A DNA stretch of 64,000 nt from assembly GCA_020536535.1 (NCBI GenBank), contig JAHLWZ010000053.1, positions 34,842 through 98,841 of the forward strand, given 5' to 3'. Below the pieces are notes generated by a model. It made no database searches and had not been told where the DNA came from. It saw only the letters and a list, made by a program, of their open reading frames with translations. Position numbers and translations under genes: made by a program. Positions 1-64,000 of the stretch are shown here, in pieces; within the stretch, counting starts at the first letter, position 1; each line of letters opens with the position of its first letter. The stretch comes from Pelomyxa schiedti (taxonomy: Eukaryota > Protista > Evosea).

Positions 1-403
1 CCAGCCATTGCTTCACTTGCAAGATCAAGACCCGAAATTTTACAGCTTATCCAGCAGAATCAAGGAGATTTCCTGCGACTTATGGCGGAGTTAGCCCCTG
101 GTCTTGGTGGTGGTCCTGCAACTGGTGGAGGTGGTGAGGGAGCGATGCCAAGGTATGCACCTTGAAGTATTGCTTTACCTCTAAAACTACAATAGATCCA
201 TTCAAGTCACTCCTGAAGAGAAGGCGGCAATTGAGCGGGTAATTTTTCTCTTTTTCACTTCCACTGTACTAACTTGCACCAAGTTGGAGGCTCTTGGCTA
301 CGACCGTGCTACCGTCATGCAAGCGTATTTTGCTTGTGACAAGAATGAGGAGTTGACAGCCAATTGGTTGCTTGAACATGGCCATGACGATGACCAGGAG
401 TGA
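1..403 (+). CDS. RAD23: UV excision repair protein RAD23, 3' end (XPC-binding/STI1 + UBA2), 5'-partial
   Basis: Spliced translation ...[19 protein letters not shown]...[14 protein letters not shown]|[30 protein letters not shown] matches the RAD23 C-terminal UBA. Two GT-AG introns; TGA at 401-403. Confidence 0.93.
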
Positions 404-581
404 TTCGTCTTTTAATGTTCTTGGACTATTTTTCCCTTTGTCTGTCGCCCACCCCACAAACACGGGAGACACCAAAGAAGTATTTTTGTGAACCCACAAG
501 CGTTTTCAAATAAACTCAATTCTATCATCTTTTTTTTTTTTTTTTTTTTGTAAAGGCACAGATAGATGTGTCGGCGTAAAC

Positions 582-1227
582 TCAGCAAATGGGTTCACAG
601 AGGTCGAGGGTGCAACTGTTATTTTCGTGACCCACATAGGCCTCGTAACACGCCCTGGTTGTGTCGGACTTGAGCCCTTGTGCGGCCAGCATATCCATGA
701 ACATGGCCCAGGCGGGTCCAAACTGCTCACAGCCAATGGTGCAGTGTCCCACTGCGTATTTGCCACCAGGCACGATCATCACATTCTTCCCAGCTGACTG
801 GGCTCTTTCTGTGTGTTGGTGAGGATAGGTTTTGATAGTTGATAATCAAACATCGAAGGATTATGTGAATCATCAAAGACAGGACAAAAAGAAAAAAGAT
901 TTGTGAGAGAATAACGACCTGCTTGGGGATCATCAGCACGAGGCAGGCACGAGAACGGAGCTGATCCACGGGGGTGGAGTAGGGGTCGTTGTAATATATT
1001 CCCAGTGTCCTCATTTCGGCCTCAGGCAAACCGAAAAGTGTTTCTCCTGCTCTGACCACCTGCCGTTTCGTTGTTAAGGACAGCTACAAACAAACCAACA
1101 GTGACAGAGGGGAGCTCACCGCGTCGAATTTTAGTCCAATGAGGTTGTAGGCCCCGCAGTGCTCCTCGTAGAGAACTGTCACTGGTGCCCTCTCTTGCAC
1201 GCTCATGCTGATTTGAATATCTGCCAT
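582..1227 (-). CDS. GyrI-like small-molecule-binding (AraC effector-binding) protein
   Basis: MADIQISMSVQERAPVTVLYEEHCGAYNLIG...TLGIYYNDPYSTPVDQLRSRAC...IVPGGKYAV...FGPAW...CYEAY...DLCEPIC carries the GyrI-like signatures (H.G.Y, GIYY.DP, PGGKYAV, E.Y). Two introns. Confidence 0.8.
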
Positions 1228-1248
1228 GGTGGTTTTGGCTGTGTTTGT

Positions 1249-1286
1249 TTAATTAAAAGTGATCAGAGGGCGTGCCCTTATAAGGG
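1249..1286 (-). promoter_or_regulatory. candidate core promoter: palindromic CCCTTATAAGGG (TATA-like) plus TTAATTAA
   Basis: A 12-bp palindrome at 1275-1286 and TTAATTAA at 1249-1256 lie 22-59 bp upstream of the ATG at 1227. Function is inferred only. Confidence 0.3.
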
Positions 1287-1473
1287 GCAAAAGAAATCTT
1301 TATTTTTCTGTCTATTTGGGGGGCTTCTCGAAATCGGCTGGGGCTTTGGCAACATCAACATCAGTCTGAAGAATGCCAACCGGTTTTGTGGTCAATTTGT
1401 GTTTGATAAACCTTCTGAGGTTTTGGTCTTCAGGAGAGTTACCAACTCCAGGCTCTGTGGAATTGACTTTCGA

Positions 1474-4400
1474 TCAAAATTCATTACGGAAGAGGACGCT
1501 CTTCCGTTTGTGGCGAAGCGCTAGGCGGCACAGCAACAAAACGGATGTAGCCGTCAGCGTGTGTAGAACGACGGCGGCGAGGAGGATCCAAAACGCTGGC
1601 TCTGGTGTGGCTGTAATACTTGCGCACACGTCCTCGTGGTTGAGTGCGGCATCAAAGTATTTCTCCAGCACTGCATTGACCGAAGCGCACTTTGTTGTGG
1701 TGAGAAGTTGAGAAAACTGCTTGAGCTGAAGGAAAAACCCAACAAGTACCGCTGTGAAAACCTGATAAAGGTCAGCGTAAAATATGCGTAAATGGCATAC
1801 GTCGACGGCAGACCAGGCGTATAAACTCTCGCTAAGGCACATTAAAATCTCTTGGTGATAGAGTTTGACAGGTAGAACCCAGAGCAACAGAATGGAAAGT
1901 ATGCTGCAAAGTGGAAGAGCAATGACAGTAAGAGTAAAAACCACGATTGTAATGAGTGTGCGGAAGCTGAGTGAACTTGACTTCAAAATGCATTGTGGTA
2001 CTTGAATTAACGAGAAAGGTCTTGATGAAGGTGAGTTGAGTGCATTGAGGACCCATCCGGCAGCACCGCCTATCTGAAACCCAAATGCTAGTTCCTTCAA
2101 AGAAAACGCAAGGAGAAGTACAGATAAAATGAGACATATTGCCACCGTTGATGCTGCTACTACCCTCAAAGAGTAGTGCCGTATCCTTGCCAGGGCCGAG
2201 AGGCACAAGGGAGTGCTAGGCGCGGGTCTAGTTATAGATTGAACTCTACACCTCATTTCTTGATAATTTGAGTAGTGATGCGCAGCAACAATGGAATGTG
2301 TAATAATCAAGCATAGTACTGTTCCAAGTAGAAAGCACGTCAAACCATACAGGGGCTCCACGTGCAGAGTCCCATTTAAGGGTGCCTCCACTGAATTTTG
2401 TTGTGGCGGAATATCCAATGATGTATCAAATGCTATTGCCATGAGCATCAGCACAAAGAAGGCAGTAAGGGACCACTTCCCAAACATATCTAAGGGATAT
2501 TAAAAACTAACCGGCTAAATGGAGACGATACTGATAAGAATAAGAATGACCTCCCGCTTCTTGATTGAAAGATATGTAAGCGGGACAGTCCACACAAGTA
2601 GTAGAGCTGCCAGTTTGAGGTATGGCCATACACCTGTTAGAAACACAAGAATGACTGCCAGAGCCCTTACACCTGCTTCCCAAATGATCTTTATGCATTA
2701 GTGAAGATTCACAGTATTGTACTTACATCGAGACATCCTGAAATATTGAAGATGAATATAGGCGGTAGTTGAACAGTCCGCTTTGCGCCAGTGGTGACAG
2801 AGAGGTAAACCCCACTAGAGCCAGTTGTGTTGGAGGACACAAGTAGAACGAAATCTGCAAGTATCAACATGGGTACTGAGTAACGCACTGCAATATGTAT
2901 GAATCTGTTCCACATCAAGCACTCAGAAACATGCTTTCTTTGTTTCTCCTCGACTGAATTCGCTGATAACTTGCTCCTGTGAGCATGACAAAACCAGCTG
3001 ATCAATACAACTACCCAAAACGAGCTTGCTGCTGCAATGAGGGCAGAGTATGTTGCTATCTTATTTGCAGTTTCCAGTGGTTTCCTGAAATCCTTTACAG
3101 ATGGGCATGTTGAATTGGACAGCAGCAACAGAAGGAAGGTGTTGAAATTGTTTTTAAGAGGAGTCATCACAACTTCATTGAGGACAGGAGTAAACGTTGC
3201 TGAGAATGCCTTGTTGAATAGTACCAAGACACTATTGAGGACGTCATTGAGATCAAGCTCTAGCATATCAGCCTCCGCCTTGGTGTCTATCCTAAGGCTT
3301 GTGTTGCCCAGTCTAAGTAAGAGATCCATCATTTTTGAAGTATTTCCTTCAAACAGGGATAATAAACATTCCAGATTGTAGCACTGTGCTTTTGTATAAT
3401 TGAAAGATCGTTGCGGAAAGAACGCCATCTGTAGTGTGGAATACAGACCGAAGTCTGTGAGTAGAACAGTGAAAGTTAGATCTTCATGTAGCTCATATAA
3501 ATCATGCAACTGTGGCGAGACCAGCGATATATCAAACTGAAGAGTTATATTGGCACCGAAGTTGTCCAGAAGCGGTGTGGATAGAAGTGTAGCCGGATCG
3601 ATTGGTATCAGGAATTCAAACTCCTCCCAAGACGTAAGTCCAAAAAGGCTGATTCTGGTAATATTAAAGGATAAACCGAGTACTTCCCCAAGTGAAATAT
3701 TTTTACAAAAAGCAGTCTCTCTGGAAATACTTCCTAGATTATGGTAAATGGTGGATTCGGCTTCATTTCAAATCTTACCTGTGTTGTTTGTTACATCTTT
3801 CATAATCTTATTGACTCCAGCTATGCCTTCAATACCCACCAGATCATTTAACAGATAGGTCGCAGCCGATACTGCAGAACAGTTCTGTAAATTCTGTGCC
3901 CCTGGCCGGATCAGTGGCAAAATGGGTGGAAATTGCGGGCCAATAACCATGTGATATGTTCTTTGATACACATAGGAAATGGCCTGTGTGCCCCAAAAGT
4001 TGATTTGGGCTGAAAATTCTTTACAAATTGCAGAAGCGAGAAGAGATTCAATGTCATAGTTGGCAAGAAGTATACTGGGGCGGTCAATATCGACATGGGA
4101 ATGATGATTCACGATGTTTGGGGAACTAGAAAATTGGAGGTGGATATCTGCATGACAATAAGAAGTATTCAAAGCCGTAGGCAATCCGGAGATGGAATCG
4201 AATTCTATAAGAGATATGCCAACAGACATGGAAGAATTCTCTAACGTGCTCAGTACGCTTCCCCCTCGTTCCGTTTGGCGGCGGTTTTTAATATGGCGAG
4301 ACCACCACTCTGCTGTGCAAGTAGCTCCAATTCCAATGGCATCAATGTTGATCCCATTTTCTACGTTCACCGGCACAACAGCATCCATAGAGAAACCAGT

Positions 4401-4601
4401 GCACACAATCGATGTGACATTGACAAATACTTCATGTTGCACTCCAGGCGTGCTGAAGTTGAAGTGAAGACTCAGATCCGAAGGTGCAATCTCCAAATTC
4501 TCCAGAAAGCATCTCAGATCGCATCCCTCTCCCTTTATTAGCCAACACAAGGAAAACAGCCACAACGTCAGTCTCACATAGTTTCCAACCAGCACACCCA
4601 T
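1474..4601 (-). CDS. Multi-pass membrane protein: signal peptide, large lumenal region and two PqiA/LetA-like repeats
   Basis: MGVLVGNYVRLTLWLFSLCW signal, then an N-glycosylated ectodomain. This is followed by IWEAGVRALAVILVFLTGVWPYLKL, FGKWSLTAFFV and YAWSAVDV, which resemble the PqiA W-S-x-x-D-V motifs. ORFs 3768-4832, 2709-3509 and 1474-2487 are exon blocks. Confidence 0.65.
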
Positions 4602-4841
4602 CTTCTTTCTTAATTTATATCTCTCTGTCCTGGGCCACCCATTCCGCAAACCGCGGCAAGATACACCACTCCCCTGCCAAAGTGTCAAACAATCTTTTAT
4701 CCTCAAACTTTTAAAGACACATAACACAAGAAATTCTTCTCTATTAGAAAACACAAAGGCCTTCGATCCACCCATTAATATAATAGGTGGATAAGTGTGA
4801 GTTCTGGGCTTGTTTGACGTGATGAGTGGCACGCCACGAGC

Positions 4842-6256
4842 TCAGAATGATAAGGAATCCAAGTCTAGGCCACTAGCCATGGCACTGAGGTCCAGACCCG
4901 TGGTTATGATTGGTTCCCCTTGATCGGGTGCATCACAGAGTTGTGACTGAAGAAGAGCTGCAAGCTGGGCATTTACCTCGGTTTTTTCTTGCTGAAGTGT
5001 GGCATTTGTGGTACGGAGCGTGGCCATCTCGGCTTGTAGGCCTATTATTCAATGTTACATCATCACCCTTTAAACCACATAACACTGCACTGGGGGGGGA
5101 GTCATACTTTTAATTGTTTCACTATCATGCTTTCTCTGTTCCTTGTGCTGAGGGACAACATAAGTATAACTACCGACTTACTATCAGAAAAAACTACCTG
5201 ACGTAATTCTTGTGCCAAAGCTTGACACTTTTGTTGCAATACAGCCATCCCTTGAGTGCTGTTGTTTCTCAATTCTGCCGCGGTAGTTTCAGCCTAGTGC
5301 AATGTTAGTGAATGTGAGTACCACTTTGACATAGTTACAACATGCGCTATTTGTTCTTTCAAAACCCTAATTTCCTCTTTGGCTTTCTCGACTTCCTCCA
5401 ACTGAAAAGGAATTAAAAGGACTCAGGGTGCGCAGTTGGGTACCAATAGAGTTGGAGAATTATGTCTATGGTGCTTATGCTGCATGGTAAGTGTAAGTAC
5501 TCGGAGCGATTTTGTGTACATAAGGTCAAGGGAAAGGTACCCTATCTCCATTAATTTGATCAGCTGAGGTTCTTTCCGCAGATGATTTTTCTGAGCGGTG
5601 ATGGTGCTTGTGGTGTGATCTGTGACTCCCCCCTGGCTGTGGAGATGTCGATTGAAGATACTCATCAACAATCAACGCGAGTTCCTCATAACTGCCACAC
5701 TGCAGGGCCACTATTGGCGGTGTCTGGTGTGCCAATGCAACATAAGGGTGCGAGAATGGAAAAGGAACAAGAAAACTCACGGTTGTAGGGAACGGTGGAT
5801 GGTCCGCGCCAGCTTTCGCAACGGCGTCGGGTGGGGCTTGGTCCCCAATCCTTAGGAAGAGCCAGGTGTTTGTTGGTTAAGGTTTTTTTTTTTTTTTTTT
5901 GGGAGGAGGTTTAGACTAGGTCAGAGAGGGCAAACCAAGTCACAAAAAAGAACATGCGGTTCCCCTTCTTCGACGCATGGAAAAAGCACATCAGGACTTC
6001 ATTAGGGGACAAATTGGGAATCATGGACTGCAGCCCGCCACGGCCACTGTCCAGCACAACATATTTCCCAAGCGACTGAGCTCTCATTATAACCCTAACC
6101 AAATGCACAAATGTAAGCACCACGAATCAAAAGGGTAAGTAAAAAAAAAAAAAAAAGTATTGTGGAGACGCGCAGGAGATCTCTCAGCCACGTCATCACG
6201 CAAACGTACCAGTCGTATTTTAGCGACACCACCGCTGCCATGGCAGTATCCGCCAT
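4842..6256 (-). CDS. Coactosin/drebrin-like ADF-H domain protein with C-terminal coiled coil
   Basis: Spliced MADTAMAAVVSLKYDW|VIMRAQSLGKYVVLDSGRGGLQSMIPNLSPNEV...GNRMFFFVTW|IGDQAPPDAVAKAGADH...IVALQCGSYEEL fits the coactosin ADF-H pattern (SG.GGL, FVTWIG). Downstream exons are heptad-rich (LEEVEKAKEEIRVLKEQ). Confidence 0.65.
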
Positions 6257-6484
6257 CACCCCGTTATGGCCACCGGTGTTGTCCTTGCTTTTTGTTTTCG
6301 TTCTTTTCGGAAACCGAGAAGTTCGATGAAACCTGGAAAGGAACGGCCTCTGCTCGTGACAATTTATCGCACACTGTTCTCCGGAGTGAGGAGCTTTTAT
6401 TGTGCTCCGCAGCACGTTCTTTTTCATAAAATTTGTGGCAAGTTTTTACAACATAAGTACAGGGTCATGTCCTTGTGGCTTGGG

Positions 6485-8571
6485 TCACAGAGTCCAGGGT
6501 ATCAAGTCATTGACAGAGAAGGTGTGTATGTTTTGGGGTTTCCATATTTCTACGGTGACGGCGTTTGGCTGTGTCTCCCACCTTGTATCTTTGATTGCAA
6601 CAGCTTCCATGACATCTTTCCCGCAAACGGCGTGTGGCTGGTCATACACTGTGTGCTTCCGCTCGGTAAACTCACTTCTCAAGTCAATCATGTAGCCTTT
6701 CTCCCAGAACTCCGTCAAGAGTAGTAGCACCAGTGTGGATGGTGGCATCTTTTGGCTGCTGGTTAGGGAGTAATTGTCGTCTGTATTTGTATTGCTGTGC
6801 CGGTGATGCAAGGGAATCCTCAACATTGCATAAGAGTCTACTGGCACATAGGCAAAGTCATTCAAGTCACTCAAAACAGCTGACTTGGCGGAATGCCAAG
6901 ACGTGGGGTTACATAAATGAGCAAGTGGGACTCCAATTGCTGAAACAAGCTCTCCTAGTGATTTTGACTTGACCTATTCAAAAAAATTGTGAGAAAAAAA
7001 AGGACAAAAGGCTGAGTTAACCAGCTCCCGCGCTGAGAGAGTAACATGCAACTTATCCAGTGGTGAGAATAGGGTGATGTTGTCCATTGCTGTGGTGCCA
7101 AAAGATGTAAAAATTGAAACATTTTCACTGTGGTACCTTGAAAAGTAGGTTATCAAAGGAATTGGAAAAAGAAATTTACTCGTGATGGTTGTGTGTGAAA
7201 CTATAGTGAAAGTTGGTGTGGAACTTGAACTGGGCACAATGGGTTCTCCAATTTGAGGATGTATTGTACAGTGCCATTTGAAGTGGGTGCGACGAACCCA
7301 TCTTTATGCCAAGCACGTAGGAACTTGAACTAATTCTTACCTGCATGCAAGGAAGAATTAATGGCAGTTGAAAGAAGCGGATGGTTACATAAAAACTCCT
7401 TGTGGAATCTTCAGCGGTAATCGACATGTTGGAAGTTACTCGTTGTTTGATGTTCCAGAAGTCGGGAATAACCCCTGCTGACAGACAAATTACAGGCGCC
7501 TCTGCACTGCTGGCCATGGGTCTCTTTAATTCAATCTTCATTTAGTGAGAACTTAAGCAAAAACAGTGGTAAGTAGTCGCCAATATTTACAGGGAATTCT
7601 TTCTTGTAAAACGGAAAATCCGGCGCAACATGAACTTTACCGATCATTTGAGGTTCGGAGCTAAGGTCTTCTTCTACCAGCTACAGGTTCGGAACCCAAA
7701 AGTACATTTAAAGATGGGTAGAATTGTAGGAATACAAACTCCAATTGTGAGAGGACCAAGGTTCCCCCGTACAACAAACCTATGGTTCCTGTTTTGCAAA
7801 AAAAAAAAAAAGAAGTGAGAATAAAAAACCAGACGGTGCAACGAACCAAGTGGGGTCACCCATGCATTCACAAGATGGAGTTTTGTGTATCTCCACGACT
7901 CCGGGAAATTGAATAGTACATGTTACGTCCATTAATACAGAGGTCGGCCGAGAGGGAAGAGACCGCGCACTGTGAGCGTATACCTCGTACATCACGCGAA
8001 CAGTGCTGTGCCCACCAATTCGCACGGACGTGGTCGGATGCAGCGACGTCGAGCTGCGCTGCGACGCTTTGTTGCGACCAATCGCACTAGCCTCGGTCTT
8101 GGCAACGGCCGTCGCCTTGGCCACACTTTGCGGAGGCAGCGACAGCGCCCGCACGAGCGCGCCGGGGCCAGTGTCGTCCGCCGCCGCCACCGCCGGCGAG
8201 GCCGGCCTCGTCACAACGTCCTCGCCTGCGCCGTTGTCCGGCGGCTCCGGGCCCTTGGCTCCCGTGGGCCTGGTGGCGTCGCCGCTGTTTGCAGCAGGGG
8301 CCCCGGGGCCGCCGCTCGACGTGGGTGCACTGGCGCAAGAGGGGGAAACAGCCTTGCAGCTCGTCTCGGCCCAGCGCCGTAGGTGGGGCGTCGAATACTC
8401 CCCTTTCACGGTCTTGTGCCGCGGCGGTCTGGTTTGCACCCCTGTGGTCTCCGCGTTGTGGTGGTGTTTGTTCGGCGCAGGACCGTCTCTGCCGGTGTGA
8501 TGATGCCTGGTTATGGGCTTTGAAACAATGCTCGCATTCTTGACTACGACCACAGAAGACCCGCACCCCAT
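6485..8571 (-). CDS. Hypothetical protein with N-terminal myristoylation/palmitoylation motif (MGCGSS) and putative C2-like domains
   Basis: MGCGSS start, GC-rich low-complexity first exon, then beta-rich segments YEVYAHSARSL...GDPTW and LHVTLSAREL|VKSKSLGELVSAIGVPL. Multiple GT-AG introns. The C2 call is tentative. Confidence 0.5.
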
Positions 8572-8733
8572 CCAAGACGTGAGTATTATTTGCTGGTTGT
8601 TGTTTGCTGTGGTTGATCGGTTTTTTAAAGGAAATCTCTTTCCATCGGTAACTAATCCCGGGCAAACGAATCGGTTTTCGCTAAGACAGAAGTGTGTTGT
8701 TGATCAACCACCAATTCCCAATGGAGTCAAACG

Positions 8734-11425
8734 TCAAGGTAGGGAATTAGTGGAAGTACCAGGAGGAACAACAGGAGCAAGGGTCACCATAGTGGTATTG
8801 AACGTGGGTCCGCCACCCAGTGTCTGTGGTATTGGGCTGGTAAGTACGTTTTGCAGAGTGCCGCAGGTGCCGCGGGCCTCCTTTGGGCACCATACAACAC
8901 CTGGGGGCATGGTGTCTGTTACGCGTGTGGTGAGTGTCACACTGCCCTGGTCATTCTGGAGTGTGCAGGAGCTGCCGTTGGCAATGTGGAGGCGCTCGGC
9001 GTCTCTTGGGTTGATGTCTGAATATTAGGCGAGCGGAGTGGGTGGTTTAGGGTGAATTTGGGAGGGAAGGGGACTTACAAACTGTGGGGGGAATTGGCCC
9101 GTATACGTGCTGGAATTGACTGTGAGTGTACTGTGGAACGGCACTGTTCAGCATAACGAATGTGTTGGAGTTACGAGATGGAATAGGAAGTTGGACAGGC
9201 ACTGGGCTTATCCCGGCAGCCGCAGCCCGTTGTGAGCTGAACTCGATTTTTCCAGTTGGAGTAGGGTAGTGATTTTTTGGTAGGCACTGTAGGGAAATGA
9301 ATGCGCCATCAAAGAATGTAATAGGAAGGAAACTGTACCTTCAAAGAAACTGTCTCACCATTAAAAAACCGTTCCATGTCTGCTGGAGATAGGGAATCTT
9401 TCATAGCAATTCTCATGGCCGCGCGAGGATCTTCAGTGATGCATTCATCAGTAATCCCTAGTCTAGATGCAATTTCTCGCATCAGCTGCACACAGGTTTT
9501 AAAAAAGATCAGATAGGAAAAAAAGGACTCACCCAGAGCTCATCACGAGATTCGGATAGTGGTCTGGCAATAGGCAGATTTAAACGAACGTAATTGTGAG
9601 TCCATGGAAGTACAACTTCTTCTTTCTCCAGAAATGAGGAAGCTGGCAAAACAACATTTGCGAATTGCGCCGATTCCGTCCAGCAAGTATCATGAACAAC
9701 CACAAATACATCACTTCGTTTCAGCTTGTATTATTTCGGGTAAGCTAGCTGGTAATTGACATTGAAGAGATACTCCTAAATGCACAGACTTCAAATCCGG
9801 AAGTGTTACTGCTGGATTCATATCTAAGTTAAATCAGTATCCCTTTTGGAAACCACTTAAACAGACTGAAGATAAAAATGAACTTAAATTCGCCTTTGCT
9901 CATAGCTTGACCAATACTTATCAAGCTGGTGACTTTAGAAGGCCCTTTCGTACCTCTCGTTGTTAAATAATCTCCGTCCACAGGGTAGGCAGATCCGTTC
10001 CTGTGCATCACTGTGAACACTTAGACTAACCATGTGATAGGAGGTGTACGAATAAAAGAATCCACGGTGCAAGCCAAGAAGTGCTGGGATAAGAGACACA
10101 GCTCTTGAAGCCTCAGCTCCATAGAAAGATTTCTGAAATCCCAGACCAATCATGGAGGCACTTGGTTTAAGTGACGCATATCTATGACAGTTAGGCACGG
10201 CAAACCGCTTGTAAGCACACAATTTTCCAAGACTTTCAATATCTGTCAATGGGATTCCTGTAAGTGAGCTTACGCGGTCTAGATCCCACTGCATAATCAT
10301 TTCTTTGTACTCAGTAAAGCCAGTAGTGAACTCCGTTATAAATTCGTTATCTTTTGAGTTGCTTTTGAGTTTGAATAAGGTTGTCTGGAAGGCACACCAA
10401 TCATATTGTTCTTGATAAGGAAATGCGCAATACCCAGAGCAAGCGCAGTATCAGTCCCCACTGCAGGGTGAAGCCAAATGTCAGAGCCAGAAGCTGTCTC
10501 ACTTTTTCTGCAATCAATGGTAACTATTATAGTACCATTTCGTTGTGCCTTGAAGAAAGGACCGAAGAAAGATATAAGATATTTAAGAACATCACACAAC
10601 GAAATGGTTGCCTACCTGTTTGGCAAGTGCCCATGCGTGAATGAAACTCACAGCTGGATTAAATCCCCAGAAAACGATTAATTTTTGATGAAGTAATTCT
10701 TCTGGCTTTGTTGGAATGGTAAATGCCCTGCAAACGAAGTTTGCACACCTGCACGCCGTACTGGAGGCCATAGTGGTATTTTATCGCCGTAGCACCGGAC
10801 ATACTGCACAAGGTGTAGTCAGTCTAAAGGTTCATTGGTAAGAGATATGATGTCTGTAGAACGATACAGCTGCAGAGCCAATAGTATTCCACAATCTAAG
10901 AGCTATCATGGAAGTATATGCCCCTGCATTTCCAGCAAAGTCCTGATAACAGTTAAAATAAACGGGTCTACTGTTCAACATGCAAGGGAAGGGAGGCGAA
11001 CCAAATGCAAAACCGATTCAGGTCCATATGTCTCAATGGTCTTCTGCATGACAGAACACACTTTATCCAGGGCGTTCTGCCAGGAGCAGCGAGCGAGGGG
11101 TTCGTCCTTACTCTCCCGCATGTGAGGAAATCCAACCCTATTAGTAATGCGATTTTTGTGGTCCATTGACCCCCTAGCACACAAAAAGCCCTGCATCGTT
11201 GTTACACGGAAGGGAAAAAGAAGAAAAAAAAACCGTACTCTTGTTACGGGGTGATCTGGGTCGCCCTTCAAAGGGGCCAAAAGAACGTCGTCCGGTGCAT
11301 CCTCAACAGGCAAAGTAGCAATTGACGTGCAAGTGTCGTAGCAATCTACGAGGGAAAAACCGCAACTAAACGCCACATAATCAAAGATAAAGACAGTTAC
11401 CCCGTGCACACGCAATGCGCCTCAT
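8734..11425 (-). CDS. Molybdopterin (Mo/W-bis-PGD, DMSO-reductase superfamily) oxidoreductase catalytic subunit with N-terminal 4Fe-4S motif
   Basis: MRRIACAR|DCYDTC...KGDPDHPVTR|GFLCARG (4Fe-4S motif); CSWQNALD; TDYTLCS; LIVFWGFNP; TIDCRKSETA..SDIWLHPAVGTDTALA; VVVHDTCWTESAQFANVVLPASSFLEK; TPTGKIEF; C-terminal INPRDAERLHI dinucleotide-binding domain. About a dozen or more GT-AG introns. Confidence 0.93.
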
Positions 11426-11721
11426 TATCGGGAAATAAACAAACACTCCGTACAGTGTTAGGTTTTGAGAATCTTGGAGTTCCAAGATCCTGCAAGTCAG
11501 AAATTATGGGGAAGATGTGGCATGTCAAGGTGCCAAGCGAAACTGTCAATGTGCTTGTGAGTCCGATTTCTGGGGGACTGAGGATGTGCCTGCCGCGAAT
11601 TCCTTCATCAGGAGCACGGTGGCCAACAACCACCATTTGGGAAATCGCGGAATGACATCTTCTTTCGTAGTTTTTTTGAGAAACATCAACGCGAAGCAAA
11701 ACACAAATTTTGTGTCCCTGG

Positions 11722-14700
11722 ATGGAGTTCACTGTGACACCGGTACAGCTGCAGGAGCTCGTCCGCCACAAGTACGTTACGTTGCGAGATCTCTTCCTTT
11801 CGAGTGGCAGATCCTTATTTTCCCTTTTTTTTTCTTTTTTGTTTGTGTGTCTCCTTATTTTGTTACGCACTCGTGGTGTTCTTGTTGCGACTGCTTTGTT
11901 AAGGGAATATTAACAATAAAAAAAAAAAAGGAAAGTGGAGGAGTTGGTAGCCTTGGGAGGATTGGAAGGATTGGCTGAGAAGTTGGGCACCCACTTAAAG
12001 ACAGGTCTCAGCAAAGAAGAAGTCGACTCCAACTTTGCCCATCGACGCAGCGTGTGAGTATCCCCTACTTTTGGCCGAGTCCTTTCTCATTTAAGTCTCT
12101 AAATCCACCTAGATTTGGTATAAATGTGCTCCCTGAGCCAAAGCACAAAAATTTTTTCCAACTGTGGTTCGAGGCCATCAAAGATTTGACCTTAATCATT
12201 CTTATCATTGCTGCAGTAGTTTCTTTGGTCCTCGGTCTTGCAATTCCTGAAGGTTAACTATTTGTGGGCATAGCGGTATCTTAATATCACTCCAATGCAG
12301 ACCTTGGCTACCAAGATGCCTGTCTAGTCAATGTAACGTACAGTGAGGATGAAGTCATCAGTGATCAACAATCAAGTAGGAGGAAAGCATCATGTAACTT
12401 TTATAATTTATGCTGCAATCCAAACTTCCAGGTTGGATTGAAGGAGCAGCCATTCTTGCTGCAGTTCTTGTGGCGAGCACTGTCACGGCCGGGAATAACT
12501 ATTCAAAGGAGCGCCAGTTTCGTGCACTTTCTAATCAAGAAGAGCGTGACAGAACTGTCAAAGTCATACGAAAAGGGGAATTGGTAACCCTTTTTTTCTC
12601 TTTTCCCCTTCTTAATATGGCTTTGTTATTAAATGCTTCAACTTAAGGAAACTATTCCATATGCCGAGGTAAATGTTGGTGATGTTATTGCGCTTGATAC
12701 TGGTGACGAGGTTCCTGCAGATTCAGTTTATATATCTGGATTTGGTATAGACAAGCCCTACTATCCATCTCTTATTCCCTCTAGGCATGAAGGTTGACTC
12801 GAGCAAGATGACTGGAGAAACAACTGATATGAAAATAAACGCATCCCGACCATTTGTCCATCTTGGCTATAAGGTAAACTTTTTTGTGCATGGTTTTACC
12901 CTGACATTAAAACTAGCTTACTGATGGTAGTGGATACGTGTTAGCATGTGGTGTTGGACAGCACACGGAATGGGGAAAGACAATGGAATCTTTACACGAT
13001 GAGAAGCCTGACACTCCTCTTCAAGAAAACTTGGATGTGTTAGCTGGGAGTATGTTTAATAACCTTCTTCAACAACTTATGGGAATCAGCAATTGGGAAA
13101 TTTGGAATGAGTGTGGCACTGTTCGTTTTTATATTTCTTTCACTGTGGTGGCTTATTCCAGCCCTAACGTTCGTTGTGCAACTGTCCTATTACAATTGAT
13201 GCTTTTTAGATACGAATGTGAATGGGTGTACGCTGACGATTACTGTGCTCCAGCTCCCACCAATATCTCTTCATATGGTTCAGAGTACGTTTGCCCCAGC
13301 TACGACTGGTCTCAAGCTGTCGATCTTATTGATTATGTCATTATTGCCATTACTATTGTGGTGGGTACCTTCGGTTATTCGTTTATTCATAGACCTCACC
13401 ACTTTGCAGGTTGTAGCTGTCCCCGAAGGTCTCCCGCTTGCTGTCACTATTTCTCTTGCCTATTCAATGAAACAAATGTACGCTGATAAGAATTTGGTGA
13501 GGCACTTAAAAGCTTGTGAAACCATGTCTAATTGCACAAGTATTTTCTTCTCTCAAGTTTTTATCCCTTAATACTCACATGATCAGACATTTGTTCTGAT
13601 AAAACTGGAACACTCACGGAAAACTGTATGACGATTGTCCGGGTATGTTATTATTGACAAATAAAAAATTTTCATTTGTTTAATGCATTCCAGGGTTGGT
13701 TGAGTGGTAGAGACTTCCCTGAGGTACCTCCCAAGTTTGAGATACCCAAACATGTCCTGAGACTTACCACCGAAAATTGTGCTTTGAACTGTGCCTACAG
13801 TTCCAATCTTCTTCACAAGGAGGGCAAACCTGTTGTATGTTCTCTTTTTCTTTTTCCCCTCTCCAAACTCCAATTTAGGAAACTGTTGGAAATAAAACCG
13901 ATTGTGCCTTCCTCATTTTTAGTGAAGCCCTTGGGGCCAATTATCATGAAATCCGTGACCAAAATTCTGACAATATCTACCAGCGATTTACTTTCAGCTC
14001 CACAAGAAAGCGCAGTAATTGCTTAGTGTGGCTAGACCAGAGCAAAGGATTAATCAGACACTATGTGAAAGTAGGTCAAACTGAGATTAAATTACGCTCA
14101 TTGAGCACAGGGAGCTGCTGAAATAGTCCTTAGGCGGTGTGCAAGTGTTCTTGATGCTGAGGGGAACCCTGCCGAACTTTCAGACGAACTACGCGCAAAA
14201 ATCGAGGAAGAGATTCAAGGTTATGCTACAAAGGGTTTAAGACCATTATGCCTTGCCTTCCGTGACCATCTTGCTGCCGATCCATCCAAGGCTATAGAAG
14301 TTACCCCAAAGGAGGGGAGCTCTGTAAGTAGTAGACAACTTCAGTAAAGAATTTACTTGCTTCAGTCAGCAGATCAACATCAGGAAGGCGAGACTGAAAC
14401 TATTGAGGACGCTTTCTCAACGGCAGAGCCCAACGTAGTTATGGATGACACTAAAGCAGTTTATGAAACTGCTCCCGATACAAACTTAACACTGTATGCA
14501 ATTTTGGGCATTCACGACCCTCTGCGACCAGAGGTTCCTGCTGCTGTGAGGGCTTGCCAAGATGCAGGGATAACTGTGAGAATGGTAACTGGTGATAGTA
14601 TCCTTGGGAAAAAACTTCCTTTTCCATCCATGATTGCCTCTGTTTTTCCTTGACTTACTAAGATCTCCTTACTGCCGAACATATTGCTAGGGATTGCTTC

Positions 14701-16302
14701 ATTCTCAAGCCAGGAGGTTTAGCTATTGAGGGACCCGAATTTGCTAGCATGTCCAAAAAGCAACAAATTGAAATTTTGCCAAAACTTCAGGTTTTGGCTA
14801 GGTCATCCCCCACAGACAAGAAGAACCTAGTCAAACGGTACACTTTTTCCAATTCTTCTGTCTTTCTAAGCCCCGCAGCTTGATTAAACAAGGTGAAGTT
14901 GTTGCTGTGACAGGTGACGGTACAAATGACGTACAGGCATTGAAGAAGGCCGATGTTGGACTGGCCATGGGTCTTAGAGGGACGGACATTGCCAAACAGG
15001 CTGCAGGTTTTTACTCCATTTCACCATTTTCCACTAAGTAGGACAGACATCGTTATCTTGGATGACAATTTCAAGTCAATTGTGAAGTCAGTGATGTGGG
15101 GAAGAAGTGTCTATGACAACATCAGAAAATTCATCCAATTCCAGCTTACAGTCAATGTCGTTGCTCTTGCTGTTGTAGCCATTGGAGCTGTAACCCAGAA
15201 AGGAGCTTGTTTGAAAGCAATCCAGCTTCTCTGGGTGAATATGATTATGGATACAATGGCCGCCCTGGCGTTAGGTACTGAGCAACCAACAGCAGCCCTT
15301 CTCAAACGCAAACCGTGAGTGGTAGTGAAAAAGGAAATTTTCCGCACTCATCTCCCTTTAGTTTTGGGCGCTACGACCGACTTATTTCCAATTATATGAT
15401 ACGAAATATCGCTGTTCATGCAACCTATCAGGTAGGGTCTATGTTAAATACTTCGATTTTTCTGATGTACTGTTTGAAAATAGTTAGCTGTGCTACTTAC
15501 TCTTCTTTATGCCGGACGGTTCTTCCCTTGGCTGAGTGTGGATTGCGCCTACACTGATGTAAATGATCCTTTGAGCACGACTCTTACTTCAACCTGCTGT
15601 TTGGGTAATCTCACTATTGTCCTCATATCATACCGATCCAAAACCAAGAAAACTCTGAGGGAGTCGTCTACCCTTCGGATACATATTGCCCTGATGGGGA
15701 GCACCGTGCTTTTGACTCCGAGATTAACGAGCAAACTGTGGTACTGCAGACAGTGATATTCAACACCTTCGTGTTTTGTCAAGTCTTCAATGAAGTAAAC
15801 TCCCGTAAAGTCAACAATGGTGTGTTTTGCTTTGAGATGTGAGTTCTGTTAATGCCTCCCCCAGAGTGGAACGTATGGGAAAAAATTTGGACCAACTGGA
15901 TGTTCCTACTCATTGTAGGTATTACAGTGGTAATCCAGACACTTATCATTGTATTTGCTGGAGACTGGATGAGTGTAGCACCTTATCCAGGACTGAATCT
16001 TGCACAATGGGTCACTTGTCTCGTGCTTGCAGTTATTACAGTACCTCTAGGTAGGTCGCCACCTTAGATACTTCATTGGACTTGAATCAACACTAATCCT
16101 ACAAATAAAAAAAGGGCTGTTGTGCACACAAATACCGGTACCTGCCTATGAACCCAAAAAGTTCAAAGAAGATGACGGTCCCAGCATCTGGGAAAAATGC
16201 AAGGCAAAACTCGGTTTCACTACACCAGAGTCCCAAGTACTTCTGCCACACAAAGACAATGACAAAGAGAAAGAGAAAGAGAAGTCGGCAGAGGAACCCT
16301 AA
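11722..16302 (+). CDS. P-type IIB Ca2+-ATPase (PMCA-type)
   Basis: [103 protein letters not shown]. Confidence 0.96.
14598..14662 (+). other. Candidate U12-type (minor spliceosome) GT-AG intron
   Basis: 5' end GTATCCTT and TTCCTTGAC (14646-14654) just before the AG. Removing the intron restores the conserved MVTGDN motif. Confidence 0.6.
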
Positions 16303-16447
16303 AAAAAAAACAAAGAATTGGCACCCTGGGCACAACTAGAATTTTGAAAGCAGTGGTTGGCGCCACTGTGCTTTCTAATACTTGTTTTTCTTTCTAAATT
16401 TCTTTCCTTTACTTTTCATAAAAAAAAACCCTCGAACGCAAAGTAAA

Positions 16448-18019
16448 ATGGACAGTGGGGCGGCGGCAGTTCCCGAAGAAGCGACAACAGTGGCGGAATC
16501 TACGACACAAAAGAACGTGGAATCTCCCTCACCCATGACTACGTCATCGACAGAGGAAGTACCGGCCAAGGCAGATCCAGAAACTCCAGAGACGGCAGCA
16601 ACGGCGTCCACTATAACTTCAACGCCTGCTACAGTGGTGATCTCGGGACCTACGCCGGTCGTTGGAGGAGCGAAGAAGAAGAAGAGGGATTGGACGAGCG
16701 ATGACTGGCCAGATGTGACGCCGTTGCCTATTTCGGATCCCAATGTACTGAGTCCTGTTTGTCCCATTGCTTACAATGCGAGATGTGAGTACCTCCCGCT
16801 GCACAAGTGCCTCCATGTGAACTAAGTTGTCCTTTCCCTTATGGTTGAATATTAGTTAAAGAGGTGATGGGCTATTTCCGGGCTGCACTTGCAGTGGACG
16901 AGAGAAGCCCTCGTGCTCTTACTCTTACCGCGGAAGTAATAGACTTGAATGCTGCCAATTACACTGCGTGGTGAGTAAAATTGTACCCAAAGCAAGCCAT
17001 TTTGATGTTTTAAATGTCGTGCCACGCAGGTACTATAGACGAAAATTGCTCGAGTCTCTGGGAACTGACTTACACACAGAACTGGCCTTCATATCCAAAA
17101 TTGCCGATGGGAACCCTAAAAACTATCAACTGTGGTGAGGCATTAAACTACATTGAACTCCTGGTTCCTGACTTAACAAACTCAGGTACCATAGGCAAAC
17201 AATTGTTGAAAAACTTAACGACCCTTCCGGGGAATTTAAGTTTGTTGAGAAATTACTTGTTGAAGATGGAAAGAACTATCATGCGTGGGCTCATAGGTTT
17301 CCCAGAGTGAGGAGGAAAATAAAACTAACAGGTGCACTTCTCTCACAGGCAATGGGTTTGTGAGAAGTACAACATGTGGAATGGTGAACTTGAGTATATT
17401 GATGTACTCCTCAAATTTGATCCCCGCAACAACTCGGCCTGGAACCATAGATACTTTGTGGTGACAAAAAATGGGCAACCCATAACACCCCAGGTCATTG
17501 AACGCGAAATTGATTTTGCCATTCGCCACATAAATCGGGCACCAAACAATCAAAGTCCGTGGAATTACTTGAAAGGGTGTGTTCCCATCCTTCCTTCCAC
17601 CTCATGTTAATTCCCTCTAAGAGTTGTCCGACTCGGAGGTGGCTATCAGCATTTTCCCAAAATAAAAGAATATTGCCAATCTATGTCGCAAAAGTTTCCG
17701 GCATGTGCTCACTGCCTCTCTATTCTTGTGGACGTTTTGCAGGAGGAAGGAACTTCAAGTTTACCACTAGCCCACGAGGTTTGTTGTTCTCCTCCCTTGC
17801 CCTTCCCTCACCTCTTCAGACTCTTGTTAAACTTCGTGATTCCGTGGACACAGCACACAGTCGGTACTGGGAATACAGAATCCAACAACAGAAATTACAG
17901 CACCCTTCAGGTTACAATACACAAAAAAAAATTGTACAACTTACGTTGCCACAGAAGTCACTACAGAATTACCACCTTCCACAGTCACTGAAACCACCAC
18001 AACCAAAGGTGACTTGTAA
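16448..18019 (+). CDS. FNTA: Protein farnesyltransferase/GGTase-I alpha subunit
   Basis: [88 protein letters not shown] (PFTA repeats). Confidence 0.93.
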
Positions 18020-18067
18020 TCAAAAAGCAAACACATTCAGCTCGAGGGGTTTTTTTTTTTTGTTTTG

Positions 18068-21000
18068 TTAAAGTAGTCTAACTTGCGTAACTGGAATTCT
18101 ATCCAAGGGGCATACAAATTGATTGCCATGAGAGTTGTCAATCACTGTCTGTACACAACCCTAGCAGAAGAGTTGAAGAAAAAAACCAAGAAAGAGACTT
18201 GATACCTTGCACAAACACACGTGGTGGCAGGCTGAGGTCAAATTAGAATTCAGTGAATTGAAAGAATAAGGAAGCATACGGAGAAGCATGGAGTCTGGTT
18301 TGTTTGTCCTACATAAGTGACACACCTAATTGTGGTTTAAAATGGATGATGTGGTGTAAGGTGTATGAAGAGGTTGTGGGTTGATACCTGCAGTGGAGGT
18401 GGTACCACAGGATACACCTGGTATACTTGATATTGTTGTGGTTGAGGCATATTAGGAAACTGGAATGCATTGGCAGGGACTTGAAAGGCAGCAGGGACTG
18501 CCTGCCGCAGCGGGGTCTGTTGTGTTGTTGGGTGCACTTCTGTTGGCGGCAAAGGTGTCTGAAGTGGGGGAAGTTGTGGTAGTGCAAGGGGAATGCTGGG
18601 GAGAGGTGATACTTGTGGTTGGGGGTCCTGGTGCGGAGCGGGAGGAATCTGAACCTGAATTGGTTGTTCGGGAGTTGGAATTGTAGTGTTTTGATCAGAA
18701 GGGGGTGGATTTGGAGGTGGGTTTATCGACTGGAAGAGTTTTTCTGCTGCTAACTCAGGTGGGATACTGATTTAATCGACATTGGGCAACTTAGAAGTAG
18801 CAGGGAATACATACATTGCTGTGGATCTTAAAGTGGTAAACGATCTATGCGCACCTTCGACAAATTAGCGAAGTTGAAAGTTGAAAGTGTACGGAGCTCA
18901 CTTCCTGGGGTAACGGGGGTAAGGGGTTTAGGGGGAGCATTTCTTGTCGGTGTTGAGGGGCATGGGGCGGGCGAGGTGAGTTTTGCATTTCTCACTAGTA
19001 TTTGCTGTATGTCAAAAGCTGTTTCCATCAGTTCCTAATTCCCGAAGTATTAGAGCGAGAGTCCTAGACACTCTAAGTTGCCAACCTGAGAATTTTGTGG
19101 ATTTGTCGCCAGTTCTTTGCTTACATCCATTGCCGGTACCGGAAGCACAGTGACCAGTCGATTTCTGGGGAAAAAAAAAAACCCGAAGTTGGAATAGTAT
19201 TAAACGGCGAGCTCCAATTGTACACATACTGTCTCAGGGATGTACTTATCATCTTCATACCAGCAATAGTTATATTATTGTCATCCAGAAAAAGTTCAGC
19301 AATTTTGGGATGCAACTGAAGGATCTTTCCTACGAGGGCAGCTGCAATGTCACCCGATTGATGACCACTGAATGAAAGTTTGGAATGTTAGTATTCATAA
19401 CTTCTAAATAACCTGATATTAAGACTAGTCAAACGGGGGTTACTTAAGACAGCAAATAGTATGGTAACCAGATCTTGTCGGAAAGGTGCCCTGGTATTGG
19501 CAGCCATATGAAGACATTCAATGGGACACTCTGATCCAAGAAGGGTGACCAGACTTTCTACAGGCTTCCTATACTTTGCCCTGGGATTGTTGAATGTCAA
19601 ATTAACATGAGTGGAATAAGTAGTACTTTGGCCTTAAAAAGCTCCTGTTGATGTTGAAATTCTTTAGAGTTCGACTTTTCGACAACTGCGAGCAGACAAT
19701 GGAGAAAGACTCCCAGCTCATTATGGAATCACTTAGATCCAGGGATTCTAGAGACATAAGAGCATTTTGCTCGTTTATTGTCTGCAGTGGATAACAGAAA
19801 TCGGTCAACGTGTAGGAGTTTGTGGAAATCACACTCGAAATAGGGGTGTAGGAAGTTTGGAATCAGATAAGTGTAAATTTCTCAAGCGTTTCATTTTCTT
19901 TTCTATAAGAACAATCAAATGGTTCCTTTCACCCTCGTTCAGGCTGGAAAATCCAAGGTCTAGTTCTCTTTGCCAAATAAGCAAAGGAAACCCAGTTGAG
20001 ATTCACATAGCATACGTTATTGTGGGGGAATCAAGAAATGCTTCAAAAGCTGGAGAAGTGCCTTTCATTTTTAGAGTGTTAAGCTGAGATCCAGTTGCCG
20101 TCAAAATCGTGTTCAGTGATACAGACGCTACATTACACTCAGTGAGTGAATAAGTAATGCTATCAACCTTCTTTTGTGATCCTGTTTGGATGTAAGTGGT
20201 TGCAGATAAGAGAAAGTGGAGAAACTTATTTCCAGAGATGTCTAATTTCGTCAAGGTATTGACGTGGTGTGCCAACTGGATGATAGTTGATAACGATTAT
20301 TATTCAGTGTTCATACAGCTTCAAGCAATTGATGTGTGCCAGACTTTGTGGCCCCACAATTGTGAACATTCAATTCCACTAGGCAATGAGGGTGCTTCTT
20401 TAGCAATGCTGCAAGTAATACAAAGCCTTTGTCCTGCTTTATTAGCTCCATTGTGGGAAAAAAATCTAACTTCAATAGGATTTTCACTAAAATCTAGGAA
20501 GTGCAGAGAGCTGGCATCATTTGCAGTAATTGCTTCTATCAGTGGTGCCAATGAAAAATTATCTAGTCCACAATGGCTGAGTGTGAGTCTGGTAAGAGTT
20601 GAATTGTGCCTAGTTGACATTAGTTAGACAGGGGATAACAATCTAGACGCTTTCTAACTTGAGCACAAGGGAGAGGGGAATGACTAAATCTCGATGCAGA
20701 AGATAGCCAGTTAGGCTAAAGGATGTAAAGTGATTATTATAAACAAGACTGGTAAGAACTGGCTGCCAGTACAGTCAGATGACTCAATGGTGGAGGAAAA
20801 AAGGAAAAAACCTTCAGTTCTAGTTTGACTGAACCAGTTGCTTTTTTGTTTTTGTCTTAGTTCATATCAAGAAAAAATGGAGAATACCAGCATTTAAAAA
20901 AGGAGTTAAGTTAAAATCACTGAGATCACTGCAGTACACAGAGCAGAGGAATTGGTTTGGGACTGATTTCATGTATTGGCACATTGTAGTATAGGTAGTG

Positions 21001-21767
21001 ACAAAGCCGCCACACCCATCCACCTCAGGCAAGTCAACTGAACTTATTTACAAAGAGAAGCTAGTGGTGCAGTGTACCTGAAGCAAAGATGGTTTGTTTT
21101 CTGCAATACAAGTTAAAAAAAAAACAAATAAAAGGAGTTTAAGCTACCTTGACTCTGGTAGAACGTTAAACTTATAGTAGAAAACTGTTGAGTTTGGAAA
21201 TTGTTGTTGGAACATGCTGTAGCTCACTGCAATAATATCTTCGACTTTAGTTGTATCCTGAATATTAAAGGCAATGGAAAAAGAAGCAAAGTCCAGTCCT
21301 ATCTAAAAAAACAAAACATCAACCCAATAAATAAAAATAGTTACTGGTTACCTCATGTTCGTTGAGACTTGTAACAGTTCTTATATCCAAAAAATGAGAA
21401 CAATTAATGATCTATCCAAGTAAACAAGACATTACTCCAAGAATAATTTTGTTGGTTAAAAACAGCCATGCCTTGAAATTATGGGAGAGCACAAAGAACT
21501 TGCACTCGGTTGCCACGAGATACCTGATCACAGACTTCGATTTTGGTTTGGTCGTCTCAATTCTCAGTGCCAAGTTGATATTCACTTTGGTTCCCTCGTG
21601 TTTTTCAACAACAATTTCCATCGACCCTGGTACATTACGGAGGGAGAAAAAAAAGAGTCACGTAACGATCCCAGTAACACTACAATACAACTGTCGCTCC
21701 CATAATGAAAGAGTGTCATACGGTAGTCCGGTGGGGAAGCATCAGAAACAACCGAAGGCTCTGCCAT
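18068..21767 (-). CDS. CARMIL-like protein (PH-like + LRR) with Pro-rich tail and C-terminal RING (C3HC3D)
   Basis: IRYLVATECKFFVL and HFLDI (CARMIL PH), CGGFVTTY..MC linker, LRRs (LTRLTLSHCGL, LTKLDISGN, LESLDLSD). C-terminus CHLC..PCHHVCLCKGC..CPLD. Confidence 0.75.
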
Positions 21768-21972
21768 CACAACGGTTTATCAATGATAACGCACAAAGAA
21801 GAATGGGAAGAATTCCTTCCCTTCGGTGAAGACAGAAACACACTGTTGAGTTGAGCTTTGGCTCAAAATTTTTTGGATTTTTGTGACTGGTCAAACTGCA
21901 GCATTTTTTTGTTTTTTGAAACCCCACACAAAGACAACACTGTGTTGGTGCACATAGGAGCCGAGGACTGGA

Positions 21973-23718
21973 TTAAAGTCCTCCCCTGGGCTGTGGTTGT
22001 TGTACGGGGAAGGCAGCAGCACGTGGAGGATAGGCCATGCGTGGCATGCCCCTGTTGGGATTCACCATGGTGGCTCCCTGAGGGAATCCTCCCCTTCTGT
22101 TCTGGTTGTTGAGCCCAAGTGCTGCCGGTGTGGCCTTTTGAAGCTTGTCCTCCAACTTTTTGTTGTAGTTGGCAATAGCAATGGCAGCAGCTACGGCATC
22201 AGCGGCTGCTGTCCCTGGTGGGGGTGCGGTAGCTGCGCTGAGGTCGGCAACGACTTTAGCGTGAAGAGCGACGTTGGGGGATCCAGGGGTGCCTGTGGCG
22301 TCTTTGCGGATTGGTTTGCCATTCCTGTCGGTTGGTGCTTTTGGCTTCTCACTATGAGGAGTGGGTAAGCAACAATAGGAACCTTCTATTTGGTACAAAC
22401 TTTTTCTTGATGGTCCTAGCAACTGGGGCTGGTCTGCTGCGTGCAACGAGTTCAGCAGCACTCAATTTTTCTTGAGGAAGATAAGGGACAAATCATAGTG
22501 GGAAGGCACGTTACCTTTAGTGGCTGGGGCAGTCGTGGTTGTGACTGGTGTTGGTACCTGGGCTGGGGTCTGAACGGGGGTTGCAACTACTGGAACTGTA
22601 GGAGGAGCAACGACCGGGGTAATTGGAGTTGCAGGAACAACGGGTGCTGGGGCTGGGGTTGCTGGTGTAGTAACGACGGGAGTTGGAGCTGGTGCCTGAA
22701 TTTGAGTTGGTGTTTGTGTGGGGGGGAGAGTGGGTTGCTTGACTTCAGGTGCAGGAGCGGGTTTCTCCTCGACGTGAGGCTTAGGTGCTGCCACAGCTGG
22801 AGCAGCCACCTGAGAGGCGGGAGTTTCCACTTTACCCTTTGAGAAGTGAGATTACTGCCCAGACAGGAAACAAAAAAAGAATTGCAAGGGTACCAGGAGT
22901 TCCTTAGACTGGAACAGAACGTTAACTGTGTGTGCAATGCGATCGTCTGTATTTCTGTGAGTAGAAGTAAAGAAGGAATGGGGAATTGACTTTTAGTGGT
23001 GCACATCTGGGTCAGGGCTTTCTGGGATTCGGCAAGTTTCTCCTCAGCAGTGCGGGGAATGGCATTCTTTGACAGCAATCCAGCAACAAAGTGCCTAAGA
23101 GCCTCAACATCACTTTCCTTAAGGGTCCCAGGAAGAGTGGTGAGATTGCGGGACAGGGACTCAACAAGAAGAAGCTTCAAGAGGAAAACTTCGTGGTGTT
23201 TTTTCTGGTCATTTTCCTGGAAAAGAGAATTTGAGAAAATTAGGTCCAAGAAAGATATTACAAAGTGGTACCTTGTGGTAAGCCTTCAAAACCTGGTCCC
23301 TGACGCGCTCCAAGGTTGAAGCTGTCATCTCAAGAGAGTCCTTGGATGCCACAAGGGTGCGCTCCTCTGTGCTGAGAGCACTCAAAGCCTTCCCCTCCTT
23401 GCGCATCTTCTCCTCTAGACCAACAATGCGTCCCAAACTCCCACGAACGGAGCGAATCTCCTTGGAAACAAGCTGGACGTAGAGGTTGCCAAAAACATCT
23501 TCGTTTTCCAACTCGAAATCGGGCTCTTTGTGTGCTGCAGCTGTTGAAGCTGGTGCTGCCGCGGATTTTGCAACTGGGGCTGGTTGTGTTGCCGCGGTTT
23601 GGGCTGGGGCGACGGCGGGAGTCGAAGTTGCGGGAGTGGCGTTGCTCGCGGGAACATTTTTTTTTGTGATGTTGACGGAGGGCTTTTTGGCGGGCTGTTT
23701 GGTAGTTTGTTGCTGCAT
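21973..23718 (-). CDS. Hypothetical low-complexity protein, possibly Caprin-like (helical N-domain, Pro/Ala/Thr linker, RGG tail)
   Basis: LVSKEIRSVRGSLGRIVGLEEKMRKEGKALSALSTEERTLVASK resembles the Caprin HR1 pattern, and the tail has NRRGGF/RGG. Exons are joined by short GT-AG introns. The family call is weak. Confidence 0.5.
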
Positions 23719-24111
23719 TTTTTAAGTGTCGCTTTTCCGGTGGGGTAAAATCGAAAGGAGAGATCCCTTTGACTTTTTGGTTTTTTTTTGTTGTTGTGGA
23801 GTTTCTTTTTTGAACTCTCTGCCAACGCGAACGCAGAGATGCACGGCCTGTGGTTGTTTTTACACAAACTGAAAAAAAAGGCGTCTGTAAAAGGAGGGAG
23901 GGAAAAAAAAATCCTACTGTGAGGTCAATCCACAATTGCATAGGTCAAAGCTAACCAAAATGCCAAGCCAACCACAGAACCAGGTTGGTGCGCCCTTTCG
24001 CTGAGACTCGTGTCCCACGGGGGTCACCAATCCCCTGCCTGGAAATTAAGCTGTCAACTTCAGCCATCACAGACCATAAAAAAATAAAAAACCCCACGGC
24101 CACACCCACAC

Positions 24112-26912
24112 ATGAACAGCAGTACTACGCCCGGCGTCGGGCCTCAGCCAGGCCGGACGCAAATGACGCCTAATATGCCCCCTCAGTCGAGGCAGCAGCA
24201 GATGCAGCCCCAGCAGGGGTACCGACAGACACACCCGTATCACCAGCAGCCACAGCACCAGCTACAACAGCTACAACAGCAACCACAGCACGGCGTTAAC
24301 ACCAACAACGTTATGGCGTACCACAATCAGTACAACCAACACCATCCACAGCAGCAGATGCAACAACTGCAGGCTCCCCATAGACAGCAACAGCAACAGC
24401 AACAACCGGTTATTGTTGCCCACCAAGGTGCCCCGCAGCAGGTTGTACAGTACCACCAATTGCAGCACGGTGGTGCCCCGCACTATCACCATATGCCACA
24501 GGCCTCTGCCACAACACCCCCACTGCCCCAGCAAGCCGTTACGAGCACCCCGGCGCCAGCTCCTCCTTCTGCACCACTGCTGCCGCATCCGCGCAGTAAC
24601 AAATGGTGCCATTTCCCTCGTGAAATACTGGAGGCAGTGTATCAGAAAAGTGGAAACGTGAAGGAGGAGATTGCGCTCAGACGATCCACTTGTGCGTTCT
24701 TGCAAGAAGCCGGCATGGCTCTCAAATTGTGCCTATCCAACCAAATCACTTGTTCCTTATTGTGTTTTGTGCCTTTCTACTGTGACGCCTATGTACTGAC
24801 TTCTGACATACTTTTTAGCCCCCAAAACACAATAGCGACTGCAATAGTTTACTTCCATAGATTTTTTGCTCGGGTGTCAATACTCTCATATGATCGCTAT
24901 GTCAGTATAATAGTATATTTTTACATATTGAGCCATTGCAGAGTCTTGCGATAAGTGCTTTATTCCTTGCAGGAAAAGTGGAAGAGACAACAAGTAAACT
25001 TAAAGACGTGGTATGTTCCACATATAGGATGCTGCACAAGACAGATTTGAAAGTTAATAGCGCGGTATTTTGCCCCTTTTCCTTTTGGATACTAATTAAT
25101 ACTAAAAGGAATTTGTCGAGGAAAGAGACAAAATTCTCAGTACAGAACAGCTATTACTTCAACGGCTTGCCTTCGACCTCACTGTTGACCACCCTTATAA
25201 GACATTGATGAAGTACGTGAAAAAAATCAATGGTTTGACCCTGGCATATACCTTTTTATTCCTAATTGAGCTAGGAAATCGTCAGCTTGCACAAGTTGCC
25301 TGGAACTTCATAAATGACAGTTTACGTACAACTTTGTGCTTGCAATTCCCCTCACAGCACATTGCTACCGCTGCTCTATATTTAGCTTCACGAGTCCTTG
25401 GGATTGACCTATCTCATGGAAGAGAATTAACATCACTTTTTGATTGCCCCATTGAGCAGTTAGATGGTAAATAATATTCCCATTCGCCTGCTGATCCCTT
25501 TCAGATATATCCGAGCAAATCCTCGCCTTATACGATGAGTATCCAAATAAATCAAATGTAGACACATTCTACTTAATTAATTTCCTAAATACTGTTAGCA
25601 GGGAAGAATTAGTGGTTCACCACATACACCTCCCAAATCCCCAACACCACATGGGAAACCTGAACTTTCCCCATCCACGAATGATACCTCACACCACTCC
25701 AGCACACATTCACTAGCAACACCAGATGCCGGTTCCCCTATACCAACCCCTGCCAAGGTTTCACCAAATTCTGGTGATGCCCATGTAAACAGATCTCCAA
25801 CGCACCCATCGTCACTGCAGACCCAAACAATCAAGCAAGAACCAGCAACAATAATCAAGACAGAAGTCAAAACTGAACCTGTGACCTTGACAACAGATAG
25901 CATCATAAAGAAAGAACCGCCTAACATCAAGCAGGAATATGAACCCATCAAACAAGAGAATACCCTTATCAAACCAGAGCATACACATGCACCTTCGCTC
26001 ACTAATACTAACACTCTTACACTTCCTCAAATGCCTCTTGCTGAGTCGAAAGTGAAAGTTGAGACTCTTCAGCAGGGGAACCAATCGACAACCATTGCAC
26101 CACAAACAGACATGTATATGCAAAGTTCAGTACCTGCACACAGCCAGATACCAACACCATACGGAATCCCGCAACCTCCCCAAGGTGCTGCTGCACCTAA
26201 ACTCCCTCCTGTCCCCCCGTCAACCGCTCCACCCCCACCCCCGCCTCTACCCCCACTCCCTCTGGTCACAGCTCCTCGAGCCCCACCGACATCTCCTATG
26301 TCACCAGGTCCTTGTAACCTATCTGAGACTTCCTCCAGCAATCAAAATGACAAAATCACTTCAGGGACTTCCAGGCCTACTGAAGATGCAAGTGGGGCTG
26401 CCTCAAGCAGCTCGGCTTCACTTCCAGTGTCTAGCACTGCTAGTACAGGAGAAACCCAGGCCAGTGATGGGAAGGAAAGGCACCACAGCCACAGTCACGA
26501 GCGGGAACGCACTTCAAGAGACCGAGACTGCAGAGACCACAGAGACCACAGGTCTGACAAACGAGACTATGCTCACCGGGAGTACAGGGACCACAGATCA
26601 TATGGAGATTATAGGGATCACAGAGATCACAGAACTGACCGCTACCGAGAGAACCCAAGAGGCCGGGATGGATACAGAGACCGAGGGAGAGAGAAAGAGA
26701 ACTACGACAGGGACAGAGGCCGGGATAGAGACAAGGAACACGAGCACCACGAGAACAGGGACAAAAGCAAGTCCAGCTCTGTGGAACCCAGTTCAATCCC
26801 TGCACCCCCCACACCCCCTCCTCCAACAGTAGCCCCTCCTCCGCCATCAGAAACATCCACTACACCTGCAACCACCAAACAACCCGCAGACCACCGTTTC
26901 CACCCGTACTAA
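24112..26912 (+). CDS. Cyclin T/K-family transcriptional cyclin
   Basis: Q-rich N-terminus, then EEIALRRSTCAFLQEAGMALK, TIATAIVYFHRFF, ALFLAGKVEE, LAFDLTVDHPY, LAQVAWNFINDSLRTTLCLQF. RD/RE-rich tail ending RFHPY. Confidence 0.9.
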
Positions 26913-27681
26913 GAAGGAAAAATACAAACAAACAAAACCAACATGCCAATAAACCAACTGGTGCACATCAATCACTTGCAGCAAAGCAAACACCGCAACA
27001 AGGCGCTGCGCGTCAATTAAGAGCAAGGTCGAGAATTCCGGTTATTCTCCTTGCTTCTCTTGCGCAACAGCCTTTCTGTACCGGAATGCAAAGTTCTTCT
27101 CCGTATGAGCTTGAGGGATTCCAAAATGGAAGGTTCAATCCAGTTTTCGCCACCCAGTAAAAAAGAAAAAAAATACAATATCAAAAACCCACCCGAGAGG
27201 TGTGCATTGTTCAATCCAGACGAAAGTTAAAAACTTAAGCAAAATAAAAAAAAAATCAACACACCACAGCAACTCAGCTCAGGGTGTTGTGCCATTATTC
27301 AATCCGTTCCAACCGAACGAGGACCTTGTGCCATTCCCTCAGTCCTTTTTTTGGCCTCAGTCTTTGTGCATTGCAGCTAAGCTGTTTTGGTTGCTTCGTT
27401 TGAGGACAAGCCATCAACAACCCCCAGGCAAAAAAAATTAAAAGCCCTGACTAGCTCCTGGTGGCACGAAACTAAAAAAACCAAAAAACCCAACCTCCAA
27501 AAAAAAAAAAAACCGCTAGCAAAATTGCTTGACTGGATAGAAGTAGCCACTATAGTGGAAAAGCACCACAAAGAGCACACTACCAACCACCACCAGAAAC
27601 AGCACTCTATCCTGTCGACAGCATTATACTACTGTTGTGCATTGGTATTGGTCTGGGACATAGCCAAGAAAAACAGGGCTG

Positions 27682-28986
27682 ATGAATATGAACTACTATG
27701 GACCAGACGACTGGGTAACTTGGTTCCCTCGTGTTGCTTCCACTCGCTTGCAGGCCAGAGTACAACCACGCTGCCGGCACAGGCACTCTTCTACATCTGC
27801 TTCTGCTTCCGGGTCTTCTGGTAGCACTGCTACGGCTACGGCTACTGTCACTGCCGTTGCTACTGTAACAACCTCTAGTGGTGGAGGTGAACCTGCCAGC
27901 ATACCTACAAATTCCTCATCCGTTTGCGTTAGCAACACTGCAACAACTTCCACAACAACTTCCACACCTCCTCAGTCATGTACATCTGATCCACCAATCC
28001 CCACCTCCACCTCCACTTCCACCTCCCCTTCACGGAATGCATCATCACACTCCTCTCACCACTCAACATCTTCGCACACTTCATCACACTCATCAAGACA
28101 CCACTCACACCACCGGTCCACTCACGGCCCCTCGCATGGCCCATCACGGCCTGCAGATTTTGCTCGCCGTATGTTCGGGGATGATAAAGGCACCCCCAAT
28201 GTATCAGTAGAATGGTACTTGGGCCGCATTGTACAATACAGCGGTTGTACCTTCGCATCCATGGTTGCATCTGTGGTGCTGATAGAGCGCGCATTAGAAT
28301 CCAACCCAGATTTCCGGCTTACAAACGGAAATATACACCGCGTTGTCTTAGCGAGGTAACTCCCCTCATTTTTGTTTTCCGGACTTACTTTTTCTAGTGT
28401 ATTGATCAGCTCAAAGTTCTTTGAAGACCAATTCTTCCCCAATTCCTACTATGCACGAGTTGGTGGCGTAAGCGAAATCGAAATGAACGAACTCGAACTG
28501 GCCTTTTTAGCTCTAGTCCGGTTCGACCTGTACATCACTGAAGCCCAATACGGCCTCTATGAGCGAGAGCTCAACAATCCCATCGACTTAAGTGGCTGCA
28601 CCCCAGCCACAAACAGCAACACGAGCCCACCATCATCCCCCTCGACTCCCCCTGCATCATCAACCAACAACACAAGCACAAGCACCAACACCAACACAAA
28701 CAGCAACAACACAAACAACAGTAACAATAACAATAACAACACCAACAACACCACCAACAACAGCAATGACAATGATCATCACCAATCATCACATTCCACC
28801 AGCACAGACACCAACATGAGCGTAAGTGCTGTTGGTGTTACCAGAAATGCGGCCACGTGTGGTGACACATGTGTTCGCCTTGTGCGGATGGAACGCATAT
28901 TCTCACCAACTCAGTCACCCGAGTCATCACACTCATCATTGGCCGTGGTGGAAGGGTCACAGCCTGTATTAACTTATCTGTGTTAA
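27682..28986 (+). CDS. PHO80/cyclin-U(P)-like cyclin
   Basis: PNVSVEWYLGRIVQYSGC, NIHRVVLA|SVLISSKFFEDQFFPNSYYARVGGVS..EMNELELAFL..VRFDLYI. One intron. Confidence 0.9.
28660..28775 (+). repeat. Imperfect (AAC)n coding repeat (poly-N/T)
   Basis: aacaacacaaacaacagtaacaataacaataacaacacc... encodes the N/T-rich tract. Confidence 0.7.
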
Positions 28987-29236
28987 ATAAAACCTTTTTT
29001 TTCGAAATAGCTCCCTTTTCACTTTTTAAAAAAGGAAACCCTTAGTTTCGGCCGAGGTCAATAGCTCTTGTCCCTTCAGTGAATGTTCTCTGCAAGAGAT
29101 TGTTCCAGAATAAAGAATTCTCGTTGAAAAGTGCTTCTGCTACAAATACATCAAATGCCCGGCACTACTTCAACGGGCGAAAAAAGGAGTCACTACACAA
29201 TCAAAAAAAAGAAAAAACTCAGAGATCTTCGGAGGG

Positions 29237-31607
29237 ATGCAAGTATCTACGGCTGCTCTTGTTGGCGTTACTGCCGGCGTGAGGTGTTTTGCTTCGTTTG
29301 CTGGATCTTGTGGTGTTGCTGTTGCACGACGCGGAATCTCTACCGTACGACCTGAAGATCTTTCGCGCAAATTGGACAGCTGGACTCCACACACTGAACT
29401 CAAGCAGTGGGTTAACAAGGCTGCTGTACGTTTTCTCTCCCTCACGTTTCCTTTTTTTTCCGCCAGCTTACTTTTTACCAAGAAACTGTGCCAACCTGAT
29501 AACGTCTTATTGTGCGATGGAAGCCAGGAGGAGTACGATGAGTTGTGCCAACAAATGGTGTCCTCTGGATCGTTTGTTCGTTTGTCCCAGTCTAAGAGGC
29601 CCAACTGCTTCTTGGCAAGGAGCGACCCACAAGATGTGGCACGTGTTGAAGACAGGACATTCATTTCATCAAAGGATGAAGATGATGCTGGCCCAACCAA
29701 TAACTGGGTCGATCCCACCGAGATGAAAAAGGTGATGGACTCACATTTTGAGGGTTCTATGAGAGGCAGGACCATGTACGTTATCCCTTTCTGCATGGGA
29801 CCATTGGGGTCTTATGTATGCTATTCTTCCTTTAAAAAAGAAAAACAAACGACGCACACCTAACCCGCCTTCCTTGGCGTCTCGTTGCTTTTAGATCTCT
29901 CACAATGGTGTGGAAATCACGGACTCTCCTTACGTTGTAGCCAATATGAGGATTATGACAAGAATGGGCAAACCTGTTCTTGGACAGCTGGGTTCATCGA
30001 AGCCGTATGCAGATGGTCCATCTCCATCTCCATTGGACTTATACATTACAGATTCGTACCATGCATGCATTCTGTTGGTATGCCTCTTACTGGTGGCAAA
30101 AAAGATGTGCCGTGGCCGTGTGATGCCAACAACAAATACATCGTCCATTACCCTGAGAGTCACGCGATTTATTCCTATGGGTAATTTATACAGCTTCTTT
30201 TCCGTATGTAACAAGTAAATAGGTCAGGCTATGGTGGTAATGCTCTTCTTGGCAAGAAATGTTTTGCATTGAGGATTGCCTCTGTTCTTGCCCGCGAAGA
30301 AGGGTGGTTGGCTGAACACATGCTTATCCTTGGACTTACAAACCCTGCCGGCAAGAAGATTTACGTTGCTGCAGCGTTCCCTTCAATGTGTGGTAAGACC
30401 AATCTTGCAATGTTAGAGGCGTCACTCCCTGGATGGAAGGCAAGTACTGTCTCCTGACCAAGTTGTTTGTCTCATATTGGGAACAAGGTACAAACAGTTG
30501 GGGATGACATTGCTTGGATGAAATTCGGTCCCGATGGCCGCTTATACGCCGTCAACCCGGAGTCTGGCTTCTTTGGTGTTGCTCCTGGGACAAGCATGCA
30601 ATCAAACCCGAATGCCATGCGCATTGTGGATAAAAATACAATATTCACTAATGTAGCCCTCACGGAGAAGAAAGACGTTTGGTGGGAAGGTGTGTCGTCC
30701 TTTGGGTTTTATTGTAGACTCACCTGAGTAGATATGACCAAGGAACCACCATCGGGTGAGATAGAAACTTGGGACCGCAAGGGTCTTGACAAAAAATTAT
30801 GGAAGGATAAAAAGCAACTTGCGGCACACAAGAATGGCAGATTCACTGCACCACTTTCCCAATGCCCATGCATTGACCCTGCATGGCAGGACCCAAGGGG
30901 TGTGCCTATCAGTGCCATTTTATTTGGTGGCCGAAGGGAATCCCTTGTACCCCTTGTTTATCAGGCACGTGTCTCCTTGGGTTGTCTCCTTTCTTAACCT
31001 TCCTGCAGTCCTTTGATTGGGAGCACGGTACTTTCCTTGGCACAGCTGTTTCCTCTGAGGAGACTGCAGCAGCCCAAGGCAATACAGGTGGAGTGCGCCA
31101 CGATCCGTTTGCCATGCTCCCATTCTGCGGGTAACCCGAAACAATGCCCCTTTTTTTTTTTACTCACCGAATCATAGGTACAACATGGCCGACTACTTCC
31201 AGCACTGGTTGGAGATAGGACGCAAGGCTCCCAACAAAAAATTGTTACCCAAGATTTTCAATGTGAACTGGTTCCGCCGAGACGCTGACAAATCCTGGAT
31301 GTGGCCAGGCTATGGTGAAAACCTGCGTGTATTGAAGTGGGTGTTTGAGCGCGCAACTGAGCCAGCCAATGAAGCCAACGCAGTCCGCTCACCAATTGGA
31401 TGGGTTCCAGCACCAGGATCCCTCGACATCTCTGGCATGGAAAAGAAACCTAACATGAAGGCACTTCTTGCCATTGACAAGAAGGGCTGGAAGAAGGAAG
31501 CCGATGGCTTGGCACAATTCTACCACACCAAGTTCGGCTCACGCTTACCCGGCGGTATCCGCTCACAACTCCAAGGACTCAAGCAGAGACTCCAGTCAGA
31601 CGAGTAA
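29237..31607 (+). CDS. PCK: Phosphoenolpyruvate carboxykinase (GTP), with N-terminal presequence-like extension
   Basis: [125 protein letters not shown]. Confidence 0.97.
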
Positions 31608-31716
31608 AGCCAACACCCTGTACACCCACCTTCTGTCTTTCTTCCTAAGAGAACGAAAAAGAAACACCCTGAATTAATTGAACTGACCCTCAACCAAATT
31701 TAATTACATTTTTGTA

Positions 31717-33078
31717 TTAACAACGAAAATTGGTATCCCCAATTTGAAATGAAAATGTATCGGGGCATTGTATTGTCATAAGGAGCACACCAGACAAGGG
31801 TTCAATTACGTGAAGAAGGAACTCGTGCGATGAGTCTGGACAAAGGACCAGCTGAAACAATAGCCCTCGGTATGAGTGGAAAGCGGCAAAATCACGGGTT
31901 CCAAGTACCACAACCTTCAACGGGAGTGCCTGAAATTCATCTGTGCAGTCCCATACTTCCCAGGAATAGCATGAGGAAAGGTCGTGTGAATTTGTGATGC
32001 AGAACTGGGAGCCATTAAGTTGGCTGATTTTCATGTTTTCACCGTACTTGAGGGAGCGCATTTCCCCGTTGGATTTAACTTGGATAATAGCTTTGTTGCA
32101 CTCATCATACGCGTAATGCAGACCCTTGACTGGGAACTTTGTCGTTATGAACTGGGGAGATTTGATATAGACCAACACAATGAAAACAGGCTCTCCGCGT
32201 ATCATGAAAAACAGTACCGAAATAGCAACGCAATTCTGCAACTGCGGTGCCACAAGGTTGCACACTGTGGAGCTAGCAGTTACGAGGCTGTTTCCAGTAC
32301 AAGAACGCGGCAGGTCTACAACACACAATTCCAGCCGGGACCCAAGAACCTTAGGGCCGCGCAGTACCGCGACGGCGTCGTCCACCCATTCACTAGCACT
32401 CAAAATATTGCCTCCCATAATCGACAAATGAGCCCGCCTCGCCCCCGCGCCGTCGTCCTCCCGAGCGTCCACGACGAACACCTCGGGCAAGTGCCAGCAC
32501 AGCCACCACCACCGCCGCCGTTTGGCCCCGCCTCCGCCCCGCGCCCCCACGACGGCGCCGTGGGGCCTGTCGCCGTCGTACCACTGCCTCCGCGTCAGCA
32601 GGTGCCTCTCGTGCCCGGTGGCCACGTCCTGCACGTAGGCGGCGACGCTGTGGTCGCTGCCGCCGGGCCGCGTCGCGACCCTGGTGCGCTCGTCCACCCA
32701 CAGGTCCTCGCCGCTGGCGTGGGCCGCCGCCTGCAGCGCCTGCGGGCCCAGGCACCCGCCCAGGAGGAAGGAGAACGGGAGGCCCCAGGAGGTCGCGCCC
32801 GGGCTCCCGTCCCAGCCGCAGGGCCGCACCACCGGGGGCCGGCGGCTGCCCTGCAGCGACCACAGGCGGCGCCAGGCGTGGCGCAGGAGCAGCGCGCCGC
32901 CGCCCTGGCCCCCGAGGCAGCGGGCGGGGCTGAGCAGGCCGCAGCGTGGGTGAGACGACACCAGGAGGGCCAAGACCTGCTCCCGCGCGCACAGGGACAC
33001 CCTACAGCACGACGCCGCCGTGCCGCCCTTGTCCATTGTAACGGCGTCGAAGCAGATTGGATCTGGACGAGATCCCAT
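31717..33078 (-). CDS. Intronless hypothetical protein of a lineage-expanded family (AREQVLALLVSSHPRCG..SPAR N-terminal motif)
   Basis: 453-aa uninterrupted ORF with a GC-rich 5' half. The N-terminal motif resembles a family I recall from Pelomyxa predicted proteomes (recollection, not searched). Confidence 0.7.
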   Translation of the reverse strand: MGSRPDPICFDAVTMDKGGTAASCCRVSLCAREQVLALLVSSHPRCGLLSPARCLGGQGGGALLLRHAWRRLWSLQGSRRPPVVRPCGWDGSPGATSWGLPFSFLLGGCLGPQALQAAAHASGEDLWVDERTRVATRPGGSDHSVAAYVQDVATGHERHLLTRRQWYDGDRPHGAVVGARGGGGAKRRRWWWLCWHLPEVFVVDAREDDGAGARRAHLSIMGGNILSASEWVDDAVAVLRGPKVLGSRLELCVVDLPRSCTGNSLVTASSTVCNLVAPQLQNCVAISVLFFMIRGEPVFIVLVYIKSPQFITTKFPVKGLHYAYDECNKAIIQVKSNGEMRSLKYGENMKISQLNGSQFCITNSHDLSSCYSWEVWDCTDEFQALPLKVVVLGTRDFAAFHSYRGLLFQLVLCPDSSHEFLLHVIEPLSGVLLMTIQCPDTFSFQIGDTNFRC

Positions 33079-33169
33079 CGTTCCAAGGGGACTGGATCAT
33101 CCATTTTCGATTCCGCGTCCCAGATTCACTTTGGTTCGGAGAAAAACCTGTTTTCACGAAACTCTGAGG

Positions 33170-35867
33170 ATGGCAGCCACAACCACGAGAACGACGAGTG
33201 CTGCGGCGTCAGTGGGCCTCAAGCCATCGTCCTCGATGTCTGACATCCTCCCTCGGGGTCTATTGGAAATAAAACGTAGTTTTTTTTTTTCCTTTCTCCC
33301 CTCGCTGGTGTCGCTCCTACTTGTTTAAATAACAACTCGTTTTCATGCAGTCGTTGAGGGCCGAGGACTTATGGTGGGAGATCTTACTGGTTCGGTGTGT
33401 AGTGTTCGACCCACGCTCTTTTTGTACTATTGCTGACTTGTTTAGTCGGACCCGTACTGCATCATCAAATTCGCGGGGAAACAGTGCCGTTCAAACACTA
33501 TAATGACTACATTGAATCCAAGATGGGAAGAAACCTTCCACTTGTATATCTTCTTTTTTAACGTTGTTAGTTTCTAAAACAAGACAAAGTGTGGTCCCTA
33601 TAGGTGCGAACAGACCAACAGTTTTGTTTGAGGTCTGGGATTGGGATAAAATCTCGTCCTCTGATTTCCTTGGAAAGGCCGAGCGCTCTATAGCGTATGA
33701 TCTTGCGCTCTATATATACATTTTCTCACTATGTAAGTGACCTGCAGCCTAACACGCCTGTTGACCAGTGGATAACGTTAACTGAACCAAAACCTAGAAA
33801 GGTTCCTCTCCCTTGCCTCCCCCACCATTTTAAGCGAATATAGAGTGGAGTGGCAGGACAAATCCATGTCATCATGACTTATCAGGATAAAAAGAGTACA
33901 ATCCCTCTCAAAGGTGAAGACAATAATGTTTTTAAAAAGGCGTTTTTGAGAACTTCTGGAGAGAGATATGCAAAATATACGATATTGATGGGAATGGCAC
34001 AATAGAACCTGAAGAATTTAATGGCCTGGTGGGAGCTATTAACTCACCAATCTCCTCAGCTGACCTGGAAGCCCTTGTATTTCATTCCTCTTCAACAATT
34101 GAGCATTAAACTTCCAAGTTCCATGAACTTGATACAGATAACAGTGGTTCCCTTACCTGGCAAGAGTTTTGTGCATGGATCCTCTCTGGTTTTTTTTTTA
34201 AGCTAAGTTTAAAGTCCCTCACAAGAGATAGACCCCCTCAATGAGATTAAGCTTCTTCCCTATCCCCAATTCATCTGGGAGATGATGGCACTATCTACCA
34301 ATCACCAAACTCTAGCCGACGCAGGTTTTCCTTCAAAATTTTAGGTCAATAAACATTTTACCTGGGCAGTTAACATCTTTGGCAAGACTGCAAGTACAAC
34401 TACAACTACAACTACAACTGCACGAACTGAGCCACATGACCAAACTTTGAGCTCGAATACAATTTATGTGAAAGAGCGAATTGTATGTTTTTGAACCAGT
34501 TTTTAGAAGTTCACCTTGCCAAGACTGGTCAAATCCGTGAGGAAAAAATTCCCCCATACATCAAGGCATCAATGCGAATGAGTATTTTTTCACCCTTTTT
34601 TTTCCCCTTTTTAAATCCTTTACTCAGTGTACTCCAGTTGGGGAGGAAAGCGAGGTAGCACCCTTAACCTACTAAGTTGAAAACTCATTTTCCCAAGCTG
34701 TGAACAATGATAGAGTACGCGCTATTCTGAAGCACCTCTCAGTTAAGCAAGGGGAATCTTATTCCAACCCAAAAAGTGCAAAAGAAATTATGCCCTTCAT
34801 AGCATATCACAACTTGAGTATTGAAGAAATGCAGGGTACAAGCCTGTGGCCAGTAAATTTCATAACTATCTTTCAAAAGATTCCCCCGAGTCGTTCAAAA
34901 CGTTCAACGAATTTTTTTACCGCAAACTTAAAGATGGACAGAGGCCCATCGACGAACCTCACAACCCTGTATTTACCTACTTGTTATCTCTTCATTCTTA
35001 TAATTCGCAGGCGGTTGCTGTTTCTCCCGCTGATTGCCGGTTAAGTGCTTATCAGACAATAGATGAAGCTACCAGGATATGGATCAAAGGTGAGAGCATA
35101 GTCTCCCAGTCCAACTTACAATATTTAGGAGTTGGTTTTAATCTCCAATCACTCCTTGGCAGTCCGGAACTTGCTGAACAATTTTCTGGGGGTTCCATTG
35201 TTATTGCGAGACTTTCACCACAGGACTATCATGTAGTCCTTCGATGTACCAACACAACTCAACAAACATGCAGAGATTCCATTCTTGTGTGACAGGTCGC
35301 CTGGGCCCTCAGACAAATATTGACGGCACCTATTATACGGTAACACCTTAGTGTTGATTGATTTCCAACTAACCCCAACTGTCTCCTGTCAGGTAAATCC
35401 TGTAGCAATTAAGGAGAGAATTCCAGTTTTCCAAGAAAATAAGCGTTGTGTTATGCCTATTTTGACCCAGAATTTTGGGAAGGTAAAAGTTGTCGCATTC
35501 CAGTAAATTTAATAACCATTCAATTATAGGTTATGTGGATTTCCGTCGGGGCCACAATGGTGGGCACCATATGCTGGACAAAGCACCCAGGTGACGAAGT
35601 TGTCAAGTAGGCGCACTCTTTTCCGTTCCTACGTACGGTTCTTAAACACTGCGTTAGGGGACAGGAGCTCGGCTACTTTGCCTTTGGAGGTTCTACAGTT
35701 TTACTTCTATTCCAGAGAGGAACAATCACTCTTGATCCCGATCTTTTGGCCAATTCCTATGCCGCTTCCCCAATAGAGGTACACGTCTTTTCTTTTCAGT
35801 TTTCCCTAAACACCAAAAAAAGACCTACGTTCATGTGGGGAACCGCATCGGTGTAGCCAGCAGCTAA
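33170..35867 (+). CDS. PSD2: Phosphatidylserine decarboxylase, PSD2-type (C2 + EF-hand + PS decarboxylase)
   Basis: C2 (SDPYCIIKF, TLNPRWEETF, VWDWDKISSSDFLG), EF-hand (DIDGNGTIEPEEF), FKTFNEFFYRKLK, SPADCR, RLSPQDYHRFH, ENKR, VGATMVG, and the GYFAFGGST autocleavage motif. Confidence 0.93.
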
Positions 35868-35968
35868 ATAAAAAAAAAACTTTATCCCTTCTCCTACAAA
35901 AACGCAATCGAATAGTTTTGATTCCAAAAATCGTGTGTCAATGGTTCTAGCATCTTGTGAGAGTAGAG

Positions 35969-36870
35969 TCAATACAAAGCAATGATAATTAAACAAACCT
36001 GCCATGTTCCACTATCAGGGTACATCTTATCAGAGTGCACGGATTCGTTCAGTCTGACTCGGTCCAATCTATCACCGTTGCACAGACTAGCTGTAACGAC
36101 GTTGGCTGTGTTATCTACACAAGGTCTGAGAAGAATGGAGTTGAAATCATTTGCGGGGATGAAGACTAGGGATGCCAAAACCGGTGATTCTCGTGGAATA
36201 GAATGGCTTGCGAAACTATCTCTATGGTCTGTGTGTCCAAGTTCTTACGGGAAGAGTATGCTCGCCACACCTTAGGGAAGAAATAAGAGCACAAGAAGAG
36301 AAATGAAGAACACACAGATTCCCCTCGGGCACCGTGGAACCGTTCCGAAGATTCTCCTGGGTTTTTTGTTGTTACAAACATTTAAAAGGATAAAAAAGGG
36401 AACCTTCTCTGGCGCAATCATGGAATAAAGCTGCATAAAGTAGGCACTCGCGCAAGGTATCCACGGGAAGGTGCTTTCCCCAATACTTTTGGGTTTTTAG
36501 ATAGCTATCATTTCATTTTTTTATTTTTACGATCATATATTACTTTAAACGAGCATTGTCATACATTAGCAGCAGAGCTTCGCAGTATCCCGTCCATCAC
36601 ACACAATCCCAAGCATGCCACTCGTATCCAATGTGACTGTCCGTGCATATTGGAGGTGATTCTCTCAAAAGGGTGCGTGTTCGCACTCAGTGGAACCCAT
36701 AATGCAGTGGCCGAGGACGAGGATGAGGCCGACGTAGTATTAGCCACAGTGTCTGCCACAATCGTGGGAGGGCGCCAGTCCACGGGCTTGGATCGTTCGA
36801 TGTCACAATCCAGGTATACGCGATGAAAAAAACCCTTGACGAGGTCTCTATGTGACCGTATTTGTTCCAT
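35969..36870 (-). CDS. Hypothetical protein (boundaries uncertain)
   Basis: Consecutive minus-strand ORF blocks (36559-37044, 36166-36381, 35969-36178) separated by intron-like AT-rich gaps. No recognisable domain. Confidence 0.35.
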
Positions 36871-37096
36871 GTAATTAACTACACCACTTCGAGTACAATA
36901 ACAAGAAACGTTAAAAAAAATGTGTGAGGGAAGAGTATAGTATTGTAAAGGTAAAGGTGTGGCTGCCGAACAAGCCACTGGAAATGTATATGAGACAGGT
37001 AGAATGAGGTGGATTACGGGATGAAGGCTATGCAGGCCAGCCACAATGCTCCTCCCATAACTGCACGCTTGCTATCTGAGCACAAAATGGCCGGGG

Positions 37097-37549
37097 TCAC
37101 AAGGTAGCGTACTTGTCAGTCCACTCCTTGGCGGTTCTGTTGTAGCGCTCCCTGTCAGCCGTGAACACCTCGGCGATCTCAGGGACCAGCGGGTGGTCCG
37201 CGTTGGGCTCGGACAGCAAAGTCACGATCGACAGCAAGATCTGCACGGTCGTGACCTCGGGCGACCACGTCTCCTTGACGATGTCGAGGCAGATGCCGCC
37301 GTTCTTGTTGATGTTTGGGTGGTACACCCTCGTCACGAACGTGAGCTTGGGCGCACGTGCGGGGTATTCGGCGGGGAACGCGATGTCGACGTAGAAGGTG
37401 CCCCCGGCGTACGGGCTGTTGTCCGGTCCCATAATGGTGGCGCGCCACTGGAAGAAGTCGTCCTCGTTGGGCACGATGTCGATGTTAGCCGGCGCCTCGT
37501 TGCGGAAGTCCCGGAGTTCCTTCTGCATCCTCGCTCGTGCCCCCCTCAT
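37097..37549 (-). CDS. Ubiquitin-conjugating enzyme E2 (UBC4/UBE2D-like), intronless
   Basis: ARMQKELRDF, WRATIMGPDNSPYAGGTF, FPAEYP..APK, VYHPNINKNGGICLDI (active-site Cys), PNADHPLVPEIA. Confidence 0.95.
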   Translation of the reverse strand: MRGARARMQKELRDFRNEAPANIDIVPNEDDFFQWRATIMGPDNSPYAGGTFYVDIAFPAEYPARAPKLTFVTRVYHPNINKNGGICLDIVKETWSPEVTTVQILLSIVTLLSEPNADHPLVPEIAEVFTADRERYNRTAKEWTDKYATL

Positions 37550-37773
37550 TCTTTTTTGTTTTTTTTTTTTTTTTTGGTTGTGATTTTTGATGAAGTTTTT
37601 TGATAATTGGATCTCCGATGGTGCTGCCCACACCCAACTTAATTCAAGCACTTCCACAACTTGCATCTTTGGTGTGTGTTAGAAAAGAATGTTCCAGACA
37701 TTAAGAGCGTGAAAAGACAAATTTTTTTTAAAAGCAGTCACGGCACTCAGAGGGTAAAATAAGGGTTTTTGAG

Positions 37774-40700
37774 CTACTGGTCTTGGTCACGTACCAAGAG
37801 GCAGTGTTCCATGTTGGGAAGAAGGAGGCAGGGAAGTGAGTCAATGACTGTTGGCTGCCACTTGTGACCACGTGAGTACACCAGTTTGCACGCAAGGGAA
37901 GCTGCCATAATTGCCTTTTTGTGGTTATCTGGAACCCGCTGCATTATCTGATGTTATTGTAGGTGGTTGCAGAGAGAAAAAGGGTAAGTTGACGATGAAG
38001 GGATCAAAGGAGAATTTTCTTACTTGGTCGAGGAATTGGGATGACAAGCACTTCGGGAGGTATTCTACAAAGGCCTGACTTAAAGATTCGTGGAACATAT
38101 AGGTGTTATCAGCGAGGTCAATGTTCTGAAGGAATCTCTGAGAGGTGGGTTACGGAATGAATTGAATTGGAGATATAAATGCACACCAGAATATCATATT
38201 TGTATTTAATTATGTGAGCAGATATCAGGTCAGAAACTTGAGTGAGGCGAGAGAGTCCTGATCCTATCTGGCGGTACTTGGCGCCTGCAAACAAGCATTT
38301 GGCTTCGTTGTATGCGTCGGCTTCAATGCGCAAAAGAATTTCCTTTGCAAGGTCGGATTTAACTGAAAGAAACTGCTCCCGTGATAAAGCAATACCTTTT
38401 TTTAAGTAAAGCTGAGATATTAAAGGACCAGGAAAGTACAATTCATACCAGCTAAAATCTCAAAAGAAGAGCTTATCACGCCACCTTTGTTTGCTGAGGA
38501 GTCTTTGACAATTAAAACGCCATTATCTTCCAGAACGTGTCTCGCTTCGTCAGTAATGTACAAGTTCGCCCCTTCAATGATACCCTGTGCCGTTGGTCTG
38601 CCCTCCTGGAAAAACTGAAGAACTTTCAATATACACTTCGTGGAAGGGTATTGGAAAACATGCCTCCTGTACGTTATCTGCATTGAGCGATCGCGGTCTT
38701 CCTGGGTTTTGTCAATGTCTGCGGTGAGTTAAAATGTGGGGCCTACCTCCACAAGGTGCAAATATATCGGCTTTTGTTGAGTGGACATTTGTAAGAAAGA
38801 TGTGGCGTGCTGTATTGTTGCTAAGCCAAACCTCTTCAGCTGGAAGTCCAACCTCCGGCCTTGGTTGTTGAGAGGTGATGGATAGTGACTGCAATAATAC
38901 CTGATTTTCTTATAGCACAATGTCTCATAGGCCACAGAACTGCGAGCTCTGACAGATATGTAAACAGGGGAAGATAAAACTTTTTAGAAGTACCGGGTAA
39001 CATTAAGGCACAGAAGAAAGCCCCCTTTGTGTAATAACTTGGGGTCATACTTATGTATAGGTTGCTCAGAAGCAAAAAGCTGGGCAGTTTCCCTGAGATC
39101 TATCCCCTCTGGATCATAAATTGTTCCAGACACATCCGTCAGTGCGACTACCTTAGCCTGTTGCAGAGTTATTTCCAGCTTCAAAATCGAAACAGCACAC
39201 AATGGATCCCATTTTCTCGTGGAGGAGTCGAAGAAGATTTCCTGCGACGTCCCCATCTGGGCCGCCAGTCATCTGATAAAAGATATAGGTATAGGTTAAG
39301 TGTACACACGGGACTCAATGAAAGGAAACGGAAACCTTGAGAGTGAAGGGCTTGTCCGTCAATTCTAACTTCTCCAGGAGTACCCTGATTTTTATATTTT
39401 AGTACGCCACAGACTTACTCAAAACTATCAAACCTCAAAAATGTAAAGCACCCTGCCGATGTAACTCCATATTGTTTGTGGTTGATCCCTGCCTCAACCT
39501 TTCCAGAAATGAAGGCTGAACCAATGGTGTATCCAGCCTGAACGCTAGCATTGGCAATCCACTCAATGGTATCGGAATGCATGTTCTCATCAGGACCAAG
39601 GAATACTGCCTCAGGTGTACCCAGGTAATCCACAATTTTGGGATTTACAAGACACTTGGTTTCACCTGATGTGCACATAAATGTTTTCCAAAAAAAATCT
39701 CTCAAAAGCTCACTGCTAAAAACCAGCATTGGAAGGAATGTAGAAATGAAGGCACGCTGGTTGAAATGGATGTACTCTTCACTGCAGGAACTGGCATAGT
39801 TGTTCAAACGAAGGTCTACATGTTCTTCTTCTTCTTCTCAAAAAGTAAAACACACGTTAAGTAAGAATTAGCCACCTTCTAAATCAGCTTTCACAAGGAG
39901 GATATCGCTTGCCAAAGAATGGTAGGGTAATAAAAAAAGAGTTGCCTTGGCACCACCCTCTGGTATATCTTTATTTTTCTTGTGCTGGGTGAAGGCAAGG
40001 TTATAGCACTCACTGAAAATGTTGGGTCTCTCATATCTCCCATGCATCAGGTCATAGATTTTTTTCCCCCACATACCTTGCTTGTTCACTATCTCTGGTA
40101 ATGATTGTTCTGAGTCCTCCACGTGCGAGTTCACTGAATCTATACAAAAGAGGTTTAATCTAGGAAAAAGGAACTATACCACTACAAAGAACCTGATGTG
40201 CCACCCAAAGAAAGTAAAGCCCCATATAAAAAACATCCCATGAGGAAGCTGCGGGTATTTTTCCAGGAGTTTGCTTTCTTCGTTTTTACTTGGCGTGGGA
40301 CCCTTCTCCATAAAATGTGGGTCCAACCTAAATCCAATTCCAGTTGAAAAATGAGTTGCATAAAATGTGCACTTGAGGCAGTGCTCAAGGAGGTTAATAA
40401 CCTGAAATGTTTTGAGATTGAGTAAAAAGGAAGACTTCTTACTTGTGCCAATATTATTCTCCTACGTTCATCATTCTTTTTGCGGCCAGAATCGAGATCA
40501 GAAATGTATTTACGACTTTGGAGTATAGCGGAGGTAAACCCTTCAATGTTTTTTCTTTTCACAAATGTTAGATGCAGCAAACAGGTGCAAAATCACCTGG
40601 AAGGGTGAAATTTGAGCTCAAACGCCTTCACAAGCAACAGAGTTATCTCCGGGCTAAAGCACAGGGCATCCAGGCACAGTTCCTCAGACATCCAAGGAAA

Positions 40701-41897
40701 GGTATCAACTAAAGATTGCTCAGCCATCACACCGAGTGCTTGAACCAAAGCACCTATGTTTGCTCAGCTTTTTAAGAAGTAAAAGGTAATTTGTACCAAC
40801 CGTAGTCAGAACTCAGGGCACCAGTGGAGACATATGTCTTATGAACCATATCTCCATTGATCCTGTTCCGCAATGCTCTGAAATCAGATAAAAAGTCATC
40901 AAGGTGAACACTCTCACTTTCCATATCTTGAGGATTGTAAGAGAATTAGGAGCACAAAATATACCATAGAGATGTATCTTGCCGAAGAGAATCGATTTGG
41001 CAGAGTGAGGATTGAGAAAGACAAGTGACGAGCTGCCAAGCCTCATAGTATACCGTTCTATAAGAGCAGATAGACTTCGGAAAAAGAAAGCTCGAGAAAT
41101 ATTCTTCCAGGCAAAATTCAAAGTTACCCCTAGGAAAATAAGTGAAGGTGCAAATTTGACAGAAATAGGGACTATACGATTATCATCTGGGTCAACAGAA
41201 ATATCGTACTGCAAATCATCACTGTAAGAAGCGCGTAGGATAAGTGCAGACTGTAAGGGTGTAGGAAGTAGCTTGTAACATGCCTCCTCATGAGGTTCAG
41301 AAAAGATTACTCTTGTAATCCTCAAACCCTTTTTGATGCATAAGGTAAAACATCTCCTTTATTTTTTCTTACTTCATTATACCCTGGGAAAGGAATACTT
41401 GATCGAGAGGAGTAATATCCACAAATTCCCCTCTTTCCATAGTGCTTAATTTTTTTCATTTAGAAGAATATCAGGACCTATTGCCCTAGGAAAAGGTAAC
41501 CCACATGAAAGATTTCATTGTCGATGCCCCTCTTGTCTAGAGATATTGTCAGAGCACTCGATTTCTACAAATAAAGGTAAGACGGAAAACTTGCAAAAAT
41601 TGACAGAAACAAAGGATGAACGAACGAAATAACCTTGAACCTCAAATAGACCATTTGATCAATGACACGAGATATTACTAGCAACCTGGCCACAACCAAC
41701 TCCTCCATTGGCTCCAATATGCACTGCCCATGGTCCACCAGTGGGACATTGGTTCTCACCCAGTCCCTGAACTCAATCTCGGTCCCAGTCCCAGTCTCGG
41801 CCGCGTCACCCCTTCTTTCAATTCCTGGTTCCACTTGCGCCCCAATGACGTCACCCTTGTTTACGTCGTCGCCCGGCTTAGTACCGCTCGCCATCAT
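37774..41897 (-). CDS. NAD-specific glutamate dehydrogenase (large, GDH2-type)
   Basis: ECYNLAFTQHKKNKDIPEGGAK, FLGPDENM, FISGK..AGINHKQYGVTS, TGGPDGDVAGN, FAPCGGRP, IIEGANLYIT, VKDSSANKGGVISSSFEILAG. Confidence 0.92.
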
Positions 41898-42141
41898 TCA
41901 ACCTAACAAGCAACTCAGTGAGCAATTGGAGCACTTCAGCAAAGTCCACCGTGACGACATTGTTTGCTCATGCTAGTGCCCGTCCCAAACCAAAGGAGCA
42001 ATTAACGACGTTTCGCCTTGCGAAATCTTTTGGCAACAACCGTGATGGTAATGAGAAATTGAACCCTGAAAAGCCGCTTTTGTTGCTTATAGCATGGAAC
42101 AAGGAAGGCTGTAGATGCAAAAGGAAAGGGGGGTGCCATTT

Positions 42142-43054
42142 TCAAGAAAGGAGGTCAAAGTCGTCCAGTTCGTTGCGGAATTTGAGTATGGTTTCTTTGA
42201 TTCTGGACTGGTCAGTCCATGTGATGTAATCTTCCATTTTTCTGTTTTAAATCGGAAATGAGTAAACTGTTTGGTTGCATTGGTATGACGAACTTGGTTA
42301 CAAGCATTGCTGGATCAGTCACCACTTCAGGTCCGATCCTAACATCTAGGAGGGGATGGATTATTATGAAGCACTGAGCATGCATTGACAAGCAAAAGAA
42401 CAAAAACATAAATAAAGAACAACGGCATACGGTTGTGTGAGATGTATTTGACAGCTGTTCCAATGTCTGGTGCCATCCGCAGTCTTACAAGAACAACTGA
42501 GAGCCGCCTCCTTTTGGTGCCGTTAAAAAAACCAAGCAAGATAATGTCAACCTGCAAAAATCAGTCGGGCCGATATGAAAGACTTGCTGAGTTCCTTCTG
42601 GGTTAGGAACAATGGCCATTTCATGTCTAAGAGATGTAAAAGAAAGAACAAAAAGTGATTGGAGAGCCATACAGTTTTTTGATGATGACTTTTCCTTTTT
42701 CTATCGCATCTGGGTCGGAGTGAGGCAGTTGCTTGTCCAAGAAGTTAAAGAATTCCTGAATTTGCCTTATAATCTTCTTGTACTACAGCACAGTCACAAA
42801 GACGTTAATAAGAATTTTGTGATTTCAAACCTTGTGGTAGTCTTCTCTCTGCAAATGGTACTTCCGAATAGCCGCGTATTCATAGAATTTGCCAGGTTCT
42901 GACGCCCAGTTTATAAAATCGACCTATGGAGCATAAAAACCCCTGTTCCGCGAGAGTAACAAAAAAAAAAAGAATGAAGAATGTGGCCCACTTTCTTCAG
43001 TAGTTTTTTCTCGTGGAATTTCAACGGCCTTAAGCTCGTGTGCCGCGACGCCAT
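42142..43054 (-). CDS. IMP3: U3 snoRNP protein IMP3 (S4 domain)
   Basis: RPLKFHEKKLLKK|VDFINW, REDYHK, FC|RRRLSVV, HVRIGPEVVTDPAMLVT, MEDYITWTDQSRIK..I.KFRNELDDFDL. Confidence 0.93.
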
Positions 43055-43146
43055 CACGCGATCTAATTAATTAAGCCTAATTAATCAATTCACAGAAATC
43101 TGCAACACGACGGCCGTTTCGGCATCTTTGCGCAAGTCGACTTTTG

Positions 43147-44112
43147 CAGTGTTGGCGGGAACCCGGGAAAACGGGACACGGGAAGAGAATTTGGGCGGGT
43201 CCCGCTCCCGGGAAATGAGTGGGTCTTCCCGGCTCTTCCCGATCTGCTAGAGAAATCTCTTATTTACTTCACAGTCCTGAGGAACAACGACGGCGAGGCA
43301 AAGGACAGAGTTGAGGAACCAGCTGAAAAGAAAACCTAATACAATTGTGGCCATGTTTAGAGTAGGCCCTTCAAACCCGACTCGGAAAAAAAAAAGCGAC
43401 TCGGAATTTTAAACCCGACTCGGAATTTTTAACCATCAAAAAGCGATCTTCGTATTTGTAATTACGCATCGCCTGCCCAACCGCCCCGAAATGCCAGCAG
43501 ACCACAGAGTAGAATGCACTATGGTGTATACATATCACCCTGTTGCATTACTACAATAACCGACACCAGACAGCCGTGTAGCCGAATGCACTGGCTGTCT
43601 CTGGCCTAAAAAGTACGTTGACCGCGAAAAACCAAGCCAATCATTCATATTGGGTGCTATTGGCACAATGCCATGGCACTGCACGGTAACGGCGTGACCA
43701 CAACCCACAACCGACACCAATTATGCTCGTCGAGCATAATTAATAATGTGTCCGTAGAATAGAAAAAGGGAAAAATGGGTGTGGAACCGATTTACCAGAA
43801 CCCGATGATTGCAAGTTGGGTTAAAAATTCCGAGTCGGGTTTAAAATTCCGAGTCGCTTTTTTTTTTCCGAGTCGGGTTTAAGTTTTGTGAGTCGGATTA
43901 TTGCTTTTGTGAGTCGGTTTTTAAGGGCCTACTCTATAGCCCCACAAGCTCGCCGCTCGTGGCACCACATCCCAAAAAGGGAAAAAGACGGATTCACCAC
44001 AGGGTTTTCTCTGAAAAAGGAAATGTACGGGATGCCCGGGAACCCCGGGAAGACGCCCTCTCTTCCCGGGACGACCCGGGAAGCAAAAAAAAGTGTTTCC
44101 CGGCCAACACTG
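43147..44112. mobile_element. Non-autonomous hAT-type DNA transposon (966 bp) with 8-bp TSD
   Basis: TIRs CAGTGTTGGC-GGGAA (43147) and TTCCCGGCCAACACTG (ending 44112). Perfect direct repeat GACTTTTG at 43139-43146 and 44113-44120. Clusters of CCCGGGA subterminal motifs at both ends. No transposase ORF. Confidence 0.9.
43358..43936. mobile_element. Nested MITE-like element with TIRs and long subterminal inverted repeats
   Basis: Termini TAGAGTAGGCCCTT / AAGGGCCTACTCTA (14 bp, perfect). Perfect 62-bp inverted repeat at 43373-43434 vs 43819-43880, built of CGACTCGG units. Confidence 0.85.
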
Positions 44113-44188
44113 GACTTTTGCAACCAAATGGACAAGGATTGCACTCAAATGGTAGTAATGTTCGGGCCACGAGGGCGAGTAATTTGTT

Positions 44189-45973
44189 TCAGGTAAAGGC
44201 AACAAGGATTGACTCCTCGTTGACAGGCCACTTGGAAGCTCCACAGTCATTTTGCAAAAAAATGACCCGCGAGTCATGCACGGCCTTGAATGTTGTTGCT
44301 GTTGTTGTGTGCTGTGACCCACTCACAAAGCTGTGCCTGCCTGAAGCAAGCACGGCAGAGGCTCTCTGGAATTTGGATGACAGGAGCATTTGCAGACCCT
44401 CAGCATCCTCCCAATTCGGGAGCACAATTGCATATGACAGAGGTCCAGGGCATATGCTCAGAAGCTTCTCCATTCGCAGTGCCATGGCTATTATAAGCTC
44501 CTCAACAAAAGGTGGGTTGGCCTCAAATGACCCCCCTTCTTCTGGGTTTGGGGTGTACTCAAAGAATGACCCAAGTGACCCAAACGGCGCATCTGTGTCA
44601 TGGTATGCACTGCAGTACTGCGGAAGAAAGCAGTTGAGTGGGGAGGCAAAGCATTCGCATGTCACGCCAAAGCGCTGGTGGAGTGCTGTGAGGTGTGCCT
44701 GAGGCACAGCGGCATGAAGCGAAGCAGCTTTATCACTGCCTATCATTGCTTGCATGCGCAGCATTAGGCAGAATGCGTCACTTAGAAAGCCATCTGGGAA
44801 ATCACTTGCATGGATTGCGTGAGTGAATTCAGTATGCAGTTCTGGGTGTGCACGGGACCACAACTCGCACAACTTGTTGAAGTGCTGCTTGGAGATAGTA
44901 ACGTTGCAGCTGCTATATGCTAATTCAACTGTGGTTCCGCGTGTTGCAATTCGCACAGCTTCATAAATCTCCTTGCGGTTTGCAGTACTATTAGGATCCA
45001 GTAGGGGTGAAGAGGGTTTCGCAATAAAAACTTCTAATTCTGTTGCTTCAGTGAAAGCGATTTTCTTCAGTTCCTCACACACTTGGGTGGCGAGTGGCAT
45101 CATTTTCTTGTCAAATATAGCGCGACATTGTTGCTGAATGGTGTTTTAGTATAAAAGGGCTAAGGGGGAAGTGTAGCTAACTAAACATTTCGGTATCAAG
45201 TGTCAAGATAGAAAACAAAAAAAAAATAAAGAAATAAAATAAAATTAAAATTAGATTGTCCTTGCCTTCAATATTTTGATGATGTCGACTACGTCCTGGG
45301 CACCTACGCCCGGCGCAGCGGCTCTCCTCTCAGCGTCACAAATAGCCCCGCGGACGATTCCCACCTCGTCGGCAGTCAGGCTCGCCCCGCGGGGCCCGTC
45401 CGCCAGCAAAGCGCGGGCCTCCCTCGCCCACAGAGCCAGGCTCTGCATCGCCTGGCTCCTGTCCCTGGGCCACATGTTCACCTTGACCGGCACGTCCTCC
45501 AGCACCTCCCTGCGCAGCGACGTGCTGGCCGCGTCCCTGCACGCCCCCGCCTCCAGCAGCGCACTGACGGCGGCGGCCCGCTGGCTCCCGCTACTGCCTG
45601 TGCTCGTGCTCGTGCTCGCGGTTGCGGCTGCTTCCGCCTCCGCCTCCGCCTCCGCCTCGGCCTCGGCCCGGGCCACGAGGGCGCGCTCCAGGGCCCAGCG
45701 CTCGTAGGAGTTCTTGGGGGGGTCGATGCCCACCAGGGACGAGATGAGCCGGCGGTGGTGGGCACGCAACCTCTCCACCGCCTGGCACCGCGACACCTCC
45801 TTGGCGGGAGTCGTAGCGGCCGTCCTTGTGGCTCCGCCGCGCCTCGCTGCCCCCGGCGTGTTTTCCATGGGCAGCAGGAGCGCAACACCAACACCAACAG
45901 CACACGAGGAGGAGGACGAGGGTTGGGGCGATACTCTGGGGCGCTTTGTTGGCGTCGCTTTGGCTGCACTCAT
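44189..45973 (-). CDS. PCIF1: mRNA cap-specific (2'-O-methyl)adenosine N6-methyltransferase PCIF1/CAPAM-like
   Basis: PPKNSYERWALER, FGVTCECFASPLN, YCSAYHDTDAPFGSLGSFF, GSFEANPPF (catalytic NPPF), PLSYAIVLPNW, H.FVSG.QH, VIFLQND.G..KW. Confidence 0.9.
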
Positions 45974-46157
45974 TTTTAGAATGCTGCGATCTTGGGGAAT
46001 TTCTTGCACGTGCCAGACAGTCTGTTTTGACAGCCTCTAGACACCAAGGAAGGCACTGAAGCAACATTCTTTGTTACAGGAAAAAGCGTAAAGACGAGAC
46101 AAACAGGTAGAAAAAACAAAGTTTTTTGTTGTGCCTTTGCTGTTCCGCGACCTTCAC

Positions 46158-49100
46158 TCAACTATCAGACATGGGAAAATCGGCAAATGTGTTGTTGCCG
46201 CCAAGAGAGTCCTCTCGGGCCACTTCGCGGTATCGCTGTGCAAACTGTGGGCTCATGACTACGGTTCGCATGAACTCGCGGAATTTCGGTACACTGTCGG
46301 AATTAGGCAGTCTGGCAATCGCGTATATTGCTCGGAGTGCACTGCGCACTAGCTCCTCGTGGCGGTCAATTTCTTGCTTGACATCCGTTTCGTTTGGTTT
46401 AGATTGTATAGTTTCTCGTAGAGGCTCAACCAGAATATCAAGACCTGGGGTGGTTTGAGTGAGTGTTGGCGTTCATTCAAACAAATGTTACCTTCCAGCA
46501 GCGCTGCACCGGCGGTGCTAGTTAGCCTAATAATCATTAAATGTGCAAGCATCTTGATGTCGTAATGATCAGACATGGCCTGGGCCACGTGCACAACAAA
46601 CTTGGGAATATCCAGTCTGTGTACAGTGGTGTCCAGGAATGTGTACATGCATTCATAAGCATTTTTACGGATTTCAAGACCGCTGTCAACTTTGTGCTTA
46701 AACGGGCCAAGGTCAACCTCTTTAATTAATTCAGGCTATTCTGTGTGAGACACTAGAGACAATAGAGAAACCCGTAACCTTTATTCTCGTTTCATTGTAC
46801 AACTTGGGAAGGAATTCTGGCAAAGTTTCCCTGATAAGATCGGGCTTGTGATGGGCAATGTAATTTAAAGTAAGTAAAACAGATCGCCTGACAACCTTGG
46901 ATGTAAATTTAGTGGGTAATGTTATTCTTGTTTCCCTACTGGTTCAGGGTCATCAAGCAGATTTAGTACACGAGGCATTCTTTCCATAAGGAAAGTGTCC
47001 ACAGGTTGTGGTTGATCTGTGACAGCATACTTAAAAGTGGCAACAACTGTAGACCGTGCAAATGGCTTTGTGGAGTAAGATGAGAATAGAGGTGGACTGA
47101 CATACAGGTCCTTCCAGCTTCTGGTCAAGCTTAGGCACAACTTCACCTGGAATCAAAAGCGTCAACTTCCCTAAACATTCTGCTACAACGTTGCGTGTCC
47201 CCTCTTCATCACTTTCACAGTGAGCACAAAGAAGTTTGAGCAGAGCTGGCAGATGAGGTTTGAGTATCTGGAGGCCTTCTTGTGATGACTGTCTGATTAT
47301 GATCTGCCGAGCAATAAGGGAAAAACTGGGGCAAACCAATAAAACCTCACGGATAGAATGCAATAAAAGGTACTGGCGGTGCGGCTGTTTCCCGATTTCA
47401 GCAAGCACAAAAGGAAGCAGTCTTTCCATACTACCAACTGCCACATTGCCCAAGGCAAATGATGCAGCTTGCTTTATCTTCGCAAGGTTTTAGTAATTAA
47501 GTAAATAAAGGATGCCAACTTCTTCAGCTGAATATTCAAAAGCTGATAGGAGGAGAGGCATGACTGCTTCCTGCTGATGTGAAAGGTCGCACCTTCTTCC
47601 AATCTCTCCAAGAGTCAATAAACTGATGAGTTTCTGCCAAAAATATTTAACAAGATAAATTGCTCTCGGAAAATTACGGATTCATCTTTCGGCTTGGAAA
47701 ATTCCTTTATCATTTTTACAACTACTGCGTCACGCTGTGGGGGTTTTCCACTGAAACTATTAAGTGACATTACAGAGCTGGATGATTTTACCTCACACAA
47801 ATAGAGGCAATGCATTGTGAGACACTCGAGAAGCTTTGTTTACTTACAGGAATTTCCTTACTGGTGTATGTTATGAAAATAGGCCGCCATAGAAATTGGA
47901 ATACGTTGATTTAAGAACAAGTGCTAACAGGTTATCAATTAGCCCATCGAAAGTGATAGTCTTTGTGTTCAACGAGACAATTTGGGTGAATAGTGAGAGC
48001 AAGGACTACCAGGTTGCTTAGAGGCGTTAGAGTAGTTGCGGAAAGAACCTGTAGTGCTACTCCCTGGAGTAGAGAGCTTTTTAGCAATTCAAATATTTGT
48101 GGAAGCACTCGTTCTTGAAGAATTGGTATAACACCAGCATTAGATTGGATATGGATAATCTTAAAGAATAAGAAATTTCGAGAATAGAGAATCAAATAAA
48201 ATACTTGAGAGCACAATTGCAGTGCAAGATGACTAAGGAACAAATCATTATCGGTGATTAGGGCACATAGTTCGGCGAGAATTTGTGGGGAAATCTGGAG
48301 TGCTGATCTTGAGGCGCTGTAATGCACGAAGAGAGTACTCATTGCCATTAGGGAGGACTGTCTAAGTTGTCGATTGCTCTATGTCAAATTTAATTGTTGG
48401 CAGTTAGTGAAAGAAGGACCTTGCGCAAGAAAACTGCAAGTTCTCCAAATACTTCAGTTAGAATTGGATTCAAATCAACATGTAGAGGTGACTCAGCAAT
48501 TTTAGAAATTACCTGGGGGGGGGGAAGTTAGATACAGAAATGGCAATGGAAAAAAGTACTTTAATTGTTGTAAGACGGGTTATTTCATTCCTCAACTTGT
48601 CTAAAAGTAGATGCAGGCATATTGGAATTTCTGCTACGAGGTCATCACCAAGTACAGATATTATCGTTCCCATGCAATTTAAAGCCCATTCCTTGACTTC
48701 TTGGTCTATGTCTTGTGCTTTCAGTTGGGTGAGTGCTGCAGCATAGAACCCAGGTACGTATGGCCTGTAGTTAAAATCTGGTGTTGATCCAACTGAAACC
48801 AATGTTGGACGCATGGCTGTGCACAGAGTAGAAGCAACACGTAATGCCTCTACCGCAATTCGATAATAGGTGTCGGTCATAAGAGGTACAATAAGAGGAG
48901 TAAGATTCTCAATGTGTGGATAGAATATGGAAGCCTGGTGGTGTTGAAATAGTAATCGAAGGAAAACAAGAGCTTCAACTTTAAGATTAGAAGTTGAATT
49001 TCTATCCTAAACAGAGTAAGGAAAAGCTTGATGAAAATCGATGTACTTTAAGGGAGTAAAGTATTCCTTTCATCAATTCGGGCATATATGGGCCCATACA

Positions 49101-50969
49101 GTCCGATAAAACCGACACAAGATCTTGAAGCAAACAAAAAGCACCCAACCTCACTTTAATGGACTTGTTGTGCAGTTGCTTGGATACACCAGTGACAGTT
49201 TTGGGTAGTTGACCAGATAGTAATGCAGTAGTAGCACTTGAAGACGCAGTCAGAAAACCACGACAAGAAAGGAGGAAAGAATCGTGGAAGAAACCTTGCA
49301 AAAGCGGCAGAAGATCTCTTGTTGGAGATGGCTGTTTGCCTGAGTAGGTCAACAAAAGTGCGGAATATATCCAGCTAAATCTATCACCGAAAGGAAATTT
49401 GTTGGGGTACTACCTTAACATTCTCTTCCCTTTCTCGGAAGCGAGCAATGAGGATTGGTGCCGCCTGCTGATAGAGGTCTTGTATCAGATCAATCCTTGT
49501 TGTGATAATTGCAGCCAAGCACTTGGCTGAAGACCTTCGCACCTTCCAGCTTAGGTCATCGTCGTCGCTGTAGTCAGTATCTTCTCTAGGGGGAAAGGGT
49601 CAACAAAAAAAGAAAGAAAAAATGTGTCTCACGTTTCTTCCTCTTCTTCTACTTCATCAACCTCCACATCTTCAGTTTCTTCATCATCAACAGTGTAGTT
49701 CGGGTCATACTTTATAAACTTGACAGCAAGTCCCATAATTAAACGGACATACTGTGACATTTCCTTTGGACAACGTAGTGATAGAATTTCGAATGCCTTG
49801 AGGAAAGTAATTGAATATCTCATTGAGTGATTCCAACAAACCTGAAAGCAATTCTCTCTTAGTTCGTCATCTTGGTCGAATTTCGGGTTGTCACAGTATT
49901 TGACAAGGATTGGTACAATAGACGATAGATATCTGCTCACTCGGAATCCAACAGCGCTTCTAAAGCGTTCTATTAAAATAGGCTTAGGGAATAAGGGGTG
50001 TACCCAATCGCGGATATGCACTGTATAAGTGTACGTATATGATCAGCTTTGGCAGCGGAAGCAATACCTGCAAGCAGGGAGTCGAGGAGCTGTGCAAATA
50101 AAGGATCCGGATCAGCACCCGCCAGAAGGCCCACACAAGTAATGCACCGTTTTCGAACAGGTGCAATATTGGATGTGAGCAAAGGAAGTACTGCTTGCTG
50201 CACTGCTTCGTGATTGACTTGCCTCCCCATACGGTTGAGGAGGTCCACAATTATGTCTAGGCAGTACACTTTGACTTCAGTTACATCTGACTACAGTTTT
50301 AAGGGCATGAGTGTTTTTTGGTGGGAAGATGCTCATAATAAAACACACTTGTTGTAAGAAGACAAGGAGACGGGGTGTCAATTTTTTGTGCAAATATGTT
50401 GATAAGGCTGCCGAGTCAGCAGGAACAACATTGATTACAGCTTTTAGTCCCATGGAGCATATATCACGGAGCTCTTCTGAGCTCTTCTCGTTTAGTAATG
50501 CCTCTAGGGTTGGTGAAATTTTAGATAATGGGAATGAGAAAGTGGCACCAGACAGATTTTCCAAAATGTCAATGACCACTGGTTCTTTCACTTTTTTGAC
50601 CAAAGGGCCCATGCTGAAATGAAGGTGTGTGGTGAAAATCTCGTGACCCAAACAAGAAAACACTTACCACTTGACAGCAAGCTCTTGAATGTTATTGGAA
50701 GAGGTCTTCAATAAATTGAGCAAAGCAACCACAACACGGCCTTCCATCGAGGGATCAAATTTGAATGTCTCCTTCTCAACCTCGGCAAGAAGATCTGACA
50801 CTCCCATGTACTGGAAGTCTTTGTCACGTGCTTGCAACTGTAGACAGTGTCATCCATTTAACAAGAAAGAGTTCGCATCGACAGCACAAACAGAGCCAAG
50901 GTTTTTTTTTTATTTAATCTGGTTTGAGGTTGCAACCTTCTCCAAAATTGCCGTGATAGCGAATGACAT
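46158..50969 (-). CDS. CAND1: Cullin-associated NEDD8-dissociated protein 1
   Basis: [130 protein letters not shown]. Confidence 0.96.
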
Positions 50970-51510
50970 CTTAAGTTGTGTGTTGTCGTTGCACCCCTCT
51001 ACGTTGTTTCCTTTTTTTTTTTTGTTTGTTTGGTTTTTGATTAGACAAGCAGAACCAATTAGCCTAACAGATCTCCGAGCTATGAGGCTATATTTCTATC
51101 CTGAACCGAGCAATTGCTCTCTCCGAGGACAAATCACAGTGAAACCACGAAGGACAAAAAAAATTCCAAAAAGGCTTGTGCAGGAAATATCAGGTACGTC
51201 GATATTATGTACACTAGCAACAAGTTCTCTTGAACAAACTTCAATACACCCCTTAGTCCATGTCCCTACGCCAAACACGGCTTCTTCTTACTTCCTCGTG
51301 CTTGCGCTCGATATCAATCGAGTTTTTTTCTTTATTTAATTGAAGCTTTATTTTGTTTTTTTAATTTTTTTTTTATTTACATTTTTTGTTTTTTTTTCTG
51401 GGGCCGCCTCAATACCTTTTCGTGCTGTGGTTTTTGGACTGAGGCTTTTTCTTTTAACTTGTTGCGTCAAGATAGCAACCCAAGACCGTCCGTGATATAG
51501 TGCATTTCCC

Positions 51511-53518
51511 ATGTCTGGAAATTCTCAAGAGGAATCGTCACCCAAGCCTAATGAGTCTTCTTCAGTCAAACAAGGATCACCACAAACAACACAAGGAGGG
51601 GCTGACTTACAATCCTCACTATTGGAGGCTGCATCATCACTGGCTGACCTGTCATCCATCATACAACTAGTCAGGGCAAATAACCAAGTGAACACTACAA
51701 GTACTAGCACCACTAGCTCTACTGGTGGTATACAGCAATCTGTGGTGGACCCAGTACTTCCGCGGACTTCCGCTACTACTGCCATCCCTCAGTCATCTGC
51801 TTCAAGTCATGGTAGTCCTGCCTCTCAGTTACAGATTTTATCAGCTTTGTCCTCTTCTGGAGTTGATGTAGCTTCTCTGATGCAACCAGATCTTCTGATA
51901 AGAGAAGCGGGTACGAAGAGAAAGAGTCCTTCATATGAACCACCTCCTATGGTATCCCACTGCTTCGTGAATACTGTTTAACTCCCACAGCAATCTCCTA
52001 CGCGAGGATACATGCAACCGCTTCAGTCATATCTCCACGAGAAAGACATGAGCCAATTTTTACTAGGAAAATTCGGTGATATCAAGGGAATGGAGGTAAA
52101 CATCAGGAACATTTCTTTCATGTTTTTTACACTTCAAAGTCTGAGGCGTCCTCGATGGGAGAAACAGTTGCCCCTCCTCCATCACACCCAATTCCAAAGC
52201 CTTCTCCATCCCAACCACCCCGCACTAGCTCACCTAGTGAAACTGGTGAGGCAGAAAAAGACCCCTCAGGTATCCGTTTTAAATACTTGAGTGTTCTAAA
52301 TCATTCCTTAGCCAACATGTTTTTCTTCAGTCCTGCACTGCAAGGTCACGTTCCTGTTCAACCTCTCCCACTGGCTCAAATCACACTCAGTACGCCAAAG
52401 ATTTTCAAGTTCAGGACATTTTCCTTGTTTCTGGTGTGCCCACGTACTTATGTGTTGGTCTCAAATCCTCAAAGGAATTGAACTCTGCCTACGTAAAAAA
52501 GAATAAGCTCACCGAAGACGACATTCTAAAAGCTGGAATCGCAGCGAAGTGCTATAAAGAAAGTGCTCCTGATCAAGGTTACCATATAACCTTGAGATTA
52601 TCCGCCTAAAAACTCGCAAAAAGAACTTGTGTCGTGCTCGATCTGCAGCTCCAAAAAAAGAATAATTGAGCTAGCAATATCCAATAAAGCTGTTTTTGGT
52701 CCTAAGAGAAGTACTTATGGCACTGAGACGTACACTTTTGATGTGTGTAAGACTAACTGCTCCTCTTCCAGGTTATTCACTAAATCCAATCCAACCTATA
52801 GCAAACTAACTGTCAAATAGAGATCACCACAAAAGCCACCTTCTTATTGTCATTGATGGACTTCCAGGGCTTGGGGCAATTTCATCAATGCCCTTCATTG
52901 TTCAAGCACGAGAAAAACAGCAAGGTACTCGTTTTAGCCTCCTGAAATCCTTATAACCTTGAGAAGGAGGCAAGAAGCTGCGAAATAAATTGGCTGGCGC
53001 CCCAATGGACAAGCCTCCAGGGTCCACTCCCTCTCAGGAGATTGTTCCAAGAGCAAGTGTCACGAGTGGATTGCAGGCCCCCCCTCAGTACGCACCAAGC
53101 CCCGAGAGAGTTATCCATGTTGGTAAGCAAGTTCTCCTGAATTCATTTGCACTGCGGTACTAACCACGGCCCTAGAGATGAAAGTTAAAGTATCATTGGC
53201 CAGTTCAACATTGGAATCACCAGAACTTGAGAAACTTGTTAAGCACTTTCGAACTTTCCTGGCTAGACTACCGGGATACATACAATACAAATTCACTATC
53301 CTTCCAGGTTTGAATCAGGTTCCATTAAACCGTGAATCAACCCAAATGTAGGCTTAGCAGTGGGCTTTTCCTTTTTTGACACAGAAGAGCACCACATGCA
53401 AACAAGCACGCTAGTACGAAACTACATGCACAACATAAATGGTGTGAATAACCTTCTCAACTGTGACCTGGTGGAAAATGGCATCTGCCTTCTACTTGCC
53501 ATATGTACCTCTTGGTGA
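51511..53518 (+). CDS. Putative Ig-fold (p53/SPT23/CudA-like) Zn-binding transcription factor with C-terminal ABM-like domain
   Basis: S/Q-rich N-terminus and a KRK NLS-like motif. Core ELVSCSICSSKK...ETYTFDVCKTNCSSSR|DHHKSHLLIVI...SMPFIVQAREK. C-terminus FRTFLARLPGYIQYKF...GFSFFDTEEH. The gene is clear; domain calls are inferred. Confidence 0.55.
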
Positions 53519-53748
53519 ACCCTTGTCCAGGCATTCCCAGGAACCCATTTTGTCAGCTGTACAGTAGCCAGCCCCAAAAAACCAAAAAAAAAAGACGAAT
53601 AAGAATAGTCACAGTGCTTCTTATGGCAACCTCAGTACGGAACCGGTTCTCAGTTGCAAAGGCCGATCAATCTCATTTTAATTTCCAGATCTTTTCAGGA
53701 AAAATCACAAGCGGAGAAAAAAAAACCCAAAAAGCGAAGGGACGTGTG

Positions 53749-56700
53749 ATGGGGAGAGACGGAGCGTGTCGGGTGCCAAGTTTGCAGGCAATTTGTGCCA
53801 ATTTTTTGGCAACTAGTCCTAGCAGCACTCTTTTGGATATAAATTACATAAAGGCGAGGGGACAACACGGCGCCTGGGAGCACACTGTGTGGGATCTCGC
53901 TGTTGCCAATTCATCGAAGGGGCTTGGTGTGTGTAAGATCTACCATACGTTTCTGCCTCTTGTTTTCTTCTACTGGCACTATGCGGATACTGAACGCATT
54001 GCCGGTTTTTTACCTTCCTCATCGTGTTCAAAGATGCGATTGGTACTCGGGTCTTACTTAATTTGCTGCTAAGCAATCCCTTTTTGGCCGCGCAGCTCTC
54101 TGGTGGAAATGGCAATCCAATAAACATGTCGCAATGTGCATACCCCATTGTTATGAAAACTTTTGCTGATACCCAAATTGTGGCCCCTCCAGAAAATGTT
54201 GTCCCGCCTTATTTCTTTGCAGAATATTCATTTCTACTCAGATCAAGCTGGATTTCACTGGATCGTTGACACTATCGGACTCCTCTCTACTTGCGTTATT
54301 GACAAGTGACAAGCTACTGTCTTTAAGGATTTCATCTCTTTGCTTTTCAGGGTGCTTGGGCATTTCGGACTCGAGTGTTTCCTGTAAGTCCCCGCAGCAC
54401 AATCGAGATTAATATATCCCAGTTACCCAGAACTTACATGGTTTTCCCCAATATATGAATGAGAAAATACTGAAGTGAAGGCCTTACCAAGTTAATCACT
54501 TTAGAAACCTTGCAAGAACTTAATCTAAATCAATGCACGAGTATTTCCGACGAATGTCTTGCTGTCATTCTGCAAAAATGCTCTAATTTAACGTTTCTCA
54601 ACATCGCCGACACATTTGCTTCCAATAAGTCTGTTCGATTGGCTCTCGAAAGGTTAAAAAAAAAATACTGAATGTTCCCAACAAATACCTTACAGGTGCT
54701 CCAACCTGCAGTACCTTAACTTAGGAGAACTCTTAATCACAGACTCTATAATTCCCTCGGGCCCCCGTCCAAGGCTGCAAACATTGCTCATCAAAGGGTA
54801 AAGGAAACCAAAGAAGCGGGAAGAAATACCCCTCACTGTGACAACTAGGTATTTCCATAGGTTGGATACAGGACTTTCGGACAAATTCCTTGAACAAATT
54901 CCCACAAGGTTCTTCTTAAATAATTAAATAATATGAAACTAACGTATACTGGCAGTTTCCCAATGCTACAAAGACTAGAAATACATTGCAGGAGGTTTAC
55001 ACAATCTACAATATGTAAGACTATACAAGCTCTTCCACACATCGAAGTGTGTGGTTTTTCTACTCCTTTCACTGAGGCCGAGCTTCATACACTTTGCCCA
55101 GGGAGCACAACCATCGTACTTGATGGTAACTGGGACAGGGACTCAAATTCTGTCGATTTGCAGTCCCTACTAGGGGAGAGGTTGCCACATCTGCAGCATG
55201 TGAAACTGTCGTACAAGTCCGTTTCAAACATCGAATGCTTGGCACAATGTACAAAACTCACCACTCTGAAATTGCTTCACGTACAAGGAACTGGTAAGTC
55301 ACCGCTCCCACTATTGCAGTCTATTGCACAATCTGGGTCTTGCCTTGAAAAGCTGTCGGTGGGAACATATCTCATGGCCTGTTCGGATATCCAATCACTG
55401 CTTCATTCCCTACCTTCACTCAGAAGTATACATCTCGATGGCATCTCTTGCGCCAGAGACCAACCACCAATCACTTTTCGTCACCCACGTTTGGAAACTA
55501 TCACACTCCTTCTCAGGAAAGCCAATAAACAAGCCGATTCTGTTCCAAGAATCCAATTTATATGCCCCCGTCTTAACTCCTTGACGATGCAGTTTATGGT
55601 TCCTGTCAGTAGGACCAAACTGGAAACTATCATTTCTCTACTTCCAGCATCCATTTCATCCTTGACCCTATCTGATGCAGATAACTTACCAGGAATAACA
55701 GTTTCACTCAAGCACCTTCCTTTACTGAGGAGTTTTAATGCACCATTTTCTGTGAAGTGCTGTGATTACAGTGGGATGCACGTACCAGGCACTGTGAACT
55801 TTGGGTTTGACGACACTTCCCTTTTTCCTGTCAGTACTGTTTCCAATTTGCAGTCCTTGCACATATTCAATGGCTCCGTGACGGAATCGGAAATTCAGTA
55901 TTTCGGGCAGTTGCCCTTCCTTAGAGTACTGAACATGACGAATAACCATGCACTCACACGTTTCGTCTTTGCCCATCCAGCTGTCCTTGAAATCACACTC
56001 TTGTACTACACCGAGCTGAAAACATTTAAACTTGATTGCCCGCAACTTCTTTCTCTGAATATCGACGGTTGCCCGAAAATAGCTTCCAAAGTTGCAGCTT
56101 GTGCACATCTGTACAATGTTCCTAACTTGAGGTTCCTCAATTGCATTATGACTTCCAGTTGTGTAAGCATCCCAAGTCTTGAACATCAACTCAATTTGGC
56201 TTCAAGTTAATATCTTACTACCCAGGGCTATCATGGAGAAGAAGTTGGTTATGACATTCCTGCTAAGACATTCGTGTTGACTTCTGTGCCTCCTTGCCTA
56301 ACGACCTTGCACTGCTACAACACCATACGATTGTTACCCGAGGTTTCTATGGTTTCATTAACTGTGTTATTCTTGACTATTTTAACAGCTCAGGCTGACG
56401 GACACTCACTACAAGATTGAATCCCTTAGGCTTTACGGCTGCTACATGTTGGAATCCATAACTATTTCCCTTCCCCACCTCTACCATTTTGATGTGGAGA
56501 ACTGCCCAAGAGTTCGCAATATCACAATTACACATGCCGGAGAAATGGCACTCCTTCGCATATCAAACGCGGACCCCGACCATTTCTCTCTCACCCTTGG
56601 GGCGGGAGTAGAATGTGTCAGAAGACTGTTCCTGGCACATCCATTTGCCTTCAGCACACAGTTTTTGGATCAACTCGCCGCCTCTGCTCGGGTCTCCCAT

Positions 56701-56808
56701 TCAATTGAATCGTTTGAGCTCCCCCAGCCGCCATGTGGAGTTGATTACACCACTTGGCAAACTTCTGTTTCCAAACTTTGCCCTAAGGCCACAATAAGCC
56801 TGTTTTGA
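53749..56808 (+). CDS. Leucine-rich-repeat protein with N-terminal BC-box-like motif (putative cullin E3 substrate receptor)
   Basis: VPSLQAICANFL at the N-terminus and many LRR_CC-like repeats (LQELNLNQCTSISDECL, LLSLNIDGCPKI, LYHFDVENCPRV). Confidence 0.75.
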
Positions 56809-56913
56809 TTTGGGTTCTTGAGAAAAAATTCAACAAGTTTGTTGTTTTAAAATCATGAATAACAGGAGGCTAATGCCAAGCTGCTACCATCCAAAAAAAA
56901 AACAGCATGTAGT

Positions 56914-58117
56914 CTACACTGAGAAATGTCCTCGGGAGGAGAAATCTATTATCTCCTCTTTGCTGATATAAAGTCCGGCATGGGTGAGGATTCCTGTTGA
57001 GCCATAATGAGAAGCAGTACCGGGAACAAACTACTTCATACCAATGGATGAGAAAATGAGAATCCAGAATATTGTTTTGCCAATAGCATACCACACCAAC
57101 AGAAATGTTCCTGCGAAAGAAAGATTGGTGTTTCATATGTTTCGATAGTTGAAGAGAAAAGTACCGAGAAGAAGAGAAGCAACAACTGCTTTTGGGGGAA
57201 CTGTTTTCCCAGCAATAACCACAGGAGAATTACGCCACCAGAAAAAGTAGACCCAGATGCCAGCACACAGGGAACAAATCAACAGGAAAAGGAAGTTTGT
57301 TAACCTGTAATTGAAACTCAGTACGAAGCCGTACAGAAGTGGGCACTAACGCGAAGAATAGCATGAGAATCCCGACTACAATGATGTAGTTCATATAAAA
57401 GCTGCTTATGTTTGACTTGATTCGTGGAGATAGCTCAGAAACTGAAGGAAGTCCATACCTAGGATGAAACAAAGCATAGGGTTTTAGACACCCAGGTAAT
57501 ACTATATTAAAAAAAAAAGTAATTTAAAATGCCATTTTACCCTCCATTTCACCCACCACCCCTAAAACAAACAAAAGCACTCATCACAGTGTATGCACAC
57601 ACGCACACGCGCACACACACATACTTGGATTTGTCCCCGATAAAGTCCTTCCACGAAACCAGAGCTCTCGCCTTGAGCCCGTCCTTCGCCGCCCCAGCCA
57701 TCGACGACGCGGCCGCCGCAGTCAGCGACGCGATGCTAGGGAAGGCAGGGATCGGCAACGGCGCATTGGGCTGATTCTGAGCAGAGGAGCTGCTGCTGCT
57801 GTTACTGCTGTCTCCGCTGTTGTTTGCATCGGGCTGAGGCTGGCCCTGCTGCTGCATTTTGAGCATGGCGCCGGGCAGCTGTTGCACGAGGGTGGCGGCC
57901 GCGGCAGCAAGGGGGCTGATTATGGGAGGGGGCACTGGGGTGGTGTTGGCACTGGTGCTCGGGGGCACTGACGGGGGGATGCCTGAGGCCTCTGCATTTC
58001 ATAAACCACACGAGAGGAAGGAACAGTTAGTTGGTAACTAATACATTTAGGTTAACTTCATATCCCACGGGCACGGGGTGCGTCACCTTCCGGCAACTTC
58101 TGAAACTCATCAGCCAT
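56914..58117 (-). CDS. PRA1 family (prenylated Rab acceptor) protein
   Basis: Spliced MADEFQKLPE|EASG...ALVSWKDFIG..|YGLPS...PRIKSNISSFYMNYIIV, hydrophobic hairpins, C-terminal ILTHAGL. Confidence 0.8.
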
Positions 58118-58494
58118 TTCGTTCTTTCTATTTTGTTCCTTTTTTTAAAGACAAATTTTCGGTGATGGCAACAGTTCGAACTTCTCTTGGCTCAGCACAT
58201 AAACATGGAGCTCACACCAAGGCAAAGAGACCAATAGCTCCTGTGCGTTGCCACACCTATGCCCACTTCCTGTACTTTGATTATTTTATTCAGCCAAATG
58301 AAGCCCAATGCCCACGATGGACAGGCACAGGAGCAGTCGCGGTATTAATTCATCATCCAGGTCAATGAATTGTGGGAGGTTGCGAGGTCACTGATGGAGG
58401 CATTGCCACGTGGGCGCCTGGGTGTTTGCGTCTCGTTGAAAGAAAAGTTCTCACTGAATGAACCGACATCAGACATATCAATAACCTGACGGGG

Positions 58495-59300
58495 TTGAAG
58501 TGGGCAGTGTCTGTCTTTAATATAGAGCTGAATCTAGGGTCGTTCTGGTTTTGGCCACATCAACTTCGTGAGCTCTTCTTGTGGCAAACACCAGGGCAGA
58601 GTGGGACGCGTTCCCGAGCTACGCACGGCAGGTGGATGCTGCCCCTCGGCGCTGATGACAGGTCCGTGATGATGGCCGGTGACCTGGAGGCACCCGATCC
58701 CAGCGCGACGGCTACGAGGGTGAAACTGCCCTGGGCCGTGGAGACCATCGAGGTGTCAAAGTGCTTCCCGAATGAAGCACTATTCATTGCGGGTGGGCCT
58801 GATGCCTCGGTGGTCATTGTCGCACTGATGGACGTTGAGAGGACAGTGGCGTCCAAGACCCTCGCTGTTGTGAGCGAGATCAGGGTTCCACGGGAAGATA
58901 CAAATGTTGAAGAGGGTCTTGTTATGTTCGAGGGGCTGACATTTCCTCCACTGGCACTTCATTTGAGGAAGAAGAAGAGCTACAATTACACTTGTGTGTG
59001 GGAGTGGTGGTGATGATGACGTGGCGGTCGTCTTGCTGCGGGTTCATGTTCATCACATCAGGGAACACACTCCAGTTGCTGCTTCTGGCTTCGTTGTTGT
59101 CTCTGTATTTCAGTGTTCCTGTGTTTGCTCTTTGTTCTGATAAAAAAAAAAACATATTTCTATTCCTCACCACAGCAACAACCTCATTCACTGCCGACTT
59201 ACGAAGTGGATGGGCTTTATTCGACGAGTGACAGCAGGGTAACTAAGCTTGACAACAACAGACGTGGCACCAGAATCCCTGTCGGCAGTCTCCATAAATC
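58495..59300 (+). pseudogene. Truncated/disrupted paralog of the 31717-33078 family
   Basis: No ATG at the ORF start and frames are broken. VALMDVERTVASKTLAVVSE and RVTKLDNN parallel LCVVDLPRSCTGNSLVTASST and KISQLNGS in the 453-aa ORF. Confidence 0.45.
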
Positions 59301-59618
59301 GCTCTCGAATCCGCATCAGATGATACAACGGATCACCAATGAGTGTCCGTGTCCAACCTAGACACAAAGCAGTGAAACAAATTGGTGCAGGGCTCGGAGG
59401 GAAGAAAATATCAAAATTTTTGCAACTAGAGCACCAAAACATAACACAGTACAAGCATGTACACTCAAGTGCTTGCGTGCATGCTTGTTTGAGGCTTGCT
59501 TTTGTGGGCAAAATCACACTGACGGGTATCATCACTCCGTGCTTCTGTTGTCTACCCAGATTTACCGCAATTGAATCCTTGAATGCTTTGGGCAGATAAA
59601 CAAATTTGTTACACGGTT

Positions 59619-62600
59619 TCAAGAAGATGAGGTGGTTTTTGTCACATATGAGGATTTTCTGGAGGAAAGCATGTCTTTGCGGGCATCCTCAAGCTGCTTC
59701 TCTAGCTGTAATATCTGAAAGGCAGGTCAACAGTGAAGAAGGTAAAATGGAAATGGGTTACCCTCATTTGTTGCTCCAATTCCTTCACTTTGGTGCCTGT
59801 TGTAGACCGCAACTGAGATTCCACTTCAGGGGTGTTGGTAGGTGCAGAAGGAGCTGACATAGTTGACTTGACATGTGTAACCAACTGTGCTGTGGCCTTC
59901 GCCACGCCTCCAGCAGCCTGCACAACAGCAACCTGGTCCTCAGAACCCGGAGCAGTTTTTACCTTGCAAGATGCTACAAGTTGAGCAGTTGTACTTGCTA
60001 TGGTTTTGCAAGTTGCCACAAGTCGCGTTTCATCCACCTACGCTGGTTAATAGAAAGAATAATAATAACAAAGATACCGATTGGTCACCGTTCACACAGG
60101 CGTTGCAGGCCGCAACTAATTCCTTTGTGCACTCAGCAACACATTTCGCGGCGGACAAGAGGCCCTCACTCCATTGATTATCTCTGTTGTAGACCTATCA
60201 CGAAATTGGAATGATACATCTCCTTGGGCAACATACAGCTCCTTTCCTCACTGTGCCAATGTTTTTTTGTGCGCGAGCAGCAGCAGTGACAATGGCGGCA
60301 CTTGCATTTGCTACCATTGCAACATAGCTTGCAAATTGCCTATGTTTGGTTAGAGTACTATTTGTGTTTCACACTTTACCCGGTTTCTTCATTCACTGCA
60401 ATTGCAGCAGCAGCAGAGGAAGAAGCTGAAGCCCTTACACCAGAAGCGGCGGGACTAGACGAAAATGCTCGGGCTAGTGCTTCCATTTCCTACAGAAGTG
60501 AATGCAATTCGATAAATATCACAGCGTTACCGCGGCCAATAGTTGCATTTCTTCTTCTGCATTTCCTGGAGTTGCAGGAGTGGCGGAAGAAGTACGGGCA
60601 GAAGTTGTTAATGAAGCCTCCCTGGGTGGGATTGGTGGTGGGGAAGACGGCGGGGGAGGCGGAGGAACAGAAGGAGGGGGAGGAGGTGCCCCACCAGAAG
60701 AACCTCTAAGTGCTGCTGTAGCTGCTTTAGCAGAACCAACTGAAGTCTCCAAAACTTGGAGACTATTTGGTTTTAGTCAAAAAGGGATGTAAAACTTGGG
60801 AGTGACCTGGACTCCAATGCTGTATTTACTTCGTTAATAAGGGATGCCTGAATGCAACCTTTTGCAAATGTATCTAGATAATTAATAAGAACAGCACGGG
60901 TGCTCTTAACGTTTTCAACAATTGGTCTCGACGTTTCCAAAGGAAGTTCTTTTCAAAAAGTTACGCAAGCCCTCAGTTATTCATTCTCTCACCCTCAATG
61001 AGATCGAACAGTAATTGCATGGCATCAATAACAGCTTTCGTACTCTGCGTAATTTGGGCTTGAGCTGCCTCTGGTTGGTCATAGGGCCTGAGATCGAATT
61101 AGGGTTTTCAGGAGACAGGTATGGAAAACCGCTCAAAAGAATTCTTTAGGTCGACTATAGCTGATTTGAGCTGGTTCAAGGCTGTTGTCACATTTATGAA
61201 GCTAAAATATAAAATATCAAACAATGCATTGGTTGAAGCAGGTGGAAATACCTGGTCTTCCCACGTACAGTGGGTGTCTTGGGTGCAATTTTTGTGAGAA
61301 TCACCTTCATGTCATCCAAAAGTTTGGCACCAACTAACCAAATGTTATTTACTTTTTCATGTTATCTTTTTACGCACTCTTATCTGTGGAGTTGGCAATA
61401 AAATTATCAATATCCCGTGCAGAACCTGTTACAGCTTGTTTGGCAAGATTGAAAGACTTGACAACAAGAGCATCTGTTGAGTATTGCTGCATATCTGAAA
61501 CTGTTATTATTATGGCATGAGGAAGACAGTACCTTTGCTTGCAAGGATGAGTTGCTGACCAGCAATAGTAAATGCCTTTATAGCAGCATACGCACCCTAC
61601 TGGGTTTTAGGAAATTTCCTAGGTTTACAATACCAGCCTGACATGACACTGTATCTCTCATAGTACTACAGCAGATGTGAAGGGAGGAGCACAGTTGCCT
61701 GAGCAAATCAGCAAGTAGCTTAGCTTTTTCTCCTAAAACAGCTTGGGCAGGTTTGGTTGCAGCTTGCTGCAGCAAAGATCAGTCGGAGTGGAAGAAGTCC
61801 CAGTTACCTCCAATTGGGCAATGATTCCACCTACATTTGCTGTGCATGCAGTAACTTCATGACTGGAAGACTCTAGTGTTGTGCTGTATTCGGGATCATT
61901 ATTTGCAAATCAAATCGGGGGGTATGTCTACTTTGGTGGTACTTCAATTTTAGTGGCCAATTGACCAGCAGCAGCGAACATGGAATAAGATTCAATCTCA
62001 CTCATCATGGAATCCATTGCAGATAGTGCATCCTTTCTTGGCTTTCAACTATTGAACAGAAAGAGTATTTTGGACCTGCATAAGTATACGCCCTGTAAGA
62101 GCATCTTCTGCCCTGGCTTTTTCTGCTGCAATTTGTGCTGGGAATTTGAATTTACTTGTTGGTGCCGAGACACTTTCACACGGGGGAAAGCTTGATAATG
62201 ATAAAGGTACATGTACCTTCAACAGTTAGATGTAATGGGAAAACTATGGAGTTACTTTGATGTTGGATCCCATGGAAACTATCGCTTTAGCAGATATGTG
62301 GTAAACACAATTTATTTGCTGTGCATTCACTACAGAAGGTTGGACATCCAAGAAAGAAGGTATGCAAAGTGGAATATGAGCGTCATATTCCTCCTTCCTG
62401 ATTGGAAACCCTTCCTTCACTGTCTGGGCAAGTAGTGTGCATTTCTCAGTCTTTGAACCGAAACGCAAAACTGGTTTTTTAAAAAAGGAAATCAACCATT
62501 AGAAACAAGATGGGTACTGCGCTCTACCTTGACGTAATTTAAGTTCTAAATACTGCACTGATTTTCGACTCACATTGTAAATGAAGATGTGGGAAGAAAC

Positions 62601-63458
62601 CTAAGAGGGGAAAAAAAAAAGGCAAACAACGTAGCTAAACTTACTGTGTCACCTGGACAGGCAGTTTTTTTGTCAAGGGCAAGATCCAACTGTAAATCAG
62701 CCTTATTGCCTTTGCCTTTAATTACAGTCTTTTTGTCTATGGGTGTGACGGGTTCCAAGAGATAGGGCCTTCCTATGAGAAGGTCACAACTAAATAAAAT
62801 GAAAATGAAAGCCCTTAGCTAACCTACACGAACTACATGCTTCAACTTATGCAACTTTACTTTGGGATGATTTGCAACAGTAAGAAATGCTGTTAACCTA
62901 TATTCAACCTTCACCTGCGCAGAATGTGGGGAATACAAATAGTTGGTTTTGAAAGACCTTGCCAGACTTGAACACACAAGAAGGTGGGCCATCAGGTGGT
63001 ACTCGGAACGAGAAAGGATAAGTGTGAGTGCCAACAGTTGGCTGCTTCTCGGGTGTGAATGTAGTCAGTACAGCTGTTTCAGCAAAATAGATACGTTTCT
63101 TCCCTTTTCCCTGTCATAACATAGGAGGAATTTCAATTCTCAAATGTCAAGTGAAATTGATTGACATACAGAAGGTACTGTCTTGGTTGAAGACATGTTC
63201 TTAGGAGGCTCTACGTCTCCGCTGAATGCAAACGTTAGATCTAACGACAAAAACAAAGAAGAGTGCAGAGAGAGAGCTGGCGTCGTACGCAGAACTAGAC
63301 GATTCGTAGGCGTCAAATACTACGACGAGCGAAGATACGGGCTTTGATTGCGATCCCAAAACGACAAAGAAATGAACATCTCCCGACAAGGTGTCGCCTG
63401 TGCGACAATAAACCTGGTTCGTCTTGATAGACAGCCCGGATCCACGACCCGACGCCAT
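59619..63458 (-). CDS. Arrestin-domain / talin-rod / I/LWEQ (THATCH) fusion protein
   Basis: N-terminal arrestin (LSIKTNQVYCRTGDTLSGDV, VKVEYRLTA, LALDKKTACPGDTV, PSVVNAQQINCVYHI). Talin-like IESYSMFAAAGQL. I/LWEQ QWSEGLLSAAK..RLVATCKTIASTTAQLVASCKVK..ELEQQM|ILQLEKQLEDARK. Confidence 0.85.
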
Positions 63459-63495
63459 TGAAAAGTTTTTTTAGAGAATGGCGAAGACACTTTCT

Positions 63496-64000
63496 TAATC
63501 GGGTTCGAACGAAAATGTGGACTTGGCCAGGGATCTGATAGATAGACAGGACGAGTTCTGGGGCAGGGTCATTTGGAGGATATCTCTGTGGGGCAAACTT
63601 GGTTGTTGAGGTGTTGGCAGATCCTAGCTAGGTTGAATATTTGTGTGACTAAATTGTTGACCATTTGACGTCGGTTTTGTTAGGAATCGAAATGGCCCTA
63701 AAACAAATGTATGTTGCATCCACAAGAACGCCTCGATGTCAAAACTGATCAAATCACTGGCCCAGTGGTGAAACGCCTAACTGCCTCCATGTACACCATA
63801 CATACAACTGCAGGCAACGCATCCCCCACCACGGAAATACTTTTTTAGGTTAATGATGGTGTCTGCGAGATAAAAGGTAAGAGACATGTTGGAATCGTAG
63901 TCCCGGAGAAGGAGGTAGCCAAAGAAAGTTTCTCTCGGGAACCTTCCATGTACTGGCAAGACAAGGTACCCACCATCTGGAAAATCAACATCTGGCGTTT
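63496..64000 (-). CDS. Hypothetical protein, 3' part (5'-partial)
   Basis: Open frame from the window edge (..PDVDFPDGGYLVLPVHGRFPRETFFG..) followed by intron-like GT-AG gaps. No domain recognised and the 3' end is uncertain. Confidence 0.35.

Follow-up and report, generated by a model that had tools for sequence, protein, structure and literature searches.

An Arrestin Head on a Talin-Like Rod and THATCH Tail: A Small Protein Family of Evosean Amoebae

A gene on the minus strand of the window, the 64,000-nt stretch of the genome of the anaerobic amoeba Pelomyxa schiedti analysed here, was confirmed to be a real, expressed gene that encodes an arrestin head and a talin-like tail as one protein. 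The 944-aa chain quite probably comprises an arrestin head, a rod resembling talin bundles R11-R12, a polyproline linker and an I/LWEQ (THATCH) module, and would tether cargo to actin. To our knowledge, the THATCH tails described so far carry one of two head types, either FERM (talin) or ANTH (Sla2/HIP1R); the FERM-headed talin serves adhesion, and the ANTH-headed Sla2/HIP1R serves clathrin-mediated endocytosis. Arrestin joins them as a third kind of THATCH-linker head, one conserved within Evosea amoebae. The arrestins that we know of are adaptors reaching their effectors via short motifs, not via an actin-binding module of their own.

Gene Structure and Assembly

The gene corresponds to KAH3767423.1, "hypothetical protein Pelo_738" (P0001 in this analysis), which was retrieved via a search with one exon. 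Its spliced codons mapped exactly onto the minus strand at 59619-63458, in 23 exons with 944 codons plus a stop, the ATG lying at 63458 and the stop codon at 59619-59621. A second protein from the one-exon search, a tandem-repeat protein of 1636 aa (P0003), was dismissed as a chance match. The 22 introns are 38-67 nt long, and all but one are GT-AG (21 of them); the exception is a GC-AG intron of 41 nt at 61597-61637, where the RNA joint 61595/61637 resolves to GC..AG. Introns of the GC-AG type make up 1.59% of those in the P. schiedti genome, the gene models of which were refined by its authors with PASA/EVM on their own transcriptome (PMC8887013).

All features listed by an earlier, sequence-only reading of the window were found where it had placed them, including the two GT-AG introns of about 40 nt at the junction of head and rod, both of phase 0. 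Intron 7 of the public model (62217-62255, 39 nt, GSNIK/VHVPLSL) lies inside the arrestin-C end, while intron 8 (62033-62075, 43 nt, GRILMQ/DALSAMDS) separates exon 8 from the first rod exon. Exon 8 itself (62076-62216, aa 295-341) carries the last arrestin-C strand and an SFPP motif, followed by a conserved linker helix, SKFKFPAQIAAEKAR..LTGRIL. Faulty assembly does not account for the join, since an independent DNA contig (X4 record 18) covers 59191-63651 with 0 mismatches; an assembly chimera was rejected because this contig crosses the join between the arrestin and talin parts.

Relatives with the Same Architecture

Arrestin-THATCH proteins were shown to make up a small family conserved in Evosea, a phylum of Amoebozoa, with members found in three organisms only: P. 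schiedti, which has two genes, Protostelium nocturnum, and the organism behind a Logan contig from ERR12015700 (L007). These organisms are not genetic models. Whole-protein comparisons used Pelo_738, while L007 and the second P. schiedti gene were compared exon by exon.

The Protostelium protein (P0010, EukProt EP01117_Protostelium_nocturnum_P004541) comes from a complete Trinity ORF (1140 aa) and has Pfam matches to Arrestin_N (51.7 bits), Arrestin_C (80 bits) and I_LWEQ. Its head is 30% identical to that of Pelo_738 over 331 aa (E 3e-34), the tails match with an E of 1e-19, and from exon 3 on the head alignment has no gaps at exon junctions, including the site of intron 7. Its rod is longer than that of Pelo_738, its head is followed by a Q/P-rich stretch, and it has two NPF motifs and no long proline runs. 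L007 is a colinear orthologue of Pelo_738, with 36-59% identity exon by exon (59% over aa 294-373). The phase-0 introns of Pelo_738, that of intron 7 among them, are conserved in it, and its proline runs occupy the same place as the Pelo_738 linker. The tail alignment (A3) leaves out several short L007 rod exons, which MAFFT misplaced onto I/LWEQ columns.

The second P. schiedti gene, a paralogue on contig C939, has the head, linker exon, rod exons and a polyproline stretch much longer than that of Pelo_738, and keeps both exon 8 and the phase-0 position of intron 7. Its tail is degenerate, with a Pfam I_LWEQ match of 11.6 bits. The sequence-only reading knew of no described protein with this architecture, and a literature search likewise found no paper describing an arrestin combined with a talin rod and THATCH module. 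The architecture is nonetheless not unique to Pelo_738, as the Protostelium protein, L007 and the C939 paralogue share it; they are unnamed in public databases, and none of them has been studied.

One Transcript or Two Genes

Fourteen of the 22 introns were confirmed by RNA contigs, including intron 8. The introns without coverage in the contigs examined were seven within the arrestin part or at its edge, plus the intron at 61495-61532. Depth declines from the 3' end and gives out where exon 8 begins, so that exons 1-7 and intron 7 have no coverage among the RNA contigs examined. Such 3'-weighted depth is expected for oligo-dT single-cell libraries. Since coverage halts at the start of exon 8, the locus may also give a shorter, rod-only transcript.

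The same halt could be read as a sign that automatic annotation has merged two adjacent genes, an arrestin gene ending after exon 7 and a talin-tail gene beginning with exon 8. This would also accommodate the end of one RNA contig (X2 record 10), which covers exon 8, runs on into exon 9, and terminates exactly on base 62216, where exon 8 begins, with template-switch-oligo letters that could mark an RNA 5' end. However, identical letters also occur mid-exon, at 61462, which points to truncated cDNAs rather than start sites, and 62216 was rejected as a start on this ground. In the same contig, the sense 'A' before exon 8 fits the last base of exon 7, whereas the unspliced genome has a G.

The structure of the gene argues against a boundary at this point as well. 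Read-through past exon 7 gives ...SNIKVTP and then a stop at 62244-62246, which would put this putative stop less than 30 nt from exon 8, and exon 8 has no in-frame Met ahead of its conserved part from which a second protein could start. The Pfam Arrestin_C match reaches aa 304, i.e., into exon 8, so the last strand of the arrestin-C domain would be cut off from its own gene, and exon 8 is itself spliced to the rod in RNA: two RNA contigs, each from a different library (X1 record 4 and X2 record 10), read across the exon 8/exon 9 splice with their loose ends. In a pairwise alignment with the transcript-derived Protostelium protein, the corresponding strand (VHVPLSLSSFPP / VRIPIVMGSFPP) is contiguous with the rest of arrestin-C, that transcript being a complete single ORF of the same architecture, and the in-frame junction is kept at two more genomic loci, L007 and C939. 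Two merged genes are thus a highly improbable explanation, and a single arrestin-talin chain is the reading followed below.

The I/LWEQ (THATCH) Tail

The sequence-only reading had described a complete I/LWEQ module with a dimerisation helix, and this was upheld by a Pfam match, a structural model and conserved residues. The Pfam I_LWEQ match scores 135.4 bits over aa 784-936 and spans profile positions 1-150 of 151. In the AF2 model, aa 699-884 (59849-60569) form a THATCH five-helix bundle with its upstream helix, mostly at pLDDT >90, and aa 893-942 (59628-59824) form a single long C-terminal helix corresponding to the dimerisation helix. The tail model aligned with HIP1R (1r0d) at a VIA-align Z of 20.1 (rmsd 2.5 Å, 181/190 residues), and with talin R13 (2jsw) at a Z of 19.8.

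The residues that talin uses are retained. In an alignment to talin-1 R13-DD, talin Q2437, K2443, V2444 and K2445 are identical in Pelo_738 (AQLVASCKVK vs AQLLVACKVK), and the K846-V847-K848 triplet (59957-59965) was aligned by HMMER with talin K2443-V2444-K2445 on the actin-binding surface (9az6_F). The counterparts of talin L2515, A2518, R2519 and R2526 in the dimerisation helix are identical in the same HMMER alignment. In talin, the Q/KVK residues act in actin binding, mutation of KVK lowering F-actin binding to 27%, and L2515, A2518, R2519 and R2526 act in the dimerisation helix (PMC2168396). From this conservation of residues needed by talin, the tail is predicted to dimerise and to bind F-actin. 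A homodimer prediction for aa 699-944 scored 0.05 against a mark of 0.32, which speaks neither for nor against dimerisation.

The Helical Rod and Polyproline Linker

Between head and linker, aa 305-653 (60705-62186) comprise the linker helix and a helical rod, with about nine helices or roughly two talin-type bundles, modelled as helices by AF2 at pLDDT 60-84. The rod aligned with the rod of an Acytostelium talin (aa 320-590) at an hhalign probability of 91.5% (E 8.5e-7, 236 columns), compared with 0.4% for the Sla2-type middle region, while the Pfam TLN1-like_RS match of 22.8 bits fell under the cut-off of 27. The talin-like helical rod proposed by the earlier reading is supported, but it is not a full talin rod, having only about two bundles that resemble R11-R12. 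Judged from these profile alignments, the rod (~350 aa) is homologous to the last talin rod bundles, about R11-R12.

A disordered proline-rich linker follows at aa 654-698 (60570-60704, pLDDT <50). A polyproline linker had been claimed at 60600-60690, and the proline stretch is present at 60618-60695 (aa 657-682), with a core of PPPPP and PPPPPP.

The Arrestin Head

The head (aa 1-304, 62187-63458) takes up exons 1-7 and ends ten codons into exon 8. Pfam matched Arrestin_N at aa 85-153 (62831-63080) with 33.7 bits, or 37 bits on aa 1-300 alone, against a cut-off of 24.9. Arrestin_C was matched at aa 181-304 (62187-62698) with 47-51 bits against 27.7, over profile positions 4-135 of 137 and across intron 7 into exon 8. 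Together with I_LWEQ, all three families were above their cut-offs on the spliced protein; a scan exon by exon gave only a marginal Arrestin_N and the I_LWEQ exons, and missed Arrestin_C because this domain is split over exons.

In sequence comparison the head scores higher with solved beta-arrestin-1 (32 bits) than with TXNIP (23 bits), and phmmer matched aa 99-235 to beta-arrestin-1 with an E of 2.6e-7. A pattern scan (PP.Y, LP.Y) found no PPxY or LPxY in Pelo_738 or in the Protostelium protein. The arrestin head of the sequence-only reading is borne out by the Pfam matches, but its 'alpha-' label is not established for a head that lacks PPxY and lies closer to beta-arrestin-1 than to TXNIP. 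A pattern scan of Pelo_738 likewise found no clathrin box (L[LIVM]x[LIVMF][DE]) and no AP2-type DPF/DPW or FxDxF. With none of these motifs, the head lacks the connections through which arrestins usually reach their effectors, and in Pelo_738 the rod occupies the place of the arrestin C-tail.

AlphaFold modelling, which gave a THATCH bundle for the tail, was less decisive on whether the head has the two-lobed beta-sandwich of arrestins. The AF2 head model, built on an alignment of three organisms only, is all-beta with a mean pLDDT of 53 and a pTM of 0.42. When this low-confidence model was searched with Foldseek, the top 50 matches were all arrestins or Vps26 (E 2e-8 to 1e-6), at a TM of ~0.3 and an rmsd of ~16 Å. 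There was no deep alignment for the head because a database search with aa 1-300 for stand-alone arrestin relatives returned none at E <= 0.001 among proteins of 165-525 aa. An ESM Atlas search for look-alikes gave no usable match, and a scan of metagenome contigs with aa 1-375 gave 266 pattern matches and 0 relatives.

Proposed Function and Origin

The most likely origin, as far as it can be reconstructed from the domains, would be the joining of the C-terminal part of a talin to an arrestin-domain gene. In the mechanism we propose, the tail would dimerise and bind F-actin like talin ABS3. The arrestin head would attach to the membrane directly, to a receptor in it or to the tail of a transporter, and the rod would serve as a spacer, perhaps a load-bearing one. 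Profilin, SH3 or EVH1-type regulators of actin could be drawn in by the proline runs. In this way the protein would link membrane cargo chosen by its arrestin to cortical actin, as Sla2/HIP1R do with ANTH and talin with FERM. Domain homology is the basis for proposing this coupling of arrestin-bound membrane cargo to F-actin. The sequence-only reading had also suggested that the arrestin selects receptors or cargo, which may serve endocytosis, phagocytosis or adhesion.

A bolder extension, to be held tentatively and with the odds somewhat against it, is that these proteins represent a third, unrecognised class of force-bearing membrane-actin linker. In such a class, the arrestin would pick receptors or transporters and the dimer would couple them to actin, so that amoebae could take up material by endocytosis, phagocytosis or macropinocytosis with ubiquitin ligases and clathrin adaptors bypassed, and the class would be at least as old as the Archamoebae-Variosea ancestor.

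A different function for the same fusion would be that the head does not select cargo but regulates the tail within the molecule, or serves in lipid binding or oligomerisation, with the protein as an adhesion component via its R11-R12-like rod. The rod aligns with the portion of a talin that bears Talin_IBS2B, the talin R11-R12 region holds integrin-binding site 2, and in autoinhibited talin the rod is masked by the head; the missing PPxY and clathrin motifs would also be in keeping with a head that has no cargo role. On the other hand, arrestin folds are best known for binding receptor and transporter tails, and the analysis gave no evidence of head-tail contact and identified no integrin-type partner. 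The present evidence does not separate this explanation from that of a cargo tether, but it appears rather unlikely, and cargo tethering is the preferred reading.

If cargo tethering is correct, the tie between membrane proteins and actin would have been solved a third time in evolution, with a cargo-specific head, and the family would offer a simple test case for force transmission through an arrestin fold. It would also mean that the talin tail (R11-R13) moves between genes as a unit, which bears on how the pre-animal adhesion toolkit was assembled.

Comparison with Talins, Sla2/HIP1R and Arrestins

Pelo_738 has the THATCH bundle and dimerisation helix in common with talin (phmmer 65-69 bits). 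Talins (the Dictyostelium TalA/TalB type and talin-1) have a FERM head (F0-F3), in place of which Pelo_738 has arrestin N and C domains, and no FERM or ANTH domain was found on it by Pfam. Talin has twelve bundles before R13, compared with about two in Pelo_738, and the polyproline linker between rod and THATCH is a further difference. Canonical talins are also present in P. schiedti, as indicated by FERM_M and I_LWEQ matches about 8 kb apart on contig C827 and again on C850, and the FERM_M matches in the genome sit on contigs other than the one carrying this gene. Four loci of the genome are talin-like. Talin_middle (PF09141) had no match in the P. schiedti genome, but the controls were without a match too.

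Sla2/HIP1/HIP1R (End4) share the same general plan, in which a head that binds membrane or cargo is joined through a spacer to a dimeric THATCH tail for actin, and the Sla2 tail is as similar to that of Pelo_738 as talin's is (65-69 bits). They differ in their ANTH head and Sla2-type middle region, both of which are absent from Pelo_738 (by Pfam and by the low hhalign probability given above). In an I/LWEQ tree with one talin and long branches, ANTH-type tails separated (support 96/95) from talin and two arrestin-type tails. The P. schiedti genome has one ANTH match, on contig C896, adjoining no I/LWEQ match; this ANTH gene may end on C1323, a short I/LWEQ contig.

Arrestin-domain proteins of Amoebozoa (Dictyostelium AdcA-F) and the alpha-arrestins (ARRDC, TXNIP and the yeast ARTs) have, like Pelo_738, an arrestin N and C core with extra domains. 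In the alpha-arrestins, PPxY or LPxY motifs recruit ligases of the Nedd4/Rsp5 type, and the beta and visual arrestins carry a clathrin box and an AP2-binding motif in their C-tail; Pelo_738 differs from both groups in lacking these motifs. An arrestin core with added domains is typical of Amoebozoa, where the partners include SAM, MIT, LIM, FYVE and C2, according to a 2009 review (PMC2699828), and a talin rod with a THATCH module is a partner absent from that review's list.

Gene Structure and Transcripts

Between 59400 and 63700 the minus strand is open in a series of brief segments whose frames vary, and the 40-60 nt gaps between them run GT..AG; this is the structure of a eukaryotic gene with many introns. 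Used as query against 1.84 billion proteins without a profile, the largest arrestin exon (62256-62471) matched at 100% identity a public protein of 944 aa, P0001 (KAH3767423.1, 'hypothetical protein Pelo_738 [Pelomyxa schiedti]'), and this public sequence was used for the whole-protein analyses. Its spliced mapping to the window, the end of which coincides with the end of the contig (G000:C53:34842-98841), was exact, with 23 exons running from the ATG at 63458 to a last codon ending at 59622, and a stop codon at 59619-59621. The 22 introns of the mapped public model are 38-67 nt long, 21 being GT-AG and one GC-AG (61597-61637, minus strand), which has the sole non-GT donor and is confirmed by an RNA joint. 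Genome-wide, 1.59% of P. schiedti introns are GC-AG and genes average 7.4 introns; the gene models came from Augustus, followed by PASA/EVM refinement with transcriptome data (PMC8887013).

The stretch was found in three single-cell RNA libraries from one sample (X1-X3, Logan contigs) and in a DNA-like run (X4), and their contigs were compared with 59000-63950 of the window. Each of the 13 joints listed in the RNA contigs is an intron of the public model, the GC-AG intron included. At intron 62033-62075, X1 record 4 (61932-62034) extends by 15 letters that equal the end of exon 8, and X2 record 10 (62075-62216) by 17 letters that equal the start of exon 9; RNA-seen introns number 14 of the 22. 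The sequence-only reading had placed two GT-AG introns of about 40 nt at the junction of the arrestin and talin parts, and both are in the public model, that at 62033-62075 with this RNA support. The join in the genome did not arise by misassembly, since X4 record 18 covers 59191-63651 with zero mismatches.

RNA depth drops away from the 3' end and ceases at 62216, and exons 1-7 had no RNA coverage among the matches listed for X1-X3 contigs on 59000-63950. The end of X2 record 10 coincides with the start of exon 8 and carries letters that we take to be the Smart-seq template-switch oligo. The same letters (CCCATGTAC...) are retained at a contig end lying mid-exon, at 61462, so such ends are truncated cDNAs in this data set, and the end at 62216 was rejected as a transcription start. 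Between oligo and exon 8 this record has a sense 'A', where the unspliced genome has G (62217) and exon 7 ends in A (62256), a hint of splicing that amounts to one base. A shorter, rod-only isoform may exist beside the full-length chain.

Just 3' of the gene, window 59157-59283 is common to many unrelated contigs with 1-5 mismatches, beyond which the sequences are unlike; the DNA-like run (where depth reaches 290) and two RNA runs supply these contigs, and the stretch resembles a short dispersed repeat. At lower coordinates than the gene, upstream of the neighbouring sequence there, two blocks (57650-58100 and 58550-58850) reach 59-66% G+C in surroundings of about 42-45%.

Continuity and Conservation of the Chain

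That the arrestin and talin parts are two adjacent genes, and not one chain, is very improbable. The Arrestin_C match of P0001 extends into exon 8 (Pfam), where the strand VHVPLSLSSFPP has an aligned counterpart, VRIPIVMGSFPP, in P0010, a Protostelium nocturnum protein of the same architecture in which it is contiguous with the remaining arrestin-C, and RNA contigs join exon 8 to the rod by splicing. Exon 8 has no in-frame Met upstream of its conserved part. Judged by these alignments, the arrestin fold extends across the head-rod junction.

P0010 (EukProt EP01117) is a Trinity transcript ORF of 1140 aa, flagged complete, with Arrestin_N (51.7 bits), Arrestin_C (80 bits) and I_LWEQ (94 bits) in Pfam. 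Its head shares 30% identity with that of P0001 over 331 aa (E 3e-34), and from exon 3 onward the alignment is gap-free at exon junctions, which validates the P0001 splice sites over that range. The orthologue on a contig of a third organism (L007, Logan ERR12015700) is colinear with P0001, with exon-by-exon identity of 36-59%, GT-AG introns in phase 0 placed as in P0001 at both junctions (NIK|THV and ILLQ|DALS) and a proline run ahead of the tail. Nothing in the window corresponds to its neighbours (L007:4778-6133 and the rest of the contig), which are an RFC-like gene, an eIF3_p135/CLU-like gene and a 451-aa ORF; the arrestin-talin gene alone is common to both. A paralogue in P. schiedti itself (G000:C939:27600-32100, minus strand; also L008/L009) retains the arrestin head, a linker exon (PKFKFPAQIAAEK..LTGRILIQ) equivalent to that of P0001, rod exons, and proline-rich sequence in which 14 prolines form a very long run; the I/LWEQ-like tail of the paralogue has degenerated (11.6 bits, below Pfam detection) and closes with the helix ELEYQLALLDCQLEH.

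Four lines thus converge on a single chain: arrestin-C across the junction, the P0010 transcript, the L007 orthologue and the paralogue. The architecture is conserved in three organisms; Pelomyxa (Archamoebae) and Protostelium (Variosea) both belong to the phylum Evosea. No further family members were found among database proteins of 519-1652 aa sharing words with P0001.

Arrestin Head

The domains proposed from sequence were recovered by a Pfam scan of P0001, with Arrestin_N (aa 85-153, 34-37 bits, cut-off 24.9), Arrestin_C (aa 181-304, 47-51 bits, cut-off 27.7) and I_LWEQ (aa 784-936, 135 bits, profile positions 1-150 of 151) all above cut-offs; TLN1-like_RS (aa 341-465) reached 22.8 bits, under its cut-off of 27, and neither FERM nor ANTH was found. 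Among sequences of solved structures, aa 99-235 matched beta-arrestin-1 (32 bits, E 2.6e-7), and the match to TXNIP was weaker (23 bits). The AF2 model of the head, built on an alignment of three organisms only, was all-beta and poor (pLDDT 53). Its top 50 Foldseek matches were all arrestins or Vps26, with E down to 2e-8 and TM about 0.3; the arrestin call is therefore based on sequence profiles. A motif search of P0001 found no PPxY, clathrin box, DPF/DPW or FxDxF; two NPF motifs are present in P0010. The usual arrestin outputs, ubiquitin ligase and clathrin/AP2, are therefore absent, and actin appears to stand in for them.

Rod and Tail

The rod and tail were modelled together (AF2, aa 296-944). 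About nine helices (aa 320-653, pLDDT 60-84) are followed by a disordered, proline-rich segment (aa 654-698) and a confident bundle with a long terminal helix (aa 699-942, pLDDT mostly >90); with the near-complete Pfam match, the polyproline linker and full I/LWEQ module with dimerisation helix that had been read from the sequence are present. In superposition, the predicted bundle fits the HIP1R THATCH core with Z 20.1 (rmsd 2.5 Å over 181 residues) and talin R13 with Z 19.8. A HMMER alignment with talin-1 R13-DD shows identity at the Q and K-V-K that belong to the actin-binding surface and at four dimerisation-helix residues (L, A, R and R), and in talin, mutations at those residues reduce actin binding or abolish the dimer (PMC2168396). 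In sequence and fold, the tail of P0001 lacks none of the features known to be required for dimeric F-actin binding.

Proposed Function and Relationship to Known Linkers

In the working we propose, the tail dimer would bind actin and the arrestin head the tail of a membrane protein or the membrane itself, the helical rod would act as a spacer that may bear force, and the proline runs could recruit actin regulators. The union of arrestin head and talin-type rod and tail is genuine and conserved, and as a domain combination it is undescribed. The earlier statement that no such protein was known agrees with the full-text literature on arrestin with LWEQ, talin, Amoebozoa, Dictyostelium or Protostelium, where no description was found; in a review of arrestin-fold variants the amoebozoan partners listed are SAM, MIT, LIM, FYVE and C2, and talin and actin are unmentioned (PMC2699828).

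By domain order, the P. schiedti genome also holds at least two canonical talin-like genes (G000:C827:5223-13888 and G000:C850:30814-39330, both minus strand), each with FERM_M, talin-rod and I_LWEQ hits in talin order on one strand and about 8 kb from FERM_M to I_LWEQ; additional FERM and talin-rod hits lie on contigs C809 and C791. The arrestin-headed gene is therefore an addition, not a replacement.

A rod profile that combined P0001 and P0010 with translated exons of L007 and the paralogue matched aa 320-590 of an Acytostelium talin-type protein (91.5% probability, E 8.5e-7, 236 columns; including ALSAMDSMMSEIESYSMFAAAGQL against ALESISRVTSDLDAASLFAAAGQV), a part in which Talin_IBS2B, equivalent to talin R11-R12, lies. 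With an ANTH-I/LWEQ protein, compared over its middle region, the same profile gave a probability of 0.4%. A maximum-likelihood tree of 20 I/LWEQ domains (17 ANTH-type, one talin and two arrestin-type tails) set the ANTH-type tails apart (support 96/95) from the talin and the two arrestin-type tails, which is weak support because of the single talin sequence and the long branches. The C-terminal 600 residues of P0001 look like the talin end R11-R12-R13-DD. The interest of the protein would lie in actin apparently replacing the ubiquitin-ligase and clathrin/AP2 outputs of arrestins, and it may be seen as a new form of a known linker type. Its tail scores about equally against Sla2 (65.5 bits) and talin-1 R13-DD (64.8 bits; sequences of solved structures), whereas its rod matches that of talin and not the middle region of the Sla2 type.
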